A stretch of DNA of 64,000 bases, taken from NCBI GenBank assembly GCA_000165345.1, contig CM000432.1:256001-320000 (forward strand). Reading direction: 5' to 3'. How positions within the stretch are numbered: position 1 is the stretch's first letter; the number at the start of each line of letters is the position of its first letter. A model generated the notes under the pieces. That model made no database searches. It was given only the letters and a program-made list of their open reading frames with translations, and was not told the origin of the DNA. A program made the translations under genes and the position numbers. Positions 1 through 64,000 of this stretch are shown piece by piece.

Positions 1-1890
1 ATTTGAAATAATATTTGGGGTCTTTAAAGGTAGAACTTTAAGCTTTTTGCTAATATTATTGAGTTCATTATCACAATGAGTATCTGTCTGGATACTATTA
101 TTAACATCACTTTTCAAATCATTTCCAACATTATTTAATTGACTTTTATTATTATTATTTAAACTCAAATCTCTTGTAATAGTATTATTTAGTTCATCCT
201 CATTTCTAGCTCTTTTGTTAGAAGAACTTGTTGATTGTTGCGAAGAAATAAAGTTTGAAGTGGCCTCCTTAACTGAATTATGTACATTATTATTTATTGA
301 AGCTTTAATAGCTTTAGCATTAATTCTAGATTGTTCTCTAAGATGTTTGGGAAGATCTTTGGCTCTCAAATGTCTAACTTTTAAATCGATCGAATCTTTA
401 TAATTCTCGACTTCACTCCAATTCATAATAAAACCAACAAAATCTAATATTGCTCCTCTTAAATCTACAACTGGAGCAGTCCCTGAAGAATTTGAAACCC
501 CTGTAACTCCTGTTGAACTTGAACCATTATTGCTATTACTATTATTTAAAACTAAACCAATATACATACTTTGAGCAAAAATAAATCCATCTTTAGCTTC
601 ATCCTGTTCTTGAATAGCTTTTGGCCAAGGCCTAACTTGAAGACCCTTAAATGTTTCAAGTTTTCTGACCAAAAATCTTAATTTACTTTCAATCCATCCA
701 ATCCATTTATGAAAAGCTTGTTCATTATTTGATAACATTTTTACCTGTATAAAATGTTTATGCTTTTCAAAAAATAAAAATGGTGACCAAACATCATGCC
801 AAGTTGCTTTGTCATTTTCAATATCTTGAATTATACGATAAGCTCTTTGAAGTTCATCTGTTATTACTCCTAAAGTTGTATGTGTAACATTATGTGTTGA
901 ATTCATTGAAGGAAATGCTGGTGTAATTATAGGCATTACATGTGCTCTATCTTGTGGATTTAAATTAGGATTCCATACTCTGAAACCCATTAATCCTGGT
1001 GTATTCTTAGGTACTTCTTTAATTTCACAGAGTATTACAGGATTTTTCCACTGCCATGTTTTATATATATAAAAGAATCGATTAATTATTTGACTTGGAG
1101 CAGCATTTGGATATAATTGACAAATTCTTGCTGTTAGTATTGCCCATGATATTCCACCTAAATAACCAAGTACATTACTATATATTCCTCTTGCCTTACT
1201 CCAATGTTTTACAAATCTTAAAGCTGTTCTAAATGATTCTTTATTTGGTACAAGTTGTAAAATCATATCATTTACTCTACAACCATTCAATGATCTTGCT
1301 GTTTTATCATCCACATTTTTAAGTAAATCATCATCCAGGGTATTTAAATCATTTGGAATTCTTGATAGATTTAAACATGCAAATAATAAATCCATTTCCA
1401 TTCCATGATAAACCATCTTAATAATTGGTGTATAAGCATCAGGTACCGGTTGTACTTTTGTTACATTAATATCTTGTTGTAATTTTGCTAAAAAGAATGA
1501 AAAAAATGATTCTCTTGAAATATGTCTTGGTGCTATACATAAAGTATCAATATCAGATCCTGCTGCTACAACTCCTAATCTGTATGATCCAAATGTAAAT
1601 ATTCCTCCACCAGCAGAAAGAGCTTCTTCTTCATTCATACTATGTTCTAGACTTGCTTCATATATCCATTCTCTAACTAATTTATTTAAAGAAGCTAATA
1701 CATATTCTCTTTTTTTCATACCTTCTACACTTTCATATAAATTCTCTTGTCTCATTGCAATTATTAAGTTTTCTGTTAATTTATAATCTTGAGGAGTTGC
1801 CATAGCTTCTGATATTGGTGGAGTCACACCATATTGCTTTTTAGGTACCGAAGTTAAACCTTTAGATAATTCCAAATTTACTAGATCCAT
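1..1890 (-). CDS. Poly(A) polymerase (canonical nuclear PAP), 3' end truncated by window start
   Basis: Manual reverse-strand translation from ATG at complement(1888..1890) gives MDLVNLELSKGLTSVPKKQYGVTPPISEAMATPQDYKLT...GGGIFTFGSYRLGVVAAGSDIDTLCIAPRH...LNGCRVNDMILQLVPN. This aligns along its length with the eukaryotic PAP nucleotidyltransferase and central domains (FGSYRLGV / DIDxLC motifs). The frame runs open to position 1, so there is no stop in the window, which explains why it is absent from the ORF track. Confidence 0.85.
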   Translation of the reverse strand, partial: MDLVNLELSKGLTSVPKKQYGVTPPISEAMATPQDYKLTENLIIAMRQENLYESVEGMKKREYVLASLNKLVREWIYEASLEHSMNEEEALSAGGGIFTFGSYRLGVVAAGSDIDTLCIAPRHISRESFFSFFLAKLQQDINVTKVQPVPDAYTPIIKMVYHGMEMDLLFACLNLSRIPNDLNTLDDDLLKNVDDKTARSLNGCRVNDMILQLVPNKESFRTALRFVKHWSKARGIYSNVLGYLGGISWAILTARICQLYPNAAPSQIINRFFYIYKTWQWKNPVILCEIKEVPKNTPGLMGFRVWNPNLNPQDRAHVMPIITPAFPSMNSTHNVTHTTLGVITDELQRAYRIIQDIENDKATWHDVWSPFLFFEKHKHFIQVKMLSNNEQAFHKWIGWIESKLRFLVRKLETFKGLQVRPWPKAIQEQDEAKDGFIFAQSMYIGLVLNNSNSNNGSSSTGVTGVSNSSGTAPVVDLRGAILDFVGFIMNWSEVENYKDSIDLKVRHLRAKDLPKHLREQSRINAKAIKASINNNVHNSVKEATSNFISSQQSTSSSNKRARNEDELNNTITRDLSLNNNNKSQLNNVGNDLKSDVNNSIQTDTHCDNELNNISKKLKVLPLKTPNIISN

Positions 1891-2306
1891 TTTTAATCTA
1901 ATAATAATTAATTAATAGAATATTTATTATATATTGATTTCAATAATTTAGTTATTATAGTATTCTTTTAATACTTTGTAATATACTACTTTCTCACTCT
2001 TTTTCTTTCCCCTTTTAAATCGAGAATAATGCCAGAGATGTAACTAAATAATCCAATAATATCTTTCAAGAACAAATTTTCTTAGATTCTTTTTTCTTCT
2101 CTTGTAAAATTCTCTATATATAATAATTATACCAACTTAATTTCCTATTTTTAAAATATGAGCTTTATATTTAAATTTACTCAGTCACAATTTTAGTTTA
2201 TTATAATAATTAAAATGTTAAAATAATAATATATTATTGATATATGTATACACGAATACTATTTAATCAATGTATACTAATTATATAGAAATATTAATAT
2301 AATTAA

Positions 2307-2340
<34 letters not shown>

Positions 2341-2888
2341 ACACAAATAAGTATATAAATACAAATATAAATATATATATAAATACATATATGTATTTAT
2401 ATTTATGAATTCATATATATAAACATGTAAGAATCTATTTATTATTAAGCTTATTTTCTACTTGCTCTCAAAAATTCATCAATAGAGCCATCACGTTCTT
2501 TGTTTTGTTTTGATTAGAGTATATTATTATAAGACTATATAATGATTATGCACTTTTTCAAAGGGCCAGGATTAATTATTTATGATAAATTTAAACAAGA
2601 ATTCACTTTTATTTCTACTCTATATTAGGCTTTAAACAGCTCTTGAAAAGAAAAATCACAATTTTGATATGTTTAAACTCTTAATTTCTTTGAATTATAT
2701 CGATCACTCCTTCTTTTAATGTGAATTATCTTAATACTTTAATATTAGTAAGATATTCTTATTTAAATATAAAAAAATAAACTTCTCACAATTTTAAGTA
2801 ATTTATATTTCTTTTCGGTAATTGCATTAATTAATTATTCAACTTGTATATTGAATATATTGAATATGAACATTTTTGTCCAGAGTTA

Positions 2889-2910
2889 CCGCCAAATATT
2901 TGGCGCCAAA
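2889..2910. promoter_or_regulatory. E2F-like palindromic site CCGCCAAATATTTGGCGCCAAA
   Basis: GC-rich inverted repeat (GCCAAATATTTGGC core) in an otherwise AT-rich intergenic region, about 85 bp upstream of the ATG at 2992. It belongs to a recurring TTTGGCGCC / GGCGGGAA family seen throughout the window. Confidence 0.5.
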
Positions 2911-2991
2911 GTCAATAATTCTGTATTTATTTGACAATAAAAAAACAAATCAGGAAAAAAAAAAAAAAAAAGAAAAGTAAATAAGGGACAA

Positions 2992-3873
2992 ATGAGTAAG
3001 TTAAATGAGTTCTTTGAAAAGAAGAAACAAAAGTCGAAAGGTTTGGGTGACTTGAGTAGTACAAAGAAACCAATAATAGGAGGATTGAAAGGTGCAACAG
3101 GTGATCCAAATATATCATCAGTAATATCAGAAGGCAATATAGACGATTGGTCAATTAATACTGATGTAAAAGATACTTCAGACTTTTTAATTTCTAGTAA
3201 GAATTTATCGGTAGATGGTTTGAGAAAACCATCAAATTCTCATATGGTTGTTGCAGTAAAGACATCAAAACCTGATTTTGATTCTAATATATGGAAATCA
3301 AAGACAGGTGATTCTTCGGGAATGAATGGATTATCTTTATCAAAAAAGAATGCCGGAGAAGATGAGGATGGGAAGAATATGAATGATGAGGAGAAGGAAA
3401 AACCTAAAGAAACTTTAAAGTATAATGTAAGAGCAAGGTTAGCAGCAAGAGGACAAAAAGTTGATTTTTTGAATGCAAAGGATGCAATTAGTTCAATGCC
3501 TACGTTAGCAGCAGCAGTAGCCACTACAAACAAGCCAAGAGGTTCAAATTTGACTCCATTAAATCCTGTTGGTACATCAGGAAATGATTCAGATGCATTA
3601 GGTGTTGCAACTTCTACTAATACATTTACAGAGAAACAAGCTACTAGCACAGCTTCAGCAACAATAGTTGAACAAAAGGATAATTCATGTGAAAGTACTG
3701 ATATGAAAAATGAAGAAAAGCATTCAGAAAATGATGAGAAGAGTGATTTGGAAGTTATTAAGCAGTTGAGAAACTGTAATTTATTATATTTTAATAAGGA
3801 GGTTGTATTTAATTGTATTGTAGATATTGAACAAAGCAAATTAAAGTATTCAAATATTGTTAAAGATTTTTAA
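2992..3873 (+). CDS. Hypothetical Ser/Thr/Lys-rich low-complexity protein (293 aa)
   Basis: Intact ATG-to-TAA ORF. An A17 tract lies 20 bp upstream of the ATG, and a promoter E2F-like site is upstream. No recognisable domain. Confidence 0.5.
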   Translation: MSKLNEFFEKKKQKSKGLGDLSSTKKPIIGGLKGATGDPNISSVISEGNIDDWSINTDVKDTSDFLISSKNLSVDGLRKPSNSHMVVAVKTSKPDFDSNIWKSKTGDSSGMNGLSLSKKNAGEDEDGKNMNDEEKEKPKETLKYNVRARLAARGQKVDFLNAKDAISSMPTLAAAVATTNKPRGSNLTPLNPVGTSGNDSDALGVATSTNTFTEKQATSTASATIVEQKDNSCESTDMKNEEKHSENDEKSDLEVIKQLRNCNLLYFNKEVVFNCIVDIEQSKLKYSNIVKDF

Positions 3874-4136
3874 ATGAAATTTAAATTAGTTTAGATTATT
3901 TTTAATTTTATTCAAACAATTATTTATCAATTAATATTTTAGTGTATTTATTCGAATTTTTTTTTTAAATTTATTTCAATGATTTATATATCCGGTACCT
4001 TTATTTAGATCTTGTATACCGGCATTTACGTGGTAATAAAAAAAAAAAAAAATATTCTTTTTTTATTATTGGAAAAAAGTAGATTTTAAAAAAAGAGAAT
4101 TAATGCAAAGAATGATATGAGTAGATTATTACAAGA

Positions 4137-5792
4137 ATGAATCTCGGATCTAAGTACGAGAATTTGGAGATCCCAGAAAATATATATTCTCTTTTTGGAA
4201 GGAAGAAGTTAAAGACTAATAAAAATAGGCAAGTGGGGACCTTTGATACAGCAATTTTTAAGAATAAAAGAATACACCCTGTTTTGCAGAAAGACCATTT
4301 TAAGGCAGGCTTACTTTTTTATAAGAAAAAATATCATGAAGTGGTAACTCCAAGTCTACTTAAGAATGTATCCTTTAATAATAAAAAAAATTCTTCAATG
4401 ATAACTTCAATCTCAAGTCACAAAGGTTTGTTAGCAATAAGTAACACAAAAGGTTCTATTGGGATTTATAACATCAGTGAAGTTCTGAAATACAGAGACC
4501 TGAACAATGGTAAAGGCCCAGAATTAAAATTCCCATTAGGATATGTATTAACAGAAAAAGAACAAAACAGGGTAAAAAGAGGTCGAAGTTTTAAGCTGGA
4601 ACCTGTCAATTACTTAAACCCTGGAGAAAATGAAAATCATAGAGGGGTGATTTCTACTATTCATTTAAGTCCTTTTGATGGACAATTATTTATAACAAGT
4701 GGTTGGGATGGAAATATTAAAATATGGGATACTTTTGATGGAACCTGTGTATTTACTTTAAAATCTCGTAGTAAAATTAACTATTCGGTCATCAATCAAA
4801 CAAATCCAAATATTGTAGGCTCAGCTCTACAGAATGGAAATGTTGGGATTCTAGACTTGAGAATTGGAGGAGAATTCTCTCAGACATTATTTTTGGACAA
4901 AAAAACTACAAATCTCAATTTAGACAGACCAGATTCACCTGTTCTAAGCATAGCTTGGAGAACAGATTCTGAACACATTTTAGCCAGTACATCCCAGAAT
5001 GGTTTTATTCGACTTTGGGATCTCAGATTTGCACAACAACCTTTTCTATATATGAATAGTAATCTAACAGATTGGGAATTTGTACAAGAAACTAATAGTA
5101 TAACCCCTTTATTGATTAGACAACAAATGATCTTGGAGGAAGGGAAAGATATCCATACCAAACAAATTAATCAAGAAAGAGAACAAAAACAAATTTGGAA
5201 ACATCAAAATATGAAAATAGAGCTAAATGAAGACGAAAAGAAATTTCTCAAAATTGGTAAGGAAAGCAATTGTGAGGAAAAAAGTACCCCTAAAGAAAGT
5301 TCTAATGACTTCTTTAATTCTTATCAAAGCCATTTTGGAATTAGTGCACCCAAAACTATTGGCTATGCTCATGAAAGTGGAGTAGGGTTTTGTCAATTCC
5401 TTAAGAATGGTAGATACCTAATCTCCTCAGCTCATGATGGAACCATTAAACTTTGGAATTCTTTAAATGGAAAGAATTGTTATATTAATTATGATAATTT
5501 TGAATCTCAAACTTTCTGGGAGGGAGACGGACTAGTTGAACCAGGAATTGATGACCAAATTCAAAAATACTTTAAAAGGTTTTCAGTAGATTCTGGAGAT
5601 CAAGATACCTTATTTCATCCAAATGGAAATGATATAGGTATTTGGAATATTAGAACAGGTAAATGCTTAAAAAGACTTTCTGCACATATTAATGCTAAAT
5701 CTGTATCTGTAATTCACTTAAGTCACTACTCTAATTTAATGTTTTCGGGAGACCAAAGTGGATTTGTACATATATGGAATACCAGCTATTAG
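4137..5792 (+). CDS. WD40-repeat protein, CSA/ERCC8-like (DCAF family) candidate
   Basis: Continuous 551-aa ORF with WD repeats: HLSPFDGQLFITSGWDGNIKIWDT, ILASTSQNGFIRLWDLR, LISSAHDGTIKLWNSLNG, MFSGDQSGFVHIWNT. The order and spacing resemble human ERCC8 (…SGGSDGVIVLYDL…, [37 protein letters not shown]). The WD40 call is firm. The CSA assignment is tentative. Confidence 0.7.
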   Translation: MNLGSKYENLEIPENIYSLFGRKKLKTNKNRQVGTFDTAIFKNKRIHPVLQKDHFKAGLLFYKKKYHEVVTPSLLKNVSFNNKKNSSMITSISSHKGLLAISNTKGSIGIYNISEVLKYRDLNNGKGPELKFPLGYVLTEKEQNRVKRGRSFKLEPVNYLNPGENENHRGVISTIHLSPFDGQLFITSGWDGNIKIWDTFDGTCVFTLKSRSKINYSVINQTNPNIVGSALQNGNVGILDLRIGGEFSQTLFLDKKTTNLNLDRPDSPVLSIAWRTDSEHILASTSQNGFIRLWDLRFAQQPFLYMNSNLTDWEFVQETNSITPLLIRQQMILEEGKDIHTKQINQEREQKQIWKHQNMKIELNEDEKKFLKIGKESNCEEKSTPKESSNDFFNSYQSHFGISAPKTIGYAHESGVGFCQFLKNGRYLISSAHDGTIKLWNSLNGKNCYINYDNFESQTFWEGDGLVEPGIDDQIQKYFKRFSVDSGDQDTLFHPNGNDIGIWNIRTGKCLKRLSAHINAKSVSVIHLSHYSNLMFSGDQSGFVHIWNTSY

Positions 5793-5815
5793 TACTATTG
5801 TTGAGTAGTTTCTAG

Positions 5816-6691
5816 TCATATTAATCTACTTAGCTGTTGAATTGTATCATTTGGATTTATTACATTATGTCCAATAACTCTTTTATCATTATAGATTTCG
5901 TGATCATTTCCACCAGGGTATGTTTTATCCCCAAAGAAGTGGATTTCATCAAACTTATTCTCAACATGTCTTAAACAATATCTTTTGTCCCATCCCTAAA
6001 TGAAGAAGAAAGTTAAAAACAAATAAAATATCACTAAATTTGAATTCTAGAAATTTCTCGACTTACCTGTGGGAATACATCTATTGATATCTGCCCTCCA
6101 ATAGAATATTGAAGATCAAGATCTGAAAACTCTTTTGATAAATCCTGAATAAACTTTTCTCTGATTCCATTCTTTTTGTCAAGCTCAAAGAATTCTAATC
6201 TCTCATCATAGGAACAATTTCTTCCAATTGGGGAAATATTCAACATTCCTGTTCTATATTCAATAAATGTACCTCTTTTGATTGGAATATCTAGATCTGC
6301 AATGTATCTTAAACAGAAATTGACAAATCTCTTGATGTTATCTTCTCCCAAATGTTTTGAAATGCTTTCTGAACTCACTTTTACTCCTTCATCGTGAAAT
6401 ACAACTCCATTTTCACTAAATATATAGTGACTACAAGCTAGCTCTAAAGATCAATATTAAATAAATTCCATTATAGAATAAAAAAAAAGAAAAAGGAAAT
6501 AAATATACAGTAAACTTACCATTATTCTGTAATTGCTCACATATTTTACTATAATCTGACCCACTAACTACTCCTATCTTAACTTTGCTCTTCGCATTTT
6601 TAAGAGTCATTACCATGTCCTCCATTATTGGTTTTCGTGGTAAAGTGAGGGTCCCATCTAAATCAAACAAAAATAACTTTTTTGAATCCAT
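5816..6691 (-). CDS. Phosphomannomutase (PMM), 3 exons: complement(join(5816..5995,6067..6443,6520..6691))
   Basis: Exon 1 encodes [20 protein letters not shown]...[20 protein letters not shown] (HAD DxDGT motif). Exon 2 encodes ...[30 protein letters not shown]...[70 protein letters not shown]. Exon 3 encodes [59 protein letters not shown]. The whole is collinear with human PMM2. Introns are 71 and 76 nt with GTAAGT donors and tttag acceptors, and phases are consistent. Confidence 0.8.
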
Positions 6692-6824
6692 TTGATTATT
6701 TTTTGTGTGTAAACTCAATTTCTATTGAACATTTATCTTAAAAAATAATAATAATAATAAATATTAAGCTAAATTCAAGCTTATTTATTTTTGCAATTAA
6801 AAATAGTTACCATTTATTTTGATG

Positions 6825-6838
6825 CTTGGCGCCAAAAC
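6825..6838. promoter_or_regulatory. E2F-like site CTTGGCGCCAAAAC in the divergent PMM / MCM7 promoter
   Basis: GGCGCC palindrome flanked by T/A runs, about 225 bp upstream of the MCM7 ATG. MCM genes are classic E2F targets in other eukaryotes. The adjacent CATGCCGGTAT (6838-6850) is a reverse-orientation copy of the ATACCGG motif. Confidence 0.55.
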
Positions 6839-7064
6839 ATGCCGGTATGTAGGCTATTAAGCAAAAAAAGGCCGACCCCACACTACGATTAATATTATTA
6901 AGTAATGAGGATTTGAAATTAAGATAAAGTTGGTGAAAAATTATTAAAAGAAATTGCATTCAAGAGGTAATAAAATCAAAAAAAAGCAACGCTTAGAGAT
7001 CAGTCAGAACAATTGAATTACCCTTAGAAAGCGTATTTTAAAGTCCAAGTTGGAAAGTACTAAC

Positions 7065-9638
7065 ATGGCAATAGGAGTGGATAATGCTCACGAAAAAGTG
7101 AGAGCATACAATGATCACATTAAAGATATTCAGAATTTTTTGGAGAATTTTGAAGAATATAATGAGAATGAAAATTCAGGAGAAGATGTAGTAATGTCAA
7201 ATGCTAGGGAAGAAACGGAAAAGGAAGGATCTATTTGGAAACATAAAAAGTATATGAAATCCTTACAGAGTATATCTAATAGGGAAAAAAATGTTTTATA
7301 TATTGAAGTTGACGATATATTGAGTTTTGGAAAATACGAAAATAAAGTAACAGAGTACAATAATTTGGTTCATTCAATTTTGTCAAATACTAAGAGATAT
7401 GTACAATTGATTTATATAGCAGCAGATAATTGTTTACCGGTACCTACTCGTACAAATATGATTGATTTTAAATTAGAAGAGATGAATAATACTAAAAGAT
7501 CTGAATCAATGAAGACATGTAATGTTCCAGCTTATTTGAGATCCAATTTTGAAGTTTACATTAAAGCAAGTAAGAGAATGCCTATTACGCCTTTAAGAGA
7601 AGTTAGAGCAGAGTATGTTGGGGGTTATGTACAGGTAAATTGTATAGTTACCCGTGTTTCTAATGTGAAGCCAAGAATACAAGTAGTTAATTATACATGT
7701 GAAGTTTGTGGTTCTTCAATTTGGCAATCTGTAGAAGGTACTAATTATATGCCTTTGTCTGATTGTGAATCAAGCCAATGCAAGAATAACAAAAGAACTG
7801 GAAATTTGAAGTGTAATATTAAAGAAAGTAAATTTACTAAGTTCCAGGAGATTCGAATCCAGGAGCCTGCTGATCAAGTACCGACAGGTAATGTACCTAG
7901 AACAATGAAAGTTATAGCAATGGGAGAGAATACAAGAAAATTACTACCTGGTATGTATGTTACTATTTCAGGAGTATTTCTTCCAGTAGTAAAGGAAGGA
8001 TTCCAAGCATTCAGATCAGGTTTAACGGCAGAAACGTATTTTGAAGTTCATAATGTTCATAGTTATATTTCTAACAAAGAGGTTTCCTTGACAGATTATG
8101 AGAAGAAGCTGGTAAAGCAGATGGAAGCTGATGAGGAAAAGAAGAATAGAGAGGAAGCCCTTAACAGTTCAGGAGGTGGAGCCTATGAAGTTCTTCATTC
8201 ACAATTTTATGATAAACTAGCAAATAGTATTGCTCCTGAAATTTTCGGAATGCTGGATGTAAAGAAAGGTCTCCTTTTGCAGTTAATTGGAGGGGTTACA
8301 AATCAAATGAATGATGGGATGAAAATTAGAGGAAATATCCACATACTACTAATGGGAGATCCTGGAGTTGCAAAGAGCCAGCTCTTGAATCAAATCACAA
8401 AAATTGCTCCAAGATCAATTTATGCTACAGGAAAAGGTAGTAGTGGAGTAGGTTTAACAGCTTCCGTAGTTAGAGATCAGAACACCTCAGAAGTAACTCT
8501 GGAGGGAGGAGCCTTAGTTCTGGCAGATAACGGGATCTGTTGTATTGATGAGTTTGATAAAATGGATGAATCCGATAGAACAGCAATTCATGAAGTTATG
8601 GAGCAGCAAACAGTTTCTATTGCAAAAGCTGGAATTACTACAACTTTGAATGCAAGATCATCAGTCTTGGCAGCAGCAAACCCTGTTTCAGGAAGATACG
8701 ATCCCAGGAAATCCCCTGTGGCCAATATGAACCTCCCAGATTCTCTTCTTTCTCGTTTTGATCTTCAATTCTTACTTTTAGATATTCCTGATAAGGAGAA
8801 GGATCTTAAACTTGCTCGTCATGTACTTTACGTACATAAGAATGAAAAGGCTCCAAGCGGTGATTTTGAGCTTGATAGATCCTTATCTTCTATTCAGAGG
8901 CCTGGAATGGGAGTAAATCAAACAAGGAGCTCAGCAAAAAAAGTAAGAAGACGAAGAAACAATGATGATAGAGAAGAAGATGCTGAGAGTGAGAATCAAG
9001 ATAAATCCAAATCTGATCAAGAACAGAGGGTTTTTTCCACAGTATTTATGAGATACTTTATTGAAAAGGCTCAAACTTATACCCCATTGGTTCCAAAAGA
9101 ACTAGTTTCTGAGATTGTTGAACATTATGTTGAGCTCAGAAGAAGGGAAAAGATTGAACAGACTAGGGAAGATTGGAGAAAGACTTATACAACTCCAAGA
9201 ACTTTGTTAGGTATTTTGAGACTCTCTCAAGCCCTAGCTAGGCTCAGATTCAGTAATATAGTAGAAAGAGCTGATTTTGAGGAGGCAACCAGATTAATGA
9301 TTGAAAGCAAGAAGAGTGTTACAAAGCCAGGAAATACGAGTGGATTTTCAAATCCTGGAGCAAAGAATAAGAAGCACGATTTTAGAGACCAAATTATTGA
9401 GATTATTAAGGATTTACATAATAGACAAGCTGAGAGAACTACAAGAGGAGGTGAAGATGACGAATCAATGACTGATGGAATGATTGAGATTTCAATTTCT
9501 GAGATTGAAACAAGAATAGCTCATAGAGGGCTGCTTAAGCAGCAACTTGAGTTAGTTATTGATGAATACATAGAATTGGGAGTATTGTCCAAAAGTAAAG
9601 ATGGACAATTTATTTCATTTATCACAGATTTTTCGTAG
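7065..9638 (+). CDS. MCM7: DNA replication licensing factor MCM7
   Basis: Zinc finger CEVCGSS...CESSQC. Walker A GDPGVAKSQLL. Arginine finger region SRFDL. MCM7-specific stretches VRDQNTSEVTLEGGALVLADNGICCIDEFDKMDESDRTAIHEVMEQQTVSIAKAGITTTLNARSSVLAAANPVSGRYDPRKS, TPRTLLGILRLSQALARLRF and C-terminal ...DEYIELGVL align best with human MCM7 rather than MCM2-6. The ORF-track start at 7050 is TTG. The first ATG is at 7065 (MAIGVDN...). Confidence 0.9.
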   Translation: MAIGVDNAHEKVRAYNDHIKDIQNFLENFEEYNENENSGEDVVMSNAREETEKEGSIWKHKKYMKSLQSISNREKNVLYIEVDDILSFGKYENKVTEYNNLVHSILSNTKRYVQLIYIAADNCLPVPTRTNMIDFKLEEMNNTKRSESMKTCNVPAYLRSNFEVYIKASKRMPITPLREVRAEYVGGYVQVNCIVTRVSNVKPRIQVVNYTCEVCGSSIWQSVEGTNYMPLSDCESSQCKNNKRTGNLKCNIKESKFTKFQEIRIQEPADQVPTGNVPRTMKVIAMGENTRKLLPGMYVTISGVFLPVVKEGFQAFRSGLTAETYFEVHNVHSYISNKEVSLTDYEKKLVKQMEADEEKKNREEALNSSGGGAYEVLHSQFYDKLANSIAPEIFGMLDVKKGLLLQLIGGVTNQMNDGMKIRGNIHILLMGDPGVAKSQLLNQITKIAPRSIYATGKGSSGVGLTASVVRDQNTSEVTLEGGALVLADNGICCIDEFDKMDESDRTAIHEVMEQQTVSIAKAGITTTLNARSSVLAAANPVSGRYDPRKSPVANMNLPDSLLSRFDLQFLLLDIPDKEKDLKLARHVLYVHKNEKAPSGDFELDRSLSSIQRPGMGVNQTRSSAKKVRRRRNNDDREEDAESENQDKSKSDQEQRVFSTVFMRYFIEKAQTYTPLVPKELVSEIVEHYVELRRREKIEQTREDWRKTYTTPRTLLGILRLSQALARLRFSNIVERADFEEATRLMIESKKSVTKPGNTSGFSNPGAKNKKHDFRDQIIEIIKDLHNRQAERTTRGGEDDESMTDGMIEISISEIETRIAHRGLLKQQLELVIDEYIELGVLSKSKDGQFISFITDFS

Positions 9639-9692
9639 ATTAAAGAATAACAGAAGCTGAGATAACTAGAATAGGGAGTAAAAGTATTAGAA

Positions 9693-10892
9693 TTAGTAGA
9701 TTCGTGTATAGCATCTAAAATTATCTTGTACATTATTATTATGTTGGTTATAACTTTTATCAATTGTATCACCTAAGAATGAGTTCTTACTACTCCAAAA
9801 TCCGTATATTAAAGCTATGGACGGAATTGTCTCGGCAAAAAACGTATATAATGCAGTCCATACAGTGTTTAAAAGGATTTCTGGGTTAGAATTAACAATA
9901 CCAAATCCTCTAAGTAGGTAGTATAGACTAGAGATTAGTAATGAAATTGGGCATACTAGAGTAAGAACTTGAATCTTGAACCTGAGTTTATTAATAGAGG
10001 AACTATAGGCTTTATTATAAATAAATAATCCTGAGAGTATTGAACTATTAGAATTATTTGACGATGAAGCAGTATTAACAGTATTTGCTGTATTTGCAGA
10101 TGAATCCTGATTAAATTGTATAATAGATACCTGACCACTGTTCAACATTCCATATTGAAGGCAATTTGTACCTCTAACTTGATTAAAACCAGAATTAATA
10201 ATATTAGAGTTTGTATTCCATGTAAAATTGGCATTTTTCGAAATTAAATCTTTTTGCAAGTCCTTATGCATGGCTTGGCGCCTATTGATTTGTGTAAATA
10301 AAGATGATCCATAATGTACCCAAAAATAGGAAAATAATAAATGTAAAAGACCCATTAGAATATATAGAACATTAAAAAGTACGGGGAACTTTTGAGTAAT
10401 TAAAAGAGTAATGACTATTATTCCTCCACCAGTTAAGTATAATGCAAAATTGAGTAATGTGATGATTGTAAATTCAAAGCTTCTGGAATGTGTGAAAATT
10501 GAGCTCCATAATGCTATTACTATAGAGTAGGATGCAAGAAATACAATATTGATTAAATAATCAAACATTCTTAATATATTAAGTTTATTAATCAGTCCAT
10601 TTTCAATAAATTTGGGTAAAATATTTATTGCCAAATAAACAATAATATAAAGTAATCTGAAAATAATTCCAATAGAGAATGTACTTAGAAAATAAGGCCT
10701 AATTTTTATTCCATTGGTTTCAAATACATTTTCTGTTGTATTTGACTCTAATGCTGATAAAGATTGAAATACAGAAAGTGCACCAAGCACAAAGTAGATT
10801 AAAACCAACAAGGTATTTAAAAGCAATCCAAAAAAAGATGAGTGCCCGAATAATGAATCATCGAGTTGTGATTTGATAGGAGAGAAGTCCAT
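9693..10892 (-). CDS. Multi-pass (about 7 TM) membrane protein, family unassigned
   Basis: 399-aa ORF with real ATG. Several hydrophobic 20-residue segments (LLLNTLLVLIYFVLGALSVF, FSIGIIFRLLYIIVYLAINIL, IVFLASYSIVIALWSSIF, GGGIIVITLLITQKF, LYILMGLLHLLFSYFWV) are followed by an Asn/Ser-rich tail. It is convergent with MCM7, with stops 54 bp apart. Confidence 0.6.
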   Translation of the reverse strand: MDFSPIKSQLDDSLFGHSSFFGLLLNTLLVLIYFVLGALSVFQSLSALESNTTENVFETNGIKIRPYFLSTFSIGIIFRLLYIIVYLAINILPKFIENGLINKLNILRMFDYLINIVFLASYSIVIALWSSIFTHSRSFEFTIITLLNFALYLTGGGIIVITLLITQKFPVLFNVLYILMGLLHLLFSYFWVHYGSSLFTQINRRQAMHKDLQKDLISKNANFTWNTNSNIINSGFNQVRGTNCLQYGMLNSGQVSIIQFNQDSSANTANTVNTASSSNNSNSSILSGLFIYNKAYSSSINKLRFKIQVLTLVCPISLLISSLYYLLRGFGIVNSNPEILLNTVWTALYTFFAETIPSIALIYGFWSSKNSFLGDTIDKSYNQHNNNVQDNFRCYTRIY

Positions 10893-10916
10893 TTTTTTGT
10901 TATAATATTAGTGGAT

Positions 10917-10930
10917 GCATGTGCAATGAA
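10917..10930. promoter_or_regulatory. GATGCATGTGCAATG (TGCATG-type) motif just upstream of the membrane-protein ATG
   Basis: GCATG/TGCA palindromic core, recurring in several promoters in this window (see 40082, 27341, 31615, 43967). Confidence 0.3.
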
Positions 10931-11342
10931 ATCTTTATTTCCTGTTCATTCCAATCTTTAGTATATTTAAAATGGCTTAATAATTGTACATAAAATTTGA
11001 AAACTCATTCGTTAAATATTAAAGAGTAATAAGATATTTCTCTTAATATATTTAAATTTGAATTGATTTATCCAATTATTTTATTTTAAATAGTTTTGTA
11101 TCATTAATTTAAAATTGTGTGTGCAAATAAATAAGTGGTTTATACAAATAATATACCCATTAATTTCATTCCATTAAATATTTTTCTTCATTCAAAAAGT
11201 GGAATAATTGGAAAATAATTACTTAATAAAAGTAATTAAATCCCTAAAATTATTGGGTTGCACAAATACTTTCAATCATTATTTCATTCCACTTAATGTT
11301 TATATTAACATGAAAATATTAGAAAATAACTCGACTAAAATA

Positions 11343-11366
11343 TGGCGCCAAAGCGCTTTGGCGCCA
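11343..11366. promoter_or_regulatory. Perfect 24-bp palindrome TGGCGCCAAAGCGCTTTGGCGCCA (double E2F-like site)
   Basis: Its reverse complement is identical to itself. Two TTTGGCGCCA half-sites around a central AGCGCT. Sits in the divergent promoter between the membrane-protein gene (start 10892) and the kinase gene (start 11836). The 70-aa ORF 11208..11420 in the track simply reads through it. Confidence 0.6.
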
Positions 11367-11835
11367 AAACGAGCGGTATCTAAAAAAGAAAATGCATGCA
11401 ATATTAAAGAAAAAAAATAATGTATGGCAAAATTTGAGGAAACAAAAATTAAATAGAATTAATAAGTATTAAAGAAGTAATAGTTGTTTTAGATATTTAA
11501 TTATTATTTATTATTAAATCAAAATTTTTATAATTGAAGAGGAAATAAGTATAAAATATTTGACTAATAATGAATAAGATTTGAAAGAAAAGGGAAATAT
11601 AGATCAAGTTTCTAATAAATCTGGCCTTATTTATTTCAGATTTTTACATTCTTTGTTATAAAATAATTCTTAATTAGTATTACATATTACTATTGCAAAA
11701 TTAATTAATTAATAATTAATTAAAGTTATAAATATTAGTAGAAACGACTTCTGGAATATATTAAAAGTAAGGGAGTGGTTTTCTTTTTTCTTTTTTTTTT
11801 GAAATAACTAAATTATTATTGGAATATTAGAAGTT

Positions 11836-12789
11836 ATGGAACTAAGTGAAACAAAATTGGAAGATATAAATCACAATTCTGAGTTTAATAAAGATAATTA
11901 TTATAATGAAAAAAATAATTTGAATCATAATTTGGAGGTAAACAATTTAGATATTCAAGAAGTAAATAATAGAAGAAGTTCTACAAGATGTAGCATTAAA
12001 ATGAGAACATCTTTGGTAGATGACCTTCATCAATTAATGCCAAGAGTAGTAACATTAGAAAGAAATGATCAAGGTCAAATTAAATATAATTTAAAAGTTC
12101 CTGCTGGAGAATTAATAAACTCAAGTCAATTTGAATTTGTTAATTTAATTAGTTCAGGAGGATTTGGTGTTGTTAATCTTTGTAAAAGTAATAATCTGGG
12201 AAATTTACCCAATGGAAGAGAAATTGCAGTAAAATTATTTACAAGAGGAGGTAAAGAAGGTGGGAGTAATCAACTTTCAGATGAAAGACTAAAATCAATA
12301 GAATCTGAGTTAAATTATGTTCGTATGTTTAAGCATCCAAATATTATAGAATATTATGGTATTTTAAATCCATCAACTGGTCAAATAGGATTTGCAATGG
12401 AATATTTGGATGGTGGAACAGTTTTTGAAGTTTTATATTCTAAAATTAATATTATTCCTTTAGAAATTAGGAAGATGTGGTGTGTACAATTAGTTAAAGC
12501 TGTGGCTTATTTACATGAAGGATGCGCTCCTTATAGATTTATACATAGAGATATTAAAACAATTAATATGTTAATCAATAGAAAGGATCTTAGCATTCGA
12601 TTATGCGACTTTGGTAATGTTAGAGAGAGAACTTTTTCGTATTACAGACTAAATTATATGGGGACAGTAAGATATCTCCCCAGATCAGCAAAGTGGTTCA
12701 TTATTATGAAAAACAGAGTATGGCAATGGTCTGGAGATGAGATTTTGAAGTGGGATCCCTTATCAAAATTTAATGATGATAATCTTTAA
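11836..12789 (+). CDS. Ser/Thr protein kinase (STE/MAP3K-like catalytic domain), C-lobe apparently interrupted
   Basis: Gly-loop GGFGVVNLCK, VAIK-type lysine REIAVKLF, HRDIKTINML catalytic loop, DFG. After subdomain VIII/IX (GTVRYLP...VWQWSGDEIL) the frame stops at 12789. However 12791-12907 encodes, in the +1 frame, ...LIFSTCLKKCVKMSTTDPNMRPNSQHY* (subdomain XI-like DPxxRP). Another frame gives PPEIPSFF across a T6 run at 12826-12833. See the finding on this region. Confidence 0.7.
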   Translation: MELSETKLEDINHNSEFNKDNYYNEKNNLNHNLEVNNLDIQEVNNRRSSTRCSIKMRTSLVDDLHQLMPRVVTLERNDQGQIKYNLKVPAGELINSSQFEFVNLISSGGFGVVNLCKSNNLGNLPNGREIAVKLFTRGGKEGGSNQLSDERLKSIESELNYVRMFKHPNIIEYYGILNPSTGQIGFAMEYLDGGTVFEVLYSKINIIPLEIRKMWCVQLVKAVAYLHEGCAPYRFIHRDIKTINMLINRKDLSIRLCDFGNVRERTFSYYRLNYMGTVRYLPRSAKWFIIMKNRVWQWSGDEILKWDPLSKFNDDNL

Positions 12790-13036
12790 TTAGTTGATAG
12801 AGAAGGAGTCCTCCAGAAATACCCTCATTTTTTCCACGTGTTTAAAAAAGTGTGTCAAAATGTCTACAACTGACCCTAATATGAGACCAAATAGTCAGCA
12901 TTACTAAGAGATGTTATTACACTTGACATGAAGTATTAGAAATCTAAAGCTTGGTAGGCTTGATAAGTACCCAAAAGTCTGATAAAATGTTGCTAATATT
13001 TGAACCAAGTATTTGATAATAGCACAAGTAAGCAAG

Positions 13037-13498
13037 TCATCTCTTTTTCGTTCCTCGCATACTTATACTGATACTAATACTACTGTTACTACAACAACAA
13101 CTACCACTACAACAACAACTACAACAACAACTACTACTACCACTACAGCAACTACTTCTACCACTACTACCACTGTTACCATTGCTATCACTGCTACCGC
13201 TGCTACTGCTACCACTGCTACTGCTACCACTGCTACTGCTACCATTGCTACTGCTACCATTGCTACTGCTACCATTGCTACTGCTACCATTGCTACTGCT
13301 ACCATTGCTACTGCTACCATTGCTACTGCTACCACTGCTACTGCTACCACTGCTGCCACTATCATATTTGCCTCTCGCTCTTCCCATTCTCCTCCTCATC
13401 TTCCTCCTTTTCATCCTCCTTTTCATCCTCCCCCTCCCCTCTTTTGCTCCCCTTTCCTCTCTTCCAGGATTGTTAATAACTAAAATCATTTCAAGCAT
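13037..13498 (-). CDS. Candidate small basic/Ser-rich repeat protein (153 aa); coding strand uncertain
   Basis: The minus strand has a genuine ATG (complement 13496..13498), an Arg/Lys-rich N-terminus (RMKRRMKRRKMRRRMGRARGK), then (SSSNG)n and Cys/Ser runs, and it fits the convergent gene layout. The plus-strand alternative (poly-Thr, Pro-rich tail) has no ATG (the track start is TTG) and an upstream in-frame stop. Confidence 0.3.
   Translation of the reverse strand: MLEMILVINNPGREERGAKEGRGRMKRRMKRRKMRRRMGRARGKYDSGSSGSSSSGSSSNGSSSNGSSSNGSSSNGSSSNGSSSNGSSSSGSSSSGSSSSGSSDSNGNSGSSGRSSCCSGSSSCCCSCCCSGSCCCSNSSISISISMRGTKKR
13196..13360. repeat. 15-bp tandem repeat ACC(A/C)(T/C)TGCTACTGCT x about 11, with 6 perfect consecutive copies at 13241-13330
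   Basis: Read directly from the sequence. Embedded in a broader ACT/ACC/ACA/GCT triplet-repeat tract (about 13040-13370). Confidence 0.9.
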
Positions 13499-13753
13499 TT
13501 TAATTTGGCTATTATTAATTATAATTGATCCAATATTTCGATATGGTATTTAACTATTTATTTTGAAAAGAAGAAAAAATATTAACTTTTCAATCTGTTG
13601 GATTCAATTTCTCATTACTTAATATATTTCTAATTATATTAATAATATTAACAATTTTAGGGTCAGAAATTTATACCATAAATTGAAATTATTTTTGCAT
13701 GTACTAATAAATTATTACGCTTATTATTTACAATGTCAAAAAAAAAAAGCGAA

Positions 13754-13766
13754 GTAGCGCCAAACC
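13754..13766. promoter_or_regulatory. E2F-like half-site GTAGCGCCAAACC
   Basis: GC island in the AT-rich intergenic region between the 13498 (-) start and the 14169 (+) start. Confidence 0.35.
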
Positions 13767-14168
13767 TGTTTTAATAGTTATTTTTTGACACGTAATAAAA
13801 AATTATTAAAACAATAATCGATTAAAATAGTATTTGACTTACAAAGTTAGGCAGCGAACAAGAAAAGCTATAATTCAGACATTTGAATATTAAAGTTTAG
13901 TTTTCTTCATATTCTCTTTCTTTTTAATAATTGTTTGGATTAATCGATCAACAATAAAAGTTGAAATGAATTGATAAAGGTTTATAAGATTTTTATTGAA
14001 TAAAGGAGGAATATTTGAATTTTATCAACTTTGAGGGAAGACAAATTTTCTTTATATATTTTGCCTTTAGATTTAAACAATTTTAAATTAATAAAGCTGA
14101 TTATTTGAATAAAGTGGAAGAAAGTTTTCTTTCTTTTATTTAATTAATTTAGTGGAATATAACTTAAA

Positions 14169-22476
<8,308 letters not shown>

Positions 22477-22803
22477 TTCTAAAACTAATTATTAATTTAC
22501 TTATTCAACATTTTTTTGAAAATTATAAATTAACATATCATTAATAATTATAGATATTTGTAGAAATCTTATATTAAGAAATTAAGCTTATTCTCTATAT
22601 TTTACTATTCATTTACTTACTTATGTTTACTAAATTTGATTTTCCTAATAAAAGATGATTAGAAACTTACTTAACTAAAATATTCTTAAAAAAAAAAGAA
22701 TCAAAGAAATAATCTAATAATAATCAAAAATGACTTGTAACATGTAATATTTATTTTTATTATTATTATTATTTGCACAATTAAAATTAATTATTTTTGA
22801 GAC

Positions 22804-22816
22804 AGCCCGCCAATTT
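22804..22816. promoter_or_regulatory. E2F-like site AGCCCGCCAATTT upstream of eIF3g
   Basis: A GGCGGG-type GC island about 440 bp upstream of the eIF3g ATG. Confidence 0.35.
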
Positions 22817-23256
22817 AATATAATTTAATATATTATTTAATTAATATTATTAAGTACCTTGAATAGTGTCTGGAAGAAGAGAAGTAAAGGAAAAGGAGAA
22901 ATTTTTTTTTTTACATTAAAAATAGGTAAAAAGGATCATATCAGTAAAAAACTTCCTTGAAATTAAACAGATATACAGATATATATATATATATATATAT
23001 ATAGAAGAATCTAAATACAAATAGTTTATTGTAACATATAATTTACAATCGACTATTTTGAAGAAAATTAGAAAGAAAAGGAATAAGAAGAAAAGAAAAA
23101 CAAGGTCTTGAATTTTCTTTTTAGTAATCTCAAGTCAAGGAAGAACTTAGTAAATTACTAATAACTGATACAATCCCAAGTAAAATAAGAAGAGAAGTCT
23201 ATTTAAAAAAAAAAAAAAAAGAATATTATTTTAAAAAATTTGTAATTCTTGTGATC

Positions 23257-24315
23257 ATGAGTACCGACTTTATGAATGTAAGAAGAAGTGCTTGGGCTGA
23301 TGAGGATATTGACGACTTTGAACCATCATTTGATGAACCATTAAAAGGTTTTGAATCAAAACCTGATAAAGATGGTATTAAACATGTAATTAGTTATATT
23401 AAAGATAGTAAAGGTTCTACTATTAAAATCACAAAAAAAATTAAAGAAGTTAGAAATATTATAAAAATTAATAAGAATGTTGTGAATAGAAGATTAATTA
23501 TGGAAAGAAATCTTGCAGATAGATTCAATTCTGATACAGATGTTCCAAAACTTGGAGATGAAATATCTATTGATATTCCAAAGAATACAGATTCAATGAA
23601 CTTTCAAGATAAAGATAATGATGATGATTATTATTTCATGGATTTACCCACATCTAATAATAATAAACTATCAATGTTTAAAAAATCTGGAAATAATTAT
23701 CCATTCATTCTTGGTGATGAACAGATTGAAAAAATTACTTATGGACAACAAAATAACTCTATGAATGATATGAATTCATCTTTTACTGGTGGATTTGGAT
23801 CTAATGCTTCCTCTTCTAATGGACTAAATCTTGGATTTGGTACATCACTTACAAACAAAGGTGGAATGAGTGATGTTAAAACAACAGTTGGAAGTGGTAT
23901 AATCACTTCAAATATTAACTCCAGTAACAATACTGGAATTAATACTATTGGTACAAGCATTGCTAGTAATAATGCTAACAGATATCAACCTCCATTCCTT
24001 AGAACCACTTCCAGTAGTGCATTTGAAAGAGGATCAAATTTACAATCATCACATAGAGATGATTGTACAGTCAGAGTTGCAAATCTTTCTGAAGATGCAA
24101 CTGAAGAAGATCTACAAGAACTCTTTAAAACTGCTGGAAGAGTTGTAAAAGTCTTTCTTGCTAAGAATAAAAATAATTCCAAGAATACTAAAGGTTTTGC
24201 ATTTATTACTTATTCTAAGAGAGAAGAGGCCCAAAATGCTATTAGAAAACTTAATCGTCATGGATATGATAACTTGCTACTTAATGTAGAATGGGCAAAA
24301 ACTAAAGAAAAGTGA
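23257..24315 (+). CDS. EIF3G: Translation initiation factor eIF3 subunit G (eIF3g/TIF35)
   Basis: N-terminal eIF3g domain (KHVISYIKDSKGSTIKITKKIKEV resembles human KTVTEYKIDEDGKKFKIVRTFRIE). C-terminal RRM RDDCTVRVANLSEDATEEDLQELF...KGFAFITYSKREEAQNAIRKLNRHGYDNLLLNVEWAK is nearly identical in pattern to human ...TIRVTNLSEDTRETDLQELF...KGFAFISFHRRED...GFGYDHLILNVEWAK. The track start at 23251 is GTG. The first ATG is 23257. Confidence 0.9.
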   Translation: MSTDFMNVRRSAWADEDIDDFEPSFDEPLKGFESKPDKDGIKHVISYIKDSKGSTIKITKKIKEVRNIIKINKNVVNRRLIMERNLADRFNSDTDVPKLGDEISIDIPKNTDSMNFQDKDNDDDYYFMDLPTSNNNKLSMFKKSGNNYPFILGDEQIEKITYGQQNNSMNDMNSSFTGGFGSNASSSNGLNLGFGTSLTNKGGMSDVKTTVGSGIITSNINSSNNTGINTIGTSIASNNANRYQPPFLRTTSSSAFERGSNLQSSHRDDCTVRVANLSEDATEEDLQELFKTAGRVVKVFLAKNKNNSKNTKGFAFITYSKREEAQNAIRKLNRHGYDNLLLNVEWAKTKEK

Positions 24316-24699
24316 ATTAAGGCAGGATAGAGACTCATGTCTGAGCCCGCCATTTATCAAGTTTTAATATAATGATCAATTTTATATTTATTATTATAGT
24401 TATTTTCGATACGAAAAATTATCACAAATTCATTAATTTACTATAATTTTAGAAAAAAATCGACTATTTGTTTAATTAATTAATTACATATACTTATTAC
24501 CTCTAGATTCTACAATTTTCTATATTATTATTCATAATGTTAATAATAAGCATGCTCGCTTTTGCGTAAACATTTGTTTACATGTCAGCTCTACACCTAA
24601 TTATCATTCGCTCTCTTTTATTCTTTTCTTCTTTTTTTATTCTTCTTTTCTCTATCGATTTATACTTATACTTGTACTATAGTTTTTTATCATATTAAA

Positions 24700-26742
24700 T
24701 TATCCAAATATGTGTTTATATCTCCTTAATAGACCATAATTTGTACCACATGCAATTTCCATTCCATCACTATCGTAATGTAATAAAACTACATCCTCAG
24801 AATCATCATTAATGTCATCACAAAAAATTGTACCTAAATTAGATCCATCATACAGTGAATGTATATATATTGCTTTTCTTAAAGAATTTTTATTTTTGGA
24901 AAAAAAAGCATTTTCATCGTCAATTATAGGACAGAATGGCGCCAATTGTCCATCATGTTGATTTAAATAGCAACTTGTATCTAATTCAAAATCAATAATC
25001 TGATTTTGACTTTGATTTTGGCAAGAATAATTCGTATTATTTATTGAATTATTATTAGTAATAGTTATAATTTCTTGTTCATTCTCAGATATTGTTTCAC
25101 CAGTAATAGTTGTTGTCAATGACATATTATGATTAGATCTATTAACTAAAGAAGAATTTTCAATATTATTTGATCCATAGAAACATGTGAAATATTTTGA
25201 TGCTTGAATAAATTGAGGTATAAAACCACTCATACTCATATAGCTACTATTTTCATGATTATTGTAATTTTCATTCAAATGTTGTATATTATTTGTATCT
25301 TCATTTTCTTGTTCGTATTCATTTAATATTAATCCATTGCAGTAAGTCATAATTATTCCTTTACTAAAACAAACATTTACACAATCAGCAGTTTGTATTC
25401 CTGGTAATGAAATTCTGAATTTAATTTCTACTTCACCCAAATTATTACATGTCCATACATTAATTTCATCAGTAGAAACTGTTAAAAAATTAGTAAAGTT
25501 ATTAATTTCAGTAATTTGATCAAAAAAGATGAATGCTTTAGGATGAAAGTCTCTAGTTCTTGAAATCTTTTTGCTTGAATTTGTTAGTAAATTCCATACT
25601 CTAATTGAACAACTTTCTTGTTTTAATAGTAAATACTCTCTGTGTAATTCTAAAAATTGTATATCTAATGATGATCTTAATTTTACTATAGTTTTTTCCT
25701 ATAAATATTAATTTTTTTTAATATTCATTTTATTTTTGTTTTGAATAAAAAATCAACTTACAAGGTATTCCCCATTTGATATATTACATAAATGTGCTTC
25801 TATTGTTGAATATGATGGTTGTCTAATAAAAAATAGTAATTAATAAGAAAAAAAAAATCGCATATCATTGATAAAACTTACCTAAAAAACACAACAGTAC
25901 CATCAGATATTCTCATTTCCAAAAAATTTTGGCCTTTAATTTGATATAGTTTATTATAATTACTCATATCCCAAAAAGTAAAATAATCATTTTGCGGATC
26001 TGCTACTACTATTCTTCCATTCCCATCTAAAGGAAAAAGTTTATTTTTTTTTTTATTATTTTTTAAACTCACCATCGAATTCAATAAATCCTGGATTCCC
26101 TACTTTAATTTGTTGAAATTCCTTTCCAATATTACTTGAGATATTTCTTTTTAACATTACATCTTCTATATTAAAAATAGTACAATTCAACATTGATGGA
26201 TCATGATGAAATGCTATTACTATTGTATTATTCAACTTGTTGTAAAATAAAGATCTTATTGCTTTATTTAATAAATATTATGATTTATCTTTTAATTGAA
26301 TTCATTTAATTTTCAAACTTACTTTCTGATGGAGATCTATTTAAAATACATAATATTTTATTATTATGCCTATTATATGCTGTTCCTAAACCAGAATCAT
26401 TTCTTTTTATTGATTTTTAATTAATAAATTTAATTTGATTTAATTATTTAAAACTTACAATACAAAAAGTATCTCTTTACTAAATACAACCTCAATAATC
26501 TTAGATGGTTTACTTAATTTACAATGCCCACGTATTATTTGCGGTAAATCATTTGTTATATTAAGAATACTACTCAATTTCATTCTTTTGAATTCCAATG
26601 TTTGTGATAGTGTTGGGGGTATTCTAAACTCATTGCTTTGTGCTCCTCCATAGTATTTATTTTGTATAATATTTTTCACTATTGATAAATTAACCCTTTT
26701 GTTTGTAACATTGTAATTTCTTATACTTTTCTTCTTTGTCAT
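24700..26742 (-). CDS. Six-exon gene (about 585 aa), beta-propeller/WD-like hypothetical protein: complement(join(24700..25698,25762..25822,25882..26026,26073..26261,26323..26402,26459..26742))
   Basis: Three track ORFs (26455..26742, 25878..26084, 24700..25440) link in frame through five short introns (57, 62, 46, 59 and 63 nt). Every donor is GTAAGT or GTGAGT and every acceptor is tttag/ttag/tatag, with matching phases. Stops lie in all frames immediately outside the exons. WD-like strands are present (YFTFWDM, SIRVWNL). No family assigned. Confidence 0.6.
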
Positions 26743-27579
26743 TTATTTAATTTTTTTAAAAATAATTCCTCTTTTAATTTATAACGAAAAAAAAAAAAAT
26801 TAGAAGTAAATGTTAATTCTAATAAAAAACCTCTTTGACCCTTAATTTTAATTCAATGCTTTATACTTAATTAATTTATTATCATTAATTTCACTATTGA
26901 CATATAATTTTTTTCAAAGTATTAGAACAAAATATTTATTTTATTTTATTTTATTTTTTTCAATTGATCAACTCTTTCTGTAATTAATTAATCAAAATAT
27001 TTTTTTTTTTAATAAAATAGTTGTAAAAAAAAGATATTTATATTTATTACACTGATCCCTTCTATATTAACGCATTTACTTCACATATTAAATATATTTC
27101 TTTGTCTTATTATTATTCTAATTTTTTTATTCCTATCTATTTAAAATTAATTAAAAAAAAAAATCTTTAGTGGTCAAAAAATGACGTGGCAATATTAAAT
27201 ATTTTTTTAAAAATTAATTTAAATAATTTTATGTGGACGAAGATTCTCCAATAAAATATTTTTTTTAATTCAAGATGGATTATATGGACATATTAATTAA
27301 CAAGTTGCAATAGTTCCTATACCGGTGTTTGACAATTTACATGCAGATTTGCATGCACACCACAACAAAAAAATTGACCTAAAAAAATATCTAAAATATA
27401 AAAGTTAAAGAGGAAAAAGGAAAGCTTTCCAATTTTTTCTTCAAGAAGAAGGAATTAATTTGAACTAATTTTGGTAAGTAAAAATTTTTTTTAAAAATTA
27501 ATATTACTTTATTTTTTAATTCGCAAATGTATATAATCATGTGCAATTTATATCAATTAAAAAAAAAAAAATTAAACTT

Positions 27580-27592
27580 AAATGGCGGTAAC
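27580..27592. promoter_or_regulatory. E2F-like half-site AAATGGCGGTAAC
   Basis: About 105 bp upstream of the MYND-gene ATG. The divergent promoter region also carries CCTATACCGGTGTTTGAC (27316-27333) and ATGCAGATTTGCATGCAC (27341-27358). Confidence 0.35.
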
Positions 27593-27698
27593 ACGAGTTT
27601 CAATGATTTAATTAAAATTTATTATTAGAATTTTTTTTTTTACTGAAATAATATCATCGTTATAGTTTATATAATAAGAAGTTAATTAAACAAATAAG

Positions 27699-28403
27699 AT
27701 GGATTCTTTAGATGAAGTGATTCACGAGAAATTTACATATGTTTTTATTCCATACCATGACTCTGACAAAATAGAAGTTAGAGAATTTTCTGGTAAGGAA
27801 GTCAACTTCAAGAATTTAATGCGCTCACATTTTTCCAGTAAATTAAGGAGTAGTGAAGTTTCTAAACTCCAAGAAACATTTAACAAGGAATCAAAAGCTT
27901 CAGACCAACTTGTTGAACAAGCAATCTTAAATAGTCAAAATTATGAAATTATTAGTCTTGTATTACCAAACAAAAGTAATAATTTTACAGCAACAAATGC
28001 ATATATTGATTCAATTGGAAGAATTAAAGAAATGCCTATTAATCCAAGAGCATCCAAAATTTGTTCAACTGATGTAAGAGGGGATTGCTTTATTTCATCT
28101 TCATTTGACGATGAATATGTATTTAAGAGAGTCAGTTTTGGTGAGGAAGAATATAATAAGCTTTGCAAAAATCCTCCATCTGCAGAAAATAGGTGGGATG
28201 CTTCAAAGATTTCAACAATGTTAAATAATCCAACAGATTTACTAAAAAGTAAAGAAGAAGATAAGATTTTAAATAGATGTGAGAGTTGTAGAAAAGAATC
28301 TGAAAAGACTTTACTAATTTGTAGTAGGTGTAAGAAAGTAGCATACTGCAATGTTGATTGCCAAAGAAAAGATTGGAGTTATCACAAACAATTTTGCAAA
28401 TAA
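27699..28403 (+). CDS. MYND-type zinc-finger protein
   Basis: C-terminal CESCRKESEKTLLICSRCKKVAYCNVDCQRKDWSYHKQFC matches the MYND C-x2-C...C-x2-C...C-x3-C...H-x3-C pattern. Real ATG. Confidence 0.8.
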   Translation: MDSLDEVIHEKFTYVFIPYHDSDKIEVREFSGKEVNFKNLMRSHFSSKLRSSEVSKLQETFNKESKASDQLVEQAILNSQNYEIISLVLPNKSNNFTATNAYIDSIGRIKEMPINPRASKICSTDVRGDCFISSSFDDEYVFKRVSFGEEEYNKLCKNPPSAENRWDASKISTMLNNPTDLLKSKEEDKILNRCESCRKESEKTLLICSRCKKVAYCNVDCQRKDWSYHKQFCK

Positions 28404-28543
28404 TCTAATTAAAAAATGAAAAAGTAAGAAAAATCCATAAATTAATTTATAAAAATAGTTATTAATAAATACTAGAAAAAAAAACTAAATTAAATATAGA
28501 ACAATATACTTGTAATTATTATTATTACAAATTAATAATAAAT

Positions 28544-30583
28544 CTAAAGCTCATCACGAGCAGTATGTATCCAAATAAAGTCTAAAATAGAATTAACTTC
28601 TCTTTCTCCATCAAAATCTATTGGATTTGCCTTTTCTCTCTTCTTGTACAATTTTATTGTTGGAAATCTAAAGATTTTTCGACCAATTTGATCGTCTGGA
28701 ATAAAATTTGCTGACATGTCAATCTTTGCAACAAGAACATTAGTCTTTGATGTTACAATGTTAGCAACTTCATTATATATTGGGTCAAAGGTCTTACAAT
28801 GTCCGCACCATGGAGTATAAAATAACACTAATACATCTCTAGTAGAATCATAAACTATTTCTTTGAATGTGTTACCAACCAGAATAAAAACTGGTCCATT
28901 TTGTTTTGAAGGAGTTACTTGGGAATGATAAGTAATGTTCACCATTCCTGATCTTACTTCATCTATAAAATCACTAATAATGTTTGGTGAAAAATTAATT
29001 GAAGTATGGTTATTTAAAATAATCCAGTTTGATTCATTTGGTTTTCCTATTGATAAAATCTCTGCATTATTATTACTACTAGTAATACCACCAATACCTG
29101 TATTGCTTTCTAAATTATTTAAGTAAATCTTTGGTAAATCTAAATGATATTTCTTTGGAGGTGATACATTAAGGTCATTAATCATAATTATTGATGGAAG
29201 TAAGTCATCATCAATATGTAGAAAGTCCATAAATCTTCGATTAATTGGACCTTCATTTCCAGACATTACAAATAATGGTCTTTCTTCAAGATATTTATTA
29301 GATTTATCAGCTTTTTCGTTTCTAATAGCAATCACTCTCTGTAAAATATTATAAAATTGATGAATAATTGAAGATTCTTTATTAAGTTCTTCAATATAAT
29401 TTTCACTATTTCCACTAAAAATTAATAATAATATTGTGCCACCATTATCAATCAAATTACCTATAGTGTCTTTATTTAAAAATATAATATTTTCTTGTTT
29501 ATAATAATCAATAGTATTTAAAATTAATGCTTCTTCTTTAAAAGGGCCATTAATTGTTTTTACATGTTTTCCAGAATTAAATAAAAGTATTTTGGATTTT
29601 TTTTCATGATTTTCTATTATATCCGTAATATTAAATTGAAATTCATTTTTATCAAGAATATCTTTGTTAATTAATAAACTCTTTTTAAGGTCATTATAAT
29701 TAGCTTCACCAAATATAACATCATCATATATTTTACAAATATCAACAACTAATAAGTATTCTGTATTATTATATTTTTTTTGAGATTCAAATTCATGTAA
29801 ATATATTACTGAATATCCACTAATTTCCAAAAAGAATTTAATATTATCTATAGTAGAAAGTTGAATTAATTGTGATTTTGGGTTATTTTCTAATCTAGAA
29901 ATTTGTTGTATAATCCAAGAAATAACTTTCTTATGATATATATTCCCATAAAAATCAATAATTTTTAATTTTTGATTTTCTTCTTTTTTAACTAATTTAA
30001 TAGTTGGATAATCTAAAACATTAAGCTTCATTGATAAATTTGGGAATTCTGGAACATTTACTAAACCTATTAATAACTTTTTTGAATAGAAAAATCGATT
30101 AGGATGTTCTATAGAAAAATCATTAGAATGCTCAAAATACTTTACCATTTCATGTATTTGATTAATAGCTCTTTTGCTCATTCCACACCATGGTGCTGTA
30201 AATAGAATGATTAGATAGTCATTATTAGCTAATAAGTTTTCAAAAGATTCATCTGTTTGTATGGTAACAATTTCAAATATTTTATTAGTAATATTTTCAT
30301 TTACATGACTATTATCATCGATAACTTCTTCAAGGTCAATTCCTTTAGCTGATGTAAAATGCGATTCAATAAACGGAATAAGATCTTCTGTATTATCTTT
30401 ATTTGATTTATTACTACTTAGATTTATAAACTTTGTATTTGAATTTAATGTATCATTTAGTTCAGAAGTATTATCTGAAACTACATGTTTAGTTTCAAAT
30501 AAAAGCAATAAAAAAAGTAGTGAAGTTATATATATTAGTATAAATGAAGTGGTTGAACGATTTATATTATTTAATCCCCACAT
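28544..30583 (-). CDS. Protein disulfide isomerase family protein, ER-resident (signal peptide, CGMS and CGHC thioredoxin sites, RDEL)
   Basis: Hydrophobic N-terminus SFILIYITSLLFLLLLF. First thioredoxin-like site FTAPWCGMSK (a CxxS variant). C-terminal canonical VLVLFYTPWCGHCKTF. Terminal ...HTARDEL* is a KDEL-type retrieval signal. Confidence 0.85.
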   Translation of the reverse strand: MWGLNNINRSTTSFILIYITSLLFLLLLFETKHVVSDNTSELNDTLNSNTKFINLSSNKSNKDNTEDLIPFIESHFTSAKGIDLEEVIDDNSHVNENITNKIFEIVTIQTDESFENLLANNDYLIILFTAPWCGMSKRAINQIHEMVKYFEHSNDFSIEHPNRFFYSKKLLIGLVNVPEFPNLSMKLNVLDYPTIKLVKKEENQKLKIIDFYGNIYHKKVISWIIQQISRLENNPKSQLIQLSTIDNIKFFLEISGYSVIYLHEFESQKKYNNTEYLLVVDICKIYDDVIFGEANYNDLKKSLLINKDILDKNEFQFNITDIIENHEKKSKILLFNSGKHVKTINGPFKEEALILNTIDYYKQENIIFLNKDTIGNLIDNGGTILLLIFSGNSENYIEELNKESSIIHQFYNILQRVIAIRNEKADKSNKYLEERPLFVMSGNEGPINRRFMDFLHIDDDLLPSIIMINDLNVSPPKKYHLDLPKIYLNNLESNTGIGGITSSNNNAEILSIGKPNESNWIILNNHTSINFSPNIISDFIDEVRSGMVNITYHSQVTPSKQNGPVFILVGNTFKEIVYDSTRDVLVLFYTPWCGHCKTFDPIYNEVANIVTSKTNVLVAKIDMSANFIPDDQIGRKIFRFPTIKLYKKREKANPIDFDGEREVNSILDFIWIHTARDEL

Positions 30584-30816
30584 AATTTTTCAACAGGAAT
30601 TGCCATAAGCTTTGAATTGATAAATTAGAATTGGCATAAATTCAATGCTGAGATTTAAGAATAAATAAGTGCAATTCACTCAGATCAATTACACTTTTCT
30701 TCTCTTATCTATAAATATACATATATAATTTATACATTCACTTTTTTTTTAGTAGTGAAATAATTTAATTTTTTTTTATCCTTATTTTGGTCAAATTACA
30801 TAATTATTAAATGAGT

Positions 30817-30843
30817 TTTGGCGGTACTTGCGCCGCCACATGC
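30817..30843. promoter_or_regulatory. Tandem E2F-like sites TTTTGGCGGTACTTGCGCCGCCACATG
   Basis: GC island in the divergent promoter between the PDI gene (start 30583, -) and BUD13 (start 30946, +). Confidence 0.5.
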
Positions 30844-30945
30844 TGATTTTGAATATATGTAAAATTTAATAAGGATAAAAAAAATGCGGAGATTGGGTCA
30901 TTACACTAAATATTCATATTCCAAAAGTTGTTTCCTTAGATAAGA

Positions 30946-31479
30946 ATGAAAGGAAGTGTAGTATATAGAGATGAAGAAGGAAGAATTATTGATAAGGAGT
31001 TATGGTACGAGAAGAAAATAAATGAAAAAAGGAAATCGAAGAAAAGAAGTATTAAAAACGAAAATAAGTTCACAAAAGATCCAGAATTCGTTAAATATAG
31101 TGGTGGTATTATTCAATATGAGGAAGCCAAGAAAAAATATGCGGGTGAGAACAATCCGGTAATTCAGGATGAAATAATAGATGGAGGGCGTTATTACTTG
31201 AGTAAAAGTTATGATGATGAATTAAAGAAAAAAGATATTTGGGATGACCCGATTAAACTAATAAATGCGCAGGATAACAATATAAATAATTCTGGTTTGA
31301 GGAGTGATTTTGTTGATTTGGAAGCTAAAAGGCTTAAGTGCAAATTTATTACTCCTCAAAATAGATTTTCCATTGAAAGCGGTTATCGTTGGGATGGAGT
31401 GATTAGAGGTAATGGTTTTGAAGAAAATTATCTTATTAAAAAAAATGAAAAAAATAATACTATTTATAATATCGACTGA
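30946..31479 (+). CDS. BUD13: Pre-mRNA splicing factor BUD13/CWC26 (RES complex) homolog, minimal 177-aa form
   Basis: VVYRDEEGRIIDKE resembles human VFRDKSGRKRNL. The C-terminal signature QNRFSIESGYRWDGVIRGNGFEENYL matches BUD13 [26 protein letters not shown]. Confidence 0.75.
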   Translation: MKGSVVYRDEEGRIIDKELWYEKKINEKRKSKKRSIKNENKFTKDPEFVKYSGGIIQYEEAKKKYAGENNPVIQDEIIDGGRYYLSKSYDDELKKKDIWDDPIKLINAQDNNINNSGLRSDFVDLEAKRLKCKFITPQNRFSIESGYRWDGVIRGNGFEENYLIKKNEKNNTIYNID

Positions 31480-32102
31480 TTTCATTTAAGTTAAAAACTA
31501 TTTTATTTTATTTTATTTTTTAATCATTAATCCATTATAATTAACATAAATTTATAATTTTTTCTTGTCCACATGAAAAAATAAATATGAATTCCGGACA
31601 CGTAATTTAATTACTTGCATTTGCATGTTGCATGCAAATTTTGGAAAAAATGGTCCACATAAAAAATATAGCAAATAAATAATTCGTTTTTTAAAGAACA
31701 AAATACAAATTAAAACTCTATTAAGAATTTTTTTAATATCTATTTTTTTTTTATTATTTTTTTTTTGAGTTAATATTAAATCAATACTATTTAAGCCAAG
31801 TAAAACTATTAATGTGAAATTATTGGGTAAAAGGTAATAATAAAAAAAAATTGATACTATTTAAACAAATTAAGTGCTGAAGAAATACAACTATACATAA
31901 AATAATTTAATATTAATAGTGATAAAAATAGTAAATACTGTCAAAATATTTCAATTGAAAGTATAATGCACATTTATTTATAAATTATTAATTAATATAT
32001 GTATATATGCATATATAAATATATTAACATATATATATCTATATATATATATATTAATATGTATACAACAGGAAATAATTTAATTTGGAAGACTAGTTAA
32101 AA

Positions 32103-33770
32103 ATGAGGCTATTTAAATGGAGGAAAGAATCAAAAAAAATAGTATTTCAAAATAAGAGAAGAAATACGATCAATTATGTAATTGAAAATTTGGAAAAAAA
32201 TGAGAAGAATATTCAAAAGGAATATCATGAGAACTGTTTTGAAAAAAGTATTAAAGAAAGCTTGGCAAATAATCATTCTACAGATGATTTAATGTTAAAA
32301 AAAGAGCAGATTGAAATGGGAAAAGTTGATGATAATGGTGATTTTTTTCCACTAGAAAATAATTTTTTATGTTTAAAAGAATACATGGTGAATTTGAATA
32401 ATGAAAAAAATTATAATGAATATATGAATTTATTACCAAATGATTCAGGCAGGCATAATTATTTAAGTTCAAACAATTCAGAAGATTACAAATTTTATTC
32501 ACTTGATTATAATATAGAGGAAAATAAAGATTTTTCAAATATGGAATCAGAATATGCAAGTAGCCACGAATTTTCTAAATTAATGATGAAAAATTCTAAA
32601 TTTAAAAATATTATTGTTGATTTTCCATCAAAATTTAAATCTGTTGGTGAAAATAATTCAAAATCAACTTTATCAAAAAGATCTGAAAAATTATCGAAAT
32701 CGTTTTCATTGAATAATATTGACATACCTAAAATAAATAATGGAAAAAATGATAAAGAATTGGAATTATTATTTCAAAAGATAAAAAAATTCATGAGAGA
32801 AAAATATGGTGAATATAAAAGATTATTAGAAGAAGTTAGTTTATGGGAAGAAAATGGATATAAAAATGGAATCAAATTTTATAAAAAGAAAGAAAATAAT
32901 AATGATTCTTATACAGTAATTAGAGGTATAATTGATACAGATATTAGCAAAGAAAATGAATCAATTTATGAAAGCTTACGTAAGAAAAAAATTACAAATA
33001 TAAAAAATAATTGCCATTTAAATGATATAATATCATCAAAAGAATTGATTAATTATGTTTGGGAGACTGATCCACTTTCATATGATAATACTGTTGATAG
33101 AAGTAATAGAGTATATACATGGGATGATGGGAATCCAGGATTTTGTATATATTATCATTCATATAAGGGAGCTTTTGGAGTTCAGGGCAGAGATTTTATG
33201 TTAATTGGATATAAAGATGTAATTAATAATAAAGATCAATTTTCATCATGTGAGATTTCTAACTTGGCAACTTTATCATCTAGTTCACCAAGTAGAGCAA
33301 ATTCTCCAAGTTCCAATTTTCATAATAATAAAAGGATGATCATAAATAATATATCACCAAGTAGATTAAAGATATGGTCAAAAAAGAATAAAAAAAATTG
33401 TAATAATAATATTAAAACTCAGCTACAAGGAATTAAGTCAAATATTAATGATTCAGCATTCTTTATATCATCTGATTTATCAAAGGAATTAAGTGATGAT
33501 AAAAAATTTCATTCATTAATACAAAATATATATAATCCATCTTTTGTTAAAGCAAAATGTTATTTGAATGGAGTAAAAGTTGAAAAATTAACAATAAATA
33601 ACAATATTATTTTGAGGATGGATATATTGTGGATTGGAGATTTAAATGGTAAACTTCCTGAATTTTTGAAAAGAACAGTGCTTTCATCATCTTTAAGTAC
33701 TATTAAAGTACTAAAGGATAAATATATTGAAAAGAAAAAGAATGAATTGTTAAGTATAATCACAAATTAA
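32103..33770 (+). CDS. START (StAR-related lipid-transfer)-like domain protein (555 aa)
   Basis: Central region YTVIRGIIDTD...INYVWETDPL...GRDFMLIGYKD...KCYLNGVKVEKLTINNNIILRMDILWIGDLNGKLPEFLKRTV follows the START/Bet v1-like motif order (RDF motif, then the C-terminal Dl.G.lP..l helix). The N-terminal about 250 aa is low complexity. Confidence 0.55.
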   Translation: MRLFKWRKESKKIVFQNKRRNTINYVIENLEKNEKNIQKEYHENCFEKSIKESLANNHSTDDLMLKKEQIEMGKVDDNGDFFPLENNFLCLKEYMVNLNNEKNYNEYMNLLPNDSGRHNYLSSNNSEDYKFYSLDYNIEENKDFSNMESEYASSHEFSKLMMKNSKFKNIIVDFPSKFKSVGENNSKSTLSKRSEKLSKSFSLNNIDIPKINNGKNDKELELLFQKIKKFMREKYGEYKRLLEEVSLWEENGYKNGIKFYKKKENNNDSYTVIRGIIDTDISKENESIYESLRKKKITNIKNNCHLNDIISSKELINYVWETDPLSYDNTVDRSNRVYTWDDGNPGFCIYYHSYKGAFGVQGRDFMLIGYKDVINNKDQFSSCEISNLATLSSSSPSRANSPSSNFHNNKRMIINNISPSRLKIWSKKNKKNCNNNIKTQLQGIKSNINDSAFFISSDLSKELSDDKKFHSLIQNIYNPSFVKAKCYLNGVKVEKLTINNNIILRMDILWIGDLNGKLPEFLKRTVLSSSLSTIKVLKDKYIEKKKNELLSIITN

Positions 33771-33966
33771 TGGCAAAAAAAAAATTCAATTCATTTCTTT
33801 AAATGAATACAACTTTAAAATGTTATAATATGAAAATGATATGTTTAAATGTATTAATAATGAATACAATGGGAGAATATTTAGTAGTAATAGTCCAAAA
33901 TCATCAAATTAATTAATACAATTTCATTTTCATCATAATTTCAATATTAATATTATATACTTATGT

Positions 33967-34471
33967 TCAAAGCATAAAACCTAACATCATACCAAATCCA
34001 AATAACGAAATACTATTTCTGTTTGTTTCAAAGAATTTCTTCATTTTCTTTTTGAGTTTTTGGTAGTCAAAATGATCATTTTTATAATCAAAAATAGATT
34101 TCTTAATATTTGAATTTAAAAGACCTTCTTTAAGCGGATTAATAAGTTCATCATTTACTTTTTCTTTGCCATATTTCTGTCTCTAAATTAGTAATAGTTT
34201 ATTATCTCAAGTCAAGGAAAAAAAAAAATCAACTTACCAAAAAAATATATATAATAGTACCAGTGCCAGTAATAATGAGAGTTGTTTTAATCATTTTTCT
34301 GCAGAATACTGAAAACATTAGTCCGCCATAAATAGGACAAAAATATCTCAAAACTAAAGTAACTTTTTCTCCAAACGTTTCTATACTAAGTCTATTAATC
34401 TCTTCAAAGCTTGAAGCTTGGATGATTTCCTTGATCATTTCTTCAATTTTGTTGTATTTTCTTTCCATCAT
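33967..34471 (-). CDS. Small 2-exon membrane protein (about 149 aa), complement(join(33967..34182,34238..34471))
   Basis: Exon 1 is the 80-aa track ORF, ending ...ATA TAT ATT TTT TTG|GTAAGT. A 55-nt intron ends in tttag. Exon 2 RQKYGKEKVNDELINPLKEGLL...NSISLFGFGMMLGFML* is open in frame to a TGA. Two predicted TM helices lie in exon 1, with a hydrophobic C-terminal tail. Confidence 0.5.
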
Positions 34472-34922
34472 ATATTTACTTATCTTTTTAGTTCAATGAT
34501 AATAATAACAATGACAATATTAAATAAATAATATTAATAATAATACTCTTAATTACCAATTCCTATTAGAAAATTGATTTGAATTTCAAATGACTTTTCC
34601 GTGTATATTGTTTATATATTAATATTAAGATTAAAATTTTTAAAAAAGTTATATATGTTGATTTTATTTTTTAAAATAGTCCCAGTTTATTTCATATTAA
34701 TTATTTAAATATATAATTTTTTCCACATGCAAAAAAAAAAAAATTATCAACAACGGTATAGGGAAAAAAATAATTTTTTTTTTGTCATGCAGTTATCTGG
34801 TATTAAAAAAAAAAAAGAAAAATTCGAAAATAACAATTAATTAATAAATTAACATTTAAAGAAGTATTCAAGAATAGAATTTGATTATATATCAAGTCTA
34901 GGAGAAGAACTAATCAATTAAG

Positions 34923-35844
34923 ATGAAGAATTTAATTGATATGAAAGATAAAGATGGAGATTTAATTAAAGGTAATTTTATCAGGAACAAATGTTGAATA
35001 AAATTTCATTAAAATATATTAAAAATAATAAAACAAAAACTTTAAACTACCTCCCACTATCTATTTTCTAAAATTATTTTTATTAATGCTTAAAACTCAA
35101 AAATAATAATAATAATATAATTAAATTACACAGCCAACAAAGATTCATTCATACAAGTAATTGTGGAAATGCACCAAAAACTAGGCGAAACTTTTGAATC
35201 AAACTTTAATAAAATAAGGTAAGTCTTAAATTCTTTAAAATAAAAGAAGAATTTTCTTCCTTTATTTTTTTTTAACTTTTATACACGTCATTAATTTATT
35301 GCATGCAATGACTACATGTACTTTCCCGCTCTTAGAGAAATTAATTACAAAATTAATCAAGATATTGAACAAATACAAGTAAGTTTTTTTTTATTTAAAA
35401 CAAACCTATTTAGTTAAAAAGGAGTTTGTTTTAAATAAAATGTTGATGGTAATGAATAGTATATTGATATAGAAAATTCTAAAAGGAAAGGAAGAAACAA
35501 AAAGAACTACTCCAGTAATATCTTCAACATAACTATAAGTATTAATGGCATTTGTGAGCCTTTATAACTTTATTATGTAAAAAAAACAGTTTTCTATATC
35601 AATATATTACCGCCTTACAACTATTACTCGAACAAATCTTATTCACTTACCATTTTCTTCCCTTAAACATTTTATTAAATTACTTGAAACTATAAATTAT
35701 TTATCTAAATTAAAGAACCTAATCACTAATGAAGAAAAAATCCAGAAAGATCTTCAAGAAAGAAACTCGGTCATTAATAATGTACTGAATGACTTTATGA
35801 ACACTATGCAGGCTACCATTAATGATGGGCCATCCAATAAATAG
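34923..35844 (+). CDS. Tentative small 4-exon coiled-coil protein (about 101 aa), join(34923..34971,35134..35218,35336..35378,35716..35844); absent from the ORF track
   Basis: ATG exon MKNLIDMKDKDGDLIK ends in G|GTAATT. The next exon follows ACACAG and ends AATAAAATAAG|GTAAGT. The next follows CTCTTAG and ends ACAAG|TAAGTT. The last follows AATTAAAG and runs open to a TAG: NLITNEEKIQKDLQERNSVINNVLNDFMNTMQATINDGPSNK*. Summed exon length is 306 nt, a multiple of 3. The 337-nt last intron and a possible missing internal exon are uncertain. Confidence 0.35.
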
Positions 35845-35937
35845 AAAATTCTTATAAATAACTATTTTCAATATTGTTATCAATTCTATTGCTACAACAA
35901 TTAGACTTTAGAATTTTTTTTATGTATCAAAATATAT

Positions 35938-38900
35938 CTACTTTTCACTTGTTACAATATTTATATTAACATTAGTATTCAAGACTTCATCTTCCACATT
36001 TTTACTACTCTCAACTTCCCCATTGATGATTGGGGATATACTTTGATTTGAAGTATTGAGACAATCTCCTCCGTCTTCCATTCTTTCCTCTCTTTCTTCT
36101 TTTCTTATATTCACATTTAAATTTGTATTACTTCCATCTTTAACTTTTGAACTTAAATTTGCAACAATAATACTATTTGCATTACGTCCAGAAATGCTCA
36201 TATTATTATTTGTATTGTTTCCTCCTCCTCCACTCCTTAATACTGCCTCTCCACTATTCACAGCGTTTAGTCTACACTGAATAGCCAATTTCTTTGCCTC
36301 ATTGAACCCATATTTTTTCACATAAAAATGTCTTGAGTGTCTTTTTCTATTCTGATCATACCATTCTGCTACCCATTCTTGATCTCTAGTCTTCCAATAT
36401 ACACCTGGAATTCCTGATTTATAACTAATTCCTCCCATATTCTTCTTTTTTGGAGATGTTATAGCTTTAATCTTTGAACTTGATGAAGAAGCTGGAGTGG
36501 AAGAAACTGTTGGAGCAGTAGATTCTGAAATTTCCAAAATATTGGCTGAATCTTTTATCATTGAAAAACTTGTTGAGTTTGAAGAAATCGAAGAATCTAC
36601 TGATGATGATGTTACTGATCTTGAAATCTTCTTCTCCTCCATTAAATTATCTGTTATATCTCCATTACTTGTACAATTATTTCCAATAATATTAATATTT
36701 CCATCACTTATACTACCACTGATATTGCTTCCACTATTTTTTAAAAAATTTTCATTAGCTATATTCATATTGTTTTCAATATTAATATTAATATTATTAT
36801 TATTGCTACTATTATTATTATTACTATTATTGCTAAAACTCGAATTTCCAGAAATTAAAGGCTCAAAAGATGTCAATAAGTTACTTATTCCTTGGTTATA
36901 ATTCATCATTTCTTCTCTTAATGGGTCAATTTTTTCCAGATTAATGGCTTCAACCATATTTGTATCGCTTCTAGGAACTAATATTCCATTTTCTTGTGAT
37001 ATTATCTTTTTAATCATTCCATTAATATCCATATTAGTATTATTACCATTATTGTTTTGTTGGCACTGAGACTGAATTTGAAATTGGCTTTGATTCTGAG
37101 ATTGATTTTGAGTTTGGTTCAAATGATTCAGTAATATGTTTTCTGTTAGATTTCCTGGAATATTCTGAAATTGATCTAAATTATTCAAGGATAATGATCC
37201 AAAATTATTATTACTACTTGTCGGTACCGATTTATTAGATCCCATTAAATTCTGTAATATGTTATACATATATTGGCTCTGGTGATTGCTTAGATGATTA
37301 ATATGATTATTTCCAGAATTGAATGTATTATTAATCGTTCCATTAGCTCCACTTGCTTGATTTATTCCAAGCATATTTGCCAAATTCGTATTCAAACTTG
37401 AATAGTTACTAAAATACCCTCCAACTCCATTATTAACTCCATTACCCAGTAATAAACTATTCATCATTTTACTTTTTGTCATTCCTTCAAGAGTAGAATC
37501 ATTTAACATTTGCAAAGGAGATAGATAATTAAAATCAATAGAATTCAACATATTTAAAGATGGTGAATTATTATAATTTCCATTGATATTATTGGTGTTG
37601 TTGTTCTTAGTAGTAAACCCTTCAGAATTATCACCAAAAAATTGATGCTTTAACATATTACCATAATAACTATTCAAATAATTGGAAATCATAGAATTGA
37701 GATTAACATTCATGTTATTAGCGTTATTTATATTACTTGGGCTTGAGCCACTTAATGCTCCATTCAAAAGTAACATATTTGATAGAATCATATTATTGTA
37801 ATCAGTTACCATATTATTGGTACCAACATTTCCGGTATTAGCTCCAAAATTACTGTTATTTGTACCTATAAGTCCATTATAACTGCTGTTATTAGTGCCA
37901 GTATTACTATTATTAGTATTGTTATTATTGCTATTATTATTGTTGCCACCATATAAATATTGCATTAATTGACTTAATAATAGCTGATAACTATTATTTT
38001 GAACAAGTATTGGTTGGCTCCCTTCAGTAGAATTATTATTATTATTATTACTTAAGCCATTTAAAGCAGAGAAGCTAGAACCATTCAAATTAATTAATGA
38101 AGAACTACTATTGCCGTTATTGTTATTATTACTATTACCATCGGCATTCAAGGGATTTATAATTCCAGAATTACCATAATTGTTGAAAATATTAAAACAA
38201 GAATTTGTAATTCCTGAAGAACCAGAGTAATTATTATGATATTTAAATTCTTTATTATTAACATACTCTACTACATTATCTCTCAATTTTTTTTCATTGA
38301 TTAACTTTACCCTCCATTCTATTGCTTTTAATCTTGAAATATCAATTCCATCCTCGCCAATCTCATAAGCAAAAGATTGAGTACATGTTTCATGTGTTAT
38401 TGAATCTAGCCAAACTCCTATCCAGACTTTATTTATTGGATGCCAAAATATTCCCTCATATTCGGCATCTTCTTTTAAATGTTTCATTTCTTCCATAAGT
38501 AACCCAATACCTTCATCACTCATATTATTCATAATTTTTTGTATATTCTTTTTCTCCATCAAATTCATAACAATTGATCTATCATCCTTTAATAAGTATT
38601 CAGGCCTTTCATATTCTGCTGTTCCATACTTTGCAATTCTCATTCCTTTTATACCTCCAATATAATTATGAGAGCCTATTGATGCACCTACTCCAGTCTC
38701 ACCCTGATGGCCACCACCTATATAGCAACTTTTATTCATATTTAAATACATCTTCCCTGTAAGACTAGTTTCATGTAACTTTCTTGCTGTTGCTTTTCCA
38801 TTTTCAATTGCATCAACCCTTGATTTTATTGCCATTTGCTTTGCATCTTCAAAACCATATACTCTTGCTGAAAAGCCGTGAGTAATTCTTCTTCCTGAAA

Positions 38901-39417
38901 TAGAATCACTCCACTGAGCAATCCATCTTTGACTACTTTCTTGCCAATAAACTCCAGGAACCCCACTTTGATGTTCTGCTCTTCTTAATCTAGTTCCAGT
39001 TCCTTTTCTAGTAGACACTATAGAACTATTAAAATCTTTTCTGCCAACTTCCACAGTTGTAACACCCTCCTCGCTGTTCTTTTCCTCATCTGATTTAGAA
39101 TCTTCATCATTAATAGCTTCGTCTTTATTAATAAAACTATCCTCTTGGTTCTGAACTTCTATATAATTCTGCTCCATAGTAACATCATCAATGATATTTT
39201 TAGAATTTTCGTCTGGTGTTTCAACATGATTTTCAATTTGAGATTGGACTTGTTGAATTTTACTATTACCAACTTCAACTTCGTTAGATTTATCAAAATT
39301 TTCACCAATTCCACATGTTGGTGTATCTTCTTGTGTAGAGTCCATAGTAGTATACTGACTCCAGTCTACAACTTCTTTATCAATAAAAACCTTTCCAGTT
39401 TCTAATTTTTCCTCCAT
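35938..39417 (-). CDS. ApiAP2 transcription factor with three AP2 domains (1159 aa)
   Basis: AP2 domains are SGVPGVYWQESSQRWIAQWSDSISGRRITHGFSARVYGFEDAKQMAIKSRVDAIENG, GIFWHPINKVWIGVWLDSITHETCTQSFAYEIGEDGIDISRLKAIEWRVK and SGIPGVYWKTRDQEWVAEWYDQNRKRHSRHFYVKKYGFNEAKKLAIQCRLNAVNSG. All three show the apicomplexan AP2 GVxW...W.A.W....R..F.....G...A...A core. They are separated by a very long Asn/Ser/Gln low-complexity region. Confidence 0.9.
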   Translation of the reverse strand: MEEKLETGKVFIDKEVVDWSQYTTMDSTQEDTPTCGIGENFDKSNEVEVGNSKIQQVQSQIENHVETPDENSKNIIDDVTMEQNYIEVQNQEDSFINKDEAINDEDSKSDEEKNSEEGVTTVEVGRKDFNSSIVSTRKGTGTRLRRAEHQSGVPGVYWQESSQRWIAQWSDSISGRRITHGFSARVYGFEDAKQMAIKSRVDAIENGKATARKLHETSLTGKMYLNMNKSCYIGGGHQGETGVGASIGSHNYIGGIKGMRIAKYGTAEYERPEYLLKDDRSIVMNLMEKKNIQKIMNNMSDEGIGLLMEEMKHLKEDAEYEGIFWHPINKVWIGVWLDSITHETCTQSFAYEIGEDGIDISRLKAIEWRVKLINEKKLRDNVVEYVNNKEFKYHNNYSGSSGITNSCFNIFNNYGNSGIINPLNADGNSNNNNNGNSSSSLINLNGSSFSALNGLSNNNNNNSTEGSQPILVQNNSYQLLLSQLMQYLYGGNNNNSNNNNTNNSNTGTNNSSYNGLIGTNNSNFGANTGNVGTNNMVTDYNNMILSNMLLLNGALSGSSPSNINNANNMNVNLNSMISNYLNSYYGNMLKHQFFGDNSEGFTTKNNNTNNINGNYNNSPSLNMLNSIDFNYLSPLQMLNDSTLEGMTKSKMMNSLLLGNGVNNGVGGYFSNYSSLNTNLANMLGINQASGANGTINNTFNSGNNHINHLSNHQSQYMYNILQNLMGSNKSVPTSSNNNFGSLSLNNLDQFQNIPGNLTENILLNHLNQTQNQSQNQSQFQIQSQCQQNNNGNNTNMDINGMIKKIISQENGILVPRSDTNMVEAINLEKIDPLREEMMNYNQGISNLLTSFEPLISGNSSFSNNSNNNNSSNNNNININIENNMNIANENFLKNSGSNISGSISDGNINIIGNNCTSNGDITDNLMEEKKISRSVTSSSVDSSISSNSTSFSMIKDSANILEISESTAPTVSSTPASSSSSKIKAITSPKKKNMGGISYKSGIPGVYWKTRDQEWVAEWYDQNRKRHSRHFYVKKYGFNEAKKLAIQCRLNAVNSGEAVLRSGGGGNNTNNNMSISGRNANSIIVANLSSKVKDGSNTNLNVNIRKEEREERMEDGGDCLNTSNQSISPIINGEVESSKNVEDEVLNTNVNINIVTSEK

Positions 39418-40081
39418 TTTGAGAATTCACTCAAAAAAATTGCCTTATTTAAATATCAAAATGACTATCTTATATAATAATAGAATAATCTATCAGCTTC
39501 TTAAATATTCCGTATTTTAACTTGCAAATCCAATAGCTTAATAACTAATTTTTGCCAGATTGCTTCTTTAAATTTGAAATTAATCTTGTTTTCAAAATAA
39601 TTCTTCACAAACTCTGCTCTTTTATAAAATTACCTTAATATATTTACATATGTATATATATAAGCATATATATATATATATATATATATGTACATTTATA
39701 CATATATACTTTTTTTTAGTTTTAATCTTTACTTCATATTAATTCAATTAGCTTGTATTATTTATATCTCTAAGACTTTATCCTTCTCTTGTTATAACAC
39801 AACTTAAGAATAAAGAAAAGTCTTAATTATTGCTTCCCAATACTGCTTTGTTTTATTTTGGAAAACTTCTTTAAATATATATTTATATTTTTTGAATATA
39901 AATCAATATTTAGTCATTTAATGACGAACTGCACTTTTATCCACGATTTACTTGTATGTTAACATTTTTTTAAACATTTCTGCATACCTCGTGCCATGTA
40001 AACATATCAATATTATTACTCTTTCCTACATTTACTGCTATTTTAGTATTATTTTCTTTTTTTTTCAGCAATCTATCCTCA

Positions 40082-40105
40082 CATGCGCATGCAAATGCAT
40101 GCAAT
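40082..40105. promoter_or_regulatory. Clustered CATGCGCATGCAAATGCATGCAAT (overlapping GCATGC / TGCATGCA palindromes)
   Basis: Lies about 670 bp upstream of the ApiAP2 ATG, in the only intergenic region serving it. TGCATGCA is the core bound by several apicomplexan AP2 domains (established knowledge). A GGCGGGAA-type site TATGGCGGGAACC (40136-40148) lies 30 bp away. Confidence 0.45.
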
Positions 40106-40291
40106 ACCTACAATGTGGGCAAAAATAATTCCACGTATGGCGGGAACCTGACAAAATTATAAATATTTAAAACAAGGTGCTTGTTTAATTGAAAATAGAC
40201 TAAAGGAAGAGAAAATAATACAGGAAAAAGCTGAAAATCCCCGTGATAATAGTTAAAATTTTAACAATTTGCGATTCTAAGCTAGAATTTA

Positions 40292-41632
40292 TTAAAGCTC
40301 AGTGGATTGATCCCCGTCTCTAATGGATGATTGTATATTAACTCCAATCTCAATCGAATAGTTAATAAAAGTAGTGATAAACATGATGATAAATATAGTT
40401 AGTAAAGTATATTTAATAATGTTTAGGCCAAAGCCAAACATTCCACCATTTTGATTGCTTTTAGCTATATTCATTTGTTTATTATTAGACTTCGCAGAAT
40501 TTTTTCTAGATTTAATTTCTAATACAGAAATGGAATAGTCAGCTCCAGCTGAAATAATATATTCATTAGAATTAAAAAATTGTAGGCCAGTAACTGGGAG
40601 CTCATGAAAAATCCCTTCTTTAAGTAAAGTTAGCTCAGTCAGATTATTTTTGAATATTTTAATTAAGCCAGTGTTAGTACCAACAGCCAAAAGTTTATAA
40701 TCGTCAGAAACAACTAGCACAGAAGATGGTTTATCACAAATCAAATTAGAGGCAATTTGGGCAAATAATATGCGATTATTTGGATTTTCATTTGAATTTT
40801 CTTTAGATATCTTCATATTCCAAACTGTCATAAAGGATGAGCCTCTGATTTCATGTAATAACATTGAAACAATATACTGTTGTCTATCATTATTTTTCTG
40901 TCTTCTAGGGCTATTTAACCTTCCATTCTCAATAAAACGGCATTGCCTCACTAAATAATTCCCATTCTTCATCGGTATCGTGAATTTTTTAAAAATATCT
41001 CCAGAATTATACTCATGTACGATAATTGTACCATTTCTATTTGTTGAAATGATAAATTTATTATCTGGAGATATATCCAAATCCAAAATTTCATTTTCAT
41101 GTCCATGAAGCTCCTTCATTTCTAATGGAATGATTTCTCGTGGATTTTCTGAATCAATATTTAATTTCCAAACACGGACAATATTGTCAGTTCCACCAGT
41201 AATTAGGAATTCTCCATTTTTTGAAAACCTACAAACATTTTGTTTACCTTTCTTATTTCCATCCCAGACTGTTTGAAACTGAAGATACATTCTAATTGAC
41301 TTCCCTTGCTTTTCTTCTTCTATATAAAATAATATACAACAATCTCTTATTCCACCTGCTACTAAATTTAATTTGTTATTAAAGCACATACTATCTAATA
41401 CTCCATTTTGTTTAGTTGTATTATAAATATATTTTAACATTAAAGAACTTTCAGCAGAAATTTTATCATTTGCATTTAATTTCTGACACTCTACCTCACA
41501 ATCTTTCAATTCATATAGTTCTATTTGGTCTTCTATTCCATAATCTTTTCCTCCACCTCCTCCACTTAAAATAATGGAATCTCTTGTACAGCATAGCCCA
41601 AAAATGGGATAATCCGCATAATATATTGGCAT
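40292..41632 (-). CDS. Sec12/PREB-like Sar1 guanine-nucleotide exchange factor (WD40, type II membrane anchor)
   Basis: The N-terminal ILSGGGGGKDYGI matches the PREB AAGGGGAAKTGI loop. SKNGEFLITGGTDNIVRVWKL matches human PREB [21 protein letters not shown]. There is a single C-terminal TM helix YTLLTIFIIMFITTFINYSI followed by a short lumenal tail. Confidence 0.75.
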   Translation of the reverse strand: MPIYYADYPIFGLCCTRDSIILSGGGGGKDYGIEDQIELYELKDCEVECQKLNANDKISAESSLMLKYIYNTTKQNGVLDSMCFNNKLNLVAGGIRDCCILFYIEEEKQGKSIRMYLQFQTVWDGNKKGKQNVCRFSKNGEFLITGGTDNIVRVWKLNIDSENPREIIPLEMKELHGHENEILDLDISPDNKFIISTNRNGTIIVHEYNSGDIFKKFTIPMKNGNYLVRQCRFIENGRLNSPRRQKNNDRQQYIVSMLLHEIRGSSFMTVWNMKISKENSNENPNNRILFAQIASNLICDKPSSVLVVSDDYKLLAVGTNTGLIKIFKNNLTELTLLKEGIFHELPVTGLQFFNSNEYIISAGADYSISVLEIKSRKNSAKSNNKQMNIAKSNQNGGMFGFGLNIIKYTLLTIFIIMFITTFINYSIEIGVNIQSSIRDGDQSTEL

Positions 41633-41829
41633 TATGTTGGATTAATTCGTATATTCTATTTAATTTCAAACCTTAATTACTAATACATAGGAATGTTAGC
41701 TTACGTTATTTATGATCAATTTTCCACTCCAAATCTTTCCTATTATTAAATATCAGATATAAGTAAAAAAGTAAATAAAAAGTCTTTATGCTTATATTTT
41801 TATTTATTCAGCCTTTTAAATAAATTTAT

Positions 41830-41862
<33 letters not shown>

Positions 41863-41957
41863 TTTATTTATTTATATTGCCAATGTTTAATTTAGTTTTC
41901 TTTTTTTCCACTAGTTTTCCTCACACCACTTTGGATTCTTTCGTTATTAGTATTGCT

Positions 41958-41977
41958 GTTTTGGCGGGCTCATGCAC
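41958..41977. promoter_or_regulatory. E2F-like site GTTTTGGCGGGCTCATGCAC
   Basis: Divergent promoter between Sec12 (start 41632, -) and MBL-fold gene 1 (start 42153, +). Confidence 0.45.
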
Positions 41978-42152
41978 ATCATCTTATTAATAAAATTAAA
42001 TTATTTTATAAACGAATGTATTTATAAATAAATTCATTTCTTAATTAAATGACTAATAATATTTTTATTATCAATAAAAAACGTAATTTGATCTGAATAT
42101 CTACTTATTCTCTCAGAATAGTACAACTCTATAATAATTTTTGAACAAGTAA

Positions 42153-43217
42153 ATGAAGTTACCATGTGGGATATTATTTGTTGGAACAGGTGTTTCGAGT
42201 TCGGTACCTTTATTACATCATGCATTAAATTCAGAAAATTATAAATGCTTATGTAGCTATGTTGGGAAAAAAGAGGGCCCATATGATATGACAAAGAATA
42301 CTAGAAATAACGTTTCAATTTTAGTTAGAATTCCAAATATAAAAGAAAAAGAGAATGGGGATGATGATTGTTATAATATATTAATTGATTTAGGGAAATC
42401 ATTCAGAGAAGCAGCAATTTCAGTGTTTCCAAATTATAGCATTTCAAAAATAGATTCAGTTATTTTGACACATTTTCATAACGATGCAGTTGCAGGATTT
42501 AGTTCTATATTACATTTTCAACAGAAAAAAGAAACTCTAGTTCCAATTTATTTAAATGCAGAAACTTTGGATCTAGTGAATAAAAGGCATAACAAAATTA
42601 TTAATAACTATGCATTTGAGGACAATTTGGTTAATTCAAAAGATTTGAAACGTAGATATGAATTAAACGTCTTTGATATTTACAATGGTAAAATCGAAAA
42701 ATGTTTGAATTCCAATAAACTATACAATATATTGGATAGCTTTAATAAAGAATCAAAATTCAAAAATAATAAAGAATTTAAGAAAATCGAATTTTCTATT
42801 AATAATATTAAAATAACAGCATTTCCAATGAATCATGGTAATTGTATATGTATGGGGTATTGCTTTCATTTTGAAGAACAAAATGTTATTTATATATCTG
42901 ACTATACATTTCCAATGTTAGATAGTTCTATTGAATTTTTAAATTCTATCAAAGATGAAAAGAGGTCTACACTCATTTTGGATTCCATTTCATATAATAA
43001 AATAAGTAATGCTCATGCAAACATCTCTCAATCTTTGAAATTTATACAAGAATTTTCACCAGATTATGTTTATTTTATTGGTATGTCATGTTCTGTTGAA
43101 CATGATGAGACAAATAAAATTTTAAATAATGAATTAATCAATCTAAAGAATGATGGGAAATGTATCAACACAATTTCTATTGAATTGGCATATGATGGTT
43201 TATTCTTACCTATATAA
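42153..43217 (+). CDS. Metallo-beta-lactamase-fold protein with degenerate metal-binding motif (paralog 1)
   Basis: N-terminal ILFVGTGVSSSVP resembles the l.fLGtG..g.P start of MBL-fold hydrolases (RNase Z/PhnP-like). ILIDLGKSF...IDSVILTHFHNDAVAG gives T-H-F-H-N-D-A where HxHxDH is expected, so the last His is replaced by Ala. Confidence 0.65.
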   Translation: MKLPCGILFVGTGVSSSVPLLHHALNSENYKCLCSYVGKKEGPYDMTKNTRNNVSILVRIPNIKEKENGDDDCYNILIDLGKSFREAAISVFPNYSISKIDSVILTHFHNDAVAGFSSILHFQQKKETLVPIYLNAETLDLVNKRHNKIINNYAFEDNLVNSKDLKRRYELNVFDIYNGKIEKCLNSNKLYNILDSFNKESKFKNNKEFKKIEFSINNIKITAFPMNHGNCICMGYCFHFEEQNVIYISDYTFPMLDSSIEFLNSIKDEKRSTLILDSISYNKISNAHANISQSLKFIQEFSPDYVYFIGMSCSVEHDETNKILNNELINLKNDGKCINTISIELAYDGLFLPI

Positions 43218-43311
43218 TAAATTAATATTTTATAATTACTTTGATAATTTTTTATAATTAAATATTGGAAAATTCTACAAATATAAAATTCAAAATTAAT
43301 ACTGATTTTAT

Positions 43312-43745
43312 TTACTTTGATGGAATAATTTGAAGAATTTCCTTTGTTTCTTCTTTTGAAACTTCTTTAAGTGCTTTGATAATCAATAAGAATTCAGTTG
43401 CCAGTTTTTGTATTTCAGAATCTTCTGCACTCTGTGGTGGTAGAAACTCAATCTTTGCTTTTCTAGTTTGAACTTCTTGAGCTGCTTGACTGTGGGCTGA
43501 GATATTTTCTATCACTTGATCAGTATTCTAAAATAAATAATTATTCATTAAATTCTAATTAAAAAAAAAAGAAGTTTTTTTTAATTAAACTTTACCTCAG
43601 AAATATCCTCATTTAATTTATCGTGTGCTTCTTTTACCAATGCCATTGGATCAAAAGCTGCAAGAAACATTGTGGTAATTGGTCTTGCATTTGTAACTCC
43701 AAAGAATGCAACTATAATTAAGAACAATATATTGAAAATCTTCAT
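43312..43745 (-). CDS. Small secreted protein, 2 exons (about 121 aa): complement(join(43312..43527,43596..43745))
   Basis: Exon 1 (not in the track) is MKIFNILFLIIVAFFGVTNA|RPITTMFLAAFDPMALVKEAHDKLNEDISE, a classic signal peptide with AxA-like cleavage after TNA. Donor is CTGAG|GTAAAG, a 68-nt intron ends ttttag, and exon 2 NTDQVIENISAHSQAAQEVQ...ILQIIPSK* follows in phase. The track lists only exon 2 with a GTG-type false start. Confidence 0.55.
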
Positions 43746-43887
43746 AATTTTTTTAATATAGAAAAAAAAATAATAAATTAATAATAAATGTTATTAAATA
43801 AATTGTAAATATTTATTTAATTAATTTTTTTTAGTCACACATTACTATTTTCTCCACTAAACTACTAACATTTTTTTTGCTTGAATT

Positions 43888-43903
43888 TCTATACCGGTAT
43901 CAC
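43888..43903. promoter_or_regulatory. TCTATACCGGTATCAC (ATACCGG motif) about 150 bp upstream of the secreted-protein ATG
   Basis: Member of the recurring TATACCGG(C/T) family (4014, 27316, 53418, reverse at 6841). GTGCATGCGCATATGCATG (43967-43985) lies 65 bp further upstream. Confidence 0.4.
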
Positions 43904-44412
43904 TTGTCCACATTAAAAATAATAATAACGATTACGTGTGCAATTAAATTCAATATTTAAATCAAGTGCATGCGCATATGCATGTTATTGGACAATTTTT
44001 TTCATGCACAAAAAAAAAAAAAAAATGCAATTTTTTAAAAAATTAGTTAAGAATTAAGTTATTTTTAGGAATGGAGAAATCAGTTGAAGATTTTATTATG
44101 AAAAATTTCTTGATAAAATTGAAAAAAAGAAATGAATAAAGAATATACAAATGTATTGGAATAATTAAATTTTAAGTCAAATGTAATTGAAAGAAAACCA
44201 ATTATTAGCTAATAATTGGAATTATTTGAGAGTCGAAAGATATCGTAAATTTTAACTTGGGAAATTCAATACTATTTTTATCAACGATCTCTTGAACAAA
44301 ATCATGTGAATACTTACAATCAATACTATAAAAGAATATATTCTCAGTATTTATTATATTTGCGCAAAAATTTATTGAATCTTTGATTGATTTTGAATTA
44401 ATCGAAATTGAT

Positions 44413-45342
44413 TCATTTGGGACAATTGGGAAAGATGAGTATATTAATAAGTTGAATCGTTTTTAAAAATGCTAAAGTTTCTTTTGGAATAATAGAATAT
44501 CTTGGAATAATGCAAATCAATTTTTTATCACTTGCATATTCAATACAATATCCAGAAGAAAGTTTATTATCTGAATCAATAAAAAATAATGATGTAATTT
44601 TTATTTCATTGGAATATTGAATAATCACTGGATTCAAAGTTAAGTTTTTATCAATTTCATCACTTATCTCAATATCATTATTCAAGCTAATATAATCATT
44701 AAATTTGGATATTGAATCAATTTTAGTAACATCTGGAGAATTTCTTGGATCAAGTATGTTAAGTTGAACACAACCAACTTTTGTTTTTGATTTTAAATCA
44801 TCTTTTAAAGAATAATTAATTATGTAACTATACCAGTCATTAAATTTGTTTAATGCAGAAGATGTAAAATATATTGGTACTCTAATTTTTGGCTCATAAA
44901 ATACTATTCCATCGTTTCCCACAGGTCTTTCATATTTTTGAACTTCTCTTGTTTCATCTATTCCATTAAAAGATGATTCATCCGAACCCATACAAAAAAT
45001 GGCATCCAATCTATTAATATTTGCAGGTATTGCATATTCTAGCATTGATATTCTAAATGTTGAGCCAATTTCAAAAAGAAATGTATCATGGCGTTCACTT
45101 TCAGAACTATTTAAATTACTAACTGGATTCTTAATTAAAATAGAAAATGGATTACGTACATTTTTATTCTTCATCTTAATTGACTCTTGACATATACCAC
45201 AAAATGGGTCGTTTCCTTTATTAACATTATCTATATTTTTAAATACATGCTCAAGATTTGGCGTACCTTGTTCGGTACCAGAACCTAAGAAAAGAATAAA
45301 GCTACTCATATCTCTTGTTGGCTTATGAGAATGTGCATGCAT
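44413..45342 (-). CDS. MBL-fold-like pseudoenzyme (paralog 2 of 42153..43217), metal-binding histidines lost
   Basis: MSSFILFLGSGTEQGTPN parallels paralog 1 KLPCGILFVGTGVSSSVP. FLFEIGSTFRISML...LDAIFCMGSDESSFNG aligns with ILIDLGKSFREAAI...IDSVILTHFHNDAVAG, so the HxHxDH position reads MGSDES. Two candidate ATGs (45342 or 45309). Confidence 0.6.
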   Translation of the reverse strand: MHAHSHKPTRDMSSFILFLGSGTEQGTPNLEHVFKNIDNVNKGNDPFCGICQESIKMKNKNVRNPFSILIKNPVSNLNSSESERHDTFLFEIGSTFRISMLEYAIPANINRLDAIFCMGSDESSFNGIDETREVQKYERPVGNDGIVFYEPKIRVPIYFTSSALNKFNDWYSYIINYSLKDDLKSKTKVGCVQLNILDPRNSPDVTKIDSISKFNDYISLNNDIEISDEIDKNLTLNPVIIQYSNEIKITSLFFIDSDNKLSSGYCIEYASDKKLICIIPRYSIIPKETLAFLKTIQLINILIFPNCPK

Positions 45343-45461
45343 GTGGGGAGGATATTCGTATTTAAATCTTCCCTTTTTTTTAAATCTCCAGAATCAAAAA
45401 CTTAGCATTCCATCTGTATTACGACTTAATTGGATTAACTTATAGGTTAAAATCAGTTGAA

Positions 45462-45476
45462 ATGCGCGCCAAATTT
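45462..45476. promoter_or_regulatory. E2F-like site ATGCGCGCCAAATTT
   Basis: Divergent promoter between MBL paralog 2 (-) and the 45687 (+) gene. Confidence 0.4.
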
Positions 45477-45686
45477 TTACTATTTCAGTGAAAATTATAT
45501 TGCAGCAAAAGTAATATTCTCTAATTGACATATTTCAGAATTTATAATTTAATATTATACAAAAGTTGATAATTTAAGAATTTTCCGAGTGAAGTGGAGT
45601 TTTTGTTACACTCATTTAATAACTTAATAGCAATACAAAAATTCTTGGATCTTAAACAAGTAATTAGTGAGCATAACACATTTAAA

Positions 45687-46403
45687 ATGTCTAGGAAGAA
45701 AGAAAAATTGAATGCTGCAAAAACTAATTCCAGTCAGAATTTGCAATTATTAATAGTTTGGACGATATTCTTGGGTATTATTGTATTATTTTTCCACTTA
45801 ATTTATAAATATTTGATTAAAAACATATTTAATTATATATTAAATTTTATTAGTAAAAAAGATTCCAGCTTTAATGAAAATGCTAATAATATTAGCACTA
45901 ATAATAATAATCGAGATATCAATACTAGCTCAAGTGCATTTGATAGGGGTGAAATTGATGCAAATCTACAAAGTGGAAATTTTACTTCTGATAATTCAAT
46001 ATTTAGAGTTTCAATCGGATTTTGCTACAGTAAAGAAGCTGAGAATCTTAAGAAGCTAAAGGTAAAAGAGTCTCTGATCAAGCTTTCTGGTTTTACTGAT
46101 CTTTTTCTATTTATTCAGGTTGATACTGAGCAAGATGAACTGGTTATATTGAATTATATGCAAGAATTTGGAATATTTGAAGCTGGATTAAAGAAACATA
46201 GACTTGTTTTTTGTGAAAAACCTGAATCTATTCCAAATATGGCAAGACAACTACAAGCTAATATGCATATTGATACAAATCAAGATAATGCACAGAAACT
46301 TTTAAATAAGGTTCCAAATATTTCTATTCTAACTTTCGACGATGACGGAGATTCATTATATGAATTGGTTGAAACAATTGAAAATGTTGTAAACTCAAAA
46401 TAA
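45687..46403 (+). CDS. Hypothetical signal-anchored membrane protein (about 238 aa from first ATG)
   Basis: The track start at 45594 is GTG. The first ATG at 45687 gives MSRKKEKL...LLIVWTIFLGIIVLFFHLIYKYL (TM), then an Asn-rich linker and a C-terminal alpha/beta-like domain. An in-frame 57-nt GTAAAA...TTCAG segment (46063-46119) could be an optional intron. Confidence 0.45.
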   Translation: MSRKKEKLNAAKTNSSQNLQLLIVWTIFLGIIVLFFHLIYKYLIKNIFNYILNFISKKDSSFNENANNISTNNNNRDINTSSSAFDRGEIDANLQSGNFTSDNSIFRVSIGFCYSKEAENLKKLKVKESLIKLSGFTDLFLFIQVDTEQDELVILNYMQEFGIFEAGLKKHRLVFCEKPESIPNMARQLQANMHIDTNQDNAQKLLNKVPNISILTFDDDGDSLYELVETIENVVNSK

Positions 46404-46504
46404 TAATGATAAAGTTCATCAAATAATACGATTAAAAAAATTACTATAATATATCTAATTTATAATATGTGAATAAATTTTAATTGGAATTATATTTATA
46501 TATA

Positions 46505-48304
46505 TTAAAGCAATCTTTTATTTCTTCTAAAAAAGTAATGAATATAAAGACCAGACCCAACCAGTAAAAAAATGGATGTTTTATTATTTAATATAAAGCT
46601 TTTGCATACATTATAATATGATAAGAAGATTCTTGAAAATACATTTGAGATTTTGAAGTTATCATTAAACTTTTTTTGAATGGTAAATAATGAATTGGCA
46701 CTTAAATTTACTGCCTTTGTTGAATTATTACTATTATTAACAGGCTTTGTCATTGCTTCAAGCTCAGAATCTTCAATTTCAGATGAATTCATAAATAACT
46801 CATCATCAATAAAATCTTCATCAGAATTATCTTCATCATCAGAAACTTTTAATTGTTGATTTACATCTTCAATATTATAATTTTTTGCTTGTTTTAATGC
46901 AAGCTGACCACACGCACCGAAAATTCCATCCCCCATTTTTCTTCTAACAGTTACAAATATATTCAAATCAATAAGTACCTTGGCAAATTTGGTAATAATT
47001 TCTTTAGATGGAGTGGAAAAACGAGTACTTGTATTGGTTTTATTGTATGGAATGAGATTAACAATAGCAAAATTGGTTCTATTAAAGTCTTTAGATAATT
47101 CTTTAAAGATGGTACTCGCAATATGGCTTTTAAAGTTTTTATTAATTATTTTGTTATCAGACATATAATTAATATTCATTTTAACACTATCATCTCTATT
47201 GTCTATTATTTCCTCAATAATATTTTTTGAAATTGGAGTATTTTTCAGCAAATTTGCAAGTTCAACTGCATGATCTTCAGAGTCATTCACATCCTTAAGC
47301 ATTGTATATTCAATAATTATCATTTTATGTCCATATAATAATTTATTCGAGATTAAAATATCATCATAATTCATATTGTCTTTAATGTGATCTTTATTTC
47401 TATCATCTAATAAATTTTTATAACATTTATTAATTATCGTCTTGAAAATAAAAATATCCAAAGATCTCATTAAATCAGAAATTTTATATAATCTTGCAAT
47501 TGGAATAATTCTCTCTCTAAGTGATTGATTTGGTGCATGTAAGCTTAAACAAAGTCCAACTCCAGGTAAATCATCTGCAAGATTAATAATATTTGAAGGT
47601 ATACCAACAGTACTAACCAGAATATGTCCAGAAGATAACGAGAATATTCTAGGGTCAACCATTAATCTAATTGAATCAATAACTTCATCATAATTTTCCA
47701 ACGGTTCTCCCATTCCCATAAAAACAACATTTCTCACAGGTTCTTTGAGTATATTTTTTATATAATATAATTGCTGTAAAATTTCTCCTGATAAAAGTGA
47801 ACCTCTAAGACCCATAGATCCTGTTGCACAAAACATACAACCCATTCTACATCCAATTTGCGATGATACACATATTGAGATTCTCTTATACTTGGATGAA
47901 GTACTTATTTCTTGTTGATTACTATCATTGTTTTTATTATTACTATTACTGTTACAAATGTTTGTATTTTCATTAACCTGATCATCACCGTATCTCATAA
48001 TTACAGCTTCAATTTCATGAGAATCTTGTAATCTGAAGATAATTTTGGTTGTATTACCATCTTTGGATGTTTGTGAATTAATTAATTGTATATTTAAGAT
48101 AGAAAATTGTTCATTTATAATTTTATAGGCAGCTTTTGGTATATCCTTAATTTCTGACATATTCTTAATGCCTTTTTGTACAATATTCCTCCAAATTGTA
48201 TATGCATGAATTCTTTTGACACCTGCATCGTCTAATGCTTTTGTAAGAGACTTATAATCAAAAATTGAATGTTTTTTTATATCTGTTCTTCTCTTATTCT
48301 CCAT
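46505..48304 (-). CDS. RlmN/Cfr-family radical SAM RNA methyltransferase homolog with long insertions and a hydrophobic C-terminal tail
   Basis: N-terminal RlmN domain (KRIHAYTIWRNIVQKGIKNMSEIKDIP...SKDGNTTKIIFRLQDSHEIEAVIM). Radical SAM cluster ISICVSSQIGCRMGCMFCATGSMGLRGSLLSGEILQQ (CxxxCxxC). VFMGMGEPLENYDEV, LSSGHILVSTVGIP and LCLSLHAPNQSLRERIIPIARLY are all collinear with bacterial RlmN/Cfr. Long Asn-rich insertions. C-terminal TSIFLLVGSGLYIHYFF hydrophobic segment. Confidence 0.8.
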   Translation of the reverse strand: MENKRRTDIKKHSIFDYKSLTKALDDAGVKRIHAYTIWRNIVQKGIKNMSEIKDIPKAAYKIINEQFSILNIQLINSQTSKDGNTTKIIFRLQDSHEIEAVIMRYGDDQVNENTNICNSNSNNKNNDSNQQEISTSSKYKRISICVSSQIGCRMGCMFCATGSMGLRGSLLSGEILQQLYYIKNILKEPVRNVVFMGMGEPLENYDEVIDSIRLMVDPRIFSLSSGHILVSTVGIPSNIINLADDLPGVGLCLSLHAPNQSLRERIIPIARLYKISDLMRSLDIFIFKTIINKCYKNLLDDRNKDHIKDNMNYDDILISNKLLYGHKMIIIEYTMLKDVNDSEDHAVELANLLKNTPISKNIIEEIIDNRDDSVKMNINYMSDNKIINKNFKSHIASTIFKELSKDFNRTNFAIVNLIPYNKTNTSTRFSTPSKEIITKFAKVLIDLNIFVTVRRKMGDGIFGACGQLALKQAKNYNIEDVNQQLKVSDDEDNSDEDFIDDELFMNSSEIEDSELEAMTKPVNNSNNSTKAVNLSANSLFTIQKKFNDNFKISNVFSRIFLSYYNVCKSFILNNKTSIFLLVGSGLYIHYFFRRNKRLL

Positions 48305-48581
48305 GATTATTAATTATTGATAATCACATGAATTAAGTTTGATTTAATTAATATTATTGGTTTGACAAGTCTTATTTTTTTCTTATAATTGGAAAAAAGT
48401 CTTAATAAATTCTCAGTTTAAAGAATGAAGAGGATAAATACTTGATACTTGTTACCTAATTTAAAATAATATTACTAACTTATTAGAGTTAGAAAAAGAA
48501 ATTGATTAGGTTGCAGCTAAAATTTGTACCTTTTTCTAATTAATAATCAATTCTAAATATAATCAAAAAATAAGAAATGCA

Positions 48582-48600
48582 CCTGGCGCTGGCGCCAGAG
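48582..48600. promoter_or_regulatory. E2F-like direct repeat CCTGGCGCTGGCGCCAGAG
   Basis: RlmN / RPT2 divergent promoter. Further sites are TATGCGCGCCAAATG (48810-48824) and GAGGGGGCGGGCAAATTTT (48855-48873). Confidence 0.45.
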
Positions 48601-49144
48601 CTATGAATACCAATATATTTACTATATTAAACTTGACTATAGATATTTTCAGCTTTGCTATTTACATGAAAGCACCTATTATTAATATTTAAGAACAAAG
48701 AAACTTTCAAAGTTCCAAAAAATTTATTTGATTATCTTTTTAATATTTTTTCATGCAATAATTATTAATAATAGTGATTGTTTAGGGCTTTTTAAAATTT
48801 AAGAGCAATTATGCGCGCCAAATGTTTGATCCATTAAATTATTGGGTATAAGAATGAGGGGGCGGGCAAATTTTAAGGGGGTATATTATATAAATAATTT
48901 ATTGGGGCAAAAGTAATAATAATAAATAAATGCGTTAAATTTTAACTGTATTGTTATAATAGCATTAATAAAGTACAAGAAGATTTCTAAGGTACAAATT
49001 TCAATAAGGTAATAATTTTGAGGAGAAGAGTAATAAAAGGAATCTTTTGGAGAGACTGGCAATTCAAATTAAGGCAGATTTGAATATAATACACACACAA
49101 TAAAATATATGCTCAAGTAAGGTAAAGGTAGGTTAGAGAAAAGT

Positions 49145-50482
49145 ATGGGAAATTCACATGGTGTACTTGGGGAGGGGGGGATGAAAAATAATAGGAAGTC
49201 AAAGAACAATGGTAAAGATGAGAAAAAGAAATTAGAATCCGCCCCACCTCCAATGGAAATGAAAAGGAAAAGAAAGCAAAAAGGCCCACCACAATATGCT
49301 AGATTGCCGGCAGTAGTTCCAAATGCCAAATGTAGACTAAGATTATTAAAGTATGAGAGAATTAAAGACTATTTAATGATGGAACAAGAATTTATTACAA
49401 GTATGGAAAGTGTAAAGCCATCAGCAGAGACAGCAGAAGAAGAACACAATAAAGTGGATGATTTAAGAGGGTCACCAATGAATATTGGAACTTTAGAGGA
49501 AATTATAGATGAGAATCATGCAATAGTTTCATCATCAGTAGGGTCTGAGTATTATGTAAATATTTTATCGTTTGTAGACAAGAACCAACTTGAACCTGGA
49601 AGTTCAGTATTATTACATAATAAAGTATATTCTGTTGTTGGAATAATGAATGATGAGGTGGATCCTTTAGTTTCTGTAATGAAAGTTGATAAAGCTCCTT
49701 TGGAAAGCTATGCAGATATTGGTGGTTTAGAACAGCAGATCCAAGAAATAAAGGAGGCTGTAGAAATTCCTTTAACACATCCTGAATTATATGATGACAT
49801 TGGTATTAAACCTCCAAAAGGAGTAATTTTGTATGGTCCTCCAGGAACTGGTAAAACTCTTTTAGCTAAAGCTGTTGCAAATGAAACTTCAGCAACCTTT
49901 TTAAGGGTAGTTGGAAGTGAACTAATTCAAAAGTATTTAGGAGATGGACCAAAACTTGTACGTGAGTTATTCAGAGTTGCTGAGGAAAATGCTCCAAGTA
50001 TTGTTTTTATTGATGAAATTGATGCTGTTGGTACTAAGAGACATGACTCTCAAAGTGGAGGTGAGAGAGATATTCAAAGAACTATGCTTGAATTACTTAA
50101 TCAATTGGATGGATTTGAGGCAAGAGGGGATGTTAAAGTTATTATGGCAACTAATAAAATTGAAAGTCTAGATCCAGCTCTTATTAGACCTGGAAGAATT
50201 GATAGAAAGATTGAACTTCCCAATCCAGACTGTAAAACTAAAAGAAGAATCTTTCAAATTCACACAAGCAAAATGACTCTATCTGATGATGTTGACTTGG
50301 AGGAATTTATTATGGCAAAAGATGATATTAGTGGGGCAGATATTAAAGCAATTTGTACCGAAGCTGGTCTTCTGGCTCTTAGAGAAAGAAGGATGAGAGT
50401 TACACAAGAAGATCTCAGGAAAGCTAAAGAAAAGGCTTTATATAGAAAGAAGGGTGGAATACCTGAAGGCTTATATCTCTAG
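49145..50482 (+). CDS. RPT2: 26S proteasome regulatory subunit 4 (RPT2/PSMC1)
   Basis: N-terminal MGNSHG (Gly2 myristoylation context, as in MGQSQS of PSMC1). [97 protein letters not shown]-terminal PEGLYL* is identical to human PSMC1. Confidence 0.95.
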
Positions 50483-50500
50483 GCAACTTTTTCATAGACA

Positions 50501-50514
50501 TTTTCCCGCCTTTG
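50501..50514. promoter_or_regulatory. Canonical E2F consensus TTTTCCCGCCTTTG in a 3' convergent intergenic region
   Basis: Matches TTTSSCGC. Located 20 bp after the RPT2 stop. A second site GTTTTGGCGCCAAC is at 50866-50879. Both lie between the 3' ends of two convergent genes, which is unusual placement. Confidence 0.35.
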
Positions 50515-50913
50515 TCACTTCTAACTTTTATTATCAATTTAAGTAAAATAATGAATCGGGATATGTAACAATGAATAAGTAGGTCTAATATATATCTGTT
50601 AGTTTTATTTTGAGAAAGGATATATTTGTAGAATTTTTATTTTCTATTAAAATCTCTGGAAATTTTATTGGAATATGATTTTGTCTTAGTATAGTCACTC
50701 TAACTATTTCTCCCTCCTCACGCTTAAACAAGCATGAATTATATACTTAAAATAATTGTAATGAAGTGACGATAATAAGTAAATTCCCCTAACTTAAGAT
50801 GCCAGTTTTGATTCTAATCATTTTATTTGCACGAGTGTGTGGGGCCAGTGGAAATGAAAACGCATGTTTTGGCGCCAACTGATATTTTATTTTATTCTAA
50901 TATTGCATTTTAA

Positions 50914-51246
50914 TTAAGTCAGCTTGGTAAATTTTTTTCTGGAAAATTTACTAAAAATATCACCAAATAAATTATAAGCTCTGTAGTTAGGATCTTTGTT
51001 TGCTCGTTTTTTATAAATCTTTGTATAATAGTAGTAACCTAATCCAGTAGAGAAGAATAAAAAAGAAAATAAGAGAAATCTGTTAAATAATTTAGAAACA
51101 TGCTTTTTTTTAATATTTTTACTTAATATTTGTGCCGATTTTATATCAATATTTTCAAGTATCTTATCTTTAAGTGTATCAATTGATTTATTGGAGAATA
51201 GCTCTTTTAAAAGAAGAGAAAAGCTTGTACTTATAAAAGCGCTCAT
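50914..51246 (-). CDS. Hypothetical small tail-anchored membrane protein (110 aa)
   Basis: Real ATG. Single hydrophobic segment FLLFSFLFFSTGLGYYYY near the C-terminus with a basic tail. Confidence 0.4.
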   Translation of the reverse strand: MSAFISTSFSLLLKELFSNKSIDTLKDKILENIDIKSAQILSKNIKKKHVSKLFNRFLLFSFLFFSTGLGYYYYTKIYKKRANKDPNYRAYNLFGDIFSKFSRKKFTKLT

Positions 51247-51475
51247 ATTCTTAACTTTTTTATATAGAAATTGTTCTTAAAAGTATAGCTTTCTTATAAC
51301 GAAATAAAAAGGTAAATTATTGACAGAATATTGTTACTCTTTCTACAGACTTTTCTTTTTTTATATTCTGAATAATCTTACTTCCTTATATCCTCTTTTT
51401 TTAATCTACAAATCCAATCCTTCAAAAGTTTAAATAATAATATAACAATTTATTAAATGAAAAAAAAATTCATGC

Positions 51476-51495
51476 AGAGTTTGGCGGGCTTTTCC
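51476..51495. promoter_or_regulatory. E2F-like site AGAGTTTGGCGGGCTTTTCC
   Basis: Divergent promoter between the 51246 (-) start and the 51629 (+) start. Confidence 0.45.
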
Positions 51496-51628
51496 AAATA
51501 GTTATTAAAAAATTTGAAAAAGGTTTAATATTTTAATTATTCATTAAGATGAAAAATAACTAAATTTTTTTATTAAATAAAAATAATTAATTAATTAAAA
51601 TTAAGTAAACTGATTTTTGAGTTAAAAT

Positions 51629-52036
51629 ATGGCAAAATGCCGTGGGTTTAAGCCAGGAGGAGTTGACAACCCATATTATTATAATAAGAGAAAGATTGTC
51701 AAACAAGAAGGATCTACAATCAAGGAAAGACTTCAGAGATCAACAAGGCCAACATGGGAGGAATTAAGAAAAATGGCAAATAAAACATCAGAGGGATTCT
51801 GTAATATTGACGATAATACTATAAGAAATGATGAATATAAAAGAAAGCTCGACAGAACAAGAGAAGAAAAGCTATCATCAATGATGAATTACAATTCAAA
51901 TAATCAAAATAAATATTATAAAAATAATGATAACAATGAAAACAGTTGTAATTCTGGAAAATATAATAAAGTTTGTGTGGAAAAAAAAAGATCTCGTTCA
52001 TTTGATAGATCATCGCCAAATAATGATAATTTATAA
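51629..52036 (+). CDS. Hypothetical small basic Asn-rich protein (135 aa), possibly nuclear
   Basis: MAKCRGFKPGGVDNPYYYNKRKIVKQEGS...RSTRPTWEELRKMANK. The RPTWE motif faintly recalls the Cwc15 N-terminus, but this is not assignable. Its stop lies 21 bp from the UFD1 stop on the other strand. Confidence 0.4.
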   Translation: MAKCRGFKPGGVDNPYYYNKRKIVKQEGSTIKERLQRSTRPTWEELRKMANKTSEGFCNIDDNTIRNDEYKRKLDRTREEKLSSMMNYNSNNQNKYYKNNDNNENSCNSGKYNKVCVEKKRSRSFDRSSPNNDNL

Positions 52037-52057
52037 AGGATCCAGTCTGGTCTGATA

Positions 52058-53026
52058 TCATTTCTTAACAACACCAACAATTCCTGGAATTCTTCCGCTC
52101 TTAATTAGTTCCTGATATTTCTCGTTATATGTCCTAACACCTCCAGGTATTCTGTCAGTTTTCCATGGTTCAGGATTCGAATTATTTGTTTGACCACTTT
52201 TATTGCTATATAGACTACTACTGCTGTTAAGTTTTATGGGTTTGCCATCCAATCTTTCGCAGTGGCCAGAAAATATTGAGTCAGTATTACTCATTGAATA
52301 TTCTGAAGTAACAGATGCTGTCAAATTAGTATCAGTCATTGTTCTACTTTCACTCTTGTTATAATCTTCAACATAATCAGGCGGTGGCGCAAAATCGACT
52401 TGAATATCAGTTTCTATGATTGAAATTGCATTATTTGGCTTAGTTTCAAGAACATTTATCCTATATGAATTGTTATTGTAATGAATAGTTATAATATCAC
52501 CAACTGTTAAAGTTGCAAAGTTTCTCAAAGTTGTTTCCAAAACTGCCTTAGGATTAGATATATCCAAGAAATCCATTGATAAGGGCATAAACTTAACATA
52601 AGTACCTTTGCTTAATGATGTATTCATGATTGAAGTAATGTCTCCTTCTTGTAATTCAAGATTCTGCATCATCCAATAAGGCATATAGCATGTGCCTTCT
52701 TCAGCAACAAATTCCAAAACACCAGAATGCGTAAATTTATTCTTTGCAGGGTTGCTAATTTGGAACAACATTGGCCAAGTAATGTTTCTTCTAGCCAATT
52801 GATTTAAAGCTGATGGAGGTAGTAGTATTTTGTTTCCACCTTCAAGCTCATCTCTTCCTGCAAAACTTACTGGATAACAAGAGTATTCATTGATAAATAG
52901 ATTAGAACTTGAGCTTCTAAAGTTAGATCCACCCCTGTTAATTTGTTCAAAATCATCATGTATATTGTCATTTTCAAATCCTCCTGAGAAAAAATTACCA
53001 GATGTAAATCTACTAAAACCAAACAT
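52058..53026 (-). CDS. UFD1: Ubiquitin fusion degradation protein 1 (UFD1), Cdc48/p97 cofactor
   Basis: YSCYPVSFAGRDELEGGNKILLPPSALNQLARRNITWPMLFQISNPAKNKFTHSGVLEFVAEEGTCYMPYWMMQNLELQEGD...NPKAVLETTLRNFATLTVGDIITIHYNNNSYRINVLETKP is collinear with the UFD1 double-psi beta-barrel. The C-terminal FSGHCERLDGK resembles the SHP box FSGSGNRLDGK. Confidence 0.9.
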   Translation of the reverse strand: MFGFSRFTSGNFFSGGFENDNIHDDFEQINRGGSNFRSSSSNLFINEYSCYPVSFAGRDELEGGNKILLPPSALNQLARRNITWPMLFQISNPAKNKFTHSGVLEFVAEEGTCYMPYWMMQNLELQEGDITSIMNTSLSKGTYVKFMPLSMDFLDISNPKAVLETTLRNFATLTVGDIITIHYNNNSYRINVLETKPNNAISIIETDIQVDFAPPPDYVEDYNKSESRTMTDTNLTASVTSEYSMSNTDSIFSGHCERLDGKPIKLNSSSSLYSNKSGQTNNSNPEPWKTDRIPGGVRTYNEKYQELIKSGRIPGIVGVVKK

Positions 53027-53389
53027 TCTTCGATTTTTCTATAAATGACTTCTTACAATAAAGGCATAAGATTTCTTTAACTTGATAAAGAATATTTCAA
53101 ACAATAATAGTTTCTTGATTTCTTTTTATAGATTTTTTCAAATATATTATTAATATTTTATAACCCCCTTTCCCTACTTGGACGATTCAATCATTTAACT
53201 GATAAAAAGAAAATAGAAAAAAAGTAAAATTCCAGTTTCTGAATTAATTAATATCAAATTCCTTTATGAATTTACCGTAAAAAATGCAACAATTTATTCA
53301 GCTTGATATCTTTTCTTTCTAATAAATTATTATCATTCTTTATTCCCTAAATAAAGTTAAAACTCGTAAAAATAATACCATCTCTATCG

Positions 53390-53407
53390 TTAAGGCGGGA
53401 AAACCCC
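53390..53407. promoter_or_regulatory. E2F-like site TTAAGGCGGGAAAACCCC
   Basis: GGCGGGAAAA is the classic E2F core. It lies about 370 bp upstream of the UFD1 ATG. The adjacent TCTATACCGGCATTTC (53418-53433) is another ATACCGG motif copy. Confidence 0.5.
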
Positions 53408-53667
53408 ACATGTCATTCTATACCGGCATTTCTTGCAATACGTATATGTTCACATGCAATATAATATTTATGTGGAAAGAAATACAAAAGAACATAGTTT
53501 AGCAAATAAATCAAATAAAATTTATTATTAATATTTTCAACAAACTATTGTTTTTGTTTTTTTTAAATATTAATTAGTAAAAAAAATTAGTATAAAGATT
53601 TTTATCTATTTTAGAATTAACTTTTATATTATTTATATAATAAAAATAGTAATATTTACCAAATAAA

Positions 53668-55083
53668 TTAATCTGATTCGTCCATATTATCATCGTCATC
53701 ATCATTGTTGTTACTACTATTCAATTGATTGTGAATACTACCATTATTCAACATTATATTATTATAAATACTGCTTTGGTAAGTTTGATAAGCAAAATTA
53801 GTACTATCATTATTCATTTCAGTTTGGTATTCGTAGTTTTGTTGATCGTAGCCATTTTGGTAGTAACTCTGGCCATCATTATTAGAATAAAGACTTTCAT
53901 AATAATCACCATTTGGATTGTACTCACTGCTAGAATGTTCAATGACATTATTAGTTGCTTCTGTATTATAATTTACTTCATGGCCAAGTTCAATCATCAT
54001 TTTCTTAAATTCTTCTTCGACATTATTGTTAGGAACATATTGTTTGCAATCTTTTGTAATATGACCTTTGTCACCACAAATGCTACACTTAATATCAGGT
54101 CTTTTAAATGAATTGAGTGAATTAACGTCTGGACAGGCGTAAGTAGGATGTTGCGTAGAGCCGCAATGTAAGCACCCTTTTGTCAAAGTTATAGCAGTAT
54201 TTCCACTTGAAAATGTATTAATAAGGCTACTAGAGTTATTCAAATTTGTATTCAATGTACCATTGATAATAGCAAGTTGTTGCAATCCATCCCTCTTATA
54301 TTCTTCATGTAAAGGGTGAAAAGGATCCAAAAGCGGCTGAATCATACTTACAGCTTTATCCAGTTTGTATTGAGACTCTGCAGTAATATGAATGTGCATT
54401 GGCATCGCCAATTCTTCTTCAGTTTGATGATCACATTTTTTTCCTTCTTTAGTAGTTCCTTTTCCACGTATTGAAATCTGAGTGCCACTTTCTGCTTCTA
54501 GTCTTCTATGATTATATCCTCTTGGGCCTATAATTAAGCCCATAAAATTATAGTCAGGATACTTATCTAAAGGTATTATCAACTTTTTGGTCTTTTTTAA
54601 TGGTTTATAATCTTTTGGTACAACATAGCCTTCCACATTTTTTGACATATATTCTATTAAATTTGATAATTCTTCCTCCATATTCTTTCTTACTCTTACT
54701 TCCCTTGTATTTATTCTTGAGCCATTCTTATCGTAAATTGGAGGCGGACTAGGCTCTCTAATATCTGGACTACCATACTCTATTTCTCCCATTTGCAGTT
54801 TGTAAATTAATTCGTCCAATCTTTGCTCTCTTAAAAACTGATCAATTTCATAGTTACTCATTCCTGGAGGAAAGTCTGAGTAAGCTGGAGGGATATACTC
54901 TTTTTCATATACACTTTTCCATCTACTTGTAGATCCATCACTCACTTTTGACCATCTACTTTCTCTTTTAGATATATTATCATTACTAATCTCAGCAATT
55001 GATATCTGGCCTGGGTTATTACCTTTGAAATAGATATTATTACCACCAGTACTATTCCCAATGGGCGTAATATCCGCTTCCAT
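53668..55083 (-). CDS. SF1: Splicing factor 1 / branchpoint-binding protein (SF1/BBP): KH domain plus two CCHC zinc knuckles
   Basis: N-terminal RESRWSK. KH-QUA2 region LIIPLDKYPDYNFMGLIIGPRGYNHRRLEAESGTQISIRGKGTTKEGK. Two knuckles CLHCGSTQHPTYAC and CSICGDKGHITKDC. Confidence 0.9.
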   Translation of the reverse strand: MEADITPIGNSTGGNNIYFKGNNPGQISIAEISNDNISKRESRWSKVSDGSTSRWKSVYEKEYIPPAYSDFPPGMSNYEIDQFLREQRLDELIYKLQMGEIEYGSPDIREPSPPPIYDKNGSRINTREVRVRKNMEEELSNLIEYMSKNVEGYVVPKDYKPLKKTKKLIIPLDKYPDYNFMGLIIGPRGYNHRRLEAESGTQISIRGKGTTKEGKKCDHQTEEELAMPMHIHITAESQYKLDKAVSMIQPLLDPFHPLHEEYKRDGLQQLAIINGTLNTNLNNSSSLINTFSSGNTAITLTKGCLHCGSTQHPTYACPDVNSLNSFKRPDIKCSICGDKGHITKDCKQYVPNNNVEEEFKKMMIELGHEVNYNTEATNNVIEHSSSEYNPNGDYYESLYSNNDGQSYYQNGYDQQNYEYQTEMNNDSTNFAYQTYQSSIYNNIMLNNGSIHNQLNSSNNNDDDDDNMDESD

Positions 55084-55301
55084 TATAATAGTATTTGAAA
55101 TACTACTTATTTTAGTTAATGATCATAACAAGAAAATAATTATATAATTCCTTATTTTAATAAAAAGCTTTACTGTTTCAGGCCTCTGATTTTAAAAATT
55201 TGGTTATTTAATATTTAAAAAAAAAAATCAATTATTTAATTATATTTCTATTATAAATAAATCTTTTTGCACATTCTAATGTAAAATATTACTTATTTTT
55301 T

Positions 55302-55319
55302 TTTTTGGCGGGCAAATTT
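55302..55319. promoter_or_regulatory. E2F-like site TTTTTGGCGGGCAAATTT
   Basis: About 220 bp upstream of the SF1 ATG (55083). Confidence 0.45.
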
Positions 55320-55571
55320 GTGTCATATATTTGAAGCTTTTAGAAAGTACAGCAAAATATACATATTGATAATTTTTGTCCATCTCAAGGATTTATCTAA
55401 AGTAAAAGTATCGCAGTTGTGCAGAAAGCATAGATAATAGCTATTAGATTGATCTGGTTAGTATAAATTTTGAATCTAGTTACTCTTTCTAAATAATTTT
55501 TAAATTAATGTAATCTTTTCACTTAGAACTATGTTGTTAAAAGCGAGCTAGCTATACAAAATGAGTGATTC

Positions 55572-56363
55572 CTAGAGATTGGAGTTTTGTTTAAGAATTT
55601 TACTATAAATACTTTTATACTTTTCATTTTCATTTTTAGTATCGAGAATTTTCTTAACTTTCTTTACTTTATTAGTTGTACGATCTTCATCTGGAAGTGC
55701 TTTATCTCTTCTTCCATAGGATGCAGTTGATAAAGAAACTCTATCAAAGAGTTCCTTTACTTGGGTCTTACTTCTTTTAACGTTAGTATCTTTCAAGTTT
55801 CCAATACCTAATGCAAACTCATCAGATTTTTGGTTATTTATATTTTTAGAAGAATTCATTTTATTTTTTAACTCTCTAAGTCTCTGCTTATTAATCATCA
55901 TATCTCTCTTTAAGTTAATAGCTTCTCTTGGATCTTTGTTTTCATCCATATTACCCTTAATTTCAATAATAGCTTCATTATGTTTCTTTTGTATCTTCTT
56001 AATAGAGTTTCTACCCCATCTTGGAACAAAGTCATCAGTAATAGGATCATAAACCATTCTTGATCTTTTTCTCTTTTTAATACCTTTAAGTTCAGCAAAT
56101 TTTTCCCATCTAGTCTTTTCCTTTTTTGTTGGAAGAGGATAAGCTCTAGGAAGCAAAATTTCCTGGTTACTTGGGAGACTTACAACAGTTCCATCTTTTG
56201 TATTTTCCTTGCTGAGATCTGACCAAATTGAATTCAACATTAACTGCAAATTATTTGCCCCAGATTTATTTATTTCAGTTTCATTTATACTGCTAATATC
56301 AATTCCAATCAAATTACTAAGACATACTTCTAATGGAGATGTTTCCAGCTGTGCTCCCTCCAT
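55572..56363 (-). CDS. RRS1: Ribosome biogenesis regulatory protein RRS1
   Basis: LLPRAYPLPTKKEKTRWEKFAELKGIKKRKRSRMVYDPITDDFVPRWG matches the RRS1 signature (LPRekPlPk.K.lTKWEkFA..KGI...k...vyDe.tgeW.p.wG). Confidence 0.85.
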   Translation of the reverse strand: MEGAQLETSPLEVCLSNLIGIDISSINETEINKSGANNLQLMLNSIWSDLSKENTKDGTVVSLPSNQEILLPRAYPLPTKKEKTRWEKFAELKGIKKRKRSRMVYDPITDDFVPRWGRNSIKKIQKKHNEAIIEIKGNMDENKDPREAINLKRDMMINKQRLRELKNKMNSSKNINNQKSDEFALGIGNLKDTNVKRSKTQVKELFDRVSLSTASYGRRDKALPDEDRTTNKVKKVKKILDTKNENEKYKSIYSKILKQNSNL

Positions 56364-56496
56364 TATAACTCCAGAATACTCTCTTCTTCAATTCTTATAG
56401 AAGGAATGAAAGCTTAATAATAACTTTATTTGAAAAAATAAAAATAAAATAAAAAGTTACTTTCAATTTGACATTTTGAATATAGAGATTAATTAA

Positions 56497-56528
56497 TTGG
56501 GCGCCACATGTTTGTTGCCGCCAATTTT
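56497..56528. promoter_or_regulatory. Paired E2F-like sites TTGGGCGCCACATGTTTGTTGCCGCCAATTTT
   Basis: About 135-165 bp upstream of the RRS1 ATG (56363). Confidence 0.45.
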
Positions 56529-56997
56529 TTTATATAGAATATATATTTTTGCATGTTTATGGCTAAATGGAACAAAAAGCAAAGCCAGAATTTACAATAA
56601 TATTTGCTAATGATATTAAATAATGCTTATAGAAAATAGTTTAATGCTCACGAAAATTTGGAGTCAATTGTTTATTTAAACTTTACTAGAATAGAGAAGA
56701 TAAATTCTAGATAGATGAAATATAGGAAATCTACTTTAAAAAGGTAAATAATGTTGAATTGGTTAATTGTTCAATTTTGAACCATTACATGTGAGAAATC
56801 CAAAATAAATCGATTTCAAGCACTAATTTATATTAGGCGATTAATAGAAGGAAAAAGAAACACTAAATTAATAATTAGAAAATTTACTACCTATTTAAGC
56901 TAATGAAACAGTGTTTGTAAGAATTGAATACATATTCATTTCTGTTATGATAAAAATATAGAAAAATATTATTGCATTTTTCTATATTTTCAATATC

Positions 56998-57381
56998 TTA
57001 ACACTTAGCCTTTTGGATCTTTCTATATCTAATGATAGCAACATTCTTCAAATCTGGACGGGATGAGATTTGATTTTTGATTGTCTTCTTTGCTTGTTTA
57101 AAATTATTGGAGAGATTTACCTTAGAAATGAGTTTCTTTGGGCATCTAATAGTACTTGATCCAGTGTTCTTCTTGGTTATCTTGGCATTCTTAACAAGCT
57201 TTCCATTGGAATTTGGAACTAAATCCATGCTAATTGATCTTCTTGCAGCAAGACCTGAGTACTTTAAGGTGTTCAAGTTCATTATGTTGAATGGTTCAGA
57301 GGTAAAAGTGAAGCCATTGTTCTTCTTAATGAAAGAAGTGTTTTTCTTAACACATTGCCATAAAAGTTCAGTTGAAAACAT
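56998..57381 (-). CDS. RPL28: 60S ribosomal protein L28e
   Basis: MFSTELLWQCVKKNTSFIKKNNG...TSEPFNIMNLNTLKYSGL...RPDLKNVAIIRYRKIQKA is collinear with human RPL28 ([43 protein letters not shown]...RPDLRMAAIRRASAILRS). Confidence 0.85.
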   Translation of the reverse strand: MFSTELLWQCVKKNTSFIKKNNGFTFTSEPFNIMNLNTLKYSGLAARRSISMDLVPNSNGKLVKNAKITKKNTGSSTIRCPKKLISKVNLSNNFKQAKKTIKNQISSRPDLKNVAIIRYRKIQKAKC

Positions 57382-57772
57382 TTTTAACTATTAAATATAA
57401 TATAATATTACAGATATTTATTCAGAAGAATGTGTTAAAAAATAAGGAAATACTTTTTTTTTTAACTTAATATGACCTTAATTGTTTTTTTAATTTTTTT
57501 TCCAGTGACAAGAAAAAAAGCTACTTTTAATCAATTAATTTTTTTATTTTTAATTAAATTATTTACTATTAATCTCAAATATTCAGCTAATTAATTTAAT
57601 ATAATACATTTATAAATTATAAATTATTACTAATACTAATACTTCAATATATTTCTACGTCTCAAGTCAATTCAAAACAATATTATTATAGTTTAATTAT
57701 TTACTTTTTTAAATTGGGTATAGAATGCAAACAAAATATATTAATAATTTATCGACCATTAATAATTACGTA

Positions 57773-57799
57773 AAAGGCGGCAAAAATGACCGCCAAAAG
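57773..57799. promoter_or_regulatory. Inverted E2F-like pair AAAGGCGGCAAAAATGACCGCCAAAAG
   Basis: About 390 bp upstream of the RPL28 ATG, and immediately 3' of the 57823 gene. Confidence 0.4.
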
Positions 57800-57822
57800 T
57801 TTAATTAATATTATTAAATTAG

Positions 57823-60591
57823 TTATTTATATAATGCATGGAAATTATTTGGGAATACAATTTTTTGTTGAACAGCATCAATAGTTATAGGAGTTGGTAC
57901 TGGAGCAACATATTGAAGGTTGTTGTTTGTATTAGTATTTGGTACTATATTGATATTACCATTTAAAAGTGTAGTGTTAGTTGTGTTTTGAGTTGCATTC
58001 ATATTAAAAAAACTGCTATTGCTTCTACTATTAAGTAAGTTTGCCGGGTAGTACTGGTTGTTATTATTATTACTGGTATTATTCAATAGAGGTGTTGTGT
58101 TACTCCTTATTAAATTCGTATCAGTTGTTTTTAAATTATTAGCTTCTATATAGTTTGTAGGTTGCAAGTCTAAAAGTTTGACTTCAGGAGAATAAATTAA
58201 ATATGAATCTGTTTCATTGCTAGCCACATTCTTATTGATTGTGTTTATGTTCTTTTCTGTATTGCTACTCGCTTGAAATTCATTTATTGAATTAATTGTT
58301 TGAATTGTTGCTTTATAAGCTCTTACAATTGGGGCATTAGTTCCGTAATTGGGCTGATTATTTGATTCAATTATATTAGAATGTTCTATTTTTTGATCAT
58401 TTAAATATTTATCCACTGTACTGCTTTTGTTGCTAATGATAAAGGTTGAATTATTCACTAAATTTGTTGTTTTAACTTTAGGTACAATAGTTTCTAAATC
58501 ACTATTCATTTTTCTTAGATTTCTTTTGCTAAGAATATCAGCAGATATAATTGACTCATTATTCATGTATGAATCATCAAAAATACCCCCTTTTAAATTA
58601 CTCATTGAAATCAAATTTGTTTTTGAGTTGGTTCTATAAAAACTATTCGAGTTTGAATTATTATAATCATCAACTAATCTTTCTTTTGATTTTGTCCTTT
58701 TTTTTGATAGGCTATTAACTGTTGGTTTAGTAAAGTTAGATAATTGATCATTAACTTTGATATGCTCCTTTGAACTGGTTTTTGAATTATTAAAATCTGT
58801 ACCTTTGCCAGATTTAACTAAGTTCTTTCCATTTATTCTTTCGTTTTCTTGAACATTCTTCTGATCAGAAATTGTTTTATTTACTTTTTTTTCTGTTGTT
58901 TTATAATTTTGTAGTGATAAATTTGGTCTAGTATTACTCTTCTTAATCTTTTCTAATTCAGAAACATTCTTACTGATATTAGATTCATTTTTATGACAAT
59001 CATCTTTGTTATTTACGCATTTATCGTCTTCAATTTCTTCAGTAATTTTTTTAATATCATTGGTTGGTTTAGCAGTTTTCGTTATATCTTTATGGTCATC
59101 CTCGCTTTTATTATCGCTTTGTTTTTGAATAATAGCTAGTTCGTTATCATTTATCCGTTCATCAAAACTAGTTTCATATTGAGTTTTACTTTCATCCTTT
59201 TCAATCAATTCACATTCCGCATCTACTGGAGTAATAACCAAATGATGGTTATTAATTTGCTCCACTGGGTCTCGTGGAGTTGATATTGCGCTTTTAATAT
59301 GCTTACATTGAGAAAGGATATTCAATTTTGAAGGAATAGATGACCTCAACTCATGGAATCTTTTCTCTATTCCTGAAATAACTGAATTTTTCGGAACTTC
59401 TGTCTGATCGTTGTTGATTCTAAGTAATTCGGCACCACCTTTTAATATATTATTATTAATATTATAATCATGGCGCCTGATGTGTGCATGCATATTTAAA
59501 TAATTATTTTGATTATCGATTTCTTTATTAATAAATAATACTCGATTATCTTGTGATAATTCTTTAATATTTAATAGATTGGTATTGATTTGATCGTCTG
59601 TTAAAGCATTGTTATTTGGAAGTTCGCCACTATTCATTGAATCAAAAGTGTTATCTTCTTGATGAATAAGATTACCATATTTGCTTTTTAACTTCATTCT
59701 AAGATTAATAATTGAGTTATCTAATTGATCTTGTAATGAAAATAAAGTAAAGCTTAGTTTGTTGATTTCTTGATCTTTCTTATTAATTAAAAAAAAATCT
59801 CTATTAATTTGTTCCTTTAATTGTAAATTCTCCATATGTATGAGATTTACTTTCTTTCTTAATACAGATTCTAAATAGAAAGAATCTTCATCTTTTTTAT
59901 TAAGTGTATCAACATCTTCGATATGTCTTTGTAACAAATCATTCATTCTAAGAGTAAAGAAATGAACTCTATTTCTATTAAGCATATCAGTAATCATTTC
60001 TTTTTCCAATAAGAATTCATTATTTAAACTAACTCCTTTCTTTAATATCCTTAAATCCAATAATAACAATTTCAAGTAATCGTTACTTTTAAATATTCCA
60101 GAATTATTATCAGAACTAATCAATTGATTATTCAATAAACTTGAATCCAATAATTTCTTATCATTTTGCCTTATTCTCTCGATAAGAATATGTTTGTTTT
60201 CTTCATTACAATTCAATTCATTAAATAAATGTGTTAATTCACTATAATTTCTTTTAATTTCTAGCAAACTTTCATAGTTTTCCTTCTGAGTTTCATTTTT
60301 TGTTAGCTCTTCATTCAAAATTTTCAAAGTCTCTTTTTCGTTGTTTATATCATATTTCTCTAAAAGAGCTATAAAATTACTATTGTTAAATAATTCATAT
60401 ATTTTGCCATTAATTTTATCCTCCAACTGAATATATTTATCTGTCAGATTCATTCTACTTTCATTTTTATCATTAGCTTTCATTTCTTCCATTTTTGTGA
60501 TTTCTGAATCTTCTTGATTCTTTTTTTTAATCTTTGGTGTATCATATTCAATGATATCTTCTTCGTGAACTATTAATTTCTCTGTATTCAT
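57823..60591 (-). CDS. Hypothetical coiled-coil / low-complexity protein (922 aa)
   Basis: Real ATG. The N-terminal 350 aa are heptad-rich (KE/LN repeats), followed by an Asn/Ser/Thr-rich tail. No domain recognised. Confidence 0.6.
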   Translation of the reverse strand: MNTEKLIVHEEDIIEYDTPKIKKKNQEDSEITKMEEMKANDKNESRMNLTDKYIQLEDKINGKIYELFNNSNFIALLEKYDINNEKETLKILNEELTKNETQKENYESLLEIKRNYSELTHLFNELNCNEENKHILIERIRQNDKKLLDSSLLNNQLISSDNNSGIFKSNDYLKLLLLDLRILKKGVSLNNEFLLEKEMITDMLNRNRVHFFTLRMNDLLQRHIEDVDTLNKKDEDSFYLESVLRKKVNLIHMENLQLKEQINRDFFLINKKDQEINKLSFTLFSLQDQLDNSIINLRMKLKSKYGNLIHQEDNTFDSMNSGELPNNNALTDDQINTNLLNIKELSQDNRVLFINKEIDNQNNYLNMHAHIRRHDYNINNNILKGGAELLRINNDQTEVPKNSVISGIEKRFHELRSSIPSKLNILSQCKHIKSAISTPRDPVEQINNHHLVITPVDAECELIEKDESKTQYETSFDERINDNELAIIQKQSDNKSEDDHKDITKTAKPTNDIKKITEEIEDDKCVNNKDDCHKNESNISKNVSELEKIKKSNTRPNLSLQNYKTTEKKVNKTISDQKNVQENERINGKNLVKSGKGTDFNNSKTSSKEHIKVNDQLSNFTKPTVNSLSKKRTKSKERLVDDYNNSNSNSFYRTNSKTNLISMSNLKGGIFDDSYMNNESIISADILSKRNLRKMNSDLETIVPKVKTTNLVNNSTFIISNKSSTVDKYLNDQKIEHSNIIESNNQPNYGTNAPIVRAYKATIQTINSINEFQASSNTEKNINTINKNVASNETDSYLIYSPEVKLLDLQPTNYIEANNLKTTDTNLIRSNTTPLLNNTSNNNNNQYYPANLLNSRSNSSFFNMNATQNTTNTTLLNGNINIVPNTNTNNNLQYVAPVPTPITIDAVQQKIVFPNNFHALYK

Positions 60592-61140
60592 TTATTCTCG
60601 AACTTAATACTAGTATTCAAGCAAATAGACTCATATAGATCAATATAAATATAAATACATATACATGTATATATCTGCTACATATATATGTGTATATTTA
60701 AGATTATTATCTACTTATTTACCAGTTATTTATCAAATTGTATGTATATTGTTGGCTTAATTATACATTTAAAAAAAAATAGAAATTTTAATATTCTCTT
60801 TAGTCTTCTGTTTAAAAAAGTAAGCCAATTTCACGCATTAATGAGCTAAATAACTGTAAAACTTTTCTCTTGTCTTGTGGATCTATTCTTCCTGCAAATA
60901 TGAATATAAATTCTATGGATTTACTTATTTACCAATTATTTTAACTTAAATATAAATATCTCCCCACTTATATTGAGTTGTGCTTCTAAATAACAATTAT
61001 ACTATTAATGTATAGATCTTTTCTAAAAGATCGAAAGATAATAATAAGAAATAATTACAGTTAACTCTTTATCTTTAAATAAGATTTTATTACATAAATT
61101 AATCCTCACATAATATAAATGCAATTCTCCTCTCTAAATA

Positions 61141-61172
61141 CCGCCAAATGTGAGTTGTTTGCCCGCCAAATG
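61141..61172. promoter_or_regulatory. Tandem direct repeat CCGCCAAATG x2 (E2F-like) in a long divergent promoter
   Basis: CCGCCAAATGTGAGTTGTTTGCCCGCCAAATG. Another site CATTTGGCGCCACTAA is at 61541-61556. These serve the 60591 (-) and 61805 (+) genes. Confidence 0.45.
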
Positions 61173-61804
61173 TCCATTTTGAAATTCAATTCATCTAATA
61201 TAACAAAAATTAAAAATAAAGAAAAGCACTAATAATTAGATTATAATTGTTTTTCTTAAATTAATGTAAAGTAGATCAATTAGTGAAAAATAAAATACAT
61301 TTATACTACTCGACAAAATAATTATTTTTTTCTTGAATTTTTTTTTTTTTTTTTTTTGTAAAAATACTAATTATTTAAAAAAAAAGAAAAAAAAACAATA
61401 TTTTTAAACTTTATTTTAGTTATTTATTATTTAATTCTAGTACTATACATGAAAATAAACTTTAAATGTTAAATAATACTTATCTATTCATGTGGAAATT
61501 ATTCATGTTGTTTCCATATTTTTTATTTTTAGCACACAAACATTTGGCGCCACTAATTATTTAGTTGTATAATTTGAATTTATTACGGAAATATAAGTAG
61601 TCGATACTAATAAAGAAAATGAAAAAAAAAAATCCCATTAGTTTGTTTTGGAATTAATTATTAAATATGAGATTTTAACTTATCTTTTTCTTCTGTTTAA
61701 ATATAATTACTTGAACTGTATATTTTACATATATATATATATATATATATATATCTTCTATTAAAACGAAATATACCATAAGGGATTTGATAAAGTAGGA
61801 AAAA

Positions 61805-62624
61805 ATGAAGAATGAAGATCAATCAATAGAATTCTCCTTTACAAAACCACTCTATTTTGTTCTATATGACGTAATCGCAATTCCAGAAATTAACGAAAAT
61901 TTACATTTAAAATTTATTGAAGATCTATATTTGAAATTTAAATTAGGTCATAAAACAGTAGATGAAGCTCACGAACAAATAAGCTGTCAGTATACATTTA
62001 ATGTATATGAAATCTTATACATAGGAGAAAAATATGGGCATTACGATATCTTTTTTAAAGTGAAAAATTTAGTTGACGATATTAATAATACTTTTAGAAT
62101 TGTAAGTTAAATAATACAACATTATCTTTACTAAAATAAAATAATAATACTATCAGACATATGAAAATATATCTAATATTTACAATAAATTTCAGTTTAA
62201 TCAAGAAAATCTAATTCTCTTAAAGTATATAATATATAAATACTTTAAAGAGAAAAACTATATAGTTAAAGATGGAATGAAATTTGGAGTTGATTATATA
62301 TTATATCATAAAAGTCCATCTCTAGTCCATGGAAAGCATTGTATATTAATTTGTAAATTCACATATGAAGAAAAAGAAAAGAAAAAAGAAAATGGCAATA
62401 ATGATTATTGTTATAATAAAAGTGATCTATCAAAATATGATGGATATGAAGAAATTATTTACAATAATAAAAAATATATGGTAAAATTTCCTATTATTAA
62501 TTATAAAAAAATTATTAATTTATCGAGATTATGTGAGTCTGTTTCAAAAAAGCTTATTCTTGTTGAATATAACTCCAAAAATGATGAAATCCAAAGTCTA
62601 GAAATTTCCAGATTTTCTAGTTAA
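61805..62624 (+). CDS. tRNA-splicing endonuclease catalytic subunit (Sen2/Sen34 family), 2 exons: join(61805..62101,62196..62624)
   Basis: Exon 1 ends ...TTT AGA ATT|GTAAGT. A 94-nt intron ends aatttcag. Exon 2 FNQENLILLKYIIYKYFKEKNYIVKDGMKFGVDYILYHKSPSLVHGKHCILI carries the endonuclease C-terminal catalytic signature (G.KFG.DFLLY..P...H). The two track ORFs (61805..62110, 62277..62624) are in the same frame once the intron is removed. Confidence 0.75.
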
Positions 62625-63461
62625 TTACTTATATTTTTGTTTAAACCTTAAAACATCTTCTTTAGTTAATTTTTTCTTATTATTAATTAATATATCATCC
62701 ATTCTCTCCTTATTCTTCTTCTCTTCTGCTTTAAATTTATCGTGAATCTGTTTATCAGTAAATTCTGGAAAGACTGATTTTACCAGCATTAAATCTGTAC
62801 CAAATAGTGATAAGGCATCATAAAATTTATTGGTTTGTTCTGTTGACCATCTTTTACCCTTTGTTCTTTTATAAGCACCAGAATATGGTTGTAGGGATGT
62901 ACCAGCCATATTCTCATTAATATATACTCTTCCCTCCATTAGTCCAAGCCAATCCATTTGTTTTCCAGAACTATTGTTTAATAAATTTTCTTCTAAAATG
63001 ATATCTCCTTTACAATCTATTGATAATTTTGAATTACTATCACCATTCAATTTATCCATTGAAAATAACTCACTCAAAAAACTATTATTTGAATTATTTT
63101 CACCATTAATTCCTTCAAATAAATTTGAAGTTTTATTCTTATCCTCCAACTTTTTGTTTTCTTGTCCCGAATTTCCATCCAATAAGTAATTTAATAAGTC
63201 ACTTCCATTATTCTTAGTATCTGAAATTCCTAAACCTGATTGATTACTTGAAAAAAAAGTATTATCATTTGAATACCTGTCGCCAAAGCTATCATTTTCT
63301 GTTATACTGGTACTATTATTACTACCATCCAAATTTAATCCATCTTTTTCGCTATTCTGTTCATTTTGTTTTCTTTTTGATCTCCTCTTTCTATAAGCTG
63401 TTTTGATTACAATACTCCATAAAGTAGCATTATCTCCTCTTGTTGAATCATTTCCTGCCAT
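62625..63461 (-). CDS. SANT/Myb-like domain protein, probable TFIIIB B-double-prime (Bdp1)-like
   Basis: C-terminal KRWSTEQTNKFYDALSLFGTDLMLVKSVFPEFTDKQIHDKFKAEEKKN matches the Bdp1 extended SANT (kWs.eEte.Fy.AL..fGtDF.li..lFp.Rt..QIk.Kfk.Eek). The stop codon directly abuts the stop of the tRNA endonuclease gene on the other strand. Confidence 0.55.
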   Translation of the reverse strand: MAGNDSTRGDNATLWSIVIKTAYRKRRSKRKQNEQNSEKDGLNLDGSNNSTSITENDSFGDRYSNDNTFFSSNQSGLGISDTKNNGSDLLNYLLDGNSGQENKKLEDKNKTSNLFEGINGENNSNNSFLSELFSMDKLNGDSNSKLSIDCKGDIILEENLLNNSSGKQMDWLGLMEGRVYINENMAGTSLQPYSGAYKRTKGKRWSTEQTNKFYDALSLFGTDLMLVKSVFPEFTDKQIHDKFKAEEKKNKERMDDILINNKKKLTKEDVLRFKQKYK

Positions 63462-63844
63462 CTAATTACAATAATAACAATAATATTCGTAATATTAATA
63501 AACTTTTTTTTAATAATAATAAATAAACAATAAAATAAAACGACTAAACTTATTTTATTTACAATTCAATGTTAAATTAACTTTCTATAAACAACTTGAA
63601 AATCTTAACCTCATCTATATATTAGTGTTTAGCCGTATATTTAGCTTCAAATACACTTCAATTTTCGTCCTTAATCTTCTTATTATAGCTAAAATCCTAT
63701 ATTATTTAATAAATTTCATCTTTTTTCCTGCTTTTGATTTTTACTTTTTTCTTTCTCCTTATTTTAATTTATTATTCCCCAATTTATTTAATAATACTGA
63801 TATTAATAAATAATAATTATTTATATATTAATTACACTTCGAGA

Positions 63845-63861
63845 CTTTTGGCGCCATTTCC
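63845..63861. promoter_or_regulatory. E2F-like site CTTTTGGCGCCATTTCC
   Basis: About 385 bp upstream of the 63461 (-) ATG. Confidence 0.4.
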
Positions 63862-64000
63862 AAATGGTAAATATAGATTATTGCACAATTTATTTGAAAT
63901 TAAAATAGCGAAGAGAAGATAACAATATATAAAGAAAGGGACATTTTTAAGGGCTTTTGATCAATTATCCTATAAATTTGTTCACTTGTTTAAGCTATAT

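Follow-up and report, generated by a model that had tools for sequence, protein, structure and literature searches.

What would an RlmN-like methyltransferase do in a parasite whose organelles do not translate? Cryptosporidium is known to have neither organellar rRNA or tRNA nor an organellar genome or translation, and the presence of an RlmN-like gene in such an organism raises the questions of where the gene came from, which RNA its product acts on and where in the cell it does so. The gene lies in a 64,000-nucleotide stretch of DNA (the window), as an intron-less open reading frame with an ATG start; in the other frames, no ORF of at least 80 aa competes with it. Its 599-aa product is an exact match to Cryptosporidium parvum QOY42006.1/WKS77309.1, from a ~1.1-Mb chromosome, and the adjoining gene (49145-50482) encodes the 26S proteasome S4/Rpt2 subunit. 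The original prediction of a nuclear apicomplexan, Cryptosporidium-like context was therefore right. The gene is already known and annotated (QOY42006.1/CPATCC_001600, of the XP_625713 family, reads “RlmN/Cfr with Radical SAM domain”) and is an ordinary finding given its studied relatives in Toxoplasma and Arabidopsis. A literature search for papers on the Cryptosporidium RlmN-like protein found none. The features discussed below are collected in Table 1.

Table 1 Features of the RlmN-like gene and the adjoining intergenic region. Positions are those of the window; aa, residues of the C. parvum protein.
Feature	Position	Strand	Basis or location
RlmN-like radical-SAM methyltransferase CDS, complete, single-exon, 599 aa + stop	46505..48304	-	ORF, database match
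N-terminal RlmN accessory (RNA-binding) domain, aa 13-105	47990..48268	-	TIGR00048 from residue 13/profile position 8; pLDDT >90; aligned to Cfr/RlmN N-terminal domains
Insertion 1, variable Asn-rich disordered loop, aa 109-136	47897..47980	-	pLDDT <50; 31-35% conserved in genus
Cys145 (in CVSSQ), equivalent to E. coli RlmN C118, resolves protein-RNA crosslink	47870..47872	-	alignments; roles from PMC10838301
CRMGCMFC, aa 152-159, CxxxCxxC binding [4Fe-4S] cluster	47828..47851	-	invariant in both alignments, PDB matches
MGMGE motif, aa 196-200	47705..47719	-	alignments; role from PMC10838301
Insertion 2, Cryptosporidium-specific helical extension, aa 292-324, 76% conserved in genus	47333..47431	-	alignment, model, cross-taxa comparison
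Insertion 3, Cryptosporidium-specific, aa 357-411: variable disordered part, then conserved long helix aa 382-406	47072..47236	-	alignment, model, cross-taxa comparison
GACGQL, aa 463-468, Cys465 = E. coli C355/RLMNL3 C345, methyl-carrying cysteine	46901..46918	-	alignments, PDB matches
Disordered, partly acidic C-terminal linker (catalytic domain to membrane region), aa 476-557	46634..46879	-	pLDDT <50; 53% conservation
Predicted juxtamembrane hydrophobic/amphipathic helix, aa 553-573	46586..46648	-	model helix 553-573; tail alignment
Predicted tail-anchor transmembrane segment TSIFLLVGSGLYIHYFF, aa 576-592	46529..46579	-	hydropathy, genus alignment, model
Basic C-terminal flank RRNKRLL, aa 593-599, 4 K/R	46508..46528	-	sequence
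Divergent intergenic region shared by RlmN-like gene and Rpt2 proteasome ATPase gene	48305..49144	.	motif search; motif definitions PMC3734150
E2F-like site TGGCGCCA	48590-48597		intergenic region 48305..49144
E2F-like site GCGCGCCAAA	48813-48822		intergenic region 48305..49144
E2F-like site GGCGGGCAAA	48861-48870		intergenic region 48305..49144

Judged by its sequence and modelled structure, the protein is a radical-SAM enzyme of the RlmN/Cfr family and has the complete architecture of that family. The collinearity with RlmN/Cfr that had been noticed at the outset was borne out by matches to the NCBIfam RlmN profile TIGR00048 (264.8 bits, E 1e-78), to Pfam Radical_SAM PF04055 (residues 148-269; 34 bits vs a cut-off of 29.5) and, by sequence, to RlmN and Cfr in the PDB (E 1e-36 to 1e-41). 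In the AlphaFold model the core, N-terminal domain included, has a pLDDT above 90, and Foldseek matched this model to the RlmN structures 6fz6, 3rfa and 5hr7 (tRNA complex) with E values of 1e-28 to 6e-30 and a target-normalised TM of 0.83-0.89, in agreement with the overall fold of the family, an N-terminal accessory domain joined to a partial TIM barrel. The TIGR00048 score does not reach the curated equivalog cut-off of 290 because the insertions split the match into three stretches. Since this cut-off is tuned for bacterial equivalogs, the low score speaks against a “bacterial RlmN equivalog” and not against family membership. Loss of the SAM-binding residues on careful alignment had been named as grounds for abandoning the assignment; instead, CRMGCMFC (152-159), MGMGE, C145 and C465 are all retained. 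Both cysteines align to RlmN and Cfr in the PDB matches, and 40 aligned members of the eukaryotic clade described below all retain C145, while no fewer than 90% of them retain C465. Across Cryptosporidium, conservation is 81-90% in the core vs 31-53% in the linkers, a difference that suggests purifying selection on an active enzyme.

The enzyme had been described as bacterial-type and possibly derived by horizontal gene transfer (HGT), with a new role. Our neighbour-joining tree (Kimura distances, 65 sequences, 339 columns, 200 bootstraps) was rooted on Cfr by choice, and of its 26 bacterial RlmN sequences two were references and 24 had been selected among the 80 loci that a genome scan ranked as most similar. 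In this tree, from which the organellar eukaryotic RlmN clades (RLMNL1, RLMNL2 (I, II) and IV-VI) were left out, the eukaryotic sequences were monophyletic with 89% bootstrap support, apart from the bacterial RlmN, Cfr and Cfr(C). The eukaryote-only clade contains Cryptosporidium, Toxoplasma TgRlmN, gregarines, chromerids, oomycetes, chytrids, choanoflagellates and the plant RLMNL3 orthologues; the branching inside it is not resolved, and Cryptosporidium does not group with other apicomplexans. The sister sequences P0050 and P0081 both come from one very fragmented assembly, GCA_013565615.1. Cfr and Cfr(C) lie on one side of a split with 100% support, and every RlmN-type sequence, that of Cryptosporidium included, lies on the other. 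Group HMMs built from our own alignment groups gave the C. parvum protein 468 bits for the eukaryote clade, 378 for the plant RLMNL3-type, 334 for bacterial RlmN and 185 for Cfr, and its identity to other eukaryotes (37.5-47.3%) is higher than that to the closest bacteria (32.7-38.7%). Among the best 120 database matches, the 109 non-Cryptosporidium entries, apicomplexans and chromerids included, bear eukaryotic names or none, and no entry bears a bacterial name. The placement agrees with “clade III” of the RlmN-like enzymes, which is described as having no close prokaryotic relatives (PMC10838301). The sequence comparisons are best explained if the C. parvum gene is the Cryptosporidium orthologue of these eukaryote-specific enzymes, to which RLMNL3 and TgRlmN belong.

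A recent transfer of a bacterial rlmN or cfr into Cryptosporidium, followed by a new role, is by the same comparisons exceedingly improbable. The family is ancestrally bacterial, the PDB and NCBIfam matches are all bacterial proteins, and complex origins, including HGT, have been noted for the eukaryotic RlmN-like clades (PMC10838301). The tree, the identities and the group HMMs nevertheless led us to reject recent bacterial HGT, and the names of the best matches also argue against it. So do the tail-anchor architecture, common to TgRlmN and many protist and chytrid orthologues, and the orthologues found in every Cryptosporidium species examined, C. muris included.

Alignment and cross-taxa comparison confirmed the predicted insertions: three are internal (111-126, in the disordered loop 109-136, 292-324 and 357-411), and the C-terminus is extended by ~130 aa. 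The loop at the first insertion differs in length from one member of the eukaryotic clade to the next and is much longer in Toxoplasma. The helical insertions 2 and 3, kept across the genus, probably form a surface particular to this lineage, to which RNA or a partner protein might bind.

The sequence of the C-terminus supports a predicted membrane anchor with tail-anchor topology. The hydrophobic tail pointed out earlier is indeed present: TSIFLLVGSGLYIHYFF (576-592) is followed by RRNKRLL, and the AlphaFold model places a helix (575-596) over this segment. All 10 Cryptosporidium species examined, and most members of the clade, share this architecture of transmembrane segment (TMD) plus basic flank. 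The single TMD lies no more than ~30 residues from the C-terminus, and no N-terminal signal is apparent: the RlmN domain begins at about residue 13, too early to leave space for a signal or transit peptide, and the N-terminus is hydrophilic, in keeping with a cytosolic domain. The apparent absence of a targeting peptide, together with the one flanked C-terminal TMD, would give the protein its tail-anchor topology. Hydrophobicity of the tail is moderate (KD17 of 1.42 vs 2.0-2.7 in most relatives), and membrane insertion and the target membrane are therefore uncertain.

Tail anchors were also found in clade members from alveolates, stramenopiles, Rhizaria, chytrids, aphelids and choanoflagellates, and in one “Clim_” sequence, which we take to be from Corallochytrium. 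The plant and green-algal members are ~370-410 aa long, end 18-36 residues past GACGQL and have no TMD, and are therefore expected to be soluble. Contrary to published statements, the tail anchor thus occurs far beyond myzozoans. We tentatively suggest, as a possibility rather than a probability, that the anchor is ancestral in eukaryotes and not a myzozoan or “chromalveolate” invention, that it was lost in the green lineage, and that it serves a role other than tRNA import, most plausibly [4Fe-4S] hand-over at the mitosome surface.

The divergent E2F-like promoter attributed to the gene was only partly upheld: the motifs are present in the intergenic region shared with Rpt2, but they are a generic C. 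parvum promoter element and not a special feature of the RlmN-like gene. Within the 64-kb window TGGCGCCA was observed 9 times vs 0.02 expected, and the E2F-like motif recurs in many intergenic regions. [quoted passage not shown] With such enrichment across the window and the genome, a gene-specific E2F-like promoter was rejected.

Our combined findings suggest that the C. parvum protein is probably a cytosol-facing, tail-anchored tRNA A37 C2-methyltransferase, likely on the surface of the mitosome or the ER, with both activity and location deduced from sequence and from its relatives. The established knowledge of the genus supports the earlier view that Cryptosporidium has no organellar rRNA substrate; without organellar rRNA or tRNA, a cytosolic RNA target is implied. 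The apparent paradox of an RlmN without organelle ribosomes has, however, already been resolved elsewhere. Arabidopsis RLMNL3 (At3g19630), of “clade III”, is a cytosolic tRNA m2A37 methyltransferase (PMC10838301), and in Toxoplasma a tail anchor holds TgRlmN in the outer mitochondrial membrane, the catalytic domain facing the cytosol and the TMD being required for this location (PMC5749711, Padgett et al. 2017/2018). Since the membrane-tethered RlmN is eukaryote-wide and most likely a cytosolic-tRNA enzyme, its presence in C. parvum is expected and not paradoxical.

By sequence and model, C152, C156 and C159 would hold the SAM-binding [4Fe-4S] cluster, with C465 as methyl carrier, C145 as resolver and an intact accessory domain. 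If the established chemistry of E. coli RlmN applies, a first SAM would methylate C465, and a second would be cleaved to a 5'-deoxyadenosyl radical that activates the C465 methyl group. The methyl would then pass to C2 of adenosine via a covalent enzyme-RNA intermediate, which C145 would resolve to give m2A. Orthology to RLMNL3 and the lack of organellar RNA in Cryptosporidium point to cytosolic tRNAs with A37 as the substrates, and m2A37 may tune the decoding of matching codons. We searched the window for tRNA genes as candidate RlmN substrates and found none. A literature search turned up no report of m2A in apicomplexan tRNA and no data on tRNA modification in C. parvum; the panel of a Toxoplasma LC-MS survey does not contain m2A, and a P. 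falciparum review is silent on it. By analogy with TgRlmN, the protein would be inserted post-translationally with its catalytic domain in the cytosol, most likely into the mitosome outer membrane or alternatively into the ER. At the mitosome, the enzyme would adjoin the Fe-S export/CIA machinery, on which the loading of its cluster depends; myzozoan CIA components are located at the mitochondrial outer membrane.

Other functions can be envisaged for the same protein. The enzyme might methylate cytosolic large-subunit rRNA, at the equivalent of A2503 in 28S, instead of or besides tRNA: bacterial RlmN is dual-specific for C2 methylation of 23S rRNA A2503 and tRNA A37 (PMC10838301), the peptidyl-transferase-centre region is highly conserved, and the genus-specific insertions could alter substrate choice. 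We consider this unlikely, as in plants, which have the orthologous RLMNL3, m2A is undetected in 25S/18S rRNA and loss of RLMNL3 removes >98% of cytosolic tRNA m2A (PMC10838301), and a membrane-tethered enzyme would be poorly placed for nucleolar pre-ribosomes. There is a similarly small chance that the catalytic scaffold has been repurposed, either as an RNA-binding or Fe-S-handling protein that sits on the mitosome surface and does not methylate, or as an enzyme with a non-RNA substrate. The large genus-specific insertions, two of them conserved, would fit such a role, as would the score below the RlmN equivalog cut-off, and no apicomplexan member, TgRlmN included, has demonstrated activity. 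Yet the sub-threshold score is explained by the insertion-split match, the residues for two-SAM ping-pong methylation are conserved, and the RNA-binding domain at the N-terminus is both conserved and modelled with high confidence.

Anchoring at the organelle surface could alternatively serve to modify tRNAs bound for mitochondrial import, as Padgett et al. hypothesized for TgRlmN given that tRNA genes are missing from the apicomplexan mitochondrial genome (PMC5749711). With neither an organellar genome nor organellar translation, Cryptosporidium does not have to import tRNAs; nevertheless, every species has kept the enzyme together with its catalytic residues and tail anchor, which counts against this explanation for TgRlmN as well. 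Chytrids, choanoflagellates and oomycetes have the same anchor, and in these groups the mitochondrial genome generally carries tRNA genes of its own. An import role is thus very improbable, and Cryptosporidium, which retains the anchored enzyme but has no organellar translation, provides a natural test case.

Reading the C. parvum protein as a cytosolic tRNA methyltransferase joins two bodies of work between which there is no cross-citation, that on the apicomplexan tail-anchored RlmN and that on plant RLMNL3 and cytosolic tRNA m2A37, and the link to RLMNL3 gives the apicomplexan RlmN enzymes a concrete, testable function. In HeLa RNA no m2A was found (PMC10838301). A radical-SAM [4Fe-4S] enzyme that probably modifies tRNA, is absent from humans and would be a client of the mitosome-dependent Fe-S pathway is a conceivable parasite-specific target. 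If the anchor does serve [4Fe-4S] hand-over at the mitosome surface, CpRlmN would be a cytosolic client that helps to explain why the Fe-S machinery of the mitosome has been retained.

Cfr is a 23S rRNA A2503 C8-methyltransferase that confers antibiotic resistance; it shares superfamily and fold with the C. parvum protein, and PDB 9P0P is the best single sequence match (E 4.5e-41). However, the Cfr models score far below their cut-offs (TIGR04432, 196 vs 550; NF000424, 208 vs 530) and our own Cfr HMM far below that of the eukaryote clade, and these scores and the tree position led us to reject a C8 methylase of the Cfr type. Bacterial RlmN (E. coli, PDB 3RFA and 5HR7) has the same fold (target-normalised TM of 0.83-0.87 for the C. 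parvum model against E. coli RlmN chains), arranges its domains in the same order and shares the cluster motif, both cysteines and MGMGE, but is only 33-39% identical and belongs to a separate clade. Bacterial RlmN enzymes are soluble, 340-390 aa long and also act on rRNA, whereas Cryptosporidium has no bacterial-type rRNA substrate.

Plant RLMNL3 shares with the Cryptosporidium protein its clade in the tree, a score of 378 bits on the plant-only HMM, the apparent lack of an organellar targeting peptide and an expected substrate class of cytosolic tRNA. The catalytic set is identical, with C. parvum C145/C465 corresponding to RLMNL3 C118/C345, both of which the plant members carry as published (PMC10838301). 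The plant proteins differ in lacking the TMD, the Cryptosporidium protein having a 131-residue tail-anchored extension and the insertions. For TgRlmN we took P0198, in which CxxxCxxC at 225-232 agrees with the published C229/232S mutant (PMC5749711) and which the tree places with Cryptosporidium in the clade supported at 89%, in line with orthology. It differs from the C. parvum protein in the TMD (KD17 of 2.11 in Toxoplasma vs 1.42), in lacking the conserved helical insertions 292-324 and 357-411, and in an acidic loop of ~90 residues where the C. parvum protein has insertion 1; in addition, the organelle that would carry the protein in Cryptosporidium is a mitosome without a genome. Nonetheless, the two proteins are 41.5% identical over the 339 trimmed core columns, and both combine the apparent absence of a presequence, a variable loop ahead of the first core strand, an RlmN core, a long disordered C-terminal linker and a single C-terminal TMD with a basic flank.

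Over 46505-48304 no rival open reading frame (ORF) of at least 80 aa was found on other frames, and the RlmN-like ORF proved genuine. Its product, CpRlmN, is identical to the C. parvum protein QOY42006.1/WKS77309.1 (CPATCC_001600). The same 90% cluster contains XP_625713, annotated as a "conserved protein with transmembrane region at C-terminus", together with C. hominis and C. tyzzeri proteins named [quoted passage not shown]. Public annotation already includes the gene, the family to which it is assigned and the C-terminal transmembrane segment (TMD). This identity, the cluster and the Rpt2 neighbor place the window on a C. parvum chromosome of ~1.1 Mb (GC 24-30% around the gene), and the guess of a Cryptosporidium-like genome was therefore correct. 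Downstream lie ORFs at 44413-45342 (-; 309 aa) and 45594-46403 (+; 269 aa), the latter with a predicted hydrophobic segment, LLIVWTIFLGIIVLFFHLIY, close to its N-terminus. At 16-22 kb the window is very AT-rich (18-21% GC), and the GC skew there is strongly positive, reaching +0.49. In this stretch two long adjoining ORFs of 1862 and 915 aa (14169-22476, +), in different frames, share 29 nt and may represent a single very large gene of low complexity, or a frameshift.

The original prediction also gave this gene an E2F-like promoter. The motifs are genuine, but uninformative about the CpRlmN gene specifically, and the 840-bp intergenic region is common to this gene and Rpt2. The window holds 9 copies of the palindromic octamer TGGCGCCA (2901, 6827, 11343, 11359, 24937, 48590, 50870, 61545 and 63849) versus 0.02 expected, and 12 of TTTSGCGC versus 0.34 expected. 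At least some octamers (48590, 50870) lie between long ORFs, and the 11343/11359 pair is 16 bp apart. E2F-like motifs are the commonest found upstream of C. parvum genes and are enriched in 163 of 200 expression clusters (2,379 genes; Oberstaller et al., PMC3734150), and this window-wide and genome-wide abundance led us to reject a special promoter.

Collinearity with RlmN/Cfr was borne out by sequence, fold and catalytic residues. Pfam returned the generic Radical_SAM domain and nothing more specific. The NCBIfam RlmN model TIGR00048 matched in three stretches (E 1e-78) with 264.8 bits, below its curated equivalog cut-off of 290, and the Cfr models scored lower (196-208 bits; cut-offs 530-550). 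PDB sequence matches, in four collinear blocks, were Cfr 9P0P and RlmN 6FZ6, 3RF9 and 5HR6. An AlphaFold2 model built from a 40-sequence alignment (mean pLDDT 77.6; 296 residues at 90 or above) matched RlmN structures in Foldseek with E 1e-28 to 6e-30 and target-normalized TM of 0.83-0.89, including the tRNA-crosslinked complex 5HR7, versus 7e-21 for Cfr. C145 and C465 correspond to E. coli C118 and C355, the cluster cysteines are C152/C156/C159, and MGMGE lies at aa 196-200. This catalytic set is complete, SAM-binding residues included, so the loss envisaged in the original prediction did not materialize. C145, the cluster and MGMGE are invariant in 40 clade members and C465, within GACGQL, is conserved in at least 90% of them. 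Conservation of the protein is consistent with purifying selection.

Comparison with bacterial RlmN and with orthologues from plants recovered both the predicted insertions and the predicted membrane anchor. Toxoplasma carries ~90 residues at the site of the Asn-rich loop. Insertion 2 is found only in Cryptosporidium (76% conservation over ten species), and in insertion 3 a variable, disordered first half accompanies a conserved long helix (aa 382-406). The RlmN domain starts at about residue 13, leaving no space for a presequence or signal peptide, and basic RRNKRLL follows the TMD; the predicted topology is that of a tail anchor. Hydrophobicity of the TMD (KD17 score) is moderate in the C. 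parvum group (1.42) and stronger in C. muris (2.04). Among homologues P0012-P0219, a C-terminal TMD with basic flank was also found in oomycetes, a brown alga, Rhizaria (Norrisiella, Ammonia), many chytrids, the aphelid Amoeboaphelidium and choanoflagellates, and was absent from all green-lineage members and from Basidiobolus. It was likewise found in one "Clim_"-tagged sequence, presumably Corallochytrium. Published claims, in sources including PMC5749711, limit the TMD to Apicomplexa and select chromalveolates or consider it early myzozoan in origin. The predicted anchors in oomycetes, chytrids, Rhizaria, choanoflagellates and others contradict these limits, and a possibly ancient tail anchor is a modest side result.

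Features of the CpRlmN gene, its product and its upstream region (window nucleotides unless aa is stated)
Feature	Position	Strand	Remarks
CpRlmN ORF	46505-48304	-	599 codons, ATG start
26S proteasome S4/Rpt2 ATPase gene	49145-50482		divergent neighbor
E2F-like motif TGGCGCCA	48590-48597		840-bp divergent intergenic region
E2F-like motif GCGCGCCAAA	48813-48822		840-bp divergent intergenic region
E2F-like motif GGCGGGCAAA	48861-48870		840-bp divergent intergenic region
Asn-rich loop	aa 109-136		disordered; length-variable across whole clade
Insertion 2	aa 292-324		33 residues; modeled as helical extension
Insertion 3	aa 357-411		55 residues; genus-specific
C-terminal extension			131 residues; linker, helix, TMD, basic end
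C-terminal linker	aa 476-557		disordered, partly acidic
Hydrophobic or amphipathic helix	aa 553-573
Terminal TMD TSIFLLVGSGLYIHYFF	aa 576-592
TMD + basic flank, C. parvum copy	46508-46579

Among the best 120 database matches, all 109 outside Cryptosporidium were named eukaryotic proteins or unnamed entries, with no bacterial name among them. They included choanoflagellates (Barroeca, Hartaetosiga, Salpingoeca), chytrids, oomycetes, land plants (~372 aa), Vitrella, Chromera and the gregarine Porospora, and an alveolate-sequence profile added Toxoplasma, Besnoitia, Cardiosporidium and Lankesteria. The T. gondii homologue P0198 is TgRlmN, since its CxxxCxxC at 225-232 fits the published C229/232S mutant. 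In the Brassicaceae homologue P0097 the cysteines fall at 118 and 345, as numbered in the literature for Arabidopsis RLMNL3 (PMC10838301). From 185,579 prokaryotic genomes, scanned with the most conserved peptide patterns as probes, we retained the 80 loci nearest to the eukaryotic profile (identity 32-43%) and added RlmN of Klebsiella and Bacillus, Cfr and Cfr(C). In a neighbor-joining (distance) tree of 65 sequences, with eukaryotic clades I, II and IV-VI left out (339 trimmed columns, 200 bootstraps), all 37 eukaryotic sequences formed a single clade (89%) apart from all bacterial RlmN and Cfr. Cryptosporidium was monophyletic (100%), with no resolution of branching order within the eukaryotic clade; its pairing with two AT-rich sequences of GCA_013565615.1 (84%) may be long-branch attraction. 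On trimmed columns, C. parvum shared 37.5-47.3% identity with other eukaryotes and 32.7-38.7% with the closest bacteria. HMMs that we built from the alignment groups scored CpRlmN at 468 bits for eukaryotes without Cryptosporidium, 378 for green-lineage RLMNL3-type proteins (n=7), 334 for bacteria and 185 for Cfr. The eukaryotic clade corresponds to what Duan et al. (PMC10838301) call clade III, a group that by their account lacks close prokaryotic relatives and occurs in green plants, heterokonts and chytrids. Thus the clade, identities, HMM scores and clade III match do not support recent bacterial transfer into Cryptosporidium, an improbable account, and the "bacterial-type" origin originally predicted was not upheld. 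If the family did enter eukaryotes by transfer, this would have been very early.

The two GCA_013565615.1 loci (L085 4001-5557, L086 4001-5548; JACCDO010013604.1, JACCDO012238953.1) are tail-anchored RlmN-like genes on gene-dense ~23-kb contigs of a very fragmented assembly; both are AT-rich and intron-less, and they are closely related to each other. A TrmB-like (PF02390) methyltransferase gene adjoins each, and their source may be a parasite or contaminant within a host assembly. Many chytrid and JGI orthologues carry the source-record name "sorting nexin" or "sorting nexin-8" (P0034, P0071, P0143, P0146, P0163, P0165, P0168, P0172-P0176, P0098, P0130). The name appears to be an annotation error that has propagated, and fused gene models, the 832-aa and 859-aa entries among them, may have been its origin. 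In the oomycete orthologue P0055 (Phytophthora kernoviae, 775 aa), sterile-alpha-motif domains (PF00536/PF07647) are joined to the RlmN-like core, by either domain fusion or gene-model merge.

Our combined findings suggest that CpRlmN is, quite probably, a cytosol-facing, tail-anchored tRNA A37 C2-methylase. Anchored by its tail with the catalytic domain towards the cytosol, it would methylate some cytosolic tRNAs at C2 of A37, using the canonical two-SAM, methyl-cysteine radical mechanism, and its [4Fe-4S] cluster would come from a mitosome-dependent CIA route. Cryptosporidium is not known to have organellar RNA or organellar translation. Together with RLMNL3 orthology, the lack of organellar RNA argues for the cytosolic tRNA target raised in the original prediction. 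Arabidopsis RLMNL3 is a cytosolic tRNA m2A37 methyltransferase (PMC10838301). Orientation and likely membrane (mitosome or ER) are suggested by TgRlmN, which is tail-anchored in the outer mitochondrial membrane, its catalytic domain lying in the cytosol, and which was mislocalized without its TMD and toxic on overexpression only with cluster motif and TMD both intact (Padgett et al., PMC5749711). Later work sees RlmN as a cytosol-facing Fe-S client, locates the CIA machinery at the surface of the myzozoan mitochondrion and records that Cryptosporidium has kept the ABCB7-like exporter.

Other functions appear less probable. A scaffold repurposed for another role sits poorly with the complete catalytic inventory. 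Anchoring for tRNA import is disfavored because Cryptosporidium keeps the anchored enzyme without organellar translation. The import idea draws on a proposal of Padgett et al. (PMC5749711) that the outer-membrane location might serve mitochondrial tRNA import. Action on rRNA is made less attractive by plants, in which m2A is undetectable in 25S and 18S rRNA, as also in HeLa RNA (PMC10838301).

Our literature search found no paper on the Cryptosporidium RlmN-like protein and no m2A assays on apicomplexan tRNA. Apicomplexans and TMDs go unmentioned in the plant paper (PMC10838301), and no mention of RLMNL3 was found in the available RlmN passages of the Toxoplasma papers. Proteins of this kind have already been characterized in Toxoplasma and Arabidopsis. 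Phylogenetically, the tail-anchored apicomplexan RlmN and plant RLMNL3 fall within one clade, which thus predicts a specific activity for the apicomplexan proteins.
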